Part shown: piece after piece, positions 1 to 64,000 of the stretch
Numbering within the stretch: position 1 is the first letter of the stretch
Layout of the letters: each line of letters begins with the position of its first letter
NCBI GenBank assembly: GCA_009392915.1
Contig: CP045477.1
Span: forward strand, 576,001-640,000
Length of the DNA: 64,000 nucleotides
Direction of reading: 5' to 3'
From: Candidatus Forterrea multitransposorum CG_2015-17_Forterrea_25_41
GTDB taxonomy: Archaea > Iainarchaeota > Iainarchaeia > Iainarchaeales > CSSED10-239
Notes under the pieces: model-generated
The model's database searches: none
What the model was told of the DNA's origin: nothing
Seen by the model: the letters and a program-made list of their open reading frames with translations, nothing else
Program-made: the position numbers and the translations under genes

Positions 1-245
1 AAAATATTAAAAGAATGGAATTCTGGTTTTACAACAATTTCTAATTTTTTATTATCTTTAACAATAGAAAGAGAAGTTTTTCTTTTATTATAATCATTGA
101 TTAAATCATCTATCTGAATATCAATTATTTTTTTATCAATATTTGGAAATGAAGAATAAATTTTTGAAATTAAAGTTGATTTTGGAGATAGAAACAAAAT
201 AGCTTCAATTGCTTGTTTTAAATAATCACTACTTGTTTGGTCCAT
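1..245 (-). CDS. scpB: Segregation and condensation protein B (ScpB-like). Only the N-terminal ~81 aa are present and the C-terminus runs off the window start
   Basis: Reverse-complement translation from the ATG at 245 gives MDQTSSDYLKQAIEAILFLSPKSTLISKIYSSF. This matches the ScpB N-terminal winged-helix signature (A-I-E-A-I-L-F), and scpA lies nearby at 3779-4444. Confidence 0.45.
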   Translation of the reverse strand, partial: MDQTSSDYLKQAIEAILFLSPKSTLISKIYSSFPNIDKKIIDIQIDDLINDYNKRKTSLSIVKDNKKLEIVVKPEFHSFNI

Positions 246-266
246 TATAAATCACATGTTAAAAAA

Positions 267-1043
267 TTATTCTCTTTTTGCAGTTAATGTTTCATTACGT
301 GCAGGCATTATGTAAACAAAATAATCTCCCTCTGAAACTTTATCTCCAGTAGATTTTTCAATCCAATAAACAGTAGAGTCATCTTCTGATTGACTTAAAA
401 AACTTATAGATCCGTGAACCACATCACCTGTTTGATATTCTCCAGCTCCATTAAGAATAGGTTGAGAGATTCCAGTATCATTTTCTAAAGTTAAAGTATA
501 AGTTTCTGGCTCAGAAGATTCTGCTTGAAAAATTGCAGTAACTGATTTATTTTGAGTCATTGTAACGTCACAATTTATAGCAGCAGTATCACAATTTCCA
601 GTCCATCCTTGAAAAGTATTTCCTTCAGATGCATTTGCATTTAAAGTAACTGAAGTTCCTGAAGAATAATTTTGAGAACAATCAGTTCCACAATTAATAC
701 CTACTGGATTTGAAGTTACAGTTCCATTTCCAGAAACATTAACAGTTAATGTATAATTTTCAGGATCTGGTTCATCTGGTTCATCTGGTTCATCTGGTTC
801 AGGATCTTCTCCTCCAGGATTAGGATTAACATTATCTATTTCTTCAACTTGAGAAGAATCATTTAAATCTTCAATAAACCCATCAACTGTTGAATCTATT
901 CCTTCATTAATTTTGTCAGATTGACTTACTTTCTCATTTGAAAAATTAATAAAGGTTGTTGCAAGAACAATTGTACCTAAGACTAAAACACCAACTATAA
1001 TTACCATTTCTAAAGAAACTTGAGCTTTTTTATTTTGAATCAT
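267..1043 (-). CDS. Pilin-like surface protein with a class III (type IV pilin-like) signal peptide, a divergent InlB B-repeat (Ig-like) domain and a PEPDEPDEPD linker
   Basis: The N-terminus MIQNKKAQVSLEMVIIVGVLVLGTIVLA is a pilin-type signal (K-A-Q-V-S-L-E, QxSxE/DUF361-like, followed by a hydrophobic helix). It contains a GxGxVTSNPxGINCGxxCSxxYxxGTSVTLxAxxxxGxxFxGW unit typical of archaeal InlB-type repeats. Confidence 0.6.
   Translation of the reverse strand: MIQNKKAQVSLEMVIIVGVLVLGTIVLATTFINFSNEKVSQSDKINEGIDSTVDGFIEDLNDSSQVEEIDNVNPNPGGEDPEPDEPDEPDEPDPENYTLTVNVSGNGTVTSNPVGINCGTDCSQNYSSGTSVTLNANASEGNTFQGWTGNCDTAAINCDVTMTQNKSVTAIFQAESSEPETYTLTLENDTGISQPILNGAGEYQTGDVVHGSISFLSQSEDDSTVYWIEKSTGDKVSEGDYFVYIMPARNETLTAKRE
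764..806. repeat. Perfect 9-bp tandem repeat (atctggttc, about 4.5 copies) encoding the (EPD)n linker inside the pilin-like gene
   Basis: Seen directly in the sequence: ggatctggttcatctggttcatctggttcatctggttcagg. Confidence 0.8.
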
Positions 1044-1072
1044 ATTTATTCTTATTTTATATTTTTATAATA

Positions 1073-3265
1073 TTATTCTAAGCCACCATCAGTAATAGTC
1101 CAATTATAATTATTAATTAATATATTTTTTGCATCAACTGCAGAACTATCATAATTAACTGCTGTTGCACCTAATGTAACATTACTTTTTAAATTAGTTA
1201 AATTTGACCATCTAATTAAAATATTAGAATAATTTACAGTAGATAATGCATAATCAAACATATGAGCCATATCAGTTACATTTGAAACATCCCATGCACT
1301 AATATCTTGATCAAAACAAATATCAGAAATACTAAAGAAACATTGAAACATTCTGTTCATATTTGTAACATTTGAAACATCCCACATACTTATATTTTGA
1401 TTAAATGAATAATTATTATAAAACATAGAAGACATATCAGTTACATTTGAAACATCCCAATTATTCAATGGTTGATTAAATCTAGTACATCTAAACATTG
1501 CAGCCATATTAGTTACATTTGAAACATCCCAATTATTTATAGAAGTATTAGTCCATGAAAATACACCATTATTTGGAGGACTACTTACACTACAATTTTG
1601 ATAACCACTAAAAGTTCCTGCTAAATTTGTAATTCCGTTTAAATCAGGAACATCAGTTGCAGTTACAACTAAATTTGTAGCTCCAGAGAAATAATATCCA
1701 CTATTTCCAAATTTTAAATTACCCCATTGACTAATTTCAGTTAATTTTAATTTATCTCCAGAATTATTAAACCTAAAACCTTCAATAAAACCTGTTATGA
1801 TTACATCATATATCCCAGAACTTGAATATGTGTGAGTTTTATCAGGATCACTATAACTTGTAACCTCTGATGTAGTTCCATCTCCCCAATAAACTTTAAA
1901 ATTATAATTATTACTATAAAGAGAAGCAGAATCTAAAGGTAATGTAATTTGATTTGCATTTGAAGAACCAGTACTAATTTTTGTAGTATCCCATTTAGAT
2001 ATAAATGCATCTGAAGTAGGTATAAAATTTGCAGTTAAATTCACATTACTTGAAGGCATTGTATAACTAAATGAAGGATCTGTACTTACTACAGTACCAT
2101 TTTGATCAATCCAATTTACATAAGAAAATTCAGCAATAGAAGAGACAGATATATTTGCAACATCTCCAGGATTATAATTTCCTGCACCATTTAAACTAAT
2201 ATTTACTGAATCTGGATTTTCAATTAAATTTAAATTATAAGCAACAGGCAAACTAAAAGTTGCAGTTACATTTTTAACTTCAGTCATAGAAACAGAACAA
2301 CTAATTTGAGGTCCAGAACAATCCCCAGACCATCCTTCAAAAACATATCCTGAAACTGGAGTTGCATTTAATTGAACAGATTGTTGATCAGGAAAAGTTG
2401 CAGAACAGTTTGTTTGAGATTCTAAACAATTAATTCCAGAAGGATAAGTTTCAACAGTTCCTCCAATTGTTTTAGTTAAATTTAAAGTATAACTGTTTGG
2501 AAGATTAAAAGTTGCAGTTACATTTCTTGCTTGAGTCATGGAAACTGTACAAGTAAGATTAGTTCCTGAACAAGCACCTGACCATCCACCAAAACTATGA
2601 CCAGTAACAGGATTTGCAGTTAAAGTAACTGAAGTGCCTGAAGAATAATTTTCAGAACAATTAGTTCCACAATTAATACCAGAAGGATTTGAAGTCACAG
2701 TTCCATTTCCCGCACCACTTAAAGATACATTTAAAGTATAAGTTGATGGAGCAGTTGATGAAAAATTTGCAGTTAAAGAAGTATTTGAATTTAAATTAAA
2801 AGTATATGGATTTGTGGAAAGTGAACCTGTTGGAGTTGTCCAATTATTAAAAGTATAACCTGAAAGAGCAGTTGCAGTTGCAGTAACTGAAGTTCCACAA
2901 CTAAAAGTTCCAGCTCCTGAAACAGTACCACCTGCTGGAGGGTTTGAAGATAAAGTTAAAACACAATTACTACCAACACCTGAAATTGGTTCATAATCTT
3001 CAGGATTTGTTAAATCTTTAATAAAACCATCAATTGTTGAATTTGTAGCAGCATCAATTTCTCCTGCTTGATCTACTTTTTCATTTGTAAATCCAATTAA
3101 AATAGTTGCTAAAATAACAGCACCTAAAATCAAAACACCAATAATAATTATCATCTCTAAAGAGACTTGAGCTTTTTTACTTTTATTCATATCTTTATCC
3201 ACTTTTTTTACTTTTTTAGATTTTATTATTTTTTTAGATTTAATTTTTTTAACTTCTTTTTTCAT
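1073..3265 (-). CDS. Large pilin-like surface protein with a class III signal peptide, three InlB-type B-repeat (Ig-like) domains and a C-terminal array of DUF285/BspA-type 26-residue repeats. The true start is probably the internal Met at about 3190
   Basis: An internal MNKSKKAQVSLEMIIIIGVLILGAVILA matches the N-termini of the two neighbouring genes. It has the repeated unit GTVTSNPSGINCGTNCSENYSSGTSVTLTANP...GWSGxCSG. C-terminal repeats of the form WDVSNVTxMxxMF(x)FNQ match the Mycoplasma-type DUF285 leucine-rich surface repeat. Confidence 0.6.
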   Translation of the reverse strand: MKKEVKKIKSKKIIKSKKVKKVDKDMNKSKKAQVSLEMIIIIGVLILGAVILATILIGFTNEKVDQAGEIDAATNSTIDGFIKDLTNPEDYEPISGVGSNCVLTLSSNPPAGGTVSGAGTFSCGTSVTATATALSGYTFNNWTTPTGSLSTNPYTFNLNSNTSLTANFSSTAPSTYTLNVSLSGAGNGTVTSNPSGINCGTNCSENYSSGTSVTLTANPVTGHSFGGWSGACSGTNLTCTVSMTQARNVTATFNLPNSYTLNLTKTIGGTVETYPSGINCLESQTNCSATFPDQQSVQLNATPVSGYVFEGWSGDCSGPQISCSVSMTEVKNVTATFSLPVAYNLNLIENPDSVNISLNGAGNYNPGDVANISVSSIAEFSYVNWIDQNGTVVSTDPSFSYTMPSSNVNLTANFIPTSDAFISKWDTTKISTGSSNANQITLPLDSASLYSNNYNFKVYWGDGTTSEVTSYSDPDKTHTYSSSGIYDVIITGFIEGFRFNNSGDKLKLTEISQWGNLKFGNSGYYFSGATNLVVTATDVPDLNGITNLAGTFSGYQNCSVSSPPNNGVFSWTNTSINNWDVSNVTNMAAMFRCTRFNQPLNNWDVSNVTDMSSMFYNNYSFNQNISMWDVSNVTNMNRMFQCFFSISDICFDQDISAWDVSNVTDMAHMFDYALSTVNYSNILIRWSNLTNLKSNVTLGATAVNYDSSAVDAKNILINNYNWTITDGGLE
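1270..1535. repeat. Nucleotide-level tandem array with four or more copies of an acatttgaaacatccca core spaced about 72-90 bp apart. It encodes the WDVSNVT...MF 26-residue repeats
   Basis: The core occurs at about 1277, 1367, 1443 and 1515. Confidence 0.7.
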
Positions 3266-3279
3266 AAATATCTTTTCTC

Positions 3280-3663
3280 TTAATTAAAATTTGCTGTAAT
3301 ACCAGTATTAAAATTTAAATCAAAATAGAATATTTCAGTTTTGCTCATAATAGCTCCAGAAGAATCTTTCCAGTTTAAGAAACTATGACCTGTAGCAGGA
3401 ACAGCTTCTACTCTTACTTGAGTTCCACAAGCAAAACTACCATCTCCTTTAACAGTGCCAGCATCTTGAGGATTTACTGAAATTACTAGATTACAAATAA
3501 AGTTATCAACAATTTCATCTGTTTGTTTATTAATTGCATTAGATTGATCTGCTTTTGAAGAAGACATATTAATAACAATTGTTGCAAGAATAATTGTCCC
3601 TAAAACTAAAACACCAACGATAATCATCATTTCTAAAGAAACTTGAGCTTTTTTATTTATCAT
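3280..3663 (-). CDS. Small pilin-like protein (class III signal peptide plus one Ig-like B-repeat)
   Basis: The N-terminus MINKKAQVSLEMMIIVGVLVLGTIILA matches the downstream paralogs. The C-terminus has a CGTxVxVxAxPxxGxxFxxW B-repeat unit. Confidence 0.6.
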   Translation of the reverse strand: MINKKAQVSLEMMIIVGVLVLGTIILATIVINMSSSKADQSNAINKQTDEIVDNFICNLVISVNPQDAGTVKGDGSFACGTQVRVEAVPATGHSFLNWKDSSGAIMSKTEIFYFDLNFNTGITANFN

Positions 3664-3778
3664 AAAATATAATCCTTTAATTATAAATATAATATAAATA
3701 TAAATACATAATATATATAAATGTATTTGTTATAGAAGAATAAGTAAATAGTTTTAAAGATAAATAATTTTAAAGATC

Positions 3779-4444
3779 TTAAATAACTTTTATAAAAATC
3801 TCAGAAAAGAAATCATCTTGCCAAACATTTATCTTCTGATCTTGATGAAGAAATAAAAGAGGAATAAATAAATTATTAACAATATCAAAATTATCAATAT
3901 TTTTTGAAAAAAGATTTTTAAAAGTTAAACAACCTTCCTTATCTGCTTCTTTTTTAATTGAAGAAAAAAGAGAATCAATTCTTAAGTTAATATCTTCAGT
4001 TGATTTTGGAACAAAAAATTCAACTTCTGCTTTTTCTTTAATCATTTTTTCAATGTTTTTTTTAGTTGGTTTATTCATTATAGTATCTATTGCTTCAATT
4101 AAATCATCTAAAGAAACTTGACTTTCTTTATTTCTAATTGGATTTTCTAAGTTTAAAGCATTAAGTAAAATATCATCTTCTTTAGGTATTATTAAATCAT
4201 CTTCAGGATCAATACTTGAAAGCTTTAAAGTATATGTTTTAATTTTAAGAAGAATACTTGCAGCTAGAAGTGCATTTGCAGGAATCATTAAATTTTCTTC
4301 TTTAAACTCTATTATTTTTTTTAAATAGAGATCTGTAAGAGAAATAATATCAATATTCCAAATATCAAAATCATTTGATTTTACAAGATCAAACAAAAGT
4401 AGTTTCCAGTTTGGTTGATCTATAATGTTTACTAATTCTTCCAT
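3779..4444 (-). CDS. scpA: Segregation and condensation protein A (ScpA kleisin)
   Basis: The N-terminus LLLFDLVKSNDFDIWNIDIISLTDLYLKKI matches the ScpA pattern (LDLLL.LI.K.KIDI.DI.I..IT.QYL). The middle ANALLAASILLKIKTY and the C-terminus IPLLFLHQDQKINVWQDDFFSEIFIKV match the ScpA winged-helix end. Confidence 0.6.
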   Translation of the reverse strand: MEELVNIIDQPNWKLLLFDLVKSNDFDIWNIDIISLTDLYLKKIIEFKEENLMIPANALLAASILLKIKTYTLKLSSIDPEDDLIIPKEDDILLNALNLENPIRNKESQVSLDDLIEAIDTIMNKPTKKNIEKMIKEKAEVEFFVPKSTEDINLRIDSLFSSIKKEADKEGCLTFKNLFSKNIDNFDIVNNLFIPLLFLHQDQKINVWQDDFFSEIFIKVI

Positions 4445-4496
4445 ATATAAAAGATATCTTCAAAAAAGAATAAAAAGAGAAAGGTTTTTTAGTTTT

Positions 4497-5180
4497 TTAA
4501 TCTTCTAAAACCTTTGCATTAAAATTGTTTGCTTCAATATCACATAATTTAATTTTTTTACTTTGGCCTTCAATATATAAAACAGTATCTTTTTCAAAGT
4601 AAATTGTTACAGAATCACAAACTAATCTAAACCTTACAGATTTAGATTTTAGTAATTCATCAAAAATTAAATCTATATTTTCTGAAAAAACTATAATATC
4701 TATTCCTTGTTTTTTACCTTTAATTTTTGTTGAAATTTCATTTAAATCAATAGTTCCAACAACATTAAACTTTAAAATAAACTCTTTAATATCAAATGAA
4801 GAAATTAATTTTTGAATATATTCTTTAGCTTTTATAGTGTCTGAAAAGATATATGTTCTATAAGCTCTATATTTTTCAAAAAACTTATCAGCTTCACCCA
4901 TTTCTTTATAAAAACTATCCATTTCTTCTTTAATATTTGAAACTGTTGAATTCATTTTCTTAAAAAGAGAAATTAATTCTCTCTTATTAATTTCAGATTC
5001 TATATCTTTTTCTAAATATTCATTCTTTTTAACAATATCATTAATTTCTTTATAGTCATTTATAAGACTATTTAAAATATCATGAAGTGGATTGTAAAGC
5101 TCTAAAACCTTATTTGTTCTATATAGATTTTTATTTAAAGACTCAAAAGACTTTTTAACTTTATTATTAATATCAACCAT
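4497..5180 (-). CDS. Hypothetical protein
   Basis: Long ORF with a consistent codon bias. No motif was recognised. Confidence 0.4.
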   Translation of the reverse strand: MVDINNKVKKSFESLNKNLYRTNKVLELYNPLHDILNSLINDYKEINDIVKKNEYLEKDIESEINKRELISLFKKMNSTVSNIKEEMDSFYKEMGEADKFFEKYRAYRTYIFSDTIKAKEYIQKLISSFDIKEFILKFNVVGTIDLNEISTKIKGKKQGIDIIVFSENIDLIFDELLKSKSVRFRLVCDSVTIYFEKDTVLYIEGQSKKIKLCDIEANNFNAKVLED

Positions 5181-5277
5181 TTTTTAAAACCCCTTTTTTA
5201 AATTTGAAAAAATTCCCCTATAATAATATGATAAATGGTAATATTTAATAAAGCTATCTTTTTATGTAGATAACAGA

Positions 5278-6198
5278 TTATTTTTCAGACTTTAAATCTA
5301 AAAACATATGATATGATGCAATTGCTCCTTGAGAAGTAGAAGTTACAATTTGCTTAAGTTCTGTATGGTTAGTACAATCTCCAGCTGCAAATACACCTTC
5401 AATATTAGTTCTTTGAGCTTTATCTACAATAATTTCACCATGATCATCAAGTTTTATACTTAATTTATCTAAAAGCTCTGTATTTGGAACATGACCTATC
5501 TCAATAAATATTCCATCTAATACCATTTCATTATCATCTTTTAATTTAATTTTTTCTAATTTTTCAGAACCAATTAATTCTTTTATTTCAGAATTATAAA
5601 CAACTTCTACATTTTCTTGTTTAAATAAAGAATCAAGCCACATAGGTTCTGCTCTTAATTGAGAGCCTCTATATATTAAATAAACTTTCTTTGCAATTTC
5701 AGAAAGTAATAAAGCAGCAGTTACAGCAGCATCAGAACCACCAATAACACCTACAATTTTATCTTTATAAAAAGCTCCATCACAGGTAGCACAATAATGA
5801 ACCCCTTTACCTAAATATTTTTCTTCATTTTCAATATTTAAAGTTCTTTTTTTCTTTCCTATTGCAAGTAAAACTTTTCTTGCTTTTACAGTTTCTTGAT
5901 CAGTATTTACTATGAAAAAATCATCTTGTTTTTTAATATCCATAACTTTTTCATATTTTATAGGAATTTCTAAATTATTAACTTGTTCTACCATTTTTGA
6001 AATTAAATCCATACCAGTTACTTCTAAAAAACCAGGATAATTCCAAATAGTGTGAGCAGTAGAAGTTACTCCTCCAAAAGAATCTGTAAACATTATAGTT
6101 GACATTTTATATCTTCCTGAATAAAGTGCACTTGAAAGTGCTGCAACACCACCACCAACAATAACTAAATCATAAATATTTGAATTATTTTCATTCAT
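5278..6198 (-). CDS. trxB: Thioredoxin reductase (FAD/NAD(P)-binding)
   Basis: It has the YDLVIVGGGVAALSSALY FAD-binding fold, the redox-active CATCDG motif and a second GGSDAA dinucleotide motif. Confidence 0.75.
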   Translation of the reverse strand: MNENNSNIYDLVIVGGGVAALSSALYSGRYKMSTIMFTDSFGGVTSTAHTIWNYPGFLEVTGMDLISKMVEQVNNLEIPIKYEKVMDIKKQDDFFIVNTDQETVKARKVLLAIGKKKRTLNIENEEKYLGKGVHYCATCDGAFYKDKIVGVIGGSDAAVTAALLLSEIAKKVYLIYRGSQLRAEPMWLDSLFKQENVEVVYNSEIKELIGSEKLEKIKLKDDNEMVLDGIFIEIGHVPNTELLDKLSIKLDDHGEIIVDKAQRTNIEGVFAAGDCTNHTELKQIVTSTSQGAIASYHMFLDLKSEK

Positions 6199-6285
6199 TT
6201 TTTAATCACATTTCTAATTTTTAAAGTATTTTTCACTTGTATATATTTACAAGTATATATATTTACTATCCAAAAAATATATAAA

Positions 6286-6747
6286 CTAAACCTTTTCAAA
6301 CCTATCCCAAGGAAAAATCAACCAATCAACATTAGTTTTTGAATAGAAATCAGGATAAGAAGTACAGTTTTTTTTATTTACATAAAGACTTGCAATTTTT
6401 ACATCTTTTGGTTTATATTTTTCTTTTAATAAAGAAGAAATAAACTGAATAGTTTTACCAGAATCAACAATTTCATCTACAATTAAAATAGTTTTATTTT
6501 TTAGAAATTCTTTTGCAGGAAAATTAATTAATTCGATCTTACCTCTTTTTTCTTTAGAGTAAGATTTTACAGCAATACTAAAAAGATTTTTATTATCAAG
6601 AAGTCTTGATAAGTGAATAGCTGGAAAAAGGCCACCTACAGAAACACCTAAAATAACATCTGGAATATAGTTTTGTTTTTTTAATTGCAGAAATATTTTT
6701 TTACAATCATTTTCAATTTGAGTATAAGTAAGTTTTATTTTTGTCAT
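6286..6747 (-). CDS. Purine (hypoxanthine/guanine-type) phosphoribosyltransferase
   Basis: It has the PRPP-binding motif ILIVDEIVDSGKT and a type I PRTase fold of about 150 aa. Confidence 0.6.
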   Translation of the reverse strand: MTKIKLTYTQIENDCKKIFLQLKKQNYIPDVILGVSVGGLFPAIHLSRLLDNKNLFSIAVKSYSKEKRGKIELINFPAKEFLKNKTILIVDEIVDSGKTIQFISSLLKEKYKPKDVKIASLYVNKKNCTSYPDFYSKTNVDWLIFPWDRFEKV

Positions 6748-6815
6748 ATAATATTAATAAAACGAATAAAATAAAAATAGTATCTTAAAAAAAATAAAAA
6801 AAAGAAAGAGAAAAA

Positions 6816-7721
6816 TTATTCTCCATCTATATTAAGATTTAATTTTGCTTTAAGTTCTCTATATCTGTTTCTTATAGTAACTTCAGTTACACCAGCAACA
6901 TTTGCAACTTCTTTTTGAGTTCTTCTCTCACCTGTCATTAAAGCAGCTATATATACTGCAGCTGCAGCAACACCAGTTGGACCTCTTCCAGAAATTAAAC
7001 CAGATGCAATTGCTTTTTTAACAATTTGTTTAGCTTTATTTTCAACTTCTGAAGATAAAGTTAAAACAGAAACAAATCTTGAGATATAGTAACTTGGATC
7101 TGTTAAAGGAACAGCAATATCAAGTTCTTTTACAATGAACCTATATGTTCTTCCAATTTCTTTTTTTGTTAAACCTGAAGCTTCAGCCATTTCATTTAAT
7201 GTTCTTGGAACATTATATGTTCTACAGACAGAATAAAGAACAGCAGCAACAACAGCTTCAATTAATCTTCCTCTTATAAGTCCTTTTTCAACAGTTTTTC
7301 TATAAAGTAAAGCTGCAGTTTCAACTAAAGGATTTGGAATATTTAAATATGATGAAATTCTTTTAAGTTCTGTTAAAGCAATTGATAAATTTCTTTGAAC
7401 AGAGTTTGAAATTGAAGATCTTTTATGCCATTTAATTAATCTATACATTTGAGCTCTTGATTTTGTAGAAAGTTTATTACCTCTTAAATCTCTACCTGAT
7501 CTTTCAATCATAGTTTCAAGACCTTTGTTTATTTTTGTATATTTCATTGGTGAACCAGTACTAACATTATCTTGTTTTTCAGCATTATCAAAACTTCTCC
7601 AATCTTTTCCAGTATCGATTTGATCTTCTGATAAAACAGTATGACATTTACTACAGATATATTCTCCAGTTTTTGAATCTCTGTAGACTTTTGTGTTTCC
7701 ACATTCTGGACATTTAACCAT
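6816..7721 (-). CDS. tfb: Transcription initiation factor IIB (TFB)
   Basis: An N-terminal zinc ribbon (CPECG...CSKCHTVL) is followed by two cyclin-like repeats, which is the archaeal TFB architecture. Confidence 0.85.
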   Translation of the reverse strand: MVKCPECGNTKVYRDSKTGEYICSKCHTVLSEDQIDTGKDWRSFDNAEKQDNVSTGSPMKYTKINKGLETMIERSGRDLRGNKLSTKSRAQMYRLIKWHKRSSISNSVQRNLSIALTELKRISSYLNIPNPLVETAALLYRKTVEKGLIRGRLIEAVVAAVLYSVCRTYNVPRTLNEMAEASGLTKKEIGRTYRFIVKELDIAVPLTDPSYYISRFVSVLTLSSEVENKAKQIVKKAIASGLISGRGPTGVAAAAVYIAALMTGERRTQKEVANVAGVTEVTIRNRYRELKAKLNLNIDGE

Positions 7722-7905
7722 TGTTTACACCTCTATATTTTTTAAAAATTATAAAATTAGTTTACCATTTAATCTTTCTTTGTAATTTTTGTAAAACCTT
7801 GTATTTTATATAAGTTTTTGAAAAATAAGCAAACCTATATAAATATAATAGTTTTTCTAGTATTTAAAGGTTTTTATTTTTAAGTTTTCAAGAGTTTTTT
7901 TAAAA

Positions 7906-9342
7906 TTAAATATCTTCTTTAAACTTATAATTTATAACACTTGAAGTAAAAGTAGGTCTGAAAAGTAACCTTATAGCATCTCTATTTGGATAATAAATAA
8001 CCCCATCATTATCTTTAATTGAAATTATCTTTACAGAAGATAAATTACCATCTCTAAAATCAACTTCAGATTTTGAAGTTGTTAAAAAATTAAGAGTACT
8101 ATTATCTTTAATTATTTGTTGGATACTACTTCCTAAATAAATATTATTAAAAACAAAACTTAATTCAGGGAAAACAACTAAAACATCATCTTTTAAATTT
8201 AAAGAAATATCTTCAACAATACCTTTTATAAAATAAGGAGCAATAGGATCTTTTGGATTAATATTTATTAATTTTACAGAACCAATGTTTTGATATCTTT
8301 GTTTAAATAATACAGAAACATTTGTTTTATTAAAAAAAGAACCATATTTTTTATCTAAAACTATTAATTTTGATAAAACTCTTAATTTTTCAAAATCATT
8401 GATTTCATTTGTAATTTTTATAGCTTTAACTTTTGTAATTAAATCTTTAATTGTTATAATATCTTTTGAAAAAACTTGATTAATTATTTTTAAAGAAACA
8501 TCTTTAAATGAAAAAATATTTACAAAAGCATCAAAAGGAATTTTTCCTAATGGCATTTTAATATCAGAATAATTTATTTTTTTAACAGGAAACCCAAAAG
8601 GATCCATATTAAGTTCAAATTTATCTAAAACTTCAGAATTCTGTTGAGGATAACCAAGACTTATAAAATTATTAACAGTATCAAAAACAATAACTGTTTT
8701 TGAAGAAAGCAAATAATTTTCACAAATAATTTTAGATATAAATAATCTATCATCAAGATTTGGACCATAAACAGAAACACTTTTTAAATTTGAAAGAGAA
8801 GTTGTAACAGTAATATCTTTCTTTTTACCTAAAATTAATTTATCTAAAGGAGTTGAAGATTTAAAATCTAAAGACAAAGGCATATTTGATAAAGATTTAA
8901 TAACTTCAGGATCTGAAAAGAAATAATCATTATCTCTTTTTTCTGCAAGTTTTAAAGAAATTAATTTTATATTATAAGATTTAACAACAGAAATTACAGA
9001 ACCTACCATCTTGTTTAGTTCAGTTATTTTTTTATCTACATGATAAGATAAAGTATTAATGTCTACATATTCTGTTTCTGTATGTAGTAATAAATATTTA
9101 AAATTATTTTTTGAACCTATGTCAATATGTTTTTGATAAACAATAGCTGGAAATGGAAGAGTATTTGCAAAAGTTTCTAAATCTCCTTTAACTACAAATA
9201 CCTTATATACTTGTATGAGTACATTAGTCTTATCTCTTAGTCTTAAAAAAGACACAAAAATATCATCCTTATACAAAATGTTTAATTCTTGATTTCCGTA
9301 TTTTCCTTCATATAAGGTATTCCATGTGTTTAAAGAAATCAT
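7906..9342 (-). CDS. Hypothetical protein (478 aa)
   Basis: Long ORF. No motif was recognised. Confidence 0.4.
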   Translation of the reverse strand: MISLNTWNTLYEGKYGNQELNILYKDDIFVSFLRLRDKTNVLIQVYKVFVVKGDLETFANTLPFPAIVYQKHIDIGSKNNFKYLLLHTETEYVDINTLSYHVDKKITELNKMVGSVISVVKSYNIKLISLKLAEKRDNDYFFSDPEVIKSLSNMPLSLDFKSSTPLDKLILGKKKDITVTTSLSNLKSVSVYGPNLDDRLFISKIICENYLLSSKTVIVFDTVNNFISLGYPQQNSEVLDKFELNMDPFGFPVKKINYSDIKMPLGKIPFDAFVNIFSFKDVSLKIINQVFSKDIITIKDLITKVKAIKITNEINDFEKLRVLSKLIVLDKKYGSFFNKTNVSVLFKQRYQNIGSVKLININPKDPIAPYFIKGIVEDISLNLKDDVLVVFPELSFVFNNIYLGSSIQQIIKDNSTLNFLTTSKSEVDFRDGNLSSVKIISIKDNDGVIYYPNRDAIRLLFRPTFTSSVINYKFKEDI

Positions 9343-9451
9343 AATTTACTCTCTTAAAAATATATATTATATTTATTATTTAAAACAAAACATTTTTAAT
9401 AACTTACATTTAAGATATTAACTATTGAAAATTTGGAAAAATTGAAAACTT

Positions 9452-10084
9452 ATGGTAGATAAAAAACTTATTCAAGATACTATTGTTGAATTACTAGATG
9501 CTAACATAGATAAAGACACTATTTATTCAACATTAAAAGATATTGGAGTTTCAGAAGATGAAATTGAAGAAAATTATAAAGAAATGATTGCTTCAAGAAA
9601 AGAAGGTGGGGAAAAAGACACCTCTCCTAAAGAAGAAACTGAAGAAGATGATTCTAAAGAAGAAGAAACTAAAGAAGATGAACCTGAAACTAATGAAGAG
9701 GATACTGATAAAAAAGAAGATGAAGAAATTGAAGATGACGACATCTTTGCAAATAATGATTCAGAAGATAAAGAAGAAGCTGTAAAAAAACAAACTACAA
9801 AAACAGACTTTCTAGAAGAAAATAAAAAAAGAGATGAAGAAAAACAAGAAAAAGAACTTAAAGAAACTTCTGAAACTGTTGACAAAGAAACTAAAAAAAG
9901 TATTTTTGATGATATTGAAAAGAAAAATACTGAAAAAAAAGAAGTGCCTTCTAAAATTAATTCAAGCCAACTTGCAGACATAGAAGAACAAGTTAGAGAA
10001 CTGAAAGCACAAATGAATGCCTTAACAAAAATAATGAAAGATATTTTAGAAGAAAATAGAAATATTTTAAATAAATTAAAATAA
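9452..10084 (+). CDS. Highly acidic E/D/K-rich low-complexity protein with a C-terminal coiled coil
   Basis: It has runs such as EETEEDDSKEEETKEDEPETNEEDTDKKEDEEIEDDD and a C-terminal heptad-like IEEQVRELKAQMNALTKIMKDILEENRNILNKL. Confidence 0.45.
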   Translation: MVDKKLIQDTIVELLDANIDKDTIYSTLKDIGVSEDEIEENYKEMIASRKEGGEKDTSPKEETEEDDSKEEETKEDEPETNEEDTDKKEDEEIEDDDIFANNDSEDKEEAVKKQTTKTDFLEENKKRDEEKQEKELKETSETVDKETKKSIFDDIEKKNTEKKEVPSKINSSQLADIEEQVRELKAQMNALTKIMKDILEENRNILNKLK

Positions 10085-10087
10085 AGT

Positions 10088-10474
10088 TTAATCTCTTAAA
10101 AGAAAACCATATTCTTTATTATTAATATGATCTAGAATATCTAATAAAACATTTTCTCTTTCTGCTGGAGCTAAATCTCCAAAAATATATCTAATCATAT
10201 CTTCTATTTGCTCAAGAGAAAAATCAGAAAAAACATATGCAAGTAAAGCCTTAAGATTAGATTTTGTAAAAAAAGATTTATTTTTCGATAAATATTCTTT
10301 AGAAGATTTTTTATTTCTTAAAATATTTTTAACGAATTCTTTTCCTTTATTAAAAAGAGAAGGCACATCTTTTCCTTTAATTTCTTTCTTAATAGAAGGA
10401 TTCTTAGGTTTAGTTAAATAATTTTTAATTTCTTTTTTAACTCTTTTTACAGAAGATTTAATTATTTTATGCAT
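10088..10474 (-). CDS. Hypothetical basic protein
   Basis: ORF with a K-rich N-terminus. Confidence 0.35.
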   Translation of the reverse strand: MHKIIKSSVKRVKKEIKNYLTKPKNPSIKKEIKGKDVPSLFNKGKEFVKNILRNKKSSKEYLSKNKSFFTKSNLKALLAYVFSDFSLEQIEDMIRYIFGDLAPAERENVLLDILDHINNKEYGFLLRD

Positions 10475-10495
10475 AATTGTTTAAACCTATTTTAA

Positions 10496-10804
10496 TTAAT
10501 TTCCAAAAAGTTTACTAAAATCAACATCTCCAACATCATCTTCTTTTTTACCACCAGAAAAGTAATTTGTAATAACTATAATTAGTAAAAGAACTACTGA
10601 AGAGATTAATAAAAAATTAATATCACTTGCAAGAAGGAAGAAAATTAAAAAATAACCTGCTAAAACTAAAAGATTCCACCAACTTTTATCAAATAAAAAG
10701 TAAATACCTAAAATAAAAGGAATAAATATTAAAAGATCATACTTAATGCATAAAATAACTATAACCAACAAAAAGATTCTTGATAATATAGCTTCCAAAT
10801 GCAC
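10496..10804 (-). CDS. Small integral membrane protein (hypothetical)
   Basis: Three predicted hydrophobic helices. Confidence 0.35.
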   Translation of the reverse strand: MHLEAILSRIFLLVIVILCIKYDLLIFIPFILGIYFLFDKSWWNLLVLAGYFLIFFLLASDINFLLISSVVLLLIIVITNYFSGGKKEDDVGDVDFSKLFGN

Positions 10805-10812
10805 ACGTCCTT

Positions 10813-11079
10813 TTAAATTCTAAAATCCTTTAATAATTTTTTAATATCTGGTTTGCTTACAGAAAATAAAAGTGCACCAATTACTGCAAACCAAACAAAA
10901 TCAGGATATTGTACAAATAATAAATATACAATAACAATTGTAATAATTACTGAAAAAGTATTGTTTGCAACTTTACTTTTTGTCCAGGAATATATTACCA
11001 TTGAAATAACAATTAAAAGCACAATCCAGACAACATGCTGGAACGCACTTAAATATATAATATTATTCATACCTCTCAA
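10813..11079 (-). CDS. Small integral membrane protein (hypothetical)
   Basis: Two hydrophobic helices. Confidence 0.35.
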   Translation of the reverse strand: MRGMNNIIYLSAFQHVVWIVLLIVISMVIYSWTKSKVANNTFSVIITIVIVYLLFVQYPDFVWFAVIGALLFSVSKPDIKKLLKDFRI

Positions 11080-11106
11080 TTAAATAAAGAAAGAAAAGAT
11101 TTAAAA

Positions 11107-11715
11107 CTATTTAGCTTTTCTTAATTTTGCTCTATTTGAAGGACCAGCTTTTTCAGTTCCTGTTCCTTTCTTCACAAGACCTCTATTTTTCTTACCTGCA
11201 CTTGTAAGTCCTCTTTGAGCTCTTGAAGAATGTTTTTCAGAAACTATCCAATTAAGATCCATATCATTAATTATTGATGGGTGATTTGGATCAACCATTA
11301 TAACTTCAAAATATTTCTTTTGACCATCTTCGCCAACATAATATGAATTTAAAACTTCTAAATTTTCAAAAGCCTTATCTGCTTTTTGTTCTGCCATTCT
11401 TTGAATAGAAACTCTTCTTGTAATTTTATTTATTCCCATTCTTTTTGGTCTTCTAGCGTTTTTAGGTCTTAAAATTAAACCTCCACCTTTTCTTACCTTA
11501 ACAAAAACAACAGAAACTCCTTGTTTTGCTTTATAACCAAGTTCTCTTGCTCTAGGTATATTTGATGGTTTATCAACTTTAACTATTGAACCTTCTAATT
11601 TTCTAAATTCAATTAATTTTTTTGTATAAATTTGTCTATAATCATAATTAGTATCTCTTTTTTTCTTATATTCATTTTGAATTGTTTTCTGAATATATTT
11701 ATTTGCACTTGTCAT
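11107..11715 (-). CDS. rpl15e: 50S ribosomal protein L15e
   Basis: It contains VRKGGG, RPKNARRPKRMG and a basic KRK-rich tail. Length and pattern fit L15e. Confidence 0.8.
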   Translation of the reverse strand: MTSANKYIQKTIQNEYKKKRDTNYDYRQIYTKKLIEFRKLEGSIVKVDKPSNIPRARELGYKAKQGVSVVFVKVRKGGGLILRPKNARRPKRMGINKITRRVSIQRMAEQKADKAFENLEVLNSYYVGEDGQKKYFEVIMVDPNHPSIINDMDLNWIVSEKHSSRAQRGLTSAGKKNRGLVKKGTGTEKAGPSNRAKLRKAK

Positions 11716-11871
11716 AAAAAAATCACACTCTTTTTAATTTGTTTTAAACTATTATTATTTTATATTTAAAATAATTATAAATAACTATGAAACGAAATGT
11801 TTATATATTAGATGGAAATTAAAGGCTAAATTAACCTTATTTTCATAAAAAATAACAAAATAAGAAGTATT

Positions 11872-12051
11872 ATGCTTAAAAAGAAAATAACAATAACAAA
11901 AAATGACTTTAATAAAACTTTAAGAGATATACTAATAGATCTTAATATAAATCCAGAAACAGTACTTGTAAAGATAGATGGAATATTTAAACCAATATCA
12001 ACTGTTATAAAAAAAGAAACTGAAATAGAAGTTTTAGTTGTAATAAAGTGA
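11872..12051 (+). CDS. Small beta-grasp (ThiS/MoaD-like) protein of 59 aa lacking a C-terminal Gly-Gly. It was not in the ORF track
   Basis: Translation MLKKKITITKNDFNKTLRDILIDLNINPETVLVKIDGIFKPISTVIKKETEIEVLVVIK resembles the ThiS pattern (L.....V.V.vNGe.v......l.dgD.ievl). It ends 8 nt upstream of ncsA. Confidence 0.35.
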   Translation: MLKKKITITKNDFNKTLRDILIDLNINPETVLVKIDGIFKPISTVIKKETEIEVLVVIK

Positions 12052-12058
12052 AAAAAAT

Positions 12059-12994
12059 ATGAATATTAAATGCGATAAATGTTCTAAAGATGCTTTAATA
12101 TATTTAGCATACGGAAAGCATAATTTCTGTAAAGATCACTTTAATGATTTTTTTGAAAGTAGGTTTAAAAAAACAATTAGACAATTTAAACTTTTTTCAC
12201 AAAAAGATTATTTAGGAGTTGCAACTTCTGGTGGAAAAGACTCAATGGTTTTACTTTATTTAATAAATAAAATATTTAGAGAAAAAAGAATTAATTTCTG
12301 TGCAATCTTTGTTGACGAAGGAACTGATAATTATTCAAATAAAACTTTCCAAGTTGTTAAAGATTTTTGTACTAAAGAAAATATTAAACTTGTAACCTCC
12401 TCTCATAAAAAAGAATTTGATATATCAACACAAGAGATTGGAGAAAAATATGATAAAAAAGAAGGAACTGTTTGCACTTATTGTGGAGTTTTAAGAAGAA
12501 AAACATTAAACAGACTTGCAAATAAAGAAAAAGTTTCAAAACTTCTAACAGGACATAATTTAGATGATGAATGTCAAACTATTTTAATGAATCTTTTAGA
12601 TAATGATACCTTAAGATTTTTTAGAACAGGTCCTGAAACAGGAATTATTGATATTGAAAATACAAGACCTAGAATTAAACCATTTTACTTAACTCCTGAA
12701 AAAGAAATTGCAGCATATGCTCTCTTTAATCAAATACCTTTTCATGATTGTAATTGTCCTTTCTTTAGAACAGCTAAAAGAAATCATTTTAGAAATTTTT
12801 TAAATGAAACAGAAATTATACATCCTGGATCTAAATTTTCATTAGTTAAAAGTTTTTTAAAAATAAAAGAACTTTCAAATCTTAAAAAAATAATTACTAA
12901 AAAAAATCTAAAAAAATGTAAAATTTGTAAAGAAGATACAAGTCAAGATATATGTAAGGCATGCGAGTTAATTTCAAAAATTAAAAAGATATAA
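12059..12994 (+). CDS. ncsA: tRNA 2-thiolation protein NcsA/Ncs6/Ctu1-like (PP-loop ATPase with zinc fingers)
   Basis: An N-terminal CDKCSK...C zinc finger is followed by the SGGKDS PP-loop. C-terminal CxxC pairs fit the Ncs6/TtcA family. Confidence 0.7.
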   Translation: MNIKCDKCSKDALIYLAYGKHNFCKDHFNDFFESRFKKTIRQFKLFSQKDYLGVATSGGKDSMVLLYLINKIFREKRINFCAIFVDEGTDNYSNKTFQVVKDFCTKENIKLVTSSHKKEFDISTQEIGEKYDKKEGTVCTYCGVLRRKTLNRLANKEKVSKLLTGHNLDDECQTILMNLLDNDTLRFFRTGPETGIIDIENTRPRIKPFYLTPEKEIAAYALFNQIPFHDCNCPFFRTAKRNHFRNFLNETEIIHPGSKFSLVKSFLKIKELSNLKKIITKKNLKKCKICKEDTSQDICKACELISKIKKI

Positions 12995-13025
12995 AAAGCT
13001 ATTTTACCTTATAATATAATTGTTT

Positions 13026-13098
13026 GGTCCTGTGGTCTAGTGGTTATGACGTCGCATTGACATTGCGGAGATCCCCAGTTCGATCCTGGGCAGGACCA
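13026..13098 (+). tRNA. tRNA-Val (anticodon GAC)
   Basis: A 73-nt cloverleaf with acceptor GGTCCTG/CAGGACC, T-loop TTCGATC and anticodon loop TTGACAT. No CCA is encoded. Confidence 0.85.
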
Positions 13099-13122
13099 CT
13101 TATAATTTTATAAAGAAAATTT

Positions 13123-14760
13123 ATGAATCCTATAAAAGATTTAAAAACTGCATCTGAAAAGATAAAACAAAATAGTGAAAAACTAAAAGATGACTTTATT
13201 AATTATAAATATATATTAAATCAGATTAAGCAGATTATAGATTTTCAAGACGCTTTAATTGACCCTTTAAAATCACAAAAGAAAATTTTAAAGAAAATAA
13301 TTAAAAGAAATAAAAATACTGAGTATGGTAAAAAATATTCTTTTTCTAAAATAAAAACTATTGAAGATTTTCAAAAACAAGTACCAATTATAAAATATAA
13401 TGATATTTCAGAAGATATTGAAGAGATAAAAAAAGGAAAACAAAATATTTTTACTAGAGACAAAGTAGTATACTTTGCATCAACCTCAGGAACTACAAGT
13501 AAGATTAAACTTATACCTGTTACGAAGCAAAGAATAAAAAATTATAATAAAGAATTTGCTTTATGGGCTGTATATGTTCTAAAAGATTATGTGAAAATTG
13601 CAAATGGAAAAACACTTTATTTTGCAGGACCTTATTTTGAAGGTAAAACAAAAGGTAAAATACCATATGGTAGTATCTCTGGATACCTTCCTTTTAAATC
13701 ACCTTGGTATGTTAAAAAGAAAATATCAAATCCAATAAATGTTTATAACGAAATGAATTTTAATAAAAAAATTAAAAAAATGGCAATCCATGCACTCCAA
13801 GAAAATATAACCCAAATTGCTTTCACAGCACCAATTGAAGCCATTCTTTTTTTAGATTATATAAAAGAAAATAAAACTAAATTAATAAAAATAATTAAAA
13901 AGAAAAATTCTAAAAGAGCAGAATATCTATCCAAAATTGATGATTTTAAAGCGATTAATATTTGGCCAAATATAGGACTTGTAAGTTGTTTTAGATCAAA
14001 GACAAATGAAATGTATATTGACACATTAATGAAAAAAATTGGTAAAAAAATTGAAATTAGAGATCCAGGTATAAATGCTTCTGAAGGTAGAATATCTATT
14101 GGTATATCAAAAGATGGTATTTCAGGAGTATTTCCATTAAATACAACTTTTTTTGAATTTATTGATTTTAATAAAGAAAAAAAAGAAATAATTACAGTAG
14201 ATAAATTAAAATTAAATAGAAAATATAAAGTAATAATTACAACTCAAGAAGGACTATATAGATATGATATGGGAGATGTTGTAAAAGTAACCAGTTTCTT
14301 TAAAAAGATTCCTGAAATTAAATTTTTTACAAGAGAAAATTATCTTAATATCGCAGGAGAACTTGCATATGAAGATGAAATTGTTAAAGCTTTAAAAAAA
14401 TCTTTCACAGAAGAAAATTTTAAAATTAAATACTACACTGTAATTCCATATCTTAAAGATCTTTCAAAAAAACCAAGATATGAAATATTACTTGATCTTG
14501 AAGAAAATAAAACTGAAAAAGAAATTATAAAACTAAAAGAAAAAATAGATTTAAATCTTAAAGAAACAATAAACGACTACAAACAAATGAGAGAAGAGTT
14601 TGGAAGAATGGATATGCCAGTTATATCTATTCTTGAAAAAAATAGTTATGATGAATTTAATAAAAAAAGAGTTGTAGGCTCTGGAAATCCAAAACCAATA
14701 AATATACATCCTGAGCAGAATTTTAGAGAAAATTTTAAAATAAAGAAAACATATGAATAA
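13123..14760 (+). CDS. GH3-like acyl-adenylate-forming (amido synthetase family) protein
   Basis: It has the STSGTTSKIKLIPVT adenylation motif near residue 120, the YRYDMGDVV motif, and a size of 545 aa. Confidence 0.45.
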   Translation: MNPIKDLKTASEKIKQNSEKLKDDFINYKYILNQIKQIIDFQDALIDPLKSQKKILKKIIKRNKNTEYGKKYSFSKIKTIEDFQKQVPIIKYNDISEDIEEIKKGKQNIFTRDKVVYFASTSGTTSKIKLIPVTKQRIKNYNKEFALWAVYVLKDYVKIANGKTLYFAGPYFEGKTKGKIPYGSISGYLPFKSPWYVKKKISNPINVYNEMNFNKKIKKMAIHALQENITQIAFTAPIEAILFLDYIKENKTKLIKIIKKKNSKRAEYLSKIDDFKAINIWPNIGLVSCFRSKTNEMYIDTLMKKIGKKIEIRDPGINASEGRISIGISKDGISGVFPLNTTFFEFIDFNKEKKEIITVDKLKLNRKYKVIITTQEGLYRYDMGDVVKVTSFFKKIPEIKFFTRENYLNIAGELAYEDEIVKALKKSFTEENFKIKYYTVIPYLKDLSKKPRYEILLDLEENKTEKEIIKLKEKIDLNLKETINDYKQMREEFGRMDMPVISILEKNSYDEFNKKRVVGSGNPKPINIHPEQNFRENFKIKKTYE

Positions 14761-15805
14761 ATATTTTTCAGAAAACTATTTTCAAGCAAGAGAAAAATTT
14801 AGAAAAAGTACAGCTAAACTTAAGAAAAGTAATTATCATATAATTGATGATTTAACTATTGATGTTGCTGAAAGCCATCCTAAAAAAAAAGAAAAACTAT
14901 TAATTATAATTTCAGGAACTCATGGAGTAGAAGGATATGTTGGAAGTGCTTTTCAATTATTTTTTATTGATAAATATCTATCTAAAATTAAAGATAAATA
15001 TGGGATATTATTAATTCATTCTCTAAATCCTTATGGTTTTAAAAATAATAGAAGATACAATGAAAATAATGTTGATCTAAATAGAAACAATAACAAAGAC
15101 TTTTCAAAAATTAATTATTTTTTTAATAAAAATAAATTATTTAAAGAAGAAAATATATTTAATATTAAAAGAGCATTTCTAAGTGATAATTTTGAAAGAA
15201 TCAGATATAATTTACTATTGTACAAATTAATTTTAAAGCATGGAATATCTAAAACAATACAATTAATTGGACATGGACAAAATAAATATCCTAAAGGGTT
15301 ATGTTATTCAGGAAAAAATAAAGAAAAATCAATCTTATTTTTAGATAAAAAAATAAAAGAAATAACTAAAGATTATAAAGAAACAATATTAATTGATGTT
15401 CATACTGGAGCTGCAAAAAAATATAATTTAGATATATTTACTGCAAATAAACTAAATGAAATTAAAATAGATGTTCCTTTTAAGTCAACAAACACTAAAA
15501 AAAAAGGAACTGATCATATTGGTGGAATTGAGAATAGTTTGTTTGAAAATTCAAAATCAAAAAAAAATATTCATTTCACTTTAGAGTTTGGAACAATAAA
15601 TAAATATTCAACAGTAATCTCTCTAAATTATCTTAGTTATTTATTGTTTAAAGAAAATCAAATAACAAACTTTGGACCTTTTGAAAAAATACCAAAAATT
15701 AGACAAAAAATGAAAAAAGCTTATTTTCCAGAAAATAAAAAATTTAAAGAAAATATGTTAAAAAAAACAAAAGACTTTTTAGAAAGAATTATAAATTATC
15801 AATAG
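14753..15805 (+). CDS. M14 carboxypeptidase-like / DUF2817 family zinc hydrolase
   Basis: It has ISGTHGVEGYVG, HSLNPYGF and NNVDLNRN, which are the zinc-ligand motifs of the succinylglutamate desuccinylase/aspartoacylase/M14 fold. Confidence 0.5.
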   Translation: MNKYFSENYFQAREKFRKSTAKLKKSNYHIIDDLTIDVAESHPKKKEKLLIIISGTHGVEGYVGSAFQLFFIDKYLSKIKDKYGILLIHSLNPYGFKNNRRYNENNVDLNRNNNKDFSKINYFFNKNKLFKEENIFNIKRAFLSDNFERIRYNLLLYKLILKHGISKTIQLIGHGQNKYPKGLCYSGKNKEKSILFLDKKIKEITKDYKETILIDVHTGAAKKYNLDIFTANKLNEIKIDVPFKSTNTKKKGTDHIGGIENSLFENSKSKKNIHFTLEFGTINKYSTVISLNYLSYLLFKENQITNFGPFEKIPKIRQKMKKAYFPENKKFKENMLKKTKDFLERIINYQ

Positions 15806-16169
15806 AGAGTTTAATCTCTAAAATATTATTTTTATAACTTGAAACTATACTTTCTTTAACAACTTTAAAACCTAACCAAACTTCTTTATAGAAAGAAAAA
15901 TCGTGACTTCTTATCATTAAAATATTTCTATCATCATCAACATCAAATCTTATTTTATTTAAATTATGAGGAGTATACATGGTAAGATAAATACTCTCTT
16001 TATCAAAAACAAAACTATCAATATCGTCGCACATTTCAAAATCATCTTTATCTCTATTAAACTGTATATTAAGATTAATAGGTTCAGATTTTTCTAGTTT
16101 GTTTTTACGAGCAAAATCTAAGATCATTTGTTTAATTGCTTTGTCAATTTCATCAAGATTTTTTGTCAT
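15789..16169 (-). CDS. Hypothetical protein (possible Hsp20/alpha-crystallin-like beta-sandwich)
   Basis: Only weak pattern similarity (IYLTMYTPHNL..IRFDVDDDRNILMIRS). It overlaps its neighbours at both ends. Confidence 0.25.
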   Translation of the reverse strand: MTKNLDEIDKAIKQMILDFARKNKLEKSEPINLNIQFNRDKDDFEMCDDIDSFVFDKESIYLTMYTPHNLNKIRFDVDDDRNILMIRSHDFSFYKEVWLGFKVVKESIVSSYKNNILEIKLSIDNL

Positions 16170-16839
16170 AAAACCACCCTATTTTGTTTTGATATAATTC
16201 ATTCATAACATTATTTATTGTTTCCCATTTATCTCTTGCAAAAGGAGGAATCTTTTTATTTTTTATAATATATTCTTTTAAATATTTAATAGTCTTTGGA
16301 TCAGAAGAATATCCTGAAATATCAAGACCTGTTAATTCAGAAATCATTTGATCTCTTACAACTTTTGCTAAAACAGAAGCACATGAAACAGAAATATGAT
16401 TTAAATCTGCTTTATGTTCTGAAACAATATTAAATTTATAATCATACTTAAGTATATTAAAATTAGATATCATTCTTTTTTTATACTTTTCTGCACTAGT
16501 ATCAGGACAATCTAATATTAATACATTTGGATTAATTTTTAAGTTTTTAATCATTTCAGCAGTTTTTATAGCTTCAATCTCATTTAAAGAATATCTATTC
16601 ATTAAAACATTTAATTCTTCTGCTGGAATTAAAACAATACTAAATTCTGTTGATTTTTCTTTAATAATATTAAAAAAATTAATTCTTTTTGATTTAGATA
16701 AAAGTTTAGAATCTTTAACACCAAGTTCTTTAAAAAAAATCTCTTGCTCAGGATTTAAAGTACAAGAAGCTAAGACTAATGGACCTAAAACACACCCTCT
16801 TCCAGCTTCATCAACCCCACAATTTAGTACTTTTTCCAT
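16153..16839 (-). CDS. rnhB: Ribonuclease HII
   Basis: The N-terminus GVDEAGRGCVLGPLVLA carries the catalytic DEAGRG motif. Confidence 0.8.
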   Translation of the reverse strand: MEKVLNCGVDEAGRGCVLGPLVLASCTLNPEQEIFFKELGVKDSKLLSKSKRINFFNIIKEKSTEFSIVLIPAEELNVLMNRYSLNEIEAIKTAEMIKNLKINPNVLILDCPDTSAEKYKKRMISNFNILKYDYKFNIVSEHKADLNHISVSCASVLAKVVRDQMISELTGLDISGYSSDPKTIKYLKEYIIKNKKIPPFARDKWETINNVMNELYQNKIGWFYDKKS

Positions 16840-16962
16840 GTAATAATCACTATATATACTATATATGGTATTGTTTAAAAAGCCTAAGGTAGAATTTAGT
16901 AAAAAATAACCATTTAAAAAGAGTTTTGTTTTCTAATATATATAGATATAATATTTAAATAT

Positions 16963-17247
16963 TTGAAAAAAGGTGACAATAATATGCAAGCAACAATTTT
17001 AAGTAACAGAAGAGGAGTTAGAACTCAATATAACAATCAATATATTTTAAAAGTTGATGACGAAAAATATAGTGATAAAAAAACAGTTTCTAGCCTTTTA
17101 GGTAAAAAAACAATTTATAAAACAGGTTCAGGAAAAACCATAACTGGAACTATTGTTTCAGCACATGGAAATAAAGGTGCTGTAAGAGTTATTTTTGAAA
17201 AAGGACTTCCTGGAACAGCAATCTCACAAAAAGTAGATGTTAAATAA
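16963..17247 (+). CDS. rpl35ae: 50S ribosomal protein L35Ae
   Basis: The pattern GTIVSAHGNKGAVRVIFEKGLPGTAISQKV matches the L35Ae fold. Confidence 0.75.
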   Translation: MKKGDNNMQATILSNRRGVRTQYNNQYILKVDDEKYSDKKTVSSLLGKKTIYKTGSGKTITGTIVSAHGNKGAVRVIFEKGLPGTAISQKVDVK

Positions 17248-17252
17248 ATTTG

Positions 17253-17708
17253 TTATTCAGAAGATTTTTCTTCTGAATCTTTTTCATTTTCTAATTTTTT
17301 ATCATTAATTAAGTTTTGGTTAATAGTTTTAAAAACATCAGCATAATTTTTATAACTTACATTTTGTTTAGGTATCTCTTTTGCTTTTTTTAAAGCTTTT
17401 TTAGATAAAGATTCTTTTTTAAAAACTACACTTGGGGACTCTATTGTTTCAACTAAAACTTCTTTTGGAGTTACAACTAAAGATTCTTCTTCTTTTACTG
17501 GAAGATTAAACTTTTCAATAACTTCTTTTTTTGTATATTTTGGAGCACTCTTAAGTTTAAATAAATAAATACCAGAAAATAAGATAATAAAAACTCCTAT
17601 AAATATTAAATAATTATTTTCTTGTACTAATAAATAATAACCAATATAAATTACACCTGAAAAAATAATTGAAAGGTATAAAGATTTAATTAATTTGTTC
17701 ATATACAT
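17253..17708 (-). CDS. Membrane protein (hypothetical)
   Basis: Two N-terminal hydrophobic helices followed by a K/E-rich tail. Confidence 0.35.
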   Translation of the reverse strand: MYMNKLIKSLYLSIIFSGVIYIGYYLLVQENNYLIFIGVFIILFSGIYLFKLKSAPKYTKKEVIEKFNLPVKEEESLVVTPKEVLVETIESPSVVFKKESLSKKALKKAKEIPKQNVSYKNYADVFKTINQNLINDKKLENEKDSEEKSSE

Positions 17709-17786
17709 TCACTTTTAAAAACACATTGTAACAATATTATATAGTATAAACAACTATAAATATATTTAGTTTAGTTAAGAGAAAAT

Positions 17787-18539
17787 ATGAAACAAGAAAT
17801 ATTACAAATTACTAAGAATAAAGTAAAAGAAAAATTAGAAAAATCTGATCAAAAGATAATAAACCTATCTTTAATTGTAGAAAAACTACAATTAAAAATA
17901 AATGAACTTACAGAACTTCTAAAAATTATCTCTGATCAAGAATATCCATCTATTGATCAAATTTTAGGTATTAAAGATTATTGTAAATTTTATCTTTTAG
18001 AAGATAAAAGTCAAATAAGTACACTTAATTTTAAAGAAGAAGAAGAGATTAAAAAAATATTAGATTATAATATTGGAATTACAATTGAAAAAGATGTTAA
18101 AGAAATTACAAATAAACTTTGTAAAAATATTTTAGAGTTAATTGACACTAAAGAAAAAATTGATCTTAAAATAGACACATTAATTAAAGAAAATTATATT
18201 AACCTTTATAATATTGCAACACCTAAAATTGCATGTAAAATGATTGAAATTGCAGGATCTTTTGAAAGATTATCAAGATATCCAGCATCAACTATACAAT
18301 TATTAGGTTCTGAAAAATCTTTTTTTAAAGCTTTAAAGTTCAATAAAAAAACACCAAAATATGGAATTTTATATAATCATCCTTTAATTATAAATTTAAC
18401 AAATAAAAAGAAAGCTAAAATAGCAAGAAGCCTTGCATCAAAAATTGCCTTAGGGTTAAAAGCTGATGTTGAAAAAAAAGATATTTCTAAAGATTTAATT
18501 AATAAAATTAAAACAAAAATTAGTGAAATTAATGAATAA
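17787..18539 (+). CDS. nop5: Nop5/Nop56-like C/D box snoRNP protein (short form, Nop domain)
   Basis: It has the Nop domain IAGSFERLSRYPASTIQLLGSEKSFFKALK...KYGILYNHPLI. Its 3' end overlaps the fibrillarin gene. Confidence 0.7.
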   Translation: MKQEILQITKNKVKEKLEKSDQKIINLSLIVEKLQLKINELTELLKIISDQEYPSIDQILGIKDYCKFYLLEDKSQISTLNFKEEEEIKKILDYNIGITIEKDVKEITNKLCKNILELIDTKEKIDLKIDTLIKENYINLYNIATPKIACKMIEIAGSFERLSRYPASTIQLLGSEKSFFKALKFNKKTPKYGILYNHPLIINLTNKKKAKIARSLASKIALGLKADVEKKDISKDLINKIKTKISEINE

Positions 18540-19131
18540 ACAAATAATTTTAAAAAATCAAAAAATATTTACAAAAAATAACTTAACTGAAAAAGTTAGA
18601 GAATGGGATCCAAATAGATCAAAAGTAGCTGCAGGGATTAAAAAAGGAATAATGCCAAATATTAAAGAAGATGACAAAGTACTTTATCTTGGAGCTGCAG
18701 AAGGTTACACAATATCTTATATATCAGATATTTTAACAAAAGGAAAAGTTTATGGTATAGATATTTCACCATACAGTATGCAAAAATTATTAATACTTGC
18801 AGAAAAAACAGAAAATATAATTCCTATATTAGGAGATTGTAACAAACCTTTTGAATATAATGAAATAATTAAAAAAAAATTTGATTATATAATACAAGAT
18901 ATTGCTCAAAAAAATCAAGCAGAAATATTAATTAAAAATTCAGATATTTTTTTAAAAGAAAAAGGTCTTGCTCTTTTAAGTTTAAAATTATCTGCAATTT
19001 CTCAAAAAAACCATAAAAAAACAATTGATGATCAAATAAACATACTAAGAAATAAATTTAGAATCATTAATCAAAAAAGATTAGATCCTTTTGAAAAGAA
19101 CCACATGCTAATTTTACTTGAAAAAAAATAA
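18523..19131 (+). CDS. flpA: Fibrillarin-like rRNA/tRNA 2'-O-methyltransferase
   Basis: It has the SAM-binding VLYLGAAEGYTISYISDIL..GKVYGIDISP motif and lies directly downstream of nop5. Confidence 0.75.
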   Translation: MKLMNKQIILKNQKIFTKNNLTEKVREWDPNRSKVAAGIKKGIMPNIKEDDKVLYLGAAEGYTISYISDILTKGKVYGIDISPYSMQKLLILAEKTENIIPILGDCNKPFEYNEIIKKKFDYIIQDIAQKNQAEILIKNSDIFLKEKGLALLSLKLSAISQKNHKKTIDDQINILRNKFRIINQKRLDPFEKNHMLILLEKK

Positions 19132-20073
19132 TTATAAAAGATTAAATAAGAATAATAAAAACAAAACATAAAATGAAATTAATAATATTCCTTCTTGTAT
19201 TGTAATCTTTTTATCAAGAATTATAAAATAAATTAATATTGTTCCTAAAAACATTAAACCTAAAGGAAAAATTAAACTAGAAATATCAAAAGCTACTTTT
19301 CCAAAAATTGAAGAAACACCTAATATTCCTAAAATATTAAAAATATTAGAACCAATTATATTACCAACTGCAAGATCATATTTTTTAAGCTTAACAGCTT
19401 TAATTGAAACTATCAATTCCGGAAGAGAAGTTCCAAAAGCAATTGCACTAATAGCAATAATTTCTGTACCAATATTAAGAATTGTTGATAGTTTTATTGT
19501 AGCATCAATTAAATATTTTGCACTAATATATATTGCAAGTAAACTAATTGAAAAAATTAAAATATTTACCAAAAAATCTTTCTTTCTAGGTCTTTTTTCA
19601 ACAATTGTTTGAGATAAATCTATTTCTTTAATAGTGTATATTAAATAAAATACAAAAACAAATAATAATAATAAAGTTTCATAAAAAGAAACAAAACCAT
19701 TAAATAAAATTAAAACTAATAAAAAAGAAGTTCCTATAAAAAAAGGAAGATCTTGCTTAATTACATTTTCATTAACTACAATTTTTTTTGCAATAATTGC
19801 TGTAATCCCTAAAATTAAAAATAGATTTGCAATATTTGAACCAATAACAGTAGATACAACTATTTCTGAAGAACCTTTTAAAATTGCAAAAATTGAAGAA
19901 ATTAATTCTGGAAGAGAAGTTCCAATACTTAAAATTATTACACCTATTATTATTGGTGGTAATTTTAAAAAAATACCAATATTTTCAGAAGATTTTATAA
20001 AATAGCTAGATGCCTTTATTAAAAAAAATAAAGAGGCTAAAAAAACTAAAATCCATAAAAATAATTCTAACAT
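19132..20073 (-). CDS. Ca2+/cation antiporter (CaCA/YrbG family)
   Basis: Two alpha-repeat motifs (GTSLPELISS and GTSLPELIVS) with about 10 TM helices. Confidence 0.75.
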   Translation of the reverse strand: MLELFLWILVFLASLFFLIKASSYFIKSSENIGIFLKLPPIIIGVIILSIGTSLPELISSIFAILKGSSEIVVSTVIGSNIANLFLILGITAIIAKKIVVNENVIKQDLPFFIGTSFLLVLILFNGFVSFYETLLLLFVFVFYLIYTIKEIDLSQTIVEKRPRKKDFLVNILIFSISLLAIYISAKYLIDATIKLSTILNIGTEIIAISAIAFGTSLPELIVSIKAVKLKKYDLAVGNIIGSNIFNILGILGVSSIFGKVAFDISSLIFPLGLMFLGTILIYFIILDKKITIQEGILLISFYVLFLLFLFNLL

Positions 20074-20108
20074 AATTAAGAAAAGAAAGAAAGTTTATTT
20101 AAAATAAA

Positions 20109-20786
20109 CTATTCTTTAATATAAACTTTTTTAATTATAACATCTTCAACAGGCCAATCTTGATAATAATCATACTTAGTTGTAGTTTCTAAATTTTCAA
20201 TTTTTAAAACTACATCCATACCTGAGACAACTTTACCAAATACTGCATAGCCTGGATTTTTTGAATCTTTATAATCTAAAAATAAATTATCAACAGTATT
20301 TATGAAAAATTGACTAGTTGCTGAATCAGGATCCATAGTTCTTGCCATTGAAACAGTCCCTTTAAGATTACTTAAACCAGTTATGTTTGTTTGTTCTAAA
20401 ACAATAGGATCAAAAGTATCTTTTTCAGAACCATCTTCATTAAAACCACCTGTTTGAACCATAAAATTTTTTATAACTCTATGGAAAACAACTCCATCAT
20501 AAAAATTAGATGACACATATTTTTTGAAATTTGCAACTGAAATAGGAGCATTCTTATCAAAAAGCTCAATTTCAATATTACCTTGTGTTGTTTCTATAAC
20601 TATCATGGTTGGATACCTCTCTTTTTTTGTAGCTTGATCTGTAGTTAAATTAAATATAAAATAAACTATTAAAATTAATAGAATTATTGATAAACCAAAT
20701 ATTATTATTTTTGTTTGCTTCATATTAATAATATGCTTAAAAAGATTTTTAAAATAATAAGAAATATTAAATGAAACTAATAACAT
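20109..20786 (-). CDS. Cyclophilin-type peptidyl-prolyl cis-trans isomerase, membrane-anchored
   Basis: It has FHRVIKNFMVQTGG and SMAR...SQFFI motifs with an N-terminal TM helix. Confidence 0.75.
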   Translation of the reverse strand: MLLVSFNISYYFKNLFKHIINMKQTKIIIFGLSIILLILIVYFIFNLTTDQATKKERYPTMIVIETTQGNIEIELFDKNAPISVANFKKYVSSNFYDGVVFHRVIKNFMVQTGGFNEDGSEKDTFDPIVLEQTNITGLSNLKGTVSMARTMDPDSATSQFFINTVDNLFLDYKDSKNPGYAVFGKVVSGMDVVLKIENLETTTKYDYYQDWPVEDVIIKKVYIKE

Positions 20787-20862
20787 ATGTTATTTAAAGT
20801 TTATGTTACATAATATATATACTTATTCTATTTAATTTAAAAAAAAATATTGGAGTGATTAA

Positions 20863-21426
20863 ATGATAAAAATAAATCAAGAAGCACCAAGCTTTAAAGA
20901 AGACGCATTTGTCAATAATGAAATAAAAAAAATTAGTCTAGAAGAATTTAAAGGGAAATGGGTTGTATTATTTTTCTATCCTGCAGACTTTACTTTTGTA
21001 TGCCCAACAGAACTTCAAGAACTTGCAAGACATTATGAAGAATTTAAAAAACTTGGAGCAGAAGTTATTTCTGTAAGCACAGATACTGCTTTTTCACATA
21101 AAGCATGGCATGATACTTCAGAAGCTATTAAACCAATTAAATTTCCTATGCTTGCAGATCCTGCAATGAGAGTTTGTAAGGCTTATGAAACATTAATTGA
21201 AGAAGAAGGTTTATCTTTAAGAGCAACTTTTGTAATAGATCCTGATGGAATAGTAAAAGCTTTTGAGTTCCATAATAACGATATTGGAAGATCAGTTCAT
21301 GAACTTTTAAGAAAAATAGAAGCTGCAAAATTTACAAGAGAACATAATGGTGAAGTGTGCCCTATGAACTGGCATCCTGGAGAAAAAACTTTAAAGCCAG
21401 GTTTAGATCTTGTTGGAAAGATTTAA
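20863..21426 (+). CDS. 2-Cys peroxiredoxin (AhpC/Tsa family)
   Basis: It has FTFVCPTE around the peroxidatic Cys and a resolving Cys near the C-terminus (EVCP). Confidence 0.8.
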   Translation: MIKINQEAPSFKEDAFVNNEIKKISLEEFKGKWVVLFFYPADFTFVCPTELQELARHYEEFKKLGAEVISVSTDTAFSHKAWHDTSEAIKPIKFPMLADPAMRVCKAYETLIEEEGLSLRATFVIDPDGIVKAFEFHNNDIGRSVHELLRKIEAAKFTREHNGEVCPMNWHPGEKTLKPGLDLVGKI

Positions 21427-21446
21427 ATCTTTCTTTTTCTTTTTAT

Positions 21447-21812
21447 TTAATAACTAAAAGGTAATTTTAAGATATTAAGTTTAATTAAAATTACAATTAA
21501 TAAAGTATATCCTATTGAAACTAAAATATTTATAATTAAATCTTTTTTTGTTAATTTATTTTCTTTTGAAACCATGTTTTTAATTCCAAAATGCATCATA
21601 AGCATACCTACAACATTTGAAACCCAATAAAAGAAAATCATACTTTCAAGAAAAATACCTTTTATTAAAAAAGATAATAAATAAGATAAACCATAAGCAA
21701 TAGGAATATTTACTAAAAAGTCATTCCAAAAAGACAAAGGTGAAAGAATATATCCAACTATAGTTAGAGCTCCACCTTTAAAATATTTTTTAAAATAGTT
21801 CTTAAAATTCAT
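21447..21812 (-). CDS. Small membrane protein (hypothetical)
   Basis: Four hydrophobic segments. Confidence 0.3.
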   Translation of the reverse strand: MNFKNYFKKYFKGGALTIVGYILSPLSFWNDFLVNIPIAYGLSYLLSFLIKGIFLESMIFFYWVSNVVGMLMMHFGIKNMVSKENKLTKKDLIINILVSIGYTLLIVILIKLNILKLPFSY

Positions 21813-21814
21813 AT

Positions 21815-23323
21815 CTAAAGATCCTTAAAATTAATCTTTTCAAAATAAAGATCAAATAATATTTTGGATAAATTAGAAACATTAACTCTCTTTTGATCAA
21901 AAGAATCTCTATCTCTAATAGTTACGGTATTATCTTCTTTTGTTTGATGATCAATTGTTATACAGTAATTACAACCAATTTCATCTAAACGAGCATATCT
22001 TTTACCAATAGAACCTTTTTCATCAAAAAAGACTTCAAAAACACCATAATTTTTGTCCAAGATATCTTTCAAAACATCTTGTCCAATCTCTAAAATACCA
22101 TCTTTTTTAACTAAAGGTAAAATTGCACAAAAATAAGGAGATATTTTTGGTTTTAAATGAAGAATATTTCTTAACTCTTCACCTTCTTTTTTAACTTCAA
22201 AAGAATTTTCTAAAAGAACATAGAAAAGTCTATCAAGACCTATTGAAGAAACTTCTAAAACATGAGGATTAATTACCTTACCTTCTTCTTTAACTGACAA
22301 ATCTTTTTTAGAACCTTCACTATGTGCTTTTAAATCATGATCTGTTCTATAGTTAAAAGAGAATAACTCTATCCAGCCTAAAGAAGAATTAACCTCTAAA
22401 TCAAAAGTTTGTTTTGAATAGAAGGCTCTATCATTATCAGGAACTTCTCTAAATCTTAAGTTTTCATGAGTTATACCAATATCATCTAAAAATTTTTGTT
22501 TTAAATATAAATAAAAAGTTAAAAGATTACCTAAAGAAATTTTATTTTCAGTAATTTCTTTTACAGTATAATCTTTTTCAACACCATCTTTTAAAAGTAA
22601 AAATCTTATTTTATAATCTTGAATATTTGATAAATCATAATCATTTATTTTATCAGGATCAAAGAACATTTCAGTCTCAAGTTGTTCAAATTCTCTACAT
22701 CTTATAAGACCTTGTCTTGGAGAAATTTCATTTCTGTAAACTTTTCCATGTTGTGAAAGAGTTATTGGAAGAGTATTTCTTGAAGATTTATATATTCTTG
22801 AAAAATCTAAAAATATAGATTGACAAGATTCTCCTCTCAAGTATCCTTTGTTACCATCCTGTACACCTACATTTATATAAGCCATAAGATTAAATCTTTT
22901 AATATTTATTAAATCACCACCATCTTCTGACTTAATACTATTATCTGTAATTAATTTTTGATATTCTTCAATTGAGAGACCTTCTGGTATTTCAAGGTTT
23001 AATTTTTCAGAAAGATATTTATCAAGTTTATAAGATTTTCCTGTTTTAGAGCATGTTGCAATTGGATCATCAAAGTTTTTAAGATGACCTGAAGCTTGAA
23101 AAACAGGTTCTGGTAAAATAATTGAACCAGAGATTTCTAAAAAGTTATTTCTATTTACAAATTCTTTTCTCCAGAAATCAATAATCTTTAATCTTATTTT
23201 GTTTCCTAAAGGACCATACTCATAAAAACCAGCAAAGTTTTTAGAATATATTTCAGCTGAAGGAAAATAAAATGATCTTGTAGATATCATTTCGTTAAAT
23301 CTATCTATTTTTAAATTATCCAT
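21815..23323 (-). CDS. glyS: Glycyl-tRNA synthetase (archaeal/eukaryotic class II, alpha2 type)
   Basis: The N-terminus FYFPSAEIY...GFYEYGPLG is the GlyRS signature. It has class II motifs and a C-terminal anticodon-binding domain. Confidence 0.75.
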   Translation of the reverse strand: MDNLKIDRFNEMISTRSFYFPSAEIYSKNFAGFYEYGPLGNKIRLKIIDFWRKEFVNRNNFLEISGSIILPEPVFQASGHLKNFDDPIATCSKTGKSYKLDKYLSEKLNLEIPEGLSIEEYQKLITDNSIKSEDGGDLINIKRFNLMAYINVGVQDGNKGYLRGESCQSIFLDFSRIYKSSRNTLPITLSQHGKVYRNEISPRQGLIRCREFEQLETEMFFDPDKINDYDLSNIQDYKIRFLLLKDGVEKDYTVKEITENKISLGNLLTFYLYLKQKFLDDIGITHENLRFREVPDNDRAFYSKQTFDLEVNSSLGWIELFSFNYRTDHDLKAHSEGSKKDLSVKEEGKVINPHVLEVSSIGLDRLFYVLLENSFEVKKEGEELRNILHLKPKISPYFCAILPLVKKDGILEIGQDVLKDILDKNYGVFEVFFDEKGSIGKRYARLDEIGCNYCITIDHQTKEDNTVTIRDRDSFDQKRVNVSNLSKILFDLYFEKINFKDL

Positions 23324-23407
23324 ATACTATCACAATAATATTTAGTAATGAAATGTTATAAATATATATTGGTTTAATAAATATTTATAAATATATAATA
23401 AAAATAA

Positions 23408-23489
23408 GCAGGGGTACCCAAGTGGTCAAAGGGGCATGGCTTAGGACCATGTGCTTAGTGCTTCGCAGGTTCGAATCCTGTCCCTTGCA
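23408..23489 (+). tRNA. tRNA-Leu (anticodon TAG), with a long variable arm
   Basis: Acceptor GCAGGGG/CCCTTGC, anticodon loop CTTAGGA, a variable arm of about 14 nt and T-loop TTCGAAT. Confidence 0.85.
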
Positions 23490-23503
23490 CTATTTTATAG
23501 AAG

Positions 23504-24541
23504 TTGAAAAATATGATGACTAATTTTGAAATACCAGAAGATAAATTTAATGTTAAATATTTAATTAACATAATAAAAGAAGATTTAAAAGAATATCAAT
23601 TTGAAACATTTAATTTAGGAATTAGTTATCCTTATTCTGTAACTGAAGAAGAAAAACTACTTTTAAAAAAAGAATTTCAATATGATTTAGTAGTAGGTAT
23701 TGAAAAAGAGCTTCTTAAAAAAAGAACAGAAGTCTCTTTTGGAGATATTGATATAATAATTGATTTTAATTATAAACAAATTGAATATAAAATAACCTCA
23801 CTTTATATTTATGGAATATATAATAAATATTCAAGAGAACTACCTCAAACAATTGATTTTTGTTATAAATGTAGAGGAAAAGGATGTTCTTTTTGTAATA
23901 ACACAGGTATATTGAGAAATATATCTATTCAAGAAATTATAGAAAAATACTTAAGAGAAAAATATAATTTTAAAGAACTTAAATTTCACGGAGCAGGAAG
24001 AGAAGATATTGATGTTTTAATGCTTGGAAATGGAAGAGAGTTTATAATTGAAATGACAGAACCTAAAGAGCGTAAAATTAATGAGAAAGAACTTTTAGAA
24101 ATTGAAAATAATATTAATAATAATGAAAAAGAAAAAATAAAGATATCTAATCTTAAGATTACAGAGAAAGAAAAAGTTGCAGAAATCAAAAATGAAAAAT
24201 ATTTTAAAAAATATAAAGTTACTGCAGAATGTGAAACTGAAATAAATCAAGAAGATTTAGATAAGATAACAATTAATAAAGAATTTAAAATAAAACAATT
24301 TACTCCAAAAAGAGTTGCAAAAAGAAGAGCACTTATAACTAGAGAAAGAAGTGTAGAAATATTAGAGGTTAAAAAAATTAACAATACTATTTTTGAAATA
24401 GAAATAAAAGCAGAAGCTGGTCTTTATGTTAAAGAATTTGTTTCTGGAGAAGGAGAGAAAACTAAACCTTCAATTTCAGAGATTATAAATATTAATTGTA
24501 AATGCATAAAGCTTGATGTTACTTGGATATATAGGGAGTGA
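23504..24541 (+). CDS. pus10: tRNA pseudouridine(54/55) synthase Pus10-like
   Basis: A CxxC...CxxC zinc module (CYKCRGKGCSFCNNTG) is followed by the catalytic FHGAGREDIDVLMLGNGREF motif. The motif was recalled from memory and not searched. Confidence 0.55.
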   Translation: MKNMMTNFEIPEDKFNVKYLINIIKEDLKEYQFETFNLGISYPYSVTEEEKLLLKKEFQYDLVVGIEKELLKKRTEVSFGDIDIIIDFNYKQIEYKITSLYIYGIYNKYSRELPQTIDFCYKCRGKGCSFCNNTGILRNISIQEIIEKYLREKYNFKELKFHGAGREDIDVLMLGNGREFIIEMTEPKERKINEKELLEIENNINNNEKEKIKISNLKITEKEKVAEIKNEKYFKKYKVTAECETEINQEDLDKITINKEFKIKQFTPKRVAKRRALITRERSVEILEVKKINNTIFEIEIKAEAGLYVKEFVSGEGEKTKPSISEIININCKCIKLDVTWIYRE

Positions 24542-24549
24542 TTTAAATT

Positions 24550-24858
24550 ATGAAAGAAATACAAGAAAAAATTAAAAAATTTTGTAAAGATAAAAATCTT
24601 GATAGTACACTTGAGATAAAAGTGCTTGATTTAGTTTCAGAAGTCGGAGAAGTATCTAAAGAGATTATAAAAGGAACAAACTATGGAAAAAAAGATTTTA
24701 AAATTACAGAAAACACAGAATCAGAGATTGGAGATGTTTTATTTTCCTTAATAACTATTGCAAACCAACTAGATGTTGATCTTGAAATTGCTTTAGAAAA
24801 AGTTTTAGAGAAATATCAAAAAAGATTTGAAATTAAAAAAGAAATTGGATCTTTTTAA
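24550..24858 (+). CDS. MazG-like nucleotide pyrophosphohydrolase
   Basis: It has the EVGEVSKE and EIGDVLFSLITIANQLDVDLE metal-binding EExxE/D motifs. Confidence 0.55.
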   Translation: MKEIQEKIKKFCKDKNLDSTLEIKVLDLVSEVGEVSKEIIKGTNYGKKDFKITENTESEIGDVLFSLITIANQLDVDLEIALEKVLEKYQKRFEIKKEIGSF

Positions 24859-24862
24859 AAAA

Positions 24863-25501
24863 TTATTTTAAAACAGTTCCTGTTTCAAGATACCATAGAT
24901 AAAAATCAAGCTCACCTTGAGAAAGCTTTACTTTTTTTGAAAGACATTCTAAAATATTTTCAATTTCTAAATATTTTTGTCTGTTTAAAGATTTTGGTTT
25001 TTCTTTTAAATAACCATTCTTAATTAATATATCAACTATATGAAAATCAATTATAGCATAATCGTTATACCCTATGTTTCTTAAAAAATGAGAAGATTCC
25101 TTATAAGAGATACCTTTTATATTTTCAACAAACCAATCTCTTAAAGAGTTTTTTTCATTAAAGGCTTTTAAAACTTTTTTTAAAGAATCTAAATGCTTTC
25201 TATTAGATACTATATATTCTGCTCTTAAGTTTGGATATCTATAACCTAACTCTTTAAGCTTTAAAGAAAGATCTTTTAAAGAAAGAAAAAGAAACCCATC
25301 ATTTATTTTTTTTTGAATCTCAATTGCTTTTTTAGCATTATAATTTGCAGTTAATACACAAAAAGAAAGTTCTTTAAAAATCTCTTTATTACTTTTATTT
25401 TTTATTTTTGAAAAAGATTGTATTTTTTTATCAATAACTTGTTTAACATCTTTTTTCTTAAGAGAATTAATCTGACGTACTAAAGAAGACATAAATAACA
25501 C
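24863..25501 (-). CDS. ogg: N-glycosylase/DNA lyase (archaeal Ogg2-type 8-oxoguanine glycosylase, HhH-GPD)
   Basis: It has SSHFLRNIGYNDYAIIDFHI in a helix-hairpin-helix region, with the catalytic Lys in KESSHFL. Confidence 0.5.
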   Translation of the reverse strand: MLFMSSLVRQINSLKKKDVKQVIDKKIQSFSKIKNKSNKEIFKELSFCVLTANYNAKKAIEIQKKINDGFLFLSLKDLSLKLKELGYRYPNLRAEYIVSNRKHLDSLKKVLKAFNEKNSLRDWFVENIKGISYKESSHFLRNIGYNDYAIIDFHIVDILIKNGYLKEKPKSLNRQKYLEIENILECLSKKVKLSQGELDFYLWYLETGTVLK

Positions 25502-25590
25502 TACCTTTAAATAATTTAAGTATATTAAAAGTATATACCAAAGGTTTTATAAAAAAGATATATTTATTAAATATTTATACTTATATATAA

Positions 25591-26436
25591 GTGAGAAATA
25601 TGAAGAACATTTTAGAATATATAGATCAATTATTAATAAAATCAAGAGAGATTTATAGATTAATGCCAACTCCACTCTATAAACTTGAAAAAAAAGAACT
25701 GATTGATAAATTAAATGAAATAAAAACAAGCCTTGAAAGCTTATCAAAAGAAATCTTAGAACTTAATAAATATACAGTAATACAATATTCTTCAGAAGTT
25801 AATTTTTCAAAAATGGATCTATTTTATCAAAACTTTTTAATGATTTCTAATAATATTAATTCTCAAATGTTTTTAGAGATTAATAAAAAAGAAATAAATC
25901 ATGATTTAATAAATATTAAAGAAGCAATTACAAGACCACAGATTTTTTATGATATAGAAGAACAATTAAAAAATGAAATCACATTATTTTTAAGTTTTTT
26001 AGAAGAAGTTAAAACAAAAGTAAAGTATAAATATGTAGATTTATCTAATCAAAAAAAATCTATTGAAGAACTATTAAGAATAATTCAAGATAAAGAAGAA
26101 GATAATAAACTACTTAGGAAAAAAGTACAAGATTATAAGTGGCTAGAATCAAAAGAAAGAGCAAAAGAATCATTAATAACAAATCTTGAAAATGAATTAA
26201 TTAAAAAAATAAAAATTAATGAAAAGAAAAGTGTCTTATTAAATGTACATTTACTTAAAGTTGAAAAAGAAATTACAGAAATGTATAAAGTAATTAAAAA
26301 GCTAACACTTGATATAGATGAAAGTGAAAAAGCAAATCTTGAAAAAGAAAAATTAGCATTAGAGCTTATAAAAGAACTTAAAGACGAACTTTTAAGTACA
26401 AGATATGCATTATCAAAAGTATATGAGGGTAAATAA
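25591..26436 (+). CDS. Coiled-coil protein (hypothetical)
   Basis: K/E-rich heptad-like sequence throughout. Confidence 0.35.
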   Translation: MRNMKNILEYIDQLLIKSREIYRLMPTPLYKLEKKELIDKLNEIKTSLESLSKEILELNKYTVIQYSSEVNFSKMDLFYQNFLMISNNINSQMFLEINKKEINHDLINIKEAITRPQIFYDIEEQLKNEITLFLSFLEEVKTKVKYKYVDLSNQKKSIEELLRIIQDKEEDNKLLRKKVQDYKWLESKERAKESLITNLENELIKKIKINEKKSVLLNVHLLKVEKEITEMYKVIKKLTLDIDESEKANLEKEKLALELIKELKDELLSTRYALSKVYEGK

Positions 26437-27918
26437 ATGGCTGAAAAGTTTGATCCATTTTCATCAGGAAGCACAAATTATTATAATCCAACTTCTGAAA
26501 AGAAAAAAAGTAATGGACTTGTAACATTTATACTTGTGATAATATTAATTGGACTTGGAATTTATTATGGTTCAAACTATTTATTTCTAAATAAAGTAGA
26601 TGTAACTTTTAATATTAAGAACACAGAAGGAGAAACTATTCCTGCAAACATACAAATTTCAAAAAGTCCTATGTTTACAGATACAGTTCTTAATTTACAA
26701 AATGGAACTACAGGAGAATTGAAGAAAGGTAGCTATTATTATCAGATACAAGCAACAGGATATAAGTTATATAAATCAAGTACAGAAAAAGAATTTAAAG
26801 AAACATTTAATGAAGACTTTGAACTTGAAAAAAATATTAGTCTAAAATTAGAAAAAATTACTTTTCCAGAAAAAGTTTTTAAAAACCAAATGGCAATTCT
26901 TTCAATTGAAGTTATAAATACTTCAGAAAAAGAAATATATACTCCATCAAATATCATTGTAGAAGGTGATATTGAAGAATGGAATTTTGAATATGTTGAT
27001 AATTATCAAGAAGTAATATCTGTTGAAGATATAGTTATTCCACCAAAACAAAGAATGAATATAAATTTAAGATATATTGTGGACGATACTGGAGATAAAG
27101 AAAATGATATTAAGGTAAGAATTAAATATAAATCAGATTCTAAAAAAACTAGTTTTGAAATCATAGAAATTCCAGAAATCACAATAAAAGCAGATATTGA
27201 AAAAACAATTGAAAGTGGAAGTAATAGTAATTTTACAATAAATATTGGAAATTCTAAGAATAGCAGTCCTATTTCAGACTTAAAAATAGCACTTGAAATT
27301 GAAAGTGAAGAAAATGAAACTGTAGAAGAATGGTTTAATTATGATAAAGGGAACATTGTAATCCCTGCTAAAAGAAATACAACTTTAAGTCTTTCAGTTT
27401 CAATACCTCAATATGCAAAAAGTGATACACTTAATGGAAATTTAATTTTTTCAAGTTCTGCATTTGATGAAAATAAAGTTATTCCAATAAAAATTACAAT
27501 TGAAGAACCAAGCATTGATTTTGATACAAAATTAAGTACAAGTGAAACAGAAATTAATTATGATGTAAATAATAACACTACTGATAAAAAATATATTACT
27601 TTAACTTTAGATAATAAAAGTTCAATTGATATAGAAATTGTAAACATATCTATTCTTAATTTAGATCCTGACAAAAAAGATTGTAATAACTACATATATA
27701 TTTCAGAAAACTCACTTCCAGATAAAAGAGTTATTAAAAACACAAAACCAGAAATACCAATTACAATATTTGCAAAAGATCCTTCATTAATTGGAGATCC
27801 AATAAATAACACCAGGATTTGTGGAATAAATGTAGAATACAAACATCCTTTTAGAATAGAAGAAACAATTAATATTTCTAAAAATATTATAATAAATATT
27901 GAAGAAAAAACATCATAA
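26437..27918 (+). CDS. N-terminally anchored extracellular protein (hypothetical)
   Basis: It has the TM helix LVTFILVIILIGLGIYYG followed by a beta-rich, polar sequence. Confidence 0.4.
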   Translation: MAEKFDPFSSGSTNYYNPTSEKKKSNGLVTFILVIILIGLGIYYGSNYLFLNKVDVTFNIKNTEGETIPANIQISKSPMFTDTVLNLQNGTTGELKKGSYYYQIQATGYKLYKSSTEKEFKETFNEDFELEKNISLKLEKITFPEKVFKNQMAILSIEVINTSEKEIYTPSNIIVEGDIEEWNFEYVDNYQEVISVEDIVIPPKQRMNINLRYIVDDTGDKENDIKVRIKYKSDSKKTSFEIIEIPEITIKADIEKTIESGSNSNFTINIGNSKNSSPISDLKIALEIESEENETVEEWFNYDKGNIVIPAKRNTTLSLSVSIPQYAKSDTLNGNLIFSSSAFDENKVIPIKITIEEPSIDFDTKLSTSETEINYDVNNNTTDKKYITLTLDNKSSIDIEIVNISILNLDPDKKDCNNYIYISENSLPDKRVIKNTKPEIPITIFAKDPSLIGDPINNTRICGINVEYKHPFRIEETINISKNIIINIEEKTS

Positions 27919-27938
27919 ATTAAAAGAGTTAATATAGT

Positions 27939-29771
27939 ATGGAACACATAGATTGGATTGTATCATTTGTAATTTTTATATTTGTAATACTTGCAATAAT
28001 TACAGCAATACCAAGATTTCTTCCAGACAATTTAAAACAAGAAGATATATATACTTCAAAAATAGTTTATTCTCAATTAACTGAAAATATTGATAAATAT
28101 ACAATATATTCAGATAATAATTATCAAGATATATTTTTTTTAGAAGACATTAACAAAGGAAGAGCAATTTCTAATTTTATAATTGATGAAAATATTCTAT
28201 TTTTAGATTATATTAAAAAATCAAATTTTTATTATTATGATGCAAATAGTTCTTTTGAAAAACCAAAAACTATTATTTTTAAAGAAAAAATAATTGATGA
28301 AAATAGTTTAGTTAATTTTCAATTAGATCAAGGACAAATAATTAGCTTTAATGGAGAAGCATATGCCTATCAAGAAACTACATTAAAAAGTATAGAAAAT
28401 TATTCTAATGTTTATTTTGAGTATGTTGTAGAACCACAAGACATGAATGTTTATTTTAATTATGCAGATGTTAATAATTACTCACTTTGTTCAATAGATC
28501 AAAATCAGCTTAAATTATATGATCAAAATAGCTCTGGAAGTTATTTAGTAGATTTTGTAGATGTTAATTTTGATGAAGATCAGTATTTTATAACATTAAA
28601 AGTAAATACAAACTATACTGGAGAAGTTAGTTGTGTTATTGAGGATTATATAGCTGAAAATAATACACAAAGTTCTATTAATAGTGGGCAAATAATTTTA
28701 AAAAATATTAATGAACAATTTATAGATAGCTTTGAAATATACAAGAATAATTATCTTGAAATTAACTCAAATACAATCAATACAAATTATTTTGATCTAG
28801 AAATTACTGGAAACCAAATTGATGCAAATATTTTTGAAAATAGAAATCTTCTTGGAAATATAAAATTAAGTTTTGAAAATAATTTAGATTATAGCTTAAT
28901 TGAAAACAATAATCCAGGAATAATAAAAGATAGTTTATCAAAACAAAAATTAGTTATTTTTCCAAACACAAATCAATTAATAACAGTTATTGAAAATGAA
29001 GATGTTAATTTTGAAGTATCACAAGGACTTGAAATTAATAATTATGATTATGAAATAGAATATTTAACAGATTATTATACTTGGATTAAAATGGATGTTC
29101 TTGCAAATTCTCAAAAAACAGTTTATTTAAATAAAATTCAAGGATATCAACCAGAGAATGATTTTTCAAAAGTTTATGATAGCCCAACTCATCCAAGCAC
29201 AACAGTTACAAACCAAGGAAGTGGATTATTTAAAATTGATATAGATAATACTGGAGGATTAGAACTTTCAGATTATGAAATTAGAATAGATAATAATATT
29301 TTAAGTCTATCATCTACAACTGAAAGTTTATTGATTACAGATTCTAATTTTACAAATGTTAATAAAATAACACTTAAAAACAAAACAGAAAATAAATATG
29401 TAATTATTGAATTTTTAGATAAAGATAGAAATCTTAAAGAATGTACAGTAAATATTATAGATGATGGTTTTAATATAAATTGTACAAGCAAAACATATTT
29501 AAAAATAAAAATTACAGACACAACAGAACAAGAAAAAAGTAAATATTTAAAGAGTTCTGAAAAAATAATTACTAAAGAAAAAATAGATGATGTTAATCTA
29601 GATGTAATTGATAACTATAATTACTTTATTAAACTATATAATAATAAAGAAAACGTAGAAATTGGAAACTATGGATATTCAGGAGATTTTAAAATTCTCG
29701 AAAAAATATCTAAATATTTAAATGAAAAAGGACAAGAAGAAATAGTTAAAGTTTTAATAAAACCTAACTAA
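27939..29771 (+). CDS. N-terminally anchored extracellular protein (hypothetical, 610 aa)
   Basis: It has the TM helix IVSFVIFIFVILAIITAI followed by an N/Y-rich extracellular sequence. Confidence 0.4.
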   Translation: MEHIDWIVSFVIFIFVILAIITAIPRFLPDNLKQEDIYTSKIVYSQLTENIDKYTIYSDNNYQDIFFLEDINKGRAISNFIIDENILFLDYIKKSNFYYYDANSSFEKPKTIIFKEKIIDENSLVNFQLDQGQIISFNGEAYAYQETTLKSIENYSNVYFEYVVEPQDMNVYFNYADVNNYSLCSIDQNQLKLYDQNSSGSYLVDFVDVNFDEDQYFITLKVNTNYTGEVSCVIEDYIAENNTQSSINSGQIILKNINEQFIDSFEIYKNNYLEINSNTINTNYFDLEITGNQIDANIFENRNLLGNIKLSFENNLDYSLIENNNPGIIKDSLSKQKLVIFPNTNQLITVIENEDVNFEVSQGLEINNYDYEIEYLTDYYTWIKMDVLANSQKTVYLNKIQGYQPENDFSKVYDSPTHPSTTVTNQGSGLFKIDIDNTGGLELSDYEIRIDNNILSLSSTTESLLITDSNFTNVNKITLKNKTENKYVIIEFLDKDRNLKECTVNIIDDGFNINCTSKTYLKIKITDTTEQEKSKYLKSSEKIITKEKIDDVNLDVIDNYNYFIKLYNNKENVEIGNYGYSGDFKILEKISKYLNEKGQEEIVKVLIKPN

Positions 29772-29932
29772 ATCATTAATTTAAATATTAAAACCACAAC
29801 TACAAAAGCAATAGATAAACCAACTACTAATTCTGGTGAAAGCTTATAACCACCTAAACTTTCATTAAACTTCATAATACCAATAGCACTACTTGGTCCT
29901 TGACTATTACTCTTCATTTGCTTTAATTTCAT
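29768..29932 (-). CDS. Preprotein translocase subunit Sec61-beta/SecG (54 aa). It was not in the ORF track
   Basis: Translation MKLKQMKSNSQGPSSAIGIMKFNESLGGYKLSPELVVGLSIAFVVVVLIFKLMI matches the archaeal Sec61-beta pattern. That pattern is a small protein with a conserved P..V....AF motif leading into a C-terminal TM helix. Confidence 0.4.
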   Translation of the reverse strand: MKLKQMKSNSQGPSSAIGIMKFNESLGGYKLSPELVVGLSIAFVVVVLIFKLMI

Positions 29933-30040
29933 AAATATTACACCTCTAATAATAAATATATATATAGAAAACTATTAAATAACTTACTCTTATATAATTT
30001 ATGTAAGAACAGTTAAAAAAAATTAAAAAAAGGATAATAA

Positions 30041-31018
30041 ATGATTAATAAAAAAATGATTTGGAAAACTGCAGTAGTTATAATAATGATAATTATTCTA
30101 CTATATCTTTTAGTATGGGCAGGAACAGTTAGATGTAAATCTATTCCTGGAATGTGTTCTATTTACTGGGGAACCCAAACATTAATTACTGGAAAACAAC
30201 AACCAAGCATATTAATTGTTTATAATCCATCAGATATAGAAGGTCTTGGAAATCCTTATCTTCTAGAGAAAACAATAAGAGATAATAAAATAATTGGAAT
30301 GAATGTAAGACTTGAAAATATAAATTATTTAAGTGAAGAAAAACTAAAAAATGAAGCAATGGTAATAGTTACAAAATCTAGAAAAATATCTACACCAAAG
30401 CTTGAAATGTTTATTAATTATGTATCAACTGGTGGTAGACTTATTTGGGTCGGAGATGCTGGAATAGAAAAAGAAACAAACTTAGATGTTCTTGCAACAA
30501 AAGGAGATATTGAAGGTTCATTTGATTCTAATATTGTAAGTGGCTGGGCAAGACTTGATTCTGAAAACTATATTTTAAGATTTGATAATTTCTTAGGAGT
30601 TAATTATCTTAATAATTATTGCCAAGTAAAAGATTGTCAAGATAAAATATATAAAGTTGCTAATGGTATTGAACTTAATTATAAAAAACCAATTGCTAAT
30701 AATGGAGTACTTATACCAAGTTCAGAACATCGTATGGTCTATGGACTTAGAAGTTATCTTGAAGTAAAAGATGATTTTGCAATTGTACAAACACTAAAAC
30801 CAATGACAACTCCTTTAAAATTAGATTTTGGATCAACACTTTTTGATTCAGAGAAAGTATCTTATGGAAATGAAGAAGGAGTATTCCCTTTAATAATATT
30901 AAGTAATTCAAATAAAGTTGCATACTATGCAATGCCTCCAGAATATTTAATTGAAGATGATGATAAAGAGAAATATTATTCAATAATTGAAAATATGATA
31001 TATGGTATGGTTAAATGA
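30041..31018 (+). CDS. N-terminally anchored protein of the pilus locus (hypothetical)
   Basis: It has the TM helix AVVIIMIIILLYLLVWAG and is the first gene of a same-strand cluster ending in a pilus ATPase. Confidence 0.35.
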   Translation: MINKKMIWKTAVVIIMIIILLYLLVWAGTVRCKSIPGMCSIYWGTQTLITGKQQPSILIVYNPSDIEGLGNPYLLEKTIRDNKIIGMNVRLENINYLSEEKLKNEAMVIVTKSRKISTPKLEMFINYVSTGGRLIWVGDAGIEKETNLDVLATKGDIEGSFDSNIVSGWARLDSENYILRFDNFLGVNYLNNYCQVKDCQDKIYKVANGIELNYKKPIANNGVLIPSSEHRMVYGLRSYLEVKDDFAIVQTLKPMTTPLKLDFGSTLFDSEKVSYGNEEGVFPLIILSNSNKVAYYAMPPEYLIEDDDKEKYYSIIENMIYGMVK

Positions 31019-31024
31019 TAATTT

Positions 31025-31396
31025 ATGATTAAATCTGTAGAAGCTGTTATTGCTGTAATGATTCTTTTTTTATTCATAATAACATTATTTTCAAGCTATA
31101 CAAAAACAGAAACTAGAGAAAACTTAATGATTGAAAAAAGTTCAGAAATATTTTTAATCAATGCACAAAATAAAGAATTTAGAGATTATATACAAGAAAA
31201 TAAAGGTCAAATAATATATAATGAATTATATGGTTATATAGATAGTAATTATTCAATAAAAATATGTGATTTTTTAGAAGAAAATGAAAACTGTGCTGAT
31301 TTTGGAGATACAGTTCCTGATAAAAAAAGTTTAAGCTCTTTTAATTATTATTTTTATGATATTAATAAAACTTTAAATATAATAGTGTGGTCTTAA
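31025..31396 (+). CDS. Pilin-like protein (class III signal peptide)
   Basis: The N-terminus MIKSVEAVIAVMILFLFIITLFS is a short polar head plus hydrophobic helix typical of archaeal pilins. Confidence 0.4.
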   Translation: MIKSVEAVIAVMILFLFIITLFSSYTKTETRENLMIEKSSEIFLINAQNKEFRDYIQENKGQIIYNELYGYIDSNYSIKICDFLEENENCADFGDTVPDKKSLSSFNYYFYDINKTLNIIVWS

Positions 31397-31399
31397 AAA

Positions 31400-31858
31400 A
31401 TGAAAGAAAAAGGATTTACATACATAATAATTGTTGTTTTTATTATGATATTTGTAACTATGCTTTTTTTAATCTCAAAAAACATAAACTATTCAAATAA
31501 AATAAAACATTTAGTATCAAACTATAAAACTGAAATCAACTATCTTTCAGAAAATAACTTAATAGATGTAAATAGTTTAGATGAGTTTAATATAAATTTT
31601 AAAGAATTTATAAAATCAAATAACTATAATAGTAAAGCTTGTGGAATATATTTTGATGGTAATAAATACATTCTAAGTAATTATCTTGATGCAAATTATA
31701 CTCTGATACAAGAAAATCAAACTATTGAAATATTAGCAGAAAGTGTTTCAGAAGATATCATATTTGGAAATTGTGAAATGGATATTTCTTTAGAAAATTC
31801 ACTTTCTTTTTATATAGAAATTTATAATGATTCTGAGAAAAGTATATATAAACAATAA
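31400..31858 (+). CDS. Pilin-like protein (class III signal peptide, KG/F cleavage site)
   Basis: The N-terminus MKEKGFTYIIIVVFIMIFVTMLF fits a prepilin peptidase site after KG. Confidence 0.45.
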   Translation: MKEKGFTYIIIVVFIMIFVTMLFLISKNINYSNKIKHLVSNYKTEINYLSENNLIDVNSLDEFNINFKEFIKSNNYNSKACGIYFDGNKYILSNYLDANYTLIQENQTIEILAESVSEDIIFGNCEMDISLENSLSFYIEIYNDSEKSIYKQ

Positions 31859-31925
31859 AAAAAGATAGCTTTATAAAGTAAACGAACTAATAATTTATAA
31901 TATATTATATTAATAAATTTAGAAG

Positions 31926-32276
31926 GTGTTAATGATTATGAACGAAATTAAAGAAAATATTAGCCAAATAGCATTAAAAAGTAATGAAATTGTAGCAAAA
32001 TTAGAAATATTAAGAGCTCTTGAAGAACATAAAGAAAGTATTTCTGAAGAAATTACAAAAACTAAAGAAAAGTTAGAAAAAGAAGAAATTACAAAATTTA
32101 CTTATGCTACAATGCAAGAAGTTAATCAAAAAAATTTAGATGATAACACAAATAGAAGAAAAATAATCTGGAATGAAATTGCAGAAACTATTAATAATAT
32201 TAGTGATAATTTAAATGGTCTTAAAGAATTATACAATCAAAAAACAGAAAACAACGACGCTCCAGAAGTTAAATAA
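31926..32276 (+). CDS. Hypothetical coiled-coil protein
   Basis: ORF in the pilus cluster. Confidence 0.3.
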   Translation: MLMIMNEIKENISQIALKSNEIVAKLEILRALEEHKESISEEITKTKEKLEKEEITKFTYATMQEVNQKNLDDNTNRRKIIWNEIAETINNISDNLNGLKELYNQKTENNDAPEVK

Positions 32277-32303
32277 ATCTTTATTAGGGAATATTGATGA
32301 AAT

Positions 32304-34331
32304 ATGGTTTTTCCTTCTTTAAAAGTTACAAAAGAACTTACAGATAAGATAAGTAAACTTGAAGAAATAGAAAATACTAGAAGTGAAGATGAAGAAAAAA
32401 TCATAAATCAATTTTTTAAAAAAGAAATATCTCAAAAACAATTAATTTCTCTATTAAGAGAGAAAAAAATACAATCTATTTCTAAAAAAACAGATATTAA
32501 GGCAGTACATGCACTTGTAGATTATAATAAAACTTTAGCAAAGTTATCAGAAAATCTACAACTACAAAAAATACCTATTTATAGTATTGAAAATAGATCT
32601 ACGTTTAAAAGAATTTTAAAAAACTTATTTACAAAGAAAACTAAAAAAATAAAACCAAAGAAAGTAGAAGTTAAAAAAGATATTGATACAAAAAAAGAAA
32701 CTGAAATTAAAAAAGACACAAAAATTGAAACCAAAAAAGAAAAGAAAGATACAAATATCTTTGATAGAATATTTAAGAAAAGAGAAGCATTAGTTACAAA
32801 AGTTGAAGAAAAACATGAAATCAAACCAACTTTTGAACCTCCAAAAGAACTTTTACCTGAAAACTATCAAGTCTTAATACATGGTTTTGCATATGCCTTT
32901 ATTAGAGAATCAGAAAATGAAAGAATATATGTTGTTGCAGAACCAGAACTTACAGAAGAAGAAGAAAGAATTTTAAAAGAAACTAGAGAATCACTTATTA
33001 ATAAAATATCACTTGCAGATCTTACTGATGAGTCTCAAATGTATACTTTAGTTGAAAAAATATTTACAAGAAATAAAATAAAACTTGAAAAAGAACAAAA
33101 AGATAAAATTGTTTATTATATTATAAGACAAGTAAGTGGACTTGATAAAATAGAACCACTTATGCATGATCCATTAATTGAAGATATTGAGTGTGATGGT
33201 ATAGGGATACCAATCTTCATTGTTCATAGAAAATATGGACACATTGTAACAAATATTGTTCTAGATACAGAAAATGAACTACAACAATTTATTATAAAAA
33301 TGGCACACCTTTGTAAAAGTTATGTTTCATATGCATCTCCACTTTTAGATGCAATTTTACCAGATGGATCTCGTGTAAATGCAACATTAACTTCAAATGT
33401 TTCAACAAGAGGACCAACTTTTACAATCAGAAAGTTCCCTCAAAAACCATTAACAACAATTGATTTAATTAACTCTGAAACAATCACTCCAGAAATTGTA
33501 TCATATCTTTGGACATTACTTGAATTTAAAAAGAACATGATATTAATTGGACCAACAGCTGGTGGAAAAACAACACTTCTAAATGTAATTTCTTCATTTA
33601 TACCAGAAGCACAAAGAGTAGTATCAATTGAAGATACAAGAGAAATTAATCTTTTACTTAACAACTGGATTCCACAGATTACAAGAAGTGGTTTTGGACC
33701 TCCTGATCAAAATGGAAAAAGATATGGTGAAGTTAACATGAATGATCTTTTAAAAGAATCATTCAGACAAAGACCAGATTACTTAATTATCGGTGAAGTA
33801 AGAGGAGAAGAAATGGCTTTAATGTTCCAGGGTATGGCATCTGGACACTGTTCTCTATCAACAGTACACTCTAAAAGTGTAGAAGCATTAATTACAAGAA
33901 TTACAACTCCTCCAATCTCTTTAGATCCTTCACTTATAACAAGTCTTGATATTGTAATTGTAACAGGATTTACTGGTGTTGGAGAAGAAGGAAAGAGAGA
34001 AATTAAAGAAATTGATGAAATTAAAGGTTATAATAGTAAAGATAAGAAAGTAGAATATAATCCAATATATAAATCAATAGATAAATTTAAAGAAAAAAGT
34101 GCAACTTCACAAAGTGATCTTTTCCATAAAGAAACAGCTTTAGTATACAATAGTGATGTTTTAAAAGAAATATGTACAGAACATAATATTTCTAAAAAGA
34201 AAATGACAGATATAATAATGGCAAGAACTAAATTTATTGAAGCACTTACTAAAAACCCACCAAAAGATTACGTAGAATTTAATAAACTACTTAAAAATTA
34301 TAAAAGAAAAGAAGATTTTACTGAAAATTAA
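32304..34331 (+). CDS. Type IV pilus/archaellum-family assembly ATPase (PilB/FlaI/TadA-like secretion NTPase)
   Basis: It has Walker A LIGPTAGGKTTLLN, an Asp box and Walker B ...RPDYLIIGEVRG, and the His box ...GHCSLSTVHS. An N-terminal K-rich extension is present. Confidence 0.75.
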   Translation: MVFPSLKVTKELTDKISKLEEIENTRSEDEEKIINQFFKKEISQKQLISLLREKKIQSISKKTDIKAVHALVDYNKTLAKLSENLQLQKIPIYSIENRSTFKRILKNLFTKKTKKIKPKKVEVKKDIDTKKETEIKKDTKIETKKEKKDTNIFDRIFKKREALVTKVEEKHEIKPTFEPPKELLPENYQVLIHGFAYAFIRESENERIYVVAEPELTEEEERILKETRESLINKISLADLTDESQMYTLVEKIFTRNKIKLEKEQKDKIVYYIIRQVSGLDKIEPLMHDPLIEDIECDGIGIPIFIVHRKYGHIVTNIVLDTENELQQFIIKMAHLCKSYVSYASPLLDAILPDGSRVNATLTSNVSTRGPTFTIRKFPQKPLTTIDLINSETITPEIVSYLWTLLEFKKNMILIGPTAGGKTTLLNVISSFIPEAQRVVSIEDTREINLLLNNWIPQITRSGFGPPDQNGKRYGEVNMNDLLKESFRQRPDYLIIGEVRGEEMALMFQGMASGHCSLSTVHSKSVEALITRITTPPISLDPSLITSLDIVIVTGFTGVGEEGKREIKEIDEIKGYNSKDKKVEYNPIYKSIDKFKEKSATSQSDLFHKETALVYNSDVLKEICTEHNISKKKMTDIIMARTKFIEALTKNPPKDYVEFNKLLKNYKRKEDFTEN

Positions 34332-35704
34332 AAAGGATCATCATAAGATAAAAGGCCGTCTTTTTGGGTTTTTTTAGTATAATTTTGTTTTTGTGGTTTT
34401 TTTTTCTTTTTTATAATTATTAAAAATATAATTAAAATTATTATTATTACAGAAATTACAATATAATAAAAAACACTATTTTGTTCAACTTCTTCTTCAA
34501 TAAAACCAGAATCAATAATTGCTTTAGATTTAGACTTTAAAATTGAAATTTTATCAATAGCTTGTGAATATTGAGCTTTTGAAACTAAATCATTATATTC
34601 ATTATATGTTCTAAAAAGAGCATCAACTTCTGATTGTTCCTTCCAATAAGGTTTGTATTCATCGTTTAAAATTGTAGTGATAGCATGCTCTAAATTGTTA
34701 TAATTTGTAAAAGAAGCATCATAACTAGTCATCAAGTCCTTTAATTTAACAGACTCCATCCTAAGTTTCAAGTTATCAATAAATATACTTACCTTTTCAT
34801 CACCTTTTAAATCTAAATATAGTTTAGAATAGAAAGAACTTGTTGAAGAAAGGCTTTCATAAACATAATTAATATTTGAATTAAGGCTTGAAGGAGGAGA
34901 AACTAAGTTTACAAGCCCAGAAATTTCATTTGCTGGAATATTATCTTCAGCTACAATTTTTGTAACCAATTGTTCTGATTCTTGAATATATTCTAAAGAA
35001 GCTTGAGATAATTTATCATAACCTTTAAAAGAAGAATCAAAAGATTTTAAAAGACTAGATGTATCTTTACAATCTGGAGAAGATAAAAATGAATTTTGAG
35101 AATTTAGAAGTGAAGTTAAACTTTCTTTTAGATCTTCAAGATAAACTATTAGATTATTTATATGATTAATTGTTATTGTTATTTGAGAATTAAGTTCAAC
35201 AGAATAATTCTTTTCTAAAAGACCATTTAATTGTGCTTTCTTTGAATTAAGAGAAGTAATTATTGAATTAATTCTGTCAATTAATTGAGAAGATAAATAA
35301 TTATTAGGATTTGAATTTTTTAAAGATTTTAAAAGATATTCAGTTTTGATTAAATTAACATTAAAAGAATCAGTTTCACTTAAATAAACTTGAGAAAGCT
35401 CATTTGAGATTGGAACAAATAAAACAGATTCTCCTAAAGAATTTACAATAGGTATTACAAAATATTCTTCATCTTCACAACTTATCTTTGGTTGTGTAAA
35501 AGTATCAATCATATCATTTTCAGAAAGATACTCTTTTGAAATATCTTGAGCTCCAAATAAAGATAAAGCAAAAAGGTTTGAAGAAAATAAAACAATCACT
35601 AAAAATATTAATAAAATCTTTTTCATAAACATCAATTTTTTTAAACTATTATTATTCATCTCTAATAGCTCCATTATTAAAAACTTTATAGAAAATAAAA
35701 ACAT
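34328..35704 (-). CDS. Bitopic membrane/coiled-coil protein (hypothetical)
   Basis: It has an N-terminal signal/TM, a long Ser/Leu-rich coiled region and a C-terminal TM followed by a KKKKK tail. Confidence 0.35.
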   Translation of the reverse strand: MFLFSIKFLIMELLEMNNNSLKKLMFMKKILLIFLVIVLFSSNLFALSLFGAQDISKEYLSENDMIDTFTQPKISCEDEEYFVIPIVNSLGESVLFVPISNELSQVYLSETDSFNVNLIKTEYLLKSLKNSNPNNYLSSQLIDRINSIITSLNSKKAQLNGLLEKNYSVELNSQITITINHINNLIVYLEDLKESLTSLLNSQNSFLSSPDCKDTSSLLKSFDSSFKGYDKLSQASLEYIQESEQLVTKIVAEDNIPANEISGLVNLVSPPSSLNSNINYVYESLSSTSSFYSKLYLDLKGDEKVSIFIDNLKLRMESVKLKDLMTSYDASFTNYNNLEHAITTILNDEYKPYWKEQSEVDALFRTYNEYNDLVSKAQYSQAIDKISILKSKSKAIIDSGFIEEEVEQNSVFYYIVISVIIIILIIFLIIIKKKKKPQKQNYTKKTQKDGLLSYDDPF

Positions 35705-36629
35705 ATAAAAGACCTATAAGAGAAAAGGCAATTGAAAAATATATCTGCGCCATTGAAGCAATTAAAATACCAATGAAAAGAGCAAAGAATTTATTTACAA
35801 CAACCATTAAAGGAATACTTGAAATTGAATCTAAAACTTGATTTTTAATATCATTAGTATTTAAATTTGCATAAAGTCTATCAAAATCTTCAGTACTTGT
35901 TTTAGCACTACTGTTTTCTTTAATATTTTCTATAAAGTCAATATAGTTATAGACTACAGGATCTTTTAATTTTTGTAACTCTTTATATTCTTCTGAATCT
36001 ATTATAAAATTTACAACTGAAGAAGTACTTGCTTTACTTATACTGTAAGAAGTACCAAGCCAATTACCAATATCATCACCTACAAAAACTTCAACCATAC
36101 CCATTTGCATTTTTTGAGAATAACTTGCTTGATTTGGTAAGATTACAAGAAAGATTACTAAAAATAAAGTTAAAGATAAAAGAATACTTATCTTTGAATT
36201 TGCATAGTTTGAAAGAGAGTTAAGATGATCTCTTTCTTTAAATTTATTATATGTTAGAATAGATAAAAGTAAATGAGAAGCTAAATAAAATAAAACAAAT
36301 AACCAAAAATTTGCAGAAAATTTAAATATTAAAAAAGAAATTATAAAACCTAAAGTTATTCCTAAAAAAACTTCTAAAAGATCTAAATTTTTTTCTTTTC
36401 TAACAGATAAAGCAATACAGATTGCAGAAGTTATTGGAAATAATAAAAGTAAAAATAAAAAATCTAATGTTAAAAAAGTATTAACAATATCAGATAAATT
36501 AAAAACAATTAAAGAAGTTAGAGAAATACCTGATGCTTTATAAAAAAACATCCACATTATTATTGAAAAAGCAATTAAAAATATTTTTAAAATACCTTTT
36601 TTTTCAAAAACTTCAGTATAACTCATCAA
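35652..36629 (-). CDS. Polytopic membrane protein (possible TadC/FlaJ-like pilus platform component)
   Basis: It has at least six hydrophobic helices and sits beside the pilus ATPase. No motif was confirmed. Confidence 0.3.
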   Translation of the reverse strand: MMSYTEVFEKKGILKIFLIAFSIIMWMFFYKASGISLTSLIVFNLSDIVNTFLTLDFLFLLLLFPITSAICIALSVRKEKNLDLLEVFLGITLGFIISFLIFKFSANFWLFVLFYLASHLLLSILTYNKFKERDHLNSLSNYANSKISILLSLTLFLVIFLVILPNQASYSQKMQMGMVEVFVGDDIGNWLGTSYSISKASTSSVVNFIIDSEEYKELQKLKDPVVYNYIDFIENIKENSSAKTSTEDFDRLYANLNTNDIKNQVLDSISSIPLMVVVNKFFALFIGILIASMAQIYFSIAFSLIGLLYVFIFYKVFNNGAIRDE

Positions 36630-37536
36630 TGTTCACCAAATCTAAAAGACCTTCTTTTTCATCAACAATAAAAGTTGTTTCTGCTTGAGAGACATAACTA
36701 TCTTTCCTATCAACTAAAACAGGAAAGCTTGCAATAATTTCATTTTTTAAAAGCTCTCTTAAAGCATATCTTCTTTGAAATGTAGAAAGATTTTTACCAA
36801 CCCAATATTCTGAAAAAGGAGTTCCATTATATTTATGGATCTCTTCAAGAATTAATTTAGCGTCTTTATTTCTAATACCTCTATCTTCTATGTGTTGAAA
36901 AATTAAAATTTTATCAGCTTCAGAAACAAAACCATCTCCAGTAGATGCAAAAGGTTCAATTGCAAATGGAAGATTAATTTCTGTTATTGGAATATTAATA
37001 TCATTTGAAGTGTTTGGTATTGATGGTGATGCATGAGGTTCATATCTTTCAATTGCATGTCCTGTAAGATTTATAATTGTTTTAAAACCTCTTGAAGTTA
37101 TTTCTTTATCAATTATTTTTCCAAGATCAGAGATTTTTGTAGTTTTATAATTATTTATTAAATGCTCTTTTGCTTTTTTAAGAGCAAAAAAAGAAGCATC
37201 TCTTAAAGATTCATGTTTTTTATTAAAAATTATTGTTTGTGCAGAATCTGCAATATATCCTTCAATTGAAACACCAACATCAACTTTTAAAACATCATCT
37301 TCTTTTAAGATTACTGGAGATTCTAAATCATAGGTGTTATGTGCAGCTTCATTATTAACAGACAGGTTTACTGGCCAAGCAGGAACAGCACCATTATCTA
37401 AAATAAACTTATCAATTTCAACACCTATTCTTGAAAGGTCAGAGCCAACTTTAATTAAGTTCTTTGCAAATTTTTGAGTTTTAAAGTTTAACTCTCCAGC
37501 TTTTTTTAAAAGTTTAAGATTTATATCTTGAGTCAT
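36613..37536 (-). CDS. map: Methionine aminopeptidase, type 2 (archaeal)
   Basis: It has the pita-bread fold metal ligands (D...DVGVSIEGYIADSAQT...H...E) and a size of 307 aa. Confidence 0.7.
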   Translation of the reverse strand: MTQDINLKLLKKAGELNFKTQKFAKNLIKVGSDLSRIGVEIDKFILDNGAVPAWPVNLSVNNEAAHNTYDLESPVILKEDDVLKVDVGVSIEGYIADSAQTIIFNKKHESLRDASFFALKKAKEHLINNYKTTKISDLGKIIDKEITSRGFKTIINLTGHAIERYEPHASPSIPNTSNDINIPITEINLPFAIEPFASTGDGFVSEADKILIFQHIEDRGIRNKDAKLILEEIHKYNGTPFSEYWVGKNLSTFQRRYALRELLKNEIIASFPVLVDRKDSYVSQAETTFIVDEKEGLLDLVNIDELY

Positions 37537-37542
37537 GTAAAA

Positions 37543-38052
37543 TCATTTTTTATTTTTTTTAGAAATATTTTTCTTTGAACTATTAAAAGAAAGTATAAAT
37601 AAAAATAACATCGCAATTATAATTCCTGAAAATAAAGGAAGATCACTTACAGGAACTTTATTTGAAGATTTAATTACTGTAAAATATTTACTAAAAAGAT
37701 TATTTGAAGGATTATCATCTGTATCAGTTAAAAAAATTCTTAGCATATATGGTTGGTTTGAATAATTAATATCAGCACCTGTAACTGTTATTAAATTATC
37801 ACCATCATTTAAAGAACCATTATCAGTATAGAAAGGAGCTCCTCCTGTTGGTCTGTAAATGTTTAAATCATAATCTGCAAATCCTGGAGAATTTGAAGAA
37901 ACTACAACTGTAATATTAAAATCTGAATTAGCTCTTACAGTGTTTGGAATTACAACATCAGTTATTCCAAAATCATCATAAGCAGAAATATTGAAAGAAA
38001 TAAAAATAATCATTAAAAAAGATATTATACTAAAAATAATTTTGTTTTTCAA
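37543..38052 (-). CDS. Secreted protein with a C-terminal TM anchor and basic tail (hypothetical)
   Basis: It has an N-terminal signal IIFSIISFLMIIFISFNISA. The C-terminus is LPLFSGIIIAMLFLFILSF followed by KK-rich residues. Confidence 0.35.
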   Translation of the reverse strand: MKNKIIFSIISFLMIIFISFNISAYDDFGITDVVIPNTVRANSDFNITVVVSSNSPGFADYDLNIYRPTGGAPFYTDNGSLNDGDNLITVTGADINYSNQPYMLRIFLTDTDDNPSNNLFSKYFTVIKSSNKVPVSDLPLFSGIIIAMLFLFILSFNSSKKNISKKNKK

Positions 38053-38171
38053 AATCTATCACCTTACACCTAAATATATTTATATAAAACTAATAAATAT
38101 ATTAACTGGTAAGTAATAAAAAGCTTTTTGTTTTAATAAAAAAAAGAAAAATAGAGATGATCTAATACTTT

Positions 38172-38639
38172 TTAAAGTCTAGAATCAAAATCTCCGTGGT
38201 TAACCATTTTTGTAACTTCAGAAGCAGGAAGATTATCAATAGTAACACCCATTGCTCTACAGGAACCTAAAATTTCTTTAACAGCAGATTTTTTAGATTT
38301 TGAAACTAATTGAGAATATTTAGCATTCATGATTTTTAAAACTTGTTCAAATGTTAAATTTCCAGCAACTTCTTCATTAACTTTTGAAGCACCTTTCTTA
38401 ATATTTAATTCTTTTTTAATTAATGCTCCTGTTTGAGGAGAACCTAATTCAATTGTAAATTTCTTTTTAGAATCAATATGTATCTTAACAGGAATTTCCA
38501 TACCATTAAGATGTTTTGTATCTTCATTTATTTTATTTACAATTTCCATTGTATTTACTCCTAAAGGACCTAAAGCAGGACCAATTGGAGGACCAGCATT
38601 TGCTTTTCCAGCTTCTACTAAAACTTTTATTGTAGGCAT
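38172..38639 (-). CDS. rpl11: 50S ribosomal protein L11
   Basis: The N-terminus MPTIKVLVEAGKANAGPPIGPALGPLGVN is the L11 signature. Confidence 0.85.
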   Translation of the reverse strand: MPTIKVLVEAGKANAGPPIGPALGPLGVNTMEIVNKINEDTKHLNGMEIPVKIHIDSKKKFTIELGSPQTGALIKKELNIKKGASKVNEEVAGNLTFEQVLKIMNAKYSQLVSKSKKSAVKEILGSCRAMGVTIDNLPASEVTKMVNHGDFDSRL

Positions 38640-38663
38640 ATTTTAATCACTCTTTTTATATTT

Positions 38664-39101
38664 TTAATTTAATAATTTTATGTTTTCTGCTTTAATTGTT
38701 ATTGGAATCTTAACACTTGCATCGAAAAGTTCAATGATAACTTCTTCTTTTGCTAAATTAATTCTAACAACTTTTGCTCTAGAACCTTTAAAAGGGCCTA
38801 GGATAATTTCAACAGTTTGTCCAGGTTTTATAGAAGTCATTAATGGTCTTGATTCTAAAACTCCTGCAATTTCTGAAATATTAATGTTTCCTTCAACAAT
38901 TTTTCCACCTTTAATATGAGGAACATTATGAACTAAAATTTCAACTGTTTTTTTAGAATCAGCTTCAACTAAAAGATACCCTTTTAAATCAGCCATTTCA
39001 ACTACAGAATAAACTTCAAGTTCATCTTGTCTTGCTTTATTTGCTAAAAGATCCATTATTACTTTTTCTTGACCAACTGTTGTTCTTATTGTAAAAATCA
39101 T
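38664..39101 (-). CDS. spt5: Transcription elongation factor Spt5 (NusG family)
   Basis: An NGN domain is followed by the KOW motif GQTVEIILGPFKGSRAKVV. It sits in the conserved secE-spt5-rpl11 position. Confidence 0.8.
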   Translation of the reverse strand: MIFTIRTTVGQEKVIMDLLANKARQDELEVYSVVEMADLKGYLLVEADSKKTVEILVHNVPHIKGGKIVEGNINISEIAGVLESRPLMTSIKPGQTVEIILGPFKGSRAKVVRINLAKEEVIIELFDASVKIPITIKAENIKLLN

Positions 39102-39126
39102 ATTTTTTCACACACTTATAAGTTTT

Positions 39127-39303
39127 TTAAAAAAAGCTTGCAATAAGCTTTACAAAATAACCAATAACTCCTATAACTACTATTCCTATGGCAATAATCT
39201 TTGCCATAAAACCAAACTCTTTAGTAGTTGGTTTTTGAGAAATGTTTAATATTCTTCTTGAAGATGCAAAGAAATTATTTAATTTATTCATCATTTTTGA
39301 CAT
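39127..39303 (-). CDS. secE: Protein translocase subunit SecE/Sec61-gamma (58 aa). It was not in the ORF track
   Basis: Translation MSKMMNKLNNFFASSRRILNISQKPTTKEFGFMAKIIAIGIVVIGVIGYFVKLIASFF shows a single C-terminal TM. It sits in the canonical position between ftsZ and spt5/nusG. Confidence 0.5.
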   Translation of the reverse strand: MSKMMNKLNNFFASSRRILNISQKPTTKEFGFMAKIIAIGIVVIGVIGYFVKLIASFF

Positions 39304-39327
39304 ATTTTAATCAACTCTTATATTTTT

Positions 39328-40398
39328 TTAAACACTATCAATATCAAGATCCATACCTTTTAGATCATCTGAATTATATCCTTCTTCAAGATAAGGAATA
39401 TGAGCACCTGCAATTACAACCATAACTTTTACTTTTTTATTTGCAAGGTTATCATCAATCATAGCACCCCAAATAATATGAGCATCTTCATTTATTTTAG
39501 AAGCTACAGTATCAACAATAAGCTCAGATTCTTTAATTGTTAAATCAGAACCACCAATTACATTTACTAAAGCTTTCTTTGAGCTTGTAATATCAATATC
39601 AAGTAAAGGAGAAGTTAATGCATTTTCAACAGCTTCCATTGCTCTTGAATCATTACCTTTTTCAATATTTGATTCTCCAACACCAATCATTGCCATTCCA
39701 CCTTTTGAAAGAATCGTTCTAAGATCTGCAAAATCAAGATTAATTATTCCTGATTTTGTAATAAGCTCAACTATACCTTTTACACTTTCAGTTAAGATTT
39801 TATCAACTTCTTGGAAAGCAACATTTAATGGAAGATCTGGAGCAATTTCTAAAATTTTATCGTTTGGAATTATTATTAAAGTATCAACTTCTTTTTTTAA
39901 TTTATCAAGGCCTGCAAGAGCGTTTTCAATTCTTTTTTTACCCTCTACAGCAAATGGTAAAGTTGCAACTCCAATTGTTAAAGAACCTTGTTCTTTTGCA
40001 AGTCTTGCAACAACAGGTGCAGCACCAGTTCCTGTTCCACCACCAAGACCACAAGTTACAAATACTAAATCTTTTCCTTTAATTAAATCTATAAGTTCAT
40101 CTTTTGATTCCTCTGCAGCAGAAGCACCAACATCTGGATTTGATCCAGCACCTAAACCTTTTGTTGTTTTTTTACCAATTAATATTTTTTTATCAGCATT
40201 AACTCTTATTAAAGCTTGAGCATCTGTGTTTAAAGCAATTGTAAAAGCTCCTTCAACACCAATATTTGTTAATCTTTCAATAGTGTTGTTACCGCTACCA
40301 CCAGCACCAATAACACATATTTTTGGTAAAGATGCATTTAAAAATTCTTCAAGTTCTGCATTGGTTTGTTGATTGTTATCCAAGATAATCCACCTCAT
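39328..40398 (-). CDS. ftsZ: Cell division GTPase FtsZ
   Basis: It has the tubulin signature GGGTGTGAAPVVA and the T7 loop. Confidence 0.85.
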   Translation of the reverse strand: MRWIILDNNQQTNAELEEFLNASLPKICVIGAGGSGNNTIERLTNIGVEGAFTIALNTDAQALIRVNADKKILIGKKTTKGLGAGSNPDVGASAAEESKDELIDLIKGKDLVFVTCGLGGGTGTGAAPVVARLAKEQGSLTIGVATLPFAVEGKKRIENALAGLDKLKKEVDTLIIIPNDKILEIAPDLPLNVAFQEVDKILTESVKGIVELITKSGIINLDFADLRTILSKGGMAMIGVGESNIEKGNDSRAMEAVENALTSPLLDIDITSSKKALVNVIGGSDLTIKESELIVDTVASKINEDAHIIWGAMIDDNLANKKVKVMVVIAGAHIPYLEEGYNSDDLKGMDLDIDSV

Positions 40399-40504
40399 AA
40401 ATAAATAAATATATTATTATATAATAAGTATAATATTATATATTATAGTGAGGAAACCTTTAAATATAATATGGTTAACCTATTTTTATGAAAGGTGAAT
40501 AAAA

Positions 40505-41407
40505 ATGATATATGAAAACGTAAAAAATGTTGCAAAAGGAATAAAAGAGATAAAAATTCAAGGTGCAAGTAATATTGAGCTTGAAGCAATAAAGGCTATT
40601 AAAGAATATATTTATGAAACTAAAAAGCTTGGAGAAGAATTAATTGAAGAAACAAAAGAAAACATTAATCATTTAGTTGTTCAAAGACCAAATGAACCAA
40701 AGCTTAGAAACTCATTAAACTATATTTTTCAAGAAGTTAAAAAACATCCACATAATACTGAGGAAATTGAAAAAGAAATTGAAAAATATCAAGAAAAAAC
40801 AGAAATTGGAAATGAAAAAGTTTCTGAAATGGCATCTCAAATGATTACAGATGGATCTAAAATTTTAACACATTGCCATTCAACTTTAGTTGAAAATGCT
40901 TTTAAAAAAGCATATGACAAAGGAATTGATTTTCAAGTATTCTGTACAGAAACAAGACCTAGATACCAAGGAAGAATAACTGCTAAAAATCTATCAGATT
41001 ATGGAATTAAGACAACAATGGTGACTGATGCTTCAGTTACACATTATCTTAAAGGAATAGATTATTTTTTCACAGGTGCAGATGTTATTTTTTCTGATGG
41101 AACAATAATGAATAAACTTGGAACTCATGCAATTAGTATTGCAGCAAAAGAATTTAAGACAGAACATATAGTTCTTACAACTACACATTGTGTTGAAGCA
41201 AACGATCTTTTATCCTTTGTTCAAGAAATTGAAGAAAGATCTGAAGATGAAGTTTGGGAAAAAGAAAATAGACCAGTTAATTTAAAGATTAAAAATCCTG
41301 CTTTTGATATTGTTCCAAATGATCTTATTGGAAAATTTATAACAGAAGAAGGAGTATTTTCTCCAGAAACACTTTCATTCTGGGTTAATCAATTCCAAAG
41401 AAAATAA
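40505..41407 (+). CDS. eIF-2B alpha/beta/delta-family protein (translation initiation factor 2B subunit or ribose-1,5-bisphosphate isomerase)
   Basis: It has ILTHCHSTLVENAF...VFCTETRP..QG...GADVIFSDGTIMNKLGTH, which are e2b2-family motifs. Confidence 0.6.
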   Translation: MIYENVKNVAKGIKEIKIQGASNIELEAIKAIKEYIYETKKLGEELIEETKENINHLVVQRPNEPKLRNSLNYIFQEVKKHPHNTEEIEKEIEKYQEKTEIGNEKVSEMASQMITDGSKILTHCHSTLVENAFKKAYDKGIDFQVFCTETRPRYQGRITAKNLSDYGIKTTMVTDASVTHYLKGIDYFFTGADVIFSDGTIMNKLGTHAISIAAKEFKTEHIVLTTTHCVEANDLLSFVQEIEERSEDEVWEKENRPVNLKIKNPAFDIVPNDLIGKFITEEGVFSPETLSFWVNQFQRK

Positions 41408-41450
41408 TTGTTTTATTTATAAAAAGAATTTTTCTTTTTATTTTTTTAAT

Positions 41451-43877
41451 TTAGAAAAAATCATTTAAACCTTTCTGTTTTTTACCAGTTACAAGCTCAT
41501 CTTTTGAAATATTAAAAACTTCAAAAATAGAAACTACAGAAGGTAATAACTGATTTTCAAGATAATAATTAGTATCATAATCATAATCATTTTCTTCTTT
41601 GTAAAGTCTTGCTTTATCAGAAATATTTTTAGAAGGATAATTTGTAATTATGTATTCAACTAAAGCATTTTCTGAAATCTTCTCTCCATTATTTTTAGCA
41701 TAAGATAATGCAGACATTGCAGGATTTAAAGTTTTATAATTTTTAAGACTTTTATGAACAAAAGATTGTAAAACTAATTTTTCAATAGGTATTTTTTTAT
41801 CTTCAAGAGCTTTAATAATATTTCTTACATACTCTAAAGCTTTTTTAACATCTTTATCAATTAAAAGAATATTAAATAATTCTTTTTGAGTTTCTTTTAC
41901 AAGCAAACACCAATCTCTTCTTACAAACTCAAAACCTTTAATCTTTAGAGAACCATCTTTTGAAAGAAGAGCATATTTTTTCTTAGCTCCCTTAGTTTTA
42001 TCTCTTGAAAGAACAAATAATCCAGAAGTAAAAAGACCCTCAGTTTCAAGAGACATTGACTCTGGAAGAGATTTATTTATTTTTTCAAGATCAGAATATA
42101 GTTTTTTTTCATCATTGTATTTTATAAAACAAGAATCTGTATCAGAATATATAACAGTATAACCTAAATTTTCAAAATCACTTATAGTTTCTTGAATCTT
42201 TGTCCTTACTAAATGATACATTATTTCAAGACAAGGCCTACAATACCATCTTGCACCTGCAAAACCCATGTAACCATAAGTAGATGCAAGTAATATTTTT
42301 AGAGCATATTGTTTTGCAAAAAGAGATCTGTATTCTTGAGTATCTTTTTTATAATCTTTCATTTTATTTTTAATTGAAATTCTTAGAGATAAAAAACTTT
42401 CTAAAAGTTCAGGAACAAAACCTTTTTTGTCTTTTGAAATTTTATAACCTAAAACTTCAGAATAATCTTTTGATTCAATATTAATTGTTTCAGGACTTAT
42501 GTTATATGCCATAATTAAAGAAATATGATAACTTCTAAAATCAACAACAGCAATATTTTCATGAAGTCCAACTAAAGGATCTTTTACAAAAGCACCAGTA
42601 AAACTAAACTCATATCTATTTGAAACAACTTCTGGGGTAGGTTTATTTTCAAGAAGAATATCTTTTTTAAAATAATTATAAATAAATAATTTTTCAATCA
42701 TCTGTCCTGCAGAAGTTCTTAAAGTATCATAAATTGGAGACGCTATTAATTTTGAAATTTCATTAATTATTGAAAGATAATTTATAGAAAGATAATATGT
42801 TGCAAAAACATCATCTATATTATATTCTATAATTTTTGCATAATCTTGAGAAGAATAAAGATCAATAAAATCTTTTACTTTTAAAATGATTTTTTTATTA
42901 CCAGTTATTTTTTCATAAACAGAATTAAGATCTAATTTAGAATAATTAAAGACTTGAAGATAGTTTAAAAGTCTCATTAAAATATAAGTGTCAATGTGTA
43001 TAATGCTATCTATAGATACTGAAGTATTTCCTCTTTTATGAAAAGTTAATTTTTTATTAAACTTTATATCTTGAGATTTAATTACTTTATATCTTTTATA
43101 AATATAATCAAAATCAAAACGATCTCCATTATAAGTGAATATTAAATCAGGATCTTTTTCTTCTATTCTTTTAAAAAAAGAATCAATCATTAAAGATTCA
43201 TCTGTAAAGAAATTAACTATTGTATTTTTTTCTTTAAAAGACTTATAAAAATCATCTTCATTAAAAGAAATATCTTTAAAGAAGAAAATCTCCTTATTAT
43301 AATTTTCATCCATCATACAGATGGAAATTATTGGAGAAGTTTTTGGTTTTGGAAAAGAAAGATCCTTTAAAGGTAAAACTTCAATATCAAAAGTTAAATG
43401 TTTTAAAGACTCTGGCAGAACATCTTCTAAAACTTCAAAAGAAAGTATTTTTGAACCTGTATAACTAAATTTAATTTTTTTAAAATTATTTAAAGAATGA
43501 TCAATAAAAAACCTTTGAATAAAAGGAATATCATACTCTCTTAAAGAATAAGAAGAAGATAGATTAATTTCTTTATCAAGTAAATGTGCTCTTGAAGAAA
43601 TTAATGATTCAATATCTTTAAAGATTATTTTATAAGAAAAAGAAGCGCCTTTTTTATCAGTTTTAATAATTTCTAAAATATTTTTTAAAGACTTAGAAAG
43701 TAAAATAAGATCTTTTTCTAAAAGAAGTTTATCTGAAACTAAATAGAAATATGGAGAAAAATCATAACTATAGTTTTTCTTAACACCATCATTTCCTTTT
43801 ACACTTAAAAAAAGAGAACCATCATAAAAGGCATTTATAAAAATACCTTCTGATTTTAAAATTGTATTAGACATCAT
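41451..43877 (-). CDS. polB: DNA polymerase, family B
   Basis: It has the exonuclease motif FDIEV, polymerase motif A DFRSYHIS-type, motif C YSDTDS, and KxY. Confidence 0.85.
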   Translation of the reverse strand: MMSNTILKSEGIFINAFYDGSLFLSVKGNDGVKKNYSYDFSPYFYLVSDKLLLEKDLILLSKSLKNILEIIKTDKKGASFSYKIIFKDIESLISSRAHLLDKEINLSSSYSLREYDIPFIQRFFIDHSLNNFKKIKFSYTGSKILSFEVLEDVLPESLKHLTFDIEVLPLKDLSFPKPKTSPIISICMMDENYNKEIFFFKDISFNEDDFYKSFKEKNTIVNFFTDESLMIDSFFKRIEEKDPDLIFTYNGDRFDFDYIYKRYKVIKSQDIKFNKKLTFHKRGNTSVSIDSIIHIDTYILMRLLNYLQVFNYSKLDLNSVYEKITGNKKIILKVKDFIDLYSSQDYAKIIEYNIDDVFATYYLSINYLSIINEISKLIASPIYDTLRTSAGQMIEKLFIYNYFKKDILLENKPTPEVVSNRYEFSFTGAFVKDPLVGLHENIAVVDFRSYHISLIMAYNISPETINIESKDYSEVLGYKISKDKKGFVPELLESFLSLRISIKNKMKDYKKDTQEYRSLFAKQYALKILLASTYGYMGFAGARWYCRPCLEIMYHLVRTKIQETISDFENLGYTVIYSDTDSCFIKYNDEKKLYSDLEKINKSLPESMSLETEGLFTSGLFVLSRDKTKGAKKKYALLSKDGSLKIKGFEFVRRDWCLLVKETQKELFNILLIDKDVKKALEYVRNIIKALEDKKIPIEKLVLQSFVHKSLKNYKTLNPAMSALSYAKNNGEKISENALVEYIITNYPSKNISDKARLYKEENDYDYDTNYYLENQLLPSVVSIFEVFNISKDELVTGKKQKGLNDFF

Positions 43878-43907
43878 AAAAAATCTTATAAAAAATAAAA
43901 TATTATT

Positions 43908-44558
43908 TTAAAGAATACTTGAAAAGAAATACATAATAACAAATAAAATAATTGTCATAACAATATTTCCTAAAACTTCAAAATTAAACATTTTTTTTAC
44001 AAAATGATAAAACATTAAAATATAATAAACTAATAAAGCTATTGAAAAAATAAATAATAAAATTAATCCAACAACAGCTCCTCCACCTAAATTAGGAAGC
44101 ATACCTGAATTATAGATGTAATCTGGATTTTGAATTGCCATTGACATAAAAGGAATTACTTTTGGCATAAAAATTAAAACAATTGCAAAAACAACTAATA
44201 TTGCAATAATAGAAACTATTCTAAAAGCCGCAAGAGAAGAAAGTATGTTTTTTAGTTCTCCACCTTTTAGATTATTCTTACCTTTTACAAAATAAAGTAT
44301 TAAATAAATAATTATTCCTAAAATAAACCAACTAAAAACAAAAGTTATAATTAATCTAATTGTAAAATAGGATAATACATTTGGTGACTTTAACAAAAAT
44401 AAAACTAAAGTTTCAATAAAAATTGAAATGAAAATTACAATCGCAGCAGTAGAAACATCTACTTTTTCATAAAAATGATTAATTAGTTTTTTTGGATTAA
44501 AACTAACAATTTCTTTTTCATCTTCAATTAAGTTTTTCTTTTTAAGTCTAGCAACCAT
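43908..44558 (-). CDS. Polytopic membrane protein (hypothetical)
   Basis: Five to six hydrophobic helices. Confidence 0.35.
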   Translation of the reverse strand: MVARLKKKNLIEDEKEIVSFNPKKLINHFYEKVDVSTAAIVIFISIFIETLVLFLLKSPNVLSYFTIRLIITFVFSWFILGIIIYLILYFVKGKNNLKGGELKNILSSLAAFRIVSIIAILVVFAIVLIFMPKVIPFMSMAIQNPDYIYNSGMLPNLGGGAVVGLILLFIFSIALLVYYILMFYHFVKKMFNFEVLGNIVMTIILFVIMYFFSSIL

Positions 44559-44703
44559 ATAGTATCACAATATTATTATATATAAATATATTTATATATT
44601 TATCTTTTATTTATAATATTTCAAAAAACAAACAAATAAGTATTTTAAAGACAACTATAACATTATATTATTAAATAATTCAATAAATGGAGGTTTTTTA
44701 AAT

Positions 44704-44988
44704 ATGACAAGAAATAAAGAACAAGATTTGTTAAATGAAGCTATTTATGATAAAGGAGTAACTTCTCTTGATGATGTTAAAAAAGAAAAACCTCAAAAAG
44801 TTAAAAAAAAAGCTTTAGGTTATGATGAAGGTATTTTAGACACAGTTTTTAAAAAGAAAAAAGTTGTTAAAAACCAAGCTTCTGCTCGAAAAGAAAAGAA
44901 AGAAACCTCTCTTGGAAAAAAATCTATTAATCCTTTTAATATTTTTAAGAAAAAGAAAAAAGGAGTAGCCTTTTTTAATAAACTTTAA
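44704..44988 (+). CDS. Small lysine-rich protein (hypothetical)
   Basis: ORF with a K-rich composition. Confidence 0.3.
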   Translation: MTRNKEQDLLNEAIYDKGVTSLDDVKKEKPQKVKKKALGYDEGILDTVFKKKKVVKNQASARKEKKETSLGKKSINPFNIFKKKKKGVAFFNKL

Positions 44989-45002
44989 ATTTTGAGAAAT
45001 AA

Positions 45003-45698
45003 ATGGATTTTGAAAGAAAAAAAGATGTTGAAATCTTAGAAGAGATTGTCCACAACTTAAATAATATTTCTACAAATCAAAACTTTATTATTAAAGAAAT
45101 TAATGAACATAAGTTTAAGGATGGGTTTATTATAAAAAGCAATCTTAGAAGAAAACTTATAACTCTAAATTACGAGGGCGAAAGAATAGCGCTTCTTGGA
45201 TTTACAATTAAAAACAGAAACATAGAAATCCAAAGTATACAAGGAATAAAAGGAACTACTTTTAAACACCCTTCAAATTGGCATCAATATCTTTTAACTC
45301 CTTTTATAGCATCTTGCCTTAAAGCATATCAAACTCCTCAGAGAGTTACTAAATACATTTCATTTCCAGATATTTCGTCTGGAGTTTTAGAAGGAAGAAT
45401 AAAAGAACTGAAAGGGCTTTTAGAAAAAATTAATGAGACAAATAAATCAGAGCCGAATTTTTTTGATAAAAAGAGAATTAGTTATTATACAGATAAACTA
45501 AAAACATTAAATCAAAGACTCATTATTACAAAAAAGATTAGAGACGATTATTTTACAAAAGAGGGTTTTATAAACCTTAATAAGCGCAGAGTCTCTTTAA
45601 TAGTTAATAAATATCAAGAACAAATTAATAGGTTAAAAAATAAGAAACCGCTTACAAGAATTAAAAGACTTAGAAAAAATACCATTAAAAAAAGATAA
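45003..45698 (+). CDS. Hypothetical basic protein
   Basis: ORF only. No motif was recognised. Confidence 0.35.
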   Translation: MDFERKKDVEILEEIVHNLNNISTNQNFIIKEINEHKFKDGFIIKSNLRRKLITLNYEGERIALLGFTIKNRNIEIQSIQGIKGTTFKHPSNWHQYLLTPFIASCLKAYQTPQRVTKYISFPDISSGVLEGRIKELKGLLEKINETNKSEPNFFDKKRISYYTDKLKTLNQRLIITKKIRDDYFTKEGFINLNKRRVSLIVNKYQEQINRLKNKKPLTRIKRLRKNTIKKR

Positions 45699-45815
45699 AA
45701 TTACACTTTTTTTAAAAAGAAACCTAATTTTTATGGTTAGAAAATATATTTAAATAGATAGTTATATATATTATATATAATATACTTAATTATTAATTAA
45801 AAATGGTGAAAAAAA

Positions 45816-46220
45816 ATGAGTGATTTTCAAATAAAGTTTGCCCAAGCAGGACAACTAAAAGAAAGACAATTTATTGTAATTGAAGAAACAATCTGTAGAA
45901 TTGATACTATAGATAAATCAAAACCTGGAAAACACGGAGCTGCAAAAATTAGAATGACAGCAACAGGTGTTTTTAATGATAAGAAAATGAATCTTTTAAA
46001 ACCAGCAGATGCTGATGTTGAAGTTCCAGTAATTGATAAAGGAAACGCACAAGTAATTTCTGATTCTGGAGATAAATACCAAATAATGGATGTAACAGAT
46101 TACCAAACATATGATGTTGATAAAGCTGAATTTAAGGATCTTAAAGCTGGAGATAATCTAGAATATATGAAAGCTGGACCTTTTATTAAAATTGTTAGAA
46201 AGAAAGCAGACACAGAATAA
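45816..46220 (+). CDS. eif5a: Translation initiation factor 5A (aIF-5A)
   Basis: It has the hypusine loop SKPGKHGAAKIRMT (Lys in the GKHG context) and an OB fold of about 134 aa. Confidence 0.85.
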   Translation: MSDFQIKFAQAGQLKERQFIVIEETICRIDTIDKSKPGKHGAAKIRMTATGVFNDKKMNLLKPADADVEVPVIDKGNAQVISDSGDKYQIMDVTDYQTYDVDKAEFKDLKAGDNLEYMKAGPFIKIVRKKADTE

Positions 46221-46277
46221 TTAAATTCTGTGCTTTTTTTATTTTTAAAAGAAAAAAACCTTTACTAAAAAAAAGGT

Positions 46278-47813
46278 TTATTCTTTAATTTCTATTTTTT
46301 CAAAAAGATGACCTTGTTTTTTTATGGTTTTTCCTTCCATAGTGTTAGTGAAAGCTAACCTCTTATGTCCAAGATTACTCTCATCCAAACCTAGTTGTGA
46401 AAAAATTTCTGTCCATTTTCTTGTAAGAATAGGAGATAACTCTAAAGCAAGTATCCTTATAGACTCTAAAAGAACATACATTACTTGATCAAACTTTTCA
46501 AGATCTTCTTTTAAAAGATCCCAAGGTTTGTTGTCTTGAACATATTTATTTAAAGCATATGACATTTGTAAAATTTCATTAATTGCTTTAGATAATTCAT
46601 ATTCTTTATAATGATTATGAATTATTTGTATCTTTGATTCAATCTCTTCTGCAAAAGAATCTTTAAAGAAATTAAATCCATTTTCTTTATTTCTTTTTTC
46701 AGCTAAAGTAACAACTCTTGATAAAAGATTACCAATACTTGAAACAAGATCACTATTTACTCTTTCAACAAAGCTTTTCTTTGAAAATTGACCCTCATCT
46801 CCAAAAGGCATTTCTTTTACTATATAATATCTATAAATATCTGAACCAAACTTTTCAATATACTCTTCAGGATAAACTACATTTCCAAAAGATTTAGACA
46901 TTTTCTTTCCTTCAGACATCCACCAGCCATGAGCAAATTCTTGTTTTGGAAGAGAAACATCTATTGATTTTAAAAAGATAGGCCAATAGATTGCATGAAA
47001 CCTAGAAATATCTCTACCCATTAATTGAAAGTCAGGAGGCCAATATTGTTTAAATTTTTCAGAATCACTTCCACCTAAAGCAGAATAATAATTAAACAAA
47101 GCATCAAGCCAAACATATATGGTATGTTCTTTATCAAAAGGAAGTTCTATACCCCAAGGCACTTTTTCTTTGTGTCTTGAAATACATAAGTCTTCAAGAC
47201 CGTTTTTAATAAAAGAAACAAATTCATTTTTATTTGATTCTGGAGAAAGAAACTTAGGATTATCTTCAATATATTTTAAAAGCCAGTCTTGATATTTTGA
47301 AAGTTTAAAAAAATATGCATCTTCGTGTTCTATTGTAACTTCATGACCAATAGGGCATTTATTTTCAGAAACATCTTTATCTGTAAAAAAAGATTCACAT
47401 CCTTTACAATAATATCCTTTATAGCTACCTTTATAGATATCTCCTTTTTCAAACATTTTTTGTGCAATTTCTTGCACTGTTTTTTTATGTTCTTTATCAG
47501 TTGTTCTGATAAAATAATCATAAGAGATATCTAAATCTTTCCATACTTTTTTTGTATAGTCAACTAAAGAATCAAGAAACTCTTTTGTATCTTTTTTTTC
47601 ATCTTCTGCAGCTTGTTGTACTTTTAAACCATGCTCATCAGTTCCTGTTAAATAAAAAACATCAGAACCTAAAAGACGATAGTATCTTGCAAAGATATCT
47701 GCAACCACAGTTGTGTAAGAGTGACCTAAATGGAACTTACCACTTACATAATAGATTGGTGTTGTTATATAATATTTTTTTGGAAAATCTAAATTATTCA
47801 TAATTTTAATCAC
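46278..47813 (-). CDS. metG: Methionyl-tRNA synthetase (short form without C-terminal dimerisation domain)
   Basis: It has the HIGH variant HLGHSYT, a CxxC...CxxH zinc knuckle (CKGC...CPIGH), and KMSKS (KKMSKSFGN). Confidence 0.85.
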   Translation of the reverse strand: MIKIMNNLDFPKKYYITTPIYYVSGKFHLGHSYTTVVADIFARYYRLLGSDVFYLTGTDEHGLKVQQAAEDEKKDTKEFLDSLVDYTKKVWKDLDISYDYFIRTTDKEHKKTVQEIAQKMFEKGDIYKGSYKGYYCKGCESFFTDKDVSENKCPIGHEVTIEHEDAYFFKLSKYQDWLLKYIEDNPKFLSPESNKNEFVSFIKNGLEDLCISRHKEKVPWGIELPFDKEHTIYVWLDALFNYYSALGGSDSEKFKQYWPPDFQLMGRDISRFHAIYWPIFLKSIDVSLPKQEFAHGWWMSEGKKMSKSFGNVVYPEEYIEKFGSDIYRYYIVKEMPFGDEGQFSKKSFVERVNSDLVSSIGNLLSRVVTLAEKRNKENGFNFFKDSFAEEIESKIQIIHNHYKEYELSKAINEILQMSYALNKYVQDNKPWDLLKEDLEKFDQVMYVLLESIRILALELSPILTRKWTEIFSQLGLDESNLGHKRLAFTNTMEGKTIKKQGHLFEKIEIKE

Positions 47814-48054
47814 ATCCTTTATTTTTTATAAAGGCAAAATATTTAATGTAAAAAGATAATATAAAATATTTGCCAAAGACTTTAAAAAACCTGCTTTACT
47901 TAAGAGCAGGTATCACATGGCCATAATAAAAATAGTTAGAGCTAGAGAAGAAATATTTAAAGAGCTTTTCTCTTTTAGATATATGTTTTTACCTCTAAGC
48001 ATATATATTTTATAGAAAAAAACATATTTAAAGAGATGTTAAAAAGTTTTATAA

Positions 48055-48738
48055 TTAAACATACCCTTCAATGTATGCTGTTTTTGTTTTTATAAAAAGC
48101 TTTTTGGATAATTCAGGAAAAATTAAACCTTTTTTTAATTTACACACAAATTCAAAAAGTCCAATAGCAGGATAAGGAAGCAAATTATAATGAATATTTT
48201 CAAAAATAAATCCATTTAGAAAAACAGATAGCTCAGAAAGGTAATATTCAGATAATTTTTCTAACTCATTTAAAGTAAAAGATTTATCTGAAAAAAGATT
48301 TTTAATATAATTTAAAACATAATTTCTAAAAAGAATATTAGTATTAAATTCATCAAAAATTAAACACCTGTTTTTTTTATAATCAAAAGAATTAATTACA
48401 TCTTTCCAACGAACAATAATAATTTTTTTTTGAATATCTTGCAGATATTTTGCAATGATTTTTTCACACAATCTTTTTACTTGAGATCCTTTCTTAAAAG
48501 CAGTTTTTTTAGCAGAATCTTTTGAAAGATTAAAAAATATTTCATCATTAATAGCTTGGATTTCATCTGCAATTAAAATAGCTACTTTTTCGTTTGTATT
48601 TTCTAAAGCCCAATCTAAATATCTTTTAATATGTTCTTCAGAAAAATAATTATTTCTTACACTTATTCCAATATAAATATTAAATTTTTTATTTTTAACT
48701 TCAGTTTCATTTGTTAAAAAATAATTTTTAATAATCAT
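48055..48738 (-). CDS. Putative tRNA-dependent cyclodipeptide synthase (CDPS family)
   Basis: IYIGISVRNNYFS matches the AlbC-type GIS(x2)N(x)YFS pocket with the catalytic Ser. A downstream Y-x-x-x-E (YYLSE) and a later Tyr (HYNLLPY) match the CDPS catalytic Y/E/Y. The protein is 227 aa. The AlbC comparison was made from memory. Confidence 0.45.
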   Translation of the reverse strand: MIIKNYFLTNETEVKNKKFNIYIGISVRNNYFSEEHIKRYLDWALENTNEKVAILIADEIQAINDEIFFNLSKDSAKKTAFKKGSQVKRLCEKIIAKYLQDIQKKIIIVRWKDVINSFDYKKNRCLIFDEFNTNILFRNYVLNYIKNLFSDKSFTLNELEKLSEYYLSELSVFLNGFIFENIHYNLLPYPAIGLFEFVCKLKKGLIFPELSKKLFIKTKTAYIEGYV

Positions 48739-48747
48739 TATATATAC

Positions 48748-50397
48748 CTAAGAAAAATCAATCTCAAAACCACAAACAGGCATAGTATAGTTGTGCTTTT
48801 CTAAAACTTCTGGAGAAAATTCACCTATATGTCCAACTTCGTCATCATTAATTATAACTGCAGCACTTCTTCCTTTAATATAAAAAGGATAATCTTTTTC
48901 TTTAAGTCTTAAAGTTTTACCTAAAACATTTGTTAAAGATAAAAGATATGAAGAGATTTCAGTAAAACTAATCTTAGAGTTTGCAATAACTGCTGCTAAG
49001 TGAAGTTTATTTTCAGATAAAGTATCAAGCTCTTTATTTTCTAAAACAACATAATCACAAGCAAATAATTTTTGTGGAAAAGACTTATGTTGATTATTTG
49101 TTAAAGCTTTAAATAATTTAGGAATAATCCAATTACCAACAATATTAATTGAACTTTCAGCACTAAAACCTAAAGGAATATATTTTTCTCCCTTTATATT
49201 AAAATTTTCAAAAGAATCTTTTTTTGAAGAAAGAATAAAAGGTAATATTTCAATAAAACCCATACCCACCATAGAAGTTATTATTTGTTCTTGGAAAATA
49301 GACTCCTTTAATCTTTCTCCATTAAAGTGAACATCTGAGTATGTAGGAGTAATATTGTTTATAGCAAACCCTCTTAAAACATCATCTACAACATCATTTT
49401 CATGAAGGATGTCTGTTCTAAAGATAGGAATGGTGACTTCTATTAAGTCATCTGATTGTTTATTACAAATAAACATCATTTTCTCTAAATTAGCTATAGC
49501 TTCTTTTAAAGTTAACTTAATTCCTAATAATTGATTTATATATTTTAAAGAAACAACCATTTTTCTTAAAGATACATCTGGAGAAATAATTTTTTTATCA
49601 AAATATTCAATTTCTAAAGAATAAACTTCTCCTCCAAAATCTGCAAAAATAGAAGTTAAAATATTCATTGTATTTTTAAGTTTAGTTAAGTTTTGACCAG
49701 TACATTCTAAAAAAACTTCTTTTGTGCTTTCTAAGACTCTACCTGTTTCTTGAGAGTTAATGATTGGAGGCATTGAAAGTATTTTTTCATTAGAATCTTT
49801 AAAGAAAAGATATTTTTGTTTATCTTTAACTAAATAAGAATATTCTTGACCAGTCGGATGATTTTTAATAATATCAAAACCAGTCATTTCTTTTGTTTCT
49901 CCTAAAGGTATAAATTTAATATTTTCTGGAAAATCTGCCATAAAAGTTATTGGAAAAGTTATTTTATCTAAAGGATAAACACCAATAGCAACAGATTTTC
50001 TTTTTCTACCATAAGTTAAGTGTAATTTTTCTTGAACATTTATTATTTCTTTTATTTTTTCAGAATCTAAATTTAAATTTTTAACAATTGCACACATGGT
50101 ATGATTACCATAATTAGTTGCAGATCTATCAACAATTACTTTTTGTTTAGAATCTTTTAAACTAAAAGGAGTGTATTTTTTTAAAGATAAATAACTTTCT
50201 AAAGCTCTTTTAAAACCTACAAAAGAAAGAAGATCTATTCTTTCAGCAGTAACTTCTATTTTTAAAAGATCTGTTTCTTTATCATAAGAATCTATCTCTA
50301 AACCAAAATCAAAAAGAATTTCTTCTAATTTTTCTAAAGATAAATCTTTTCCAATTTCTTTTTTTAATCTATTAAATTCAAAATCTATTACTGCCAT
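48748..50397 (-). CDS. pheT: Phenylalanyl-tRNA synthetase beta subunit (archaeal type)
   Basis: Its length of 549 aa and domain order fit archaeal PheT, and it lies adjacent to pheS. The C-terminus has a B3/B4 core and a class II-like fold. Confidence 0.7.
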   Translation of the reverse strand: MAVIDFEFNRLKKEIGKDLSLEKLEEILFDFGLEIDSYDKETDLLKIEVTAERIDLLSFVGFKRALESYLSLKKYTPFSLKDSKQKVIVDRSATNYGNHTMCAIVKNLNLDSEKIKEIINVQEKLHLTYGRKRKSVAIGVYPLDKITFPITFMADFPENIKFIPLGETKEMTGFDIIKNHPTGQEYSYLVKDKQKYLFFKDSNEKILSMPPIINSQETGRVLESTKEVFLECTGQNLTKLKNTMNILTSIFADFGGEVYSLEIEYFDKKIISPDVSLRKMVVSLKYINQLLGIKLTLKEAIANLEKMMFICNKQSDDLIEVTIPIFRTDILHENDVVDDVLRGFAINNITPTYSDVHFNGERLKESIFQEQIITSMVGMGFIEILPFILSSKKDSFENFNIKGEKYIPLGFSAESSINIVGNWIIPKLFKALTNNQHKSFPQKLFACDYVVLENKELDTLSENKLHLAAVIANSKISFTEISSYLLSLTNVLGKTLRLKEKDYPFYIKGRSAAVIINDDEVGHIGEFSPEVLEKHNYTMPVCGFEIDFS

Positions 50398-50403
50398 GTT
50401 AAT

Positions 50404-51897
50404 TCACTCAAATTTTCTTTTAGGGATGATATAGTTTCTTAAGAAATCAATATCACAATCATCACCAAATACTTCCTTAATATTTCCTTTTTCTAAAAGA
50501 AGCATACCTATTCTTTCAATACCAATTCCCCAAGCAATTACATTATTTTTAATACCATAAGGCTCTAAAGTTTCTTGTCTGAAAATACCAGAATTCATAA
50601 TTTCTTTATAACTTTTTGATTTTTCAAAATATGCAAAAACTTCAACACTTGGTTCTGTGTAAGGATTATAAGTTGGTTTAATTTTTATTTTTGTAATACC
50701 AAGTTTTGCTAAGAATTCTTTAATAAAACCAATTAAATCTGAAAGACCAATATTCTTTCCAATAACAAAACCTTCTGCTTGATAGAATTCAGCTAAATGT
50801 GTTGCATCTAAAGATTCATTTCTAAAAACTTTACCTATACAAAAATATTTTGAATTTTTCTTTTCTTCTTTAGATAAATTGTAAAAAGTTCTAAAAGTTA
50901 CAGAAGTTGTGTGTGTTCTTAAAATTAAATCTTTTGCCATATCTTCATTCCAAACATATTGATGACCAGTAGAACCTGTTTCACCACCATTTTCATGAAC
51001 ATCTTTTATTTTTTCTAAAAAAGATTTATCTTTTACAAGACTACCTTTTAAAGGTAGATAAAAAGTATCTTGAAGCTCTCTCATAGGATGATCTTGAGAA
51101 ATAAACATTGAATCCATTGGCCAAAAAGAAACATCCACATAAGGACCTGACATTTCTTTAAAACCCATTTCTAAATAAAGATCTCTAATATATCCCATTA
51201 TAAGTCTCATAGGATGTATTCTTCCAATTTCTGCAGGTTTTGGTAGTTTAGAGACTTGGTATTCTTTAAATTTAAGATCTTTATAATCTCTTGATTTTAA
51301 AATTTCAGAAGTTAGATTAATTATTGTATCTTTATCTACTGCATAATCTTTTTCTTTTAAGAAAGAATATTCTTTCTCTAAAGTTATTTTTTTAAAAATA
51401 AATTTTCTTTGTAGAAAATCATTTATTTTTTCTTGAGAAGTCTCTTTTCCAGAAACAATTAAATTAAGATCATTTTTTTTAGAATCTATTTTTTCTTTAT
51501 AGTCTTTTGTTGGAACTATTTTTCCTTGTTCAATGGATATTAGATTAGTTCTTTTTGAAACTCCAAAAGCTAAAGAAACTTCTTCTTTTTCAAGGTTTGG
51601 AATATCAAGAGATTTTAAAGAAGATACTAAAACTTCTTTACCCTTTATAAAATCACAAAATATTTCTTCAATAAAACCATTTTTTAGAGAAAGAGAACCT
51701 ATTTCTGTTAAACTATAAGTTATAATTTCATCTACTTTTTCAGAAATTACTTCTTCAGATTTTAAAAACTCTAAAGCTCTTCTTAAAGAATCAACTTCTA
51801 TATCTAAAGCTGAATTAATTTCTTCAAAGCTTAAAGTTTTTTTTTCTTTTAAAAGATCATATAAAGAATAATCAATCTCATTTATTTTTATAACCAT
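50404..51897 (-). CDS. pheS: Phenylalanyl-tRNA synthetase alpha subunit
   Basis: It has class II motifs 2 and 3 (FRNESLDATHLAEFYQAEG and GIGIERIGML) with N-terminal winged-helix domains. Confidence 0.8.
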   Translation of the reverse strand: MVIKINEIDYSLYDLLKEKKTLSFEEINSALDIEVDSLRRALEFLKSEEVISEKVDEIITYSLTEIGSLSLKNGFIEEIFCDFIKGKEVLVSSLKSLDIPNLEKEEVSLAFGVSKRTNLISIEQGKIVPTKDYKEKIDSKKNDLNLIVSGKETSQEKINDFLQRKFIFKKITLEKEYSFLKEKDYAVDKDTIINLTSEILKSRDYKDLKFKEYQVSKLPKPAEIGRIHPMRLIMGYIRDLYLEMGFKEMSGPYVDVSFWPMDSMFISQDHPMRELQDTFYLPLKGSLVKDKSFLEKIKDVHENGGETGSTGHQYVWNEDMAKDLILRTHTTSVTFRTFYNLSKEEKKNSKYFCIGKVFRNESLDATHLAEFYQAEGFVIGKNIGLSDLIGFIKEFLAKLGITKIKIKPTYNPYTEPSVEVFAYFEKSKSYKEIMNSGIFRQETLEPYGIKNNVIAWGIGIERIGMLLLEKGNIKEVFGDDCDIDFLRNYIIPKRKFE

Positions 51898-51933
51898 AGA
51901 AATAACCTAAATTTATTTTATAATAGAATAAAA

Positions 51934-52725
51934 TTAATCTTCAAACAATTCTGAATCTATTAAATATTCTTTCTTTTGTTTTTTAGGTTTTATTACAGAA
52001 TTTTTAATAACAAAATTTTTAATAGATTTTTCAAGAGTATCTCTAAAGATTAAAATAATAGATAATAAAATAATAAATATAATTATTAAATAATAAAAAA
52101 TATTTGAATCACTTGACCCAACAAGTACAAAACTTGGTTTTGGAGGTTTTTTTTCATAAATTAAAACTTTTATTTGGTTTGTTGAAAAACTATTCCAGTA
52201 AAGAGTATTATCAACAATCTCTGCTTTAGGGTTTGTATCTCTAAAAACTAAAGGATCGTAGACTTTTATAGATAATTTTGAATTAGAAGGAATTACATAA
52301 AGATTATTAACAATTAAACTTCTAAATAAATTTTCATTAAACTTCCAAAGAATATCATCTTCTGTTTCATAGAAATTTTCTAATATTAAATCAGATATTT
52401 CATAATTAATATTTATTTGATCTTTTGTTTCATCAAAAATAATAGAAACATTTGAAAAATCATTTAAATAAATATTAGGTTTTAATCTTGGATCAATTTC
52501 TTCAAATTTATCAAGATCTATATTTGCAGCAATTATTTGGTTTTTAAAATTAACTTTATCATTATAGATATAAGGGTTATAAGATACATCCCAAACTTCT
52601 TTAATAATTGCCTTATCTGGACTTTTAATATCAATAGTTATATTAAAATTAGTAATTTCTGCAGAATAAACAGTAGAGGCAAATAAAAAAATTAAGAAAA
52701 ATATTAATAATTGTTTATATTTCAT
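51934..52725 (-). CDS. Secreted/anchored protein (hypothetical)
   Basis: It has an N-terminal signal peptide and one C-terminal TM. Confidence 0.35.
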   Translation of the reverse strand: MKYKQLLIFFLIFLFASTVYSAEITNFNITIDIKSPDKAIIKEVWDVSYNPYIYNDKVNFKNQIIAANIDLDKFEEIDPRLKPNIYLNDFSNVSIIFDETKDQININYEISDLILENFYETEDDILWKFNENLFRSLIVNNLYVIPSNSKLSIKVYDPLVFRDTNPKAEIVDNTLYWNSFSTNQIKVLIYEKKPPKPSFVLVGSSDSNIFYYLIIIFIILLSIILIFRDTLEKSIKNFVIKNSVIKPKKQKKEYLIDSELFED

Positions 52726-52859
52726 TTTAATAATCTACTCTTTATTTTTTAAATTGGTTTAATGTTTATTTACTAATATTAAACTAATCTATATAATATA
52801 TTGTAGAAATAAGTTTATATACCTTTTTAATATTGTAAATAAAAGTAAAAGAGTAATAT

Positions 52860-53891
52860 TTAAAAGATCCTATCAAAACCATTTATTTCAAAAACATAAA
52901 TTAATAAATTATAAGAATTAGCATAATTTGCATACCCTAAAAAAGAAAAAAGAGAAGAATTAAAATTAATTAAAGAAATTTTTTTAGAATTTAATAAAAG
53001 ATTATTAAGTTTTTGTCTTTTTATAAATCTCTTAACATTTGATTTTCTTAGTTTTACTTTAGTTGGGTAAATTTTATAACCTAAAAAATCAACCCCTTTA
53101 TCTACTAAATTAATATAAGTTTTGTTTTTAGGAATTGTAAGTAACAAATTATTTTTTAAAAATAATTTAATTTTTCTTCTGAAAATACTTAACTCTTGTT
53201 TAGAATTTGAAAATATTAAAAAATCATCAACATACCTATAATAGTGTTTGATTTTTAAAGTATGCTTAATATATTGATCAAGCTCATTTAAATAGATATT
53301 TGCAAAAAGTTGAGAAGTTAAATTACCAATAGGAATTCCTTTTTTATTATTTAAAAACGAAAAAGAATAACTATCTATTATTTTATATATTATAACCAAT
53401 AATTGCTTGTCTTTAATTCTTTTTTTTATAATATATTTTAAAACCTCTTTTTCAATAGAAGGAAAATATTTTTTAACGTCTTGTTTTAAGTAATATTTAG
53501 GAGATTTTTTAGATTGAACTAATTTTTTTATTTCTAAAAAACCTTTAAAAGTACCTTTTCCTTTTCTACATGCAAAAGAATTATTTATAAAAGTTTTATC
53601 AAAGATAGGCTCAATAATATTTATAATTGCATGTTGAACAACGACATCTCTAAAACAAGGAGCACTAATAATTCTTTCTTTAGGTTCATATACCTTAAAA
53701 TTTCTATATGGAGAAAAATTAAAATTACCAGAAATTAATTCTTCTTGTATTAAAAATAATTCTTTTTCAAGATTTTGAGTAAATTTTAAAATATATTTCT
53801 TATTAGGATTTGATTTTCTGGCACGTTTATATGCATTATAAATGTTTTTAAAAGAAGTAAATTCTTCCCAAAGATTATTATATGATTTCAT
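52860..53891 (-). CDS. DGR reverse transcriptase
   Basis: It has the RT motifs IISAPCFRDVVVQHA (motif 1/2), ...YFPSI... (motif 3), PIGNLTSQLFANIYL (motif 4 in the DGR-specific [I/L]GxxxSQ form rather than QGxxxSP), and YYRYVDDFLIFS (motif 5 YxDD). It is 343 aa with no maturase or endonuclease domain. Confidence 0.85.
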   Translation of the reverse strand: MKSYNNLWEEFTSFKNIYNAYKRARKSNPNKKYILKFTQNLEKELFLIQEELISGNFNFSPYRNFKVYEPKERIISAPCFRDVVVQHAIINIIEPIFDKTFINNSFACRKGKGTFKGFLEIKKLVQSKKSPKYYLKQDVKKYFPSIEKEVLKYIIKKRIKDKQLLVIIYKIIDSYSFSFLNNKKGIPIGNLTSQLFANIYLNELDQYIKHTLKIKHYYRYVDDFLIFSNSKQELSIFRRKIKLFLKNNLLLTIPKNKTYINLVDKGVDFLGYKIYPTKVKLRKSNVKRFIKRQKLNNLLLNSKKISLINFNSSLFSFLGYANYANSYNLLIYVFEINGFDRIF

Positions 53892-54148
53892 TTTTTATAG
53901 AACCTATTAAAAATTAAAAGTTATTACAGATTTCTTTAATCTAATAAAATTAAAATACTAAATGTAATAACTTATTTTTATATTCGATTTTTAAAACATA
54001 AAAACAAAAATGTTTTTATGGCATACCTTATATGCAATCAGGAAACATTTTACAGATGTAGTTTTTAGAATATACACTTTGCATATTTTAAAAAATAAAA
54101 ATAAATATACAAACTCTGATAAAACCTTATTTCTTTAAAAATAAGGAG

Positions 54149-54269
54149 AAACTACTGAACACAGCGCAGGCCGATGTTGTTGTTCCGGTTCCCAGGAGTA
54201 TTGTTCAAGTTCAAGTTCAAGACCCCTGCATTAGTTCCATTGTTCCAGTTACCACCGCGCAGGAAAGAA
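54149..54269 (-). repeat. DGR template repeat (TR), 121 bp and non-coding
   Basis: It is a near copy of 55343-55463 but carries AAC/AAT codons in the minus orientation where the genic copy has mixed bases. It lies between the avd stop and the RT start. It is GC-rich against the AT-rich background. Confidence 0.85.
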
Positions 54270-54345
54270 ACGACTCCTTTTTCTGTAAAAGCCCTATTCT
54301 TTTTATAACTAAAAAGAACAAAATAAATAATTATTAGAAAAGTTT

Positions 54346-54675
54346 TTATAAATTATGCTTTAAAAGCCCCCCAATTAATTTACCTAAATCATTTAGTTTT
54401 TTAGAAATAACTTCATATTTTTTAAAAGAAATAATTTTTAGATCAAAAGAGAGCCTCACATATATTTTTAAAAGTTCTAAATCAGTATCAATTTGATTTA
54501 AAGTATTAATTTTATGTTTTGAAAAAAGAATAGTATTAGATAATAAAGAAATAGTAGTTTTTTTCAAATCTTCTCCTAAAATATATTTGTCAGATTTAGG
54601 AAATTTTTTAATTTCAGGATAAATATAAAGTAAAAAGTTATATGTTTCTTTATATAACTTTAAATCAAATAACAT
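54346..54675 (-). CDS. avd: DGR accessory variability determinant (Avd-like four-helix-bundle protein)
   Basis: LYKETYNFLLYIYPEIKKFPKSDKYILGEDLKKTTISLLSNTILFSK matches the Avd/four-helix-bundle family (the Bordetella phage Avd has ...YLYPIAQSIPRKHG...). It is 109 aa and sits between the target and the TR. Confidence 0.7.
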   Translation of the reverse strand: MLFDLKLYKETYNFLLYIYPEIKKFPKSDKYILGEDLKKTTISLLSNTILFSKHKINTLNQIDTDLELLKIYVRLSFDLKIISFKKYEVISKKLNDLGKLIGGLLKHNL

Positions 54676-54685
54676 ATTATAAACA

Positions 54686-55093
54686 CTATTTTTTATTTTC
54701 TTCTATTTTTTTTATAAGTCCATTAAAATATTTAATTTTTTCTTCAAATTGATTATAAAAAAAAAGAATTTTATCTTTAGATAAATCTTTATTAATTTCA
54801 CTTAATATAAGTAAATTTGATTGAGTTGTAGAAACACAATCTCTTGAATAAGAATAAAGTAATGATTTTTCATTAGAATGATATTTATTATATCCTTTTG
54901 ATAAAAAAGAAAGAATATTTATTAAATTTGAAATAGTTTCTTGAAAAATAAAATTATCATTTATAGATGATTTATTTTCTTCTAAAAATTTATAAGTATT
55001 AATAACTAAAGGAAAGAGTTCTTTGTAAACCCCAAAATTTAAAATTCCTCTTTCTATATTTACTAAACTCATAACAACCATATTTTTGTCCAA
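54686..55093 (-). CDS. Hypothetical protein (second small accessory ORF within the DGR cassette)
   Basis: 135-aa ORF co-oriented between the target gene and avd. No motif was recognised. Confidence 0.35.
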   Translation of the reverse strand: MDKNMVVMSLVNIERGILNFGVYKELFPLVINTYKFLEENKSSINDNFIFQETISNLINILSFLSKGYNKYHSNEKSLLYSYSRDCVSTTQSNLLILSEINKDLSKDKILFFYNQFEEKIKYFNGLIKKIEENKK

Positions 55094-55342
55094 TATATAT
55101 TGTGATTTATTAAAACCACTTTAATTGAGTAGCAAATTTTTTTGTAAAAAACAAAAAAATTTGCAAAAGCAAAAAACATTTGCTTTCTCTTTTGCCAATT
55201 TATTTTTTTCTTTTTTCACTTTTATTTTTTATTTTTTTGCACAAACTCAATCTTGAAGCATTGTTTTTCGCGACGTTACCCGTCTTACCGTCTTGCCGTC
55301 TCACCCGTCAAAATACAATATTCTCGAAATACATTTTTTCAA

Positions 55343-55463
55343 AAACTACTGAACACAGCGCAGGCCGACGACGCTGCCCCGGCCCCCAGGAGTAAAGTTC
55401 AAGCGCAAGCCCAAGACCCCCGCATTAGTTCCACTGCCCCAGCCACCACCGCGCAGGAAAGAA
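55343..55463 (-). repeat. DGR variable repeat (VR), covering the last 40 codons and stop of the target gene plus 3 nt
   Basis: It is a 121-bp, indel-free copy of the TR. It carries 20 substitutions, all at positions where the TR has A on the minus strand. Confidence 0.85.
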
Positions 55464-56707
55464 TATACAGTAGTAGAAGTATCTCCAAAATCACTATAAG
55501 TGTAAATTCTACCAACACCATTATCTGCTGCATTATAATTATTACTTGTAAGTAAAAATAAATCTTTATACTCTAAAGTGGTATTACCTAAATTATCAGA
55601 AGAAATGTATTGGGCTTCTCCACCACCTTTTGAATAATCAAAATAATCAAAACCAGTAGTAAAGTTACTATCATCAGCATTGTTAAAACCATCAGGTTGG
55701 TCTTTTCTTTGGATAGTGTCACTTGTCCATTGCCAAACATTACCAGCTAAGTCCCAAATTACTTCACCGTTTGTTAAAGTTAAGGTTCTTTTTGTAGTGC
55801 CAGAAAGTTCATCAAAACCTTCCATAGCACCAGAAGAAGAAGAATTACCACGTGGAAGATAACCTTCTCCAACAACTCCAGTTGACCAGTTTGAAGGTAC
55901 TTGTTCAATGTTTCTTGCAATGGTCATCCATTCGTCATTTGTTATTAAATGTCCACCTACTGCAGCACAAGCTGCAATAGCTTCGGTTTGGGAAATTCTT
56001 GCTATTGGAGAACCTTCTGGAGTTGATACTAAAGTGCCTGGAGTAGGACATAATTCATAACTATAAGTATTATAGGTTAAAGAACCAGTATTACAATCTG
56101 GATAATCAGCTACAAGGTTTCCTTTACCATCTCCATTTGCATCCATTTTCATTTCATATTTTGAAACACAAAAACCACCACGCTCATTCATGGTTCCATA
56201 TAAATGGTTTCCTGGAACTGGAACATAGCCTTCTGGACAAGAAAGAGGAGTTTTTACGGTTTGAAAAAGATCAGGTTTAGTTATCATTTGAGAATTGTCT
56301 AAATATAAAACTAAATCTAAAGAGTCACCTAAAATACCATGATCAAGAGTAGCAGATTGATTGGAAAGAATAGTGACAGGAGGTTCTAAAGGATTAATGT
56401 TTGAATTGCCTAATAAACTATAACCGGTAATGGTAATAGAAGTATAAGGAGAACCATAAGGGGGTTTATACTCTAGAAGAGAACGACCATTGATAGAAGA
56501 TTTAATATTTAAATAAAAGCCAGTTTCTGATTCTGTATAAACTTCAATACTTGAAGCTTTAGAAAAAGAATCATTGGTAAAGCCTTTACCCCAAGAAAGA
56601 ATAATACCAATAATAGCAACAGAGACAACTATTAAAAGAATGGTGGCTATCAAAGGAGAAATACCTTTTTGAAATCTAAAACGCTGAAAAATATATTTGA
56701 AAAACAT
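55346..56707 (-). CDS. DGR target protein: a pilin-like N-terminus (class III signal peptide) plus an FGE-sulfatase/C-type-lectin-fold domain with the variable region at its C-terminus
   Basis: The N-terminus FQKGISPLIATILLIVVSVAI matches the archaeal pilin/archaellin G-x-SP-[LV]-IAT-[VI]-LLI motif. The C-terminal half (GGFCVSKYEMK ... LRGGGWGSGTNAGVLGLRLNFTPGGRGSVVGLRCVQ) matches the FGE-sulfatase fold ending in R-C-V. The last 40 codons overlap the VR. Confidence 0.8.
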   Translation of the reverse strand: MFFKYIFQRFRFQKGISPLIATILLIVVSVAIIGIILSWGKGFTNDSFSKASSIEVYTESETGFYLNIKSSINGRSLLEYKPPYGSPYTSITITGYSLLGNSNINPLEPPVTILSNQSATLDHGILGDSLDLVLYLDNSQMITKPDLFQTVKTPLSCPEGYVPVPGNHLYGTMNERGGFCVSKYEMKMDANGDGKGNLVADYPDCNTGSLTYNTYSYELCPTPGTLVSTPEGSPIARISQTEAIAACAAVGGHLITNDEWMTIARNIEQVPSNWSTGVVGEGYLPRGNSSSSGAMEGFDELSGTTKRTLTLTNGEVIWDLAGNVWQWTSDTIQRKDQPDGFNNADDSNFTTGFDYFDYSKGGGEAQYISSDNLGNTTLEYKDLFLLTSNNYNAADNGVGRIYTYSDFGDTSTTVYSFLRGGGWGSGTNAGVLGLRLNFTPGGRGSVVGLRCVQ

Positions 56708-56847
56708 AAGGGATCAAAATTAAAGTTAATTAAAATATAATATTATAAAAGAAGAATATATTTATAAACATAATGATTAAAGAGAAAAAAGGAAAAAAGT
56801 TAAAAAAACAATACTCTTTAAATAAAAATTGGTTTATATAATTATAT

Positions 56848-57543
56848 ATGAGTATAAGTATTAAATATCTTGGACACTCATCATTTCTGTTAACTATCGA
56901 TAAAAAGAATATTTTAACAGACCCTTTTTTTAAAAATGATTCGTTAGGAAAAATGGAAAGATTAGTCCCTTGTCATCATAAAGTTGAAGATCTTCCAAAG
57001 ATTGACTCTATTTTAATAAGTCACGAACACACAGATTCTTTCGATAAAGATTCAGTAAACTATTTATCTAAAAAATATAATCCAAAGATTATATCTCATT
57101 ACAGTATCTTGAAAGATATTGAAGGTCTTGAACATAATAAAGTTTCAATTGAAGAATATCAATCAAAAGATATCAATAACATAAATATTCAAGCTCTTCC
57201 TGCACATCACCCTGGTGCGTTTTATCCTTTAAGTTTTTTAATTAAAAACAAAAAAGGAAAAACTGTTTATTTTGCAGGAGACACTTATATGACAAAAGAC
57301 CATGACACTATAAAACCTGACATTGCACTTTTACCAATTGGTGGAAAAAGAACAATGGATCTTGGAACTGCAATTAGGGTTATGAAAAAAATGAGACCTA
57401 AGTTTGTAATTCCAATGCATTATGATACTTTTGAAGATATTAAAAGAAATCCTCAAGAATTAATCTATAGGTTTGGAAAAAACTATACAGATGTTAATAC
57501 AGTTATTTTAAATCCAGGTAAAACTTTTAAATTTAAAAATTAA
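56848..57543 (+). CDS. Metallo-beta-lactamase-fold hydrolase
   Basis: It has LISHEHTDSFD (the HxHxDH-type zinc motif), later His/Asp ligands, and a size of 231 aa. Confidence 0.55.
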   Translation: MSISIKYLGHSSFLLTIDKKNILTDPFFKNDSLGKMERLVPCHHKVEDLPKIDSILISHEHTDSFDKDSVNYLSKKYNPKIISHYSILKDIEGLEHNKVSIEEYQSKDINNINIQALPAHHPGAFYPLSFLIKNKKGKTVYFAGDTYMTKDHDTIKPDIALLPIGGKRTMDLGTAIRVMKKMRPKFVIPMHYDTFEDIKRNPQELIYRFGKNYTDVNTVILNPGKTFKFKN

Positions 57544-58451
57544 TAATCTTTAATTTCTAAAGAAAAAAGATCTTCTGGAAGAGAAATATTCTTTTTATTT
57601 TTTAAATTAGCTTCTAAATCTTTATATCTTGAAGACACATGAACTAAATATAGTTCTTTTGCTTTTATTTTTTTTGAAAAACTAACAACTTCTGAAAAAG
57701 AAGAATGTTTCTTAAGTTTAGCTTTTTCTTTTTCTTCATCTAAGAAAGTACACTCATGCACTAAAACATCTGGAGATTCAATAAATTTAGGATGTTTTTT
57801 TAAAACAGCAGTATCTGTAAAATATAATATTTTTTTACCTTGTTTTTTGAAAGATAAATCCATTACTTGACTTGGTTTTATAACTTTACCATCTACCTTA
57901 ATTGATTTTCCTTCTTGAAGTTTTGAAAATAAAGGTCCTTCTGGTATTTTAAGTTTAATTGCTTTTTGTTTATTAAACTTACCAATTTTATTATTTACTT
58001 TAAAACAATAACCATAAGATGGAACTGTATGATCAAGCTTTACAGAAGTAATTACTCCATTATCAATCTTTATTTTTTGATTACTTTTAATTTGTAAAAT
58101 ATTTATTTTAAAAGAAAGATTTATTCCACCAGCTTTTAAAAAATTTTCAAGAAAATTTTTATAACCAAAAGGAACATAGATGTTAAGTTCATCTTCTCTT
58201 TTTAAAAGAGACATGCTTGATAATAAACCTAAAATACCATAATAATGATCTCCATGAAAATGTGTTATAAAAATACTTTTTATTTTTTGAATACTTTGAG
58301 AAGTTTTTAAAATTTGTTGTTGAACATTTTCACTTGCATCAAAAAGATAATTACTTCCTCTATAATTAATTAATAAAGAAGTTAAGTTTCTAGATTTTGT
58401 TGGAGTAGATGCACTTGTTCCTAAAAAATAAATATTAATATTATCAGCCAT
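57540..58451 (-). CDS. rnz: Ribonuclease Z (tRNA 3' endonuclease)
   Basis: The N-terminus IYFLGTSASTPTKSRNLTSLLINY and the FITHFHGDHYYGILGLL MBL motif are characteristic of RNase Z. Confidence 0.75.
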   Translation of the reverse strand: MADNINIYFLGTSASTPTKSRNLTSLLINYRGSNYLFDASENVQQQILKTSQSIQKIKSIFITHFHGDHYYGILGLLSSMSLLKREDELNIYVPFGYKNFLENFLKAGGINLSFKINILQIKSNQKIKIDNGVITSVKLDHTVPSYGYCFKVNNKIGKFNKQKAIKLKIPEGPLFSKLQEGKSIKVDGKVIKPSQVMDLSFKKQGKKILYFTDTAVLKKHPKFIESPDVLVHECTFLDEEKEKAKLKKHSSFSEVVSFSKKIKAKELYLVHVSSRYKDLEANLKNKKNISLPEDLFSLEIKDY

Positions 58452-58558
58452 ATAAAATATATAAAAACAAATGTATTTTAAGGATATTGATACATCTATT
58501 ATATATCATATAATATTTATATTCTAATTTTGATAAAAATAAAGAAAATTGAGAAAAT

Positions 58559-60430
58559 ATGAAAAAAGAAATTAAGATAAAAGAACTTGTATACAAAGAT
58601 ACAAGTGAAATAATAATTCCAAAAAAAACAATTGATCAAGTAATTGGTCAAGACAAATCTATAAATCTTATTAAAAAAGCAGCTTACCAAAAAAGACATA
58701 TGCTTTTGATAGGTGAACCTGGAACAGGTAAATCTATGATTGCAGCTGCTCTTGCAGAGATTCTACCTTCTTATCAATTAAAAGATATTTTATCATATCC
58801 AAATAAAGAAGATTCACATAATCCAATAATTAGAGTTGTAAATGCTGGAGAAGGTAAAAAAATTGTAGAAAATGCAAAACTACAAGCTATGAAAAATAAT
58901 AGTTCTCAAAGACTATTAAGTTTTATACTTCCAATGGCATGGCTTATTCTTTCAGTTGCTTTATGGCAATTTAAAGTTATTTCAGACACAGTTTTTGCAG
59001 CAATGCTTATTCTTTCAGGATTTATAATGATTGCAACTGCTTTAAGTTTACAAATGATGCAAAAAACAAAAGGTTTAGTTCCTAAAATATTAATAGACAA
59101 CTCTAAAAGAAAAGAAGCGCCTTTTGTGGATGCTACTGGTGCAAGAGCAGGTGCTTTACTTGGAGATGTTTTACATGATCCTCTACAATCAGGTGGTCTT
59201 GGAACTCCACCTCACTACAGAATTATTCCTGGGATGATACACAAAGCAAATGAAGGAGTTTTATTTTTAGATGAAATAGCATCTCTTTCTCCAAAATCAC
59301 AACAAGAACTTTTAACTATATTACAAGAAAAAAAATACAGTATCACTGGACAATCAGAACTTTCAAGTGGAGCTATGGTAAGAACAACACCTGCACCTTG
59401 TAATTTTATATTAGTTGCAGCTGGAAATTATCAAGATCTTGAAAAAGTTCATCCTGCTATAAGATCTAGAATTAGAGGTTCTGGTTATGAATGTCAAATG
59501 AATGTTGATATTCCAGATAATGCAGAAAACAGAAATAGAATGGCACAATTTGTTGCACAAGAAGTAATTAAAGATAAAAAAATTCCACACTTTACAAAAA
59601 ATGCTGTAGAAGAAATTATTTTTGAAGCTAGAAAAAAAGCAAATAGAAAAAATCATTTAAGTTTAAAATTAAGAGAACTTGGTGGACTTGTAAGATCTGC
59701 AGGTGACATTGCAAAAGAAAAAGGACTTAGTCTTGTAACTGAAAAAGAAGTAATGGAAGCTAAAAAACTATCTTCAACCTTAGAACAACAAATGGTTGAA
59801 AAAATGATGGAAGTTAAAAAAGAATATGACATTTATAAAACAACTGGTAAAAAAGTTGGAAGAGTAAATGGACTTGCTGTTATGGGAATGACAGAAGCAG
59901 GAATAATGCTTCCTATTGAATGTGAAGTTACATTTGCACAATCTCAAAATCAAGGAAAAGTTATAGCTACAGGAAAATTAGGAGAAATTGCAAAAGAATC
60001 TGTTGAAAATGTTTCTGCAATTTTTAAAAAATTAACTGGAAAAGATATCTCAAACTATGACATACATGTTCAATTTTTACAAACACATGGAGTTGAAGGA
60101 GACTCAGCATCAATTTCTATTGCATCAGCTGTAATTTCTGTTCTTGAAAATATACCAATTAAACAAACAATAGCAATGACAGGATCATTATCTATTAGAG
60201 GAGAAGTTTTACCTGTTGGTGGAGTTACAGGAAAGATTAATGCTGCAATTAACTCAAAGATTAAAAAAGTATTAATTCCATATACCAATAAAGAAGATGT
60301 TGTACTTTCAAAAGAAGCTCTTAAAAAAATAGAAATAATTCCTGTTAAAACAATAAAAGAAGTTATAGAGCATGCTTTTGAAGATGGTGCTAAAAAAGAA
60401 AAACTATTAAAGAGATTAAAATCTCTTTAA
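58559..60430 (+). CDS. lonB: Archaeal membrane-bound Lon protease (LonB)
   Basis: An AAA+ Walker [12 protein letters not shown] is interrupted by two TM helices ([17 protein letters not shown]...[13 protein letters not shown]). It has Walker B LFLDEI and a C-terminal Lon proteolytic domain with a Ser-Lys dyad (GDSASISIA...). Confidence 0.8.
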
Positions 60431-60441
60431 AATTCTTTTTT

Positions 60442-61158
60442 TTAAATTAACATACTTGATAAATAGAAATTAATTTTAACCTTATTCTCTAAATAATACT
60501 CTAGATAAAGAGGAGAATCTTCTGATAACTTAATTAAAACATCAGTCTCATTATCTATTGATTTTGTAATATTTTTTAAATATGATAAAGAAAATTTAAC
60601 CATAATGTTTTTCTTAGACTTAATTTTAACTTTAGAAATTATAGTCTCGATTCTTCCTTTATCTCCTTGAGATTCAATAATAAATTTATTATTTTTTATT
60701 TTAAAAGTAACAGTTGTACCTATAAGACTTATATCTTTAAAAATTTCTTTTAAAAGATAAGCTTTTAGAGAAATTTCTGCATCATATTCAATAACAGGGA
60801 TAGAAATCTCATTATCAGAAATATCTATATAACTAATATTAAACTTTCTTTCAATTTGTCCTAAAAGATTAATCTCTAAAGAATTATCTTTTAATTCAAG
60901 TTTTAATTTATCAGAATCAAAAGATCTTGAAATAATATTATATAATTCATGAATATTTATTCCAACTAAACTAGGCTCAACTAGATAATTTTCAAAATAA
61001 GATTTATCAAAATAAAAGTCAAGTAAAAGAATCTGTGTTTTATCAACAGCTTTGATATATATTCCATCTTGTTTAAACCTTACATTAGTTTCTTGTATTA
61101 AGCTTGAGATTGACTCTAAAGCATCTTTAAAAAGTTTAGTATTTTTTGCAGTTATCAT
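60442..61158 (-). CDS. pcn: DNA polymerase sliding clamp PCNA
   Basis: Its length of 238 aa and two-domain pattern fit PCNA. The N-terminal FKDALESISSLIQETNVRF is PCNA-like, and it lies adjacent to RFC. Confidence 0.65.
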   Translation of the reverse strand: MITAKNTKLFKDALESISSLIQETNVRFKQDGIYIKAVDKTQILLLDFYFDKSYFENYLVEPSLVGINIHELYNIISRSFDSDKLKLELKDNSLEINLLGQIERKFNISYIDISDNEISIPVIEYDAEISLKAYLLKEIFKDISLIGTTVTFKIKNNKFIIESQGDKGRIETIISKVKIKSKKNIMVKFSLSYLKNITKSIDNETDVLIKLSEDSPLYLEYYLENKVKINFYLSSMLI

Positions 61159-61271
61159 ATCTAATCACACAATATAATATATATGCCCTAAGATTTATAA
61201 ACTATAATCATTTGAGTTAATAATTAATAAGAGTAATAACGTTTTTAATTACTTCCTAAATATATTATATT

Positions 61272-62513
61272 ATGACAAATTTTCTTGAAAAATACAGACC
61301 ATCAAATCTTAGTGAAATGATTGGCCAGAAAAAACAGATTGAAACCTTAAAAGAAAGTTTAAGTAAAAATCCAAGTACACCAATCTTTATTTATGGAGAA
61401 AGTGGTATTGGAAAAACCTTGGCAGTAAAACTACTTGCAGAAGAACTTAACTTGTCTATTTATCATACAGATGCTTCTGATATGAGAGGAAAAGAAGCAA
61501 TTACAAGTCTTGCTCAAGTAGCATATTCAGCATCAAACATATTTGGTCAAAAAAGATTGATTCTTTTAGATGAAATTGATGCTATGGAAGATAAAAGAGG
61601 AAGAGAAGATGCTGGAGGATTTGCAGAAATTACAAAGATAATTGATAAAACAAAACAACCTATTATTTTTATTGCAAACGATCCTTATGAAAATAAAAAA
61701 TTAAGGCCTATCTTTAATAAATGTGTACAGATAAGGTTTGATCTTCCAAATAAACTATCAATACTTAAGTTTGCAAAAGAAATTTGTGATAAGGAAGAAA
61801 AAGATTATGATTTAATGTCTCTTAAAACACTTGTTGAAAATACAAAAAATGATATTAGAGCTTTACTTTTAGATCTTGAGACTTTATGTAATTTTGATAA
61901 AATAACATTAGAAGACATTGAATCTCTTGGAGATAGAAAAAGAGATGAAGATGTTTTTAAAGTTCTTGGAAAAATATTTTATCCAAGAGGTTTTCTTGAA
62001 ACTAAAAATGCAATAAATGATTTAAGTATAGATTGGGAACTTTTATTTGCATGGCTTGAAGAGAATATACCTAGAAAATATAAAAATCCAATAAATCTTG
62101 AGAGAGGTATGGAAGCTTTAAGTAGAGCAGATGTTTTTAAAGGAAGGATAAAAGCTACAAATTGGATTCTTTTAAAATATATTTTAGATTATTTAACAGT
62201 TGGAGTTGCTTATGCAAAAACAGAAAAAGAAGCAGGAGGCTTTTCACCTTTTGTTTTTCCAACACTTTTAAAAAAATTAAGTTCTAATAAAAAAGAAAAA
62301 ATAATTTTTGATAATATTGTATTAAAAATGCAAGAGAAAATACATGCATCAAAAAGAATAATTAAAAGAGACTACATACCTTTTCTTTTAATTATTGCAC
62401 AAACAAATAAATTTACAAAAGATATTGTTAATTATTTTGGATTTGAGCATGAAGAAATTAAACAACTTGGAGCTAAAATATCTTTAAAAGAATATGAAAA
62501 AATAATTGAATAA
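61272..62513 (+). CDS. rfcL: Replication factor C large subunit
   Basis: The N-terminus LEKYRPSNLSEMIGQ, Walker A GESGIGKT and Walker B LILLDEID fit RFC. Its length of 413 aa fits the large subunit. Confidence 0.6.
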   Translation: MTNFLEKYRPSNLSEMIGQKKQIETLKESLSKNPSTPIFIYGESGIGKTLAVKLLAEELNLSIYHTDASDMRGKEAITSLAQVAYSASNIFGQKRLILLDEIDAMEDKRGREDAGGFAEITKIIDKTKQPIIFIANDPYENKKLRPIFNKCVQIRFDLPNKLSILKFAKEICDKEEKDYDLMSLKTLVENTKNDIRALLLDLETLCNFDKITLEDIESLGDRKRDEDVFKVLGKIFYPRGFLETKNAINDLSIDWELLFAWLEENIPRKYKNPINLERGMEALSRADVFKGRIKATNWILLKYILDYLTVGVAYAKTEKEAGGFSPFVFPTLLKKLSSNKKEKIIFDNIVLKMQEKIHASKRIIKRDYIPFLLIIAQTNKFTKDIVNYFGFEHEEIKQLGAKISLKEYEKIIE

Positions 62514-62531
62514 AATTTAAAATGATTTAAT

Positions 62532-64000
62532 ATGGCAACAGAATATACAAGAATAGCAGTAATTGATAAAAATAAATGTCAACCAAAAGCATGTAACTAT
62601 CTATGCCACAGAGTTTGTCCTCCTGTTAAAATGGGAGAAGATGCAATCGAAGTTACAAATAGAGAAAACTGGACACCACCAGTAATTAATGAATCATTAT
62701 GTACTGGTTGTGGTATTTGTCCTCACAAATGTCCTTTCAATGCAATTACAATTATAAACACAGGAATTAAGTTTGGAGATCCAATACACCAATATGGTCA
62801 AAATAGTTTTAGAGTATATTCTCTTCCATCTGCTGAAAAAGGTTTTATTACTGGGCTTATTGGAATTAATGGTTCTGGAAAAACAACAAGTATAAACATC
62901 CTTTCAGGAAATTTAGTTCCTAACTTAGGAGCCTATGATGAAAAAGAAGACATAGATAAAGTAATTGAGTATTATAGAGGAAAAAACATCCAAAAGAATT
63001 TTATAGAAATTAAAGAAAAAAAATTATCTTTTGCATATAAAATACAGAAAGTTGAAGAAATTCCAAAAGTCTTTAAAAAAAGCATTAAAGAATTACTTGA
63101 AAATATTTCAAAAGATAAAGAATATTATGAAAAAATTATAAAAGAACTTGAAATTGAAAAACTTCTTTTAAAAACACCAACAGAGGTATCAGGTGGAGAA
63201 TTACAAAGAATAGCAATTGCTGCATGTCTTTTAAAAGATGCTCAAATTTATTTTTTTGATGAGTACACTACATTTTTAGATATTAAACAAAGATTTAAAA
63301 TTGCAAAAATATTAAGAGAGAAAATAAATGAAAATAATTCAATTATGTTAATTGAACATGATCTTGCAATCCTAGATTACATTAGTGATTTTGTACAAAT
63401 AATGTTTGGTAGGAAAAATGCATATGGACAATCTTCTAATAAAAAAACAACAAAAAAAGGAATTAATGAATTTTTAGAAGGTTTCTTAAAAGAAGAAAAC
63501 ATAAGAATTAGAAATTATAAAATAGAATTTAGCTCTGCAAAATATGCAACTGAAAAAAGAATAGAAACCACTCTTGCAAAATATCCTTCTTTTAAAAAAA
63601 CATTAGGAGAATTTAACCTAGAAGTTGAAGAAGGAGAAATTAAGAAAGGAGAAATAATTGGTGTTTTAGGACAAAATGCTATTGGAAAAACAACCTTTAT
63701 AAAAATTCTTGCAGGAGAAATCAAAGCAGATGATAAAGATCTAGATATTAAACTTAAAGTGTCTTATAAACCACAATATATCGATCTTAATGAAGATATT
63801 ACTGTTCAAGAATTATTTTTAAAAAAAGAAATAAATCAAGATATTTTTAATTCAGAGATTAGAAGACAACTTGATATTGATAGTATAATTGATCAAGAAA
63901 TAAATCAACTTTCTGGAGGAGAACTTCAAAAGGTTGCAATTGCATATACTCTTTCAAGAAATGCAGACATCTATCTTATTGATGAACCATCAGCATTTTT
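62532..64000 (+). CDS. abce1: ABCE1 / RNase L inhibitor (ribosome recycling ABC ATPase). It is 3'-truncated by the window end and was not in the ORF track
   Basis: Translation MATEYTRIAVIDKNKCQPKACNYLCHRVCPPVKMGEDAIEV...CTGCGICPHKCPFNAI shows two 4Fe-4S clusters, followed by ABC domains (GLIGINGSGKTT and LSGGELQR). The frame stays open to 64000. Confidence 0.8.
   Translation, partial: MATEYTRIAVIDKNKCQPKACNYLCHRVCPPVKMGEDAIEVTNRENWTPPVINESLCTGCGICPHKCPFNAITIINTGIKFGDPIHQYGQNSFRVYSLPSAEKGFITGLIGINGSGKTTSINILSGNLVPNLGAYDEKEDIDKVIEYYRGKNIQKNFIEIKEKKLSFAYKIQKVEEIPKVFKKSIKELLENISKDKEYYEKIIKELEIEKLLLKTPTEVSGGELQRIAIAACLLKDAQIYFFDEYTTFLDIKQRFKIAKILREKINENNSIMLIEHDLAILDYISDFVQIMFGRKNAYGQSSNKKTTKKGINEFLEGFLKEENIRIRNYKIEFSSAKYATEKRIETTLAKYPSFKKTLGEFNLEVEEGEIKKGEIIGVLGQNAIGKTTFIKILAGEIKADDKDLDIKLKVSYKPQYIDLNEDITVQELFLKKEINQDIFNSEIRRQLDIDSIIDQEINQLSGGELQKVAIAYTLSRNADIYLIDEPSAF

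What the first reader, a model, noticed from the sequence alone, without database searches (positions are those of the whole stretch)
55346..56707. The DGR target is a type-IV-pilin-like protein fused to an FGE-sulfatase/C-type-lectin-fold ligand-binding domain
The N-terminus MFFKYIFQRFRFQKG|ISPLIATILLIVVSVAIIGI is a textbook archaeal class III signal peptide and pilin N-domain (the G-ISP-LIAT-ILLI pattern processed by PibD/FlaK-type prepilin peptidases). The C-terminal ~290 aa carry an FGE-sulfatase-type fold, the usual DGR VR scaffold, ending ...GLRCVQ. This suggests the retroelement diversifies the tip or shaft of a surface filament or adhesin. Several other pilin operons in this window, and the likely episymbiotic lifestyle of small AT-rich archaea, fit a role in host-cell or substrate attachment.
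Basis: partly seen in the sequence, partly recalled or inferred. Interest (0 to 1): 0.78.

Follow-up and report, generated by a model that had tools for sequence, protein, structure and literature searches.

The report
Retroelement-diversified lectin on an archaeal pilin
A tiny AT-rich (DPANN-type) archaeon encodes a surface-filament (type IV pilin) subunit with a sugar/ligand-binding head, and a built-in retroelement keeps rewriting the head's binding site, so the cell probably carries a re-programmable adhesin whose pilin part earlier surveys of such retroelements did not report.

Summary
ORF 55346-56707(-) is the target of a complete DGR: RT, Avd and TR. All 20 TR/VR mismatches lie at template adenines, and natural variants differ almost only at those codons.

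Residues 1-152 form a complete archaeal type IV pilin module: a basic leader ending K-G, a 24-residue uncharged hydrophobic stretch, an N-terminal helix and a β-sandwich. A family profile hits only archaeal pilin/flagellin filament subunits in the PDB (E 4.6e-7). Deposited pilin chains start at the residue aligned to I16.

The same pilin module heads a large family, from standalone ~150-aa pilins to proteins carrying GLUG, LamG, Lcl_C, RCC1 or PKD modules. The same lectin module also sits behind bacterial prepilin leaders in CPR bacteria.

Not shown: cleavage, filament incorporation, tip or shaft position, the ligand, or an episymbiotic lifestyle. No prepilin peptidase lies in the window.

I rate it a new variant of a known kind (DGR-diversified pilus adhesins are known for Bacteroides type V pili). 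Interest is about 0.6.

The parts
55346..56707 (-). DGR target gene: 453-aa modular type IV pilin-like protein (pilin module plus CLec module)
   Evidence: ORF. It is identical to NCBI proteins NCP71862.1 and others, annotated 'SUMF1/EgtB/PvdO family nonheme iron enzyme [archaeon]'. AF2 model: mean pLDDT 89.3, pTM 0.84.
56663..56707 (-). Class III-type leader peptide, aa 1-15 (MFFKYIFQRFRFQKG; four basic residues), with the predicted prepilin-peptidase cut after G15
   Evidence: Sequence. Family conservation of [KR][ASG]|[IVL][SE]P. Deposited pilin chains start at the residue aligned to I16. Processing-site table in PMC4371748. Cleavage itself is inferred.
56555..56662 (-). Pilin N-terminal helix, aa 16-51 (modelled helix 18-51). 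The first 24 residues, I16-W39, are an uncharged hydrophobic stretch. This is the most conserved part of the family.
   Evidence: Helix 18-51 in both models. PDB profile hit 8fk7_A at E 4.6e-7, plus 8rey_M, 9myg_A, 8gi2_A, 8fj5_A and Iho670. Mean column entropy 1.06 bits.
56252..56551 (-). Pilin globular β-sandwich domain, aa 53-152
55349..56251 (-). C-type-lectin / FGE-type fold module, aa 153-453, with six cysteines and no FGE catalytic pair
55343..55463 (-). Variable repeat (VR), codons 416-453 plus the stop codon and 3 nt beyond it. Fifteen codons can change amino acid (12 AAY, 2 ACT, 1 ATC in the TR).
   Evidence: Theoretical repertoire about 8e15 proteins. Natural variants differ at these codons. 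GC 65% against GC3 of 14% in the rest of the gene.
55269..55309 (-). Run of four GACGG units about 35 nt downstream of the VR stop; function unknown
   Evidence: Sequence. Conserved in cassettes L001 and L006, while L011 and L014 carry a different GC-rich repeat at the same place. No significant fold.
54686..55093 (-). Conserved extra cassette gene (about 128-135 aa, helical, no known family). The likely start is M8 at 55072.
   Evidence: 80% identical ORF at the same position in the paralogous cassette L001. Also present in L006, L009, L011 and L014. Not Avd-like by hhalign (probability 0.7%). No PDB relative.
54346..54675 (-). Avd accessory protein
   Evidence: NCBIfam NF033474 DivGenRetAVD, 5.8e-26, 90.8 bits against a cutoff of 80. 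Pfam bAvd 2.1e-21.
54149..54269 (-). Template repeat (TR), located in the Avd-RT spacer. It encodes SFLRGGNWNNGTNAGVLNLNLNNTPGNRNNNIGLRCVQ*.
52860..53891 (-). DGR reverse transcriptase (343 aa) with I-G-N-L-T-S-Q and Y-V-D-D motifs
   Evidence: Pfam RVT_1 1.7e-23. Motifs read directly from the translation.
32304..34331 (+). FlaI/PilB-type secretion ATPase. It is a candidate assembly ATPase for type IV filaments; any link to the target is inferred only.
   Evidence: Pfam T2SSE 1.4e-31. NCBIfam FlaI 3.1e-96 and BasE 2e-59, both below their equivalog cutoffs.

Best explanation
The gene encodes a modular archaeal type IV pilin. A complete pilin module (class III leader, hydrophobic N-terminal helix, β-sandwich) carries a C-type-lectin-fold ligand-binding module at its C-terminus.

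Proposed mechanism:
- The preprotein is inserted into the membrane.
- A PibD/FlaK-type prepilin peptidase removes the 15-residue basic leader after G15.
- The exposed hydrophobic helix (from I16) lets the subunit be taken up by a type IV pilus machinery (FlaI/PilB-type ATPase plus platform protein) together with short pilins that share the same helix.
- The lectin head is then displayed outside the cell. By analogy with bacterial modular pilins this is most likely at the tip or as a sparse minor subunit.

The adjacent DGR (RT, Avd, a conserved extra ~130-aa protein, and the TR) copies TR RNA into cDNA with errors at adenines and overwrites the last 38 codons of the gene. That randomises 15 codons (about 8e15 possible proteins) on a fixed RGG-W..G..AG-L-L-L..P..R....G-L-R-C scaffold, so a lineage can keep changing what its filament binds: host or partner cells, particles or glycans.

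Shown computationally: all DGR parts, adenine specificity, natural diversification confined to those codons, the two-module architecture, loss of the FGE active site, and wide use of the same pilin module as a carrier of adhesion-type domains.

Inferred: leader cleavage, filament incorporation and position, the ligand, and the ecological role.
For: DGR:
- 20 of 20 TR/VR mismatches are at TR adenines (P = 2.4e-15).
- Avd scores above its NCBIfam cutoff. The RT has RVT_1 and the IGxxxSQ/YVDD motifs.

Activity in nature:
- P0121 and P0122 differ only at V446L, a TR-A codon.
- The paralog pair P0005 and P0127 differs at 10 of 18 TR-A codons and 0 of 416 others (Fisher P = 7e-16).
- P0002 and P0131 differ at 12 of 18 against 3 of 416.
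- Family-wide entropy is 3.15 bits at variable codons and 1.15 bits at VR scaffold codons.

Lectin head:
- The VR aligns to the TvpA VR and to the FGE cysteine-pair segment but has no cysteine pair.

Pilin module:
- Profile searches of the PDB return only archaeal pilin/flagellin filament subunits (8fk7_A at 4.6e-7, 8rey_M at 1.7e-3, 9myg_A, 8gi2_A, 8fj5_A, Iho670). Chain starts align to I16.
- The motif is conserved in at least 75 of the 120 closest homologs.
- The site type matches characterised PibD substrates (PMC4371748).

Carrier role:
- An exhaustive profile search finds 1,252 cluster representatives with this module. In the best 150 listed it is always at the extreme N-terminus, and lengths run from 140 to 1,134 aa.
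- The attached modules include GLUG, LamG, Lcl_C, CHB_HEX_C_1, RCC1, PKD, DUF285 and Kelch.
- The window genome has three tandem pilin-headed genes (L003).
- Short standalone pilins with the same helix exist in the lineage.

Convergence:
- The same CLec module follows bacterial prepilin leaders (KGFTLLEILLV) in 17 of 78 genome loci. One of these (L019, Saccharibacteria) has an adjacent RT, Avd and an A-specific TR/VR.
- The module also follows archaeal Q-x-S-x-E leaders.

Host gene: GC3 is about 14% in both modules, matching the genome, and the flanking genes are housekeeping.
Against: - No prepilin peptidase or platform protein was found in the window or in the 1.2 Mb of related loci I fetched.
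- The target is not in a pilus operon. Its neighbours are PheRS, an MBL-fold protein and RNase Z-like genes.
- Single-sequence Pilin_N and TIGR02537 scores are below their curated cutoffs.
- A mature protein of about 438 aa is three times the size of typical archaeal pilins. Class III signals are also used by non-filament proteins (the Sulfolobus bindosome; PMC4371748).
- I have no expression, localisation or ligand data.
- VR surface exposure was not computed.
Confidence: 0.7

Rival explanations
1. Bindosome-like or pseudopilus display. The class III leader and helix are processed by a prepilin peptidase, but the protein is not part of a long pilus. It sits at the cell surface as a short pseudopilus or envelope-anchored receptor, like Sulfolobus sugar-binding proteins, and the DGR-diversified lectin acts as a cell-surface receptor.
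For: Large class III-signal proteins that are not pilins exist in archaea (PMC4371748). The window's ATPase also matches the bindosome ATPase BasE (2e-59, below cutoff). The target is large and lies outside any pilus operon.
Against: Bindosome subunits are substrate-binding proteins with only a borrowed signal. Here residues 1-152 form a whole pilin (helix plus β-sandwich) equivalent to the standalone ~150-aa pilins of the same lineage. No substrate-binding-protein fold is present.
Confidence: 0.2
2. Uncleaved signal-anchor. The N-terminal hydrophobic segment is just a type II membrane anchor, and the resemblance to pilins is convergent. The lectin head is tethered directly to the membrane.
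For: Single-sequence pilin HMM scores are sub-threshold. No peptidase was found in the window.
Against: A generic anchor would not conserve [KR][ASG]|[IVL][SE]P-LIATILL across proteins that are only 30-40% identical overall. It would also not give profile E-values of 4.6e-7 to solved archaeal pilins with register-exact chain starts.
Confidence: 0.07
3. Catalytic FGE/EgtB-type enzyme, as the NCBI annotation 'SUMF1/EgtB/PvdO family nonheme iron enzyme' implies.
For: Pfam FGE-sulfatase match. Weak NCBIfam SenA/EgtB matches (1.7e-3 and 4.4e-3, far below their cutoffs). NCBI name.
Against: The region that holds the FGE cysteine pair is the hypervariable VR and has no cysteine pair. The closest structure by a wide margin is a DGR variable protein. 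A DGR randomises this very site. The protein has an N-terminal export/pilin module.
Confidence: 0.01
4. Viral or prophage receptor-binding protein: the cassette belongs to an integrated archaeal virus and diversifies a virion host-recognition protein, as in Bordetella phage BPP-1.
For: DGRs occur in archaeal viruses (PMC4372165). The paralogous cassette L001 lies next to a transposase and a HicAB toxin-antitoxin pair.
Against: The flanks in the window are housekeeping genes (PheRS α/β, Lon, PCNA, RFC) with no virion genes. The gene's codon composition matches the host. A pilin leader is not a virion feature. Non-DGR paralogs sit in chromosomal contexts.
Confidence: 0.02

Closest known systems
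[quoted passage not shown]
   Same: A cellular DGR rewrites a C-terminal CLec-fold head that is fused to a pilin-type N-terminal domain, so that a surface filament displays a diversifiable adhesin. An Avd-like accessory is present. A group of their variable proteins also resembles TaqVP.
   Different: Type V pili are lipoprotein-derived, strand-exchange polymers of Bacteroidota and are unrelated to type IV pili. Here the carrier is an archaeal type IV pilin with a class III leader, in a DPANN-type archaeon. That paper's text does not mention type IV pili.
TaqVP, TvpA and Mtd: structurally solved CLec-fold DGR variable proteins (PDB 5vf4, 2y3c, 1yu0)
   Different: I know of none of these being described with a pilin module: Mtd is a phage tail-fibre tip and TvpA a lipoprotein (my own knowledge, not tested here). 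The window protein adds a 152-residue type IV pilin module at the N-terminus.
Bacterial modular type IV pilins, e.g. Streptococcus sanguinis PilB (vWA module) and PilC (ConA-like lectin module) (PMC8179133)
   Same: A small pilin module with a functional, ligand-binding module grafted on its C-terminus. The carrier is re-used with many different modules. A tip location is proposed. The archaeal family here shows the same pattern.
   Different: Those are bacterial pilins (IPR012902, N-methyl G|F..E leader). None is reported as DGR-diversified, and the survey did not cover archaea (no occurrence of 'archaea' in the text).
Archaeal adhesive type IV pilins (Pilin_N/PilA family; P. calidifontis 8fk7, S. 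solfataricus 8fjs, Aap 8q30, Iho670 5kyh)
   Same: Leader type, hydrophobic helix sequence (…SP[LIV]IAT[IV]LL…), and helix plus β-sandwich architecture.
   Different: These are 130-300-aa subunits without an appended lectin module and are not linked to a DGR.
Sulfolobus bindosome substrate-binding proteins
   Same: [quoted passage not shown]
   Different: They are substrate-binding proteins that borrowed only the signal. They lack a pilin β-domain, have no CLec fold, and are not diversified.
DPANN/CPR DGR targets as catalogued by Roux et al. 2021 (clades 5 and 2) and Paul et al. 2015/2017
   Same: Same kind of organisms and the same FGE-type CLec targets. Attachment roles have been proposed for them.
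   Different: [quoted passage not shown] Their supplements contain no pilin, pilus, PF07790 or PF07963 entries. Here a pilin module is identified. I could not read Paul et al. 2017.

Membership tests
Diversity-generating retroelement (DGR) | TR/VR repeat pair whose differences are confined to TR adenines | tested here: met
   121-nt pair with 20 of 20 mismatches at TR adenines. P = 2.4e-15.
Diversity-generating retroelement (DGR) | DGR-type reverse transcriptase (RVT_1 with [IL]GxxxSQ and YxDD motifs) next to the TR | tested here: met
   RVT_1 1.7e-23. IGNLTSQ and YVDD are in the translation. The TR lies 258 nt upstream of the RT start. That the [IL]GxxxSQ motif is diagnostic for DGR RTs is from my own knowledge.
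Diversity-generating retroelement (DGR) | Avd accessory protein | tested here: met
   NF033474, 90.8 bits against a cutoff of 80.
Diversity-generating retroelement (DGR) | IMH and a downstream hairpin/cruciform at the 3' end of the VR (as in BPP-1) | tested here: inconclusive
   TR and VR are identical through GGCCTGCGCTGTGTTCAGTAGTTT and then diverge. There is no inverted repeat or significant fold downstream. A conserved GACGG repeat is present instead.
Diversity-generating retroelement (DGR) | Ongoing mutagenic retrohoming | tested here: met
   Indirect evidence: near-identical proteins from different assemblies differ at TR-A codons only (10/18 against 0/416; 1/18 against 0/416).
CLec-fold DGR variable protein (Mtd/TvpA/TaqVP type) | C-type-lectin/FGE-type fold with the VR at the C-terminus | tested here: met
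CLec-fold DGR variable protein (Mtd/TvpA/TaqVP type) | Variable residues form a solvent-exposed binding face | not testable with these tools
Only the alignment to the TvpA and TaqVP VRs and high pLDDT (94-98) in the VR are available.
Formylglycine-generating enzyme (catalytic FGE/SUMF1) | Conserved catalytic cysteine pair | tested here: not met
   The FGE segment C-N-R-Y-R… aligns to the VR. Neither the VR nor the TR peptide has a cysteine other than the structural GLRC.
Archaeal type IV pilin (class III signal peptide protein) | Short basic leader ending [KRDE][GAS], followed at once by an uncharged hydrophobic stretch of about 20 residues or more | tested here: met
   MFFKYIFQRFRFQK-G | ISPLIATILLIVVSVAIIGIILSW. 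Conserved in at least 75 of 120 homologs. Same site type as PibD substrates in PMC4371748. FlaFind itself was not run.
Archaeal type IV pilin (class III signal peptide protein) | Sequence homology to bona fide pilins (Pfam PF07790 / TIGR02537 at the curated cutoff) | tested here: inconclusive
   Single sequence: 15.7 bits against 25.2, and 15.4 against 20. 15 of 67 family members hit Pilin_N at 0.01 or better. The family profile against the PDB gives 8fk7_A at 4.6e-7 and only archaeal pilins.
Archaeal type IV pilin (class III signal peptide protein) | Lollipop architecture: long N-terminal α-helix plus a β-rich globular domain | tested here: met
Archaeal type IV pilin (class III signal peptide protein) | Processing by a PibD/FlaK/EppA prepilin peptidase encoded in the genome | not testable with these tools
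   None in the 64-kb window or in the 1.2 Mb of fetched loci. The rest of the roughly 0.7-0.8 Mb genome could not be read.
Archaeal type IV pilin (class III signal peptide protein) | Polymerisation into a filament by a PilB/FlaI ATPase and a platform protein | not testable with these tools
   A FlaI/PilB-type ATPase is in the window. No platform protein was recognised. Assembly needs experiment.
Modular pilin (sensu Raynaud et al. 2021) | N-terminal pilin module fused to a distinct functional module, with the carrier re-used for different modules | tested here: met
   Two-module model. The same module heads proteins with GLUG, LamG, Lcl_C, RCC1, PKD and other domains. The published definition uses the bacterial IPR012902 domain, so this is the archaeal counterpart and not a member of that set.
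Bindosome-type class III substrate-binding protein | Periplasmic substrate-binding-protein fold behind the class III signal | tested here: not met

The most novel reading that the evidence does not exclude
DGR-diversified modular type IV pilins may be a general, convergently evolved attachment device of ultra-small prokaryotes. The same hypervariable CLec head has been mounted on archaeal Pilin_N-type, archaeal Q-x-S-x-E-type and bacterial N-methyl-type pilin carriers in DPANN archaea and CPR bacteria. That would make a retroelement-programmable pilus adhesin, and it would answer the open question of where the 'domain-less' DGR targets of these lineages are located.
Probability: 0.45. Interest if true: 0.78.

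Novelty: new variant of a known kind. Interest (0 to 1): 0.62.

Why it matters
DGRs are unusually abundant in DPANN archaea and CPR bacteria, and their targets are assumed to mediate attachment. The largest survey reported no recognisable membrane or conserved domain in these targets and left their cellular location open (PMC8144416).

Recognising a type IV pilin module, just under Pfam's threshold in the members scanned, gives a concrete and testable location and mechanism: display on a type IV filament. It links the archaeal case to the DGR-diversified type V pilus tips of Bacteroides as an independent solution. It also reveals an extensive archaeal counterpart of bacterial 'modular pilins'.

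There is an annotation consequence too. These proteins are currently named 'SUMF1/EgtB/PvdO family nonheme iron enzyme' in NCBI records, which is functionally misleading.

Tried and rejected
1. Second VR in the window. The TR pattern with A replaced by N finds only the TR and the VR, so there is no remote target here. The 80%-identical paralog P0005 has its own cassette elsewhere.

2. I suspected the 494-aa and 617-aa neighbours of paralog P0040 were homologs of the window ORFs upstream of the ATPase (26437.., 27939..). BLASTP shows no relation. They later turned out to be pilin-headed genes themselves.

3. Prepilin peptidase. The Pfam and NCBIfam scans covered only selected window ORFs and the three proteins with six or more predicted membrane segments; the remaining smaller membrane ORFs got only a motif check. 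An A24-motif scan of everything fetched followed. Nothing was found. The 7-TM ORF 35652..36629 has no family and no GxGD motif.

4. Extra cassette ORF as a second Avd. hhalign probability is 0.7% and there is no PDB relative. Rejected.

5. Hairpin or cruciform after the VR. No inverted repeat, and DNA-fold z-scores of -1.5, 0.3 and -0.9.

6. Recent horizontal acquisition of the lectin module. GC3 is about 14% in both modules, so there is no compositional signal. Only the TR/VR is GC-rich.

7. TR in L007 and L008. None found. L007 is a 6.35-kb tandem duplication with a fragmented RT.

8. Whether CPR pilin-CLec paralogs without an adjacent RT are remote DGR targets. Their C-termini share the VR scaffold, but no TR was in reach. 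Unresolved.

9. Literature. No paper in the searchable library combines 'diversity-generating retroelement' with 'prepilin'. Paul et al. 2017 could not be opened.
Full report
**1. What is in the sequence**

The window is very AT-rich (about 24% GC).

Downstream on the same strand lie four features:
- a 135-aa ORF (54686..55093);
- a 109-aa Avd (54346..54675; NF033474, 90.8 bits against a cutoff of 80);
- a 121-nt repeat copy (54149-54269);
- a 343-aa reverse transcriptase (52860..53891; RVT_1 1.7e-23, with IGNLTSQ and YVDD motifs).

The other repeat copy (55343-55463) covers the last 38 codons of the ORF, its stop codon and the 3 nt beyond it.

**2. It is a DGR, and it appears to be active**

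Read on the coding strand, the two copies differ at 20 positions. Every one is an adenine in the intergenic copy (16 A>G, 3 A>T, 1 A>C). With 31 adenines in 121 positions, the chance of that is 2.4e-15. A pattern made from the TR with every A replaced by N matches only these two places in the window.

The TR encodes SFLRGGNWNNGTNAGVLNLNLNNTPGNRNNNIGLRCVQ*, with nine AAC and three AAT codons. Counting 12 AAY, two ACT and one ATC codon, about 8e15 protein variants are reachable.

Public assemblies give indirect evidence of activity:
- The window protein (= P0121, NCBI NCP71862.1 and others) and P0122 differ only at V446L, a TR-adenine codon.
- The 80%-identical paralog P0005 and its variant P0127 differ at 10 of 18 TR-adenine codons and at 0 of 416 other positions (Fisher P = 7e-16).
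- P0002 and P0131 differ at 12 of 18 against 3 of 416.

Across 67 full-length homologs, mean column entropy is 3.15 bits at the variable codons and 1.15 bits at the VR scaffold codons.

**3. The C-terminal module**

Pfam FGE-sulfatase matches residues 229-351 (3.6e-9). An AlphaFold model built on 67 homologs is confident (pLDDT 89.3, pTM 0.84).

The segment in which FGEs carry their cysteine pair aligns to the VR, and neither the VR nor the TR peptide has a cysteine apart from the structural G-L-R-C. The NCBI name 'SUMF1/EgtB/PvdO family nonheme iron enzyme' is therefore misleading as to function.

The VR aligns to the VRs of TvpA and TaqVP and is modelled with pLDDT 94-98.

**4. The N-terminal module**

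Taken alone, the sequence scores below the curated thresholds of the pilin models: Pilin_N 15.7 bits against 25.2, TIGR02537 15.4 against 20, and UpsA 5e-5 over residues 13-51. Four lines of evidence make the assignment solid.

(a) A profile of residues 1-152 from 24 homologs, searched against all PDB sequences, returns only archaeal type IV pilin or flagellin-like filament subunits at E below 1:
- 8fk7_A (Pyrobaculum calidifontis pilus), 4.6e-7;
- 8rey_M, 1.7e-3;
- 9myg_A, 8.4e-3;
- Natrinema PilA2 (8gi2_A), 1.1e-2;
- 8fj5_A, 1.6e-2;
- 8fjs_A (0.1), Iho670 core (3j1r_A, 0.16), 8tib_A (DUF973 family protein, 0.57).

(b) In those alignments residue 1 of the deposited 8rey_M chain (VSPIIATILLI…) and of Iho670 aligns exactly with I16 of the window protein. 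That is the predicted mature N-terminus.

(c) The site K14-G15|I16-S17 has the same form as the processing sites listed for characterised PibD substrates (R-A|V-S, D-A|V-S, R-A|L-S; PMC4371748). It is conserved in at least 75 of the 120 closest homologs, selected by a regex for this motif. Among them -2 is K/R in 75 of 75 (the regex allows only K/R/D/E there), -1 is A (37), S (30) or G (8), and +1 to +10 read [IVL][SE][PA]-L-I-A-T-I-L-L.

**5. The pilin module is a general carrier**

An exhaustive profile search of 1.84 billion cluster representatives with the pilin module finds 1,252 proteins at E ≤ 1e-3 and 197 at E ≤ 1e-10. In the best 150 the module always occupies the extreme N-terminus.

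Of 117 hits that match the whole module, six are shorter than 200 aa (standalone pilins) and 111 are longer, up to 1,134 aa.

Ninety-four long members carry, behind the pilin module, GLUG (19), ConA/LamG-like (16), Lcl_C/DUF1566 (11), CHB_HEX_C_1/Fn3_assoc (8), RCC1 propellers (6), PKD (4), DUF285 (3), Kelch (2) and other domains.

In the window's own genome (contig of 663,621 bp), the non-diversified CLec paralog P0040 sits between two further pilin-headed genes of 494 and 617 aa with nearly identical N-termini. Short 150-170-aa pilins with the same helix occur in the same lineage, often in tandem.

This matches the 'modular pilin' pattern described for bacteria (PilB and PilC of Streptococcus sanguinis; PMC8179133). 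That survey did not cover archaea.

**6. Distribution and DGR linkage**

Among species-representative genomes, full-length relatives occur only in archaeal MAGs: Candidatus Iainarchaeum/'ainarchaeum', Woesearchaeota and unclassified archaea (taxonomy).

Eleven loci have the archaeal pilin leader, and six of those have an RT within the flank. A-specific TR/VR pairs were verified in L001, L006, L009, L011 and L014. Other family members (P0040, L013, L018, L034, L045, L052) have no TR within reach, so they are probably fixed paralogs.

The CLec module alone is much more widespread. In 17 of the 78 loci, mostly CPR bacteria, it follows a bacterial type IV prepilin leader (…KGFTLLEILLVIA…). One of these, in a Saccharibacteria MAG (L019), has an adjacent RT, Avd and an A-specific TR/VR (13 of 15 mismatches at A). 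A few archaeal members use the other class III leader type (K-G|Q-x-S-x-E).

So the same diversifiable head has been mounted on three kinds of type IV pilin leaders.

**7. Context in the window**

The cassette lies among housekeeping genes (PheRS subunits, an MBL-fold protein, an RNase Z-like gene, Lon, PCNA, RFC). Both modules of the target have host-like codon composition (GC3 about 14%), and only the VR (GC 65%) and TR (48%) stand out. This argues for a resident cellular gene rather than a viral or recently imported one.

Elsewhere in the window there are three consecutive ORFs with K-A|Q-V-S-L-E leaders and InlB-B-repeat/DUF285 domains (267..3663) and a FlaI/PilB-type ATPase (32304..34331). 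I found no prepilin peptidase or platform protein here or in the 1.2 Mb of related loci fetched. The rest of the genome was out of reach.

**8. Most likely mechanism, and its rivals**

Best explanation (confidence about 0.7): the protein is a modular type IV pilin. Its leader is removed after G15. Its helix allows uptake into a type IV filament alongside short pilins. Its lectin head, rewritten by the DGR at 15 codons, provides a changeable binding specificity. By analogy with bacterial modular pilins a tip or sparse location is likely, but I have not tested this.

Main rival (about 0.2): bindosome-like or pseudopilus display without a long filament. This is possible because class III signals are also used by large non-pilin binding proteins in Sulfolobus. 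Against it, the window protein has a complete pilin β-domain and no substrate-binding fold.

Minor rivals: an uncleaved signal-anchor (about 0.07), a viral receptor-binding protein (about 0.02) and a catalytic FGE (about 0.01). Each is disfavoured by specific results given above.

**9. Comparison with what is known, and novelty**

CLec-fold DGR targets in DPANN archaea are known (PMC4372165, PMC5006420, PMC7443923). DGR-diversified pilus tip adhesins are also known, but for the unrelated type V pili of Bacteroides (bioRxiv 10.1101/2024.11.15.621889).

[quoted passage not shown] Its supplements contain no pilin entries. One 2024 survey lists a GspG-type pilin domain among rare VR-holding domains (PMC11661182). 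No paper in the searchable library combines 'diversity-generating retroelement' with 'prepilin'. I could not read Paul et al. 2017, so prior mention there cannot be excluded.

I classify the finding as a new variant of a known kind, with interest 0.62.

**10. Open items**

Still open:
- leader cleavage;
- filament incorporation and position in the filament;
- the ligand;
- the lifestyle of the organism;
- the role of the conserved extra ~130-aa cassette gene;
- the role of the conserved GACGG repeat downstream of the VR.

Noticed in passing
window 54686-55093 (-): A conserved extra gene (about 128-135 aa, predicted helical) lies between the target and Avd. It is 80% identical in the paralogous cassette L001 and is present in L006, L009, L011 and L014. 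It has no Pfam or NCBIfam family, is not Avd-like by hhalign (0.7%), and has no PDB relative. It may be an unrecognised DGR accessory factor of this archaeal lineage.
   Followed up: partly
window 55269-55309 (-): Four GACGG units (GACGGGTGA GACGGCAA GACGGTAA GACGGGTAA) lie about 35 nt downstream of the VR stop, in a 24% GC genome. They are conserved in L001 and L006. L011 and L014 have a different GC-rich CTGGAC-type repeat at the same place. There is no significant secondary structure, and the function is unknown.
   Followed up: partly
window 267-3663 (-): Three consecutive ORFs (258, 730 and 127 aa) carry K-A|Q-V-S-L-E leaders (+1 Gln, +5 Glu), the form reported for EppA-type substrates. 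They are fused to InlB B-repeat (Flg_new_2), DUF285 and PKD-like domains. This is a second, different class of pilin-headed adhesin-like proteins in the same genome.
   Followed up: partly
L003 6515-11288 (same genome as the window's target, contig of 663,621 bp): Three tandem genes (494, 445 and 617 aa) share a near-identical pilin N-terminus (…KRKAISPLIATILLVVVA…GKGFTN…). The middle one, P0040, is a CLec paralog without a TR. The outer two have unknown C-terminal parts and are paralogs of each other.
   Followed up: partly
L007 4500-14500 (Candidatus Iainarchaeum MAG JBBISB010000001.1): A 6,351-bp tandem duplication carries two identical copies of the pilin-CLec gene. The adjacent RT is broken into short ORFs, and no Avd or TR is detectable. 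This looks like a decayed DGR cassette with a now-fixed target (or an assembly artefact).
   Followed up: partly
window 55343-55463 and 54149-54269: The VR is a sharp GC island (GC 65%, GC3 68%) in a gene whose other codons have GC3 of about 14%. The TR is 48% GC. Sixteen of the 20 TR-to-VR changes are A>G, a stronger bias than in some sister cassettes (e.g. L006: 9 G, 4 C, 5 T).
   Followed up: partly
L019 6379-9415 (Saccharibacteria MAG CAZLAP010000048.1), plus 16 other CPR loci (L021, L036, L037, L039, …): These are bacterial type IV prepilin leaders (…KGFTLLEILLVIA…) fused to the same CLec module. L019 has an adjacent Avd, RT and an A-specific TR/VR. Several CPR genomes carry 3-6 such paralogs with VR-like C-termini but no RT within 10 kb, so they may be remote DGR targets.
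   Followed up: partly
window 31025-31858 (+) and 32304-34331 (+): Two small ORFs with N-terminal hydrophobic segments (one reads …KEKG|FTYIIIVVF…) lie just upstream of a FlaI/PilB-type ATPase. The large upstream ORFs (493, 610 and 325 aa) have single N-terminal TM segments and no known family. This may be a divergent type IV filament locus lacking a recognisable platform gene.
   Followed up: partly
Public annotation of P0121, P0002, P0129 and L009: The target family is named 'SUMF1/EgtB/PvdO family nonheme iron enzyme' in NCBI records. One short contig fragment of the archaeal paralog is labelled Candidatus Wolfebacteria, and one locus is labelled 'uncultured Thermococci archaeon'. These are probably binning or taxonomy artefacts.
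   Followed up: no
window 55180-55555 (+): Two + strand ORFs (71 and 100 aa, Ala/Pro/Arg-rich) overlap the VR region antisense to the target. They are most simply explained as artefacts of the local GC island and not as genes.
   Followed up: no
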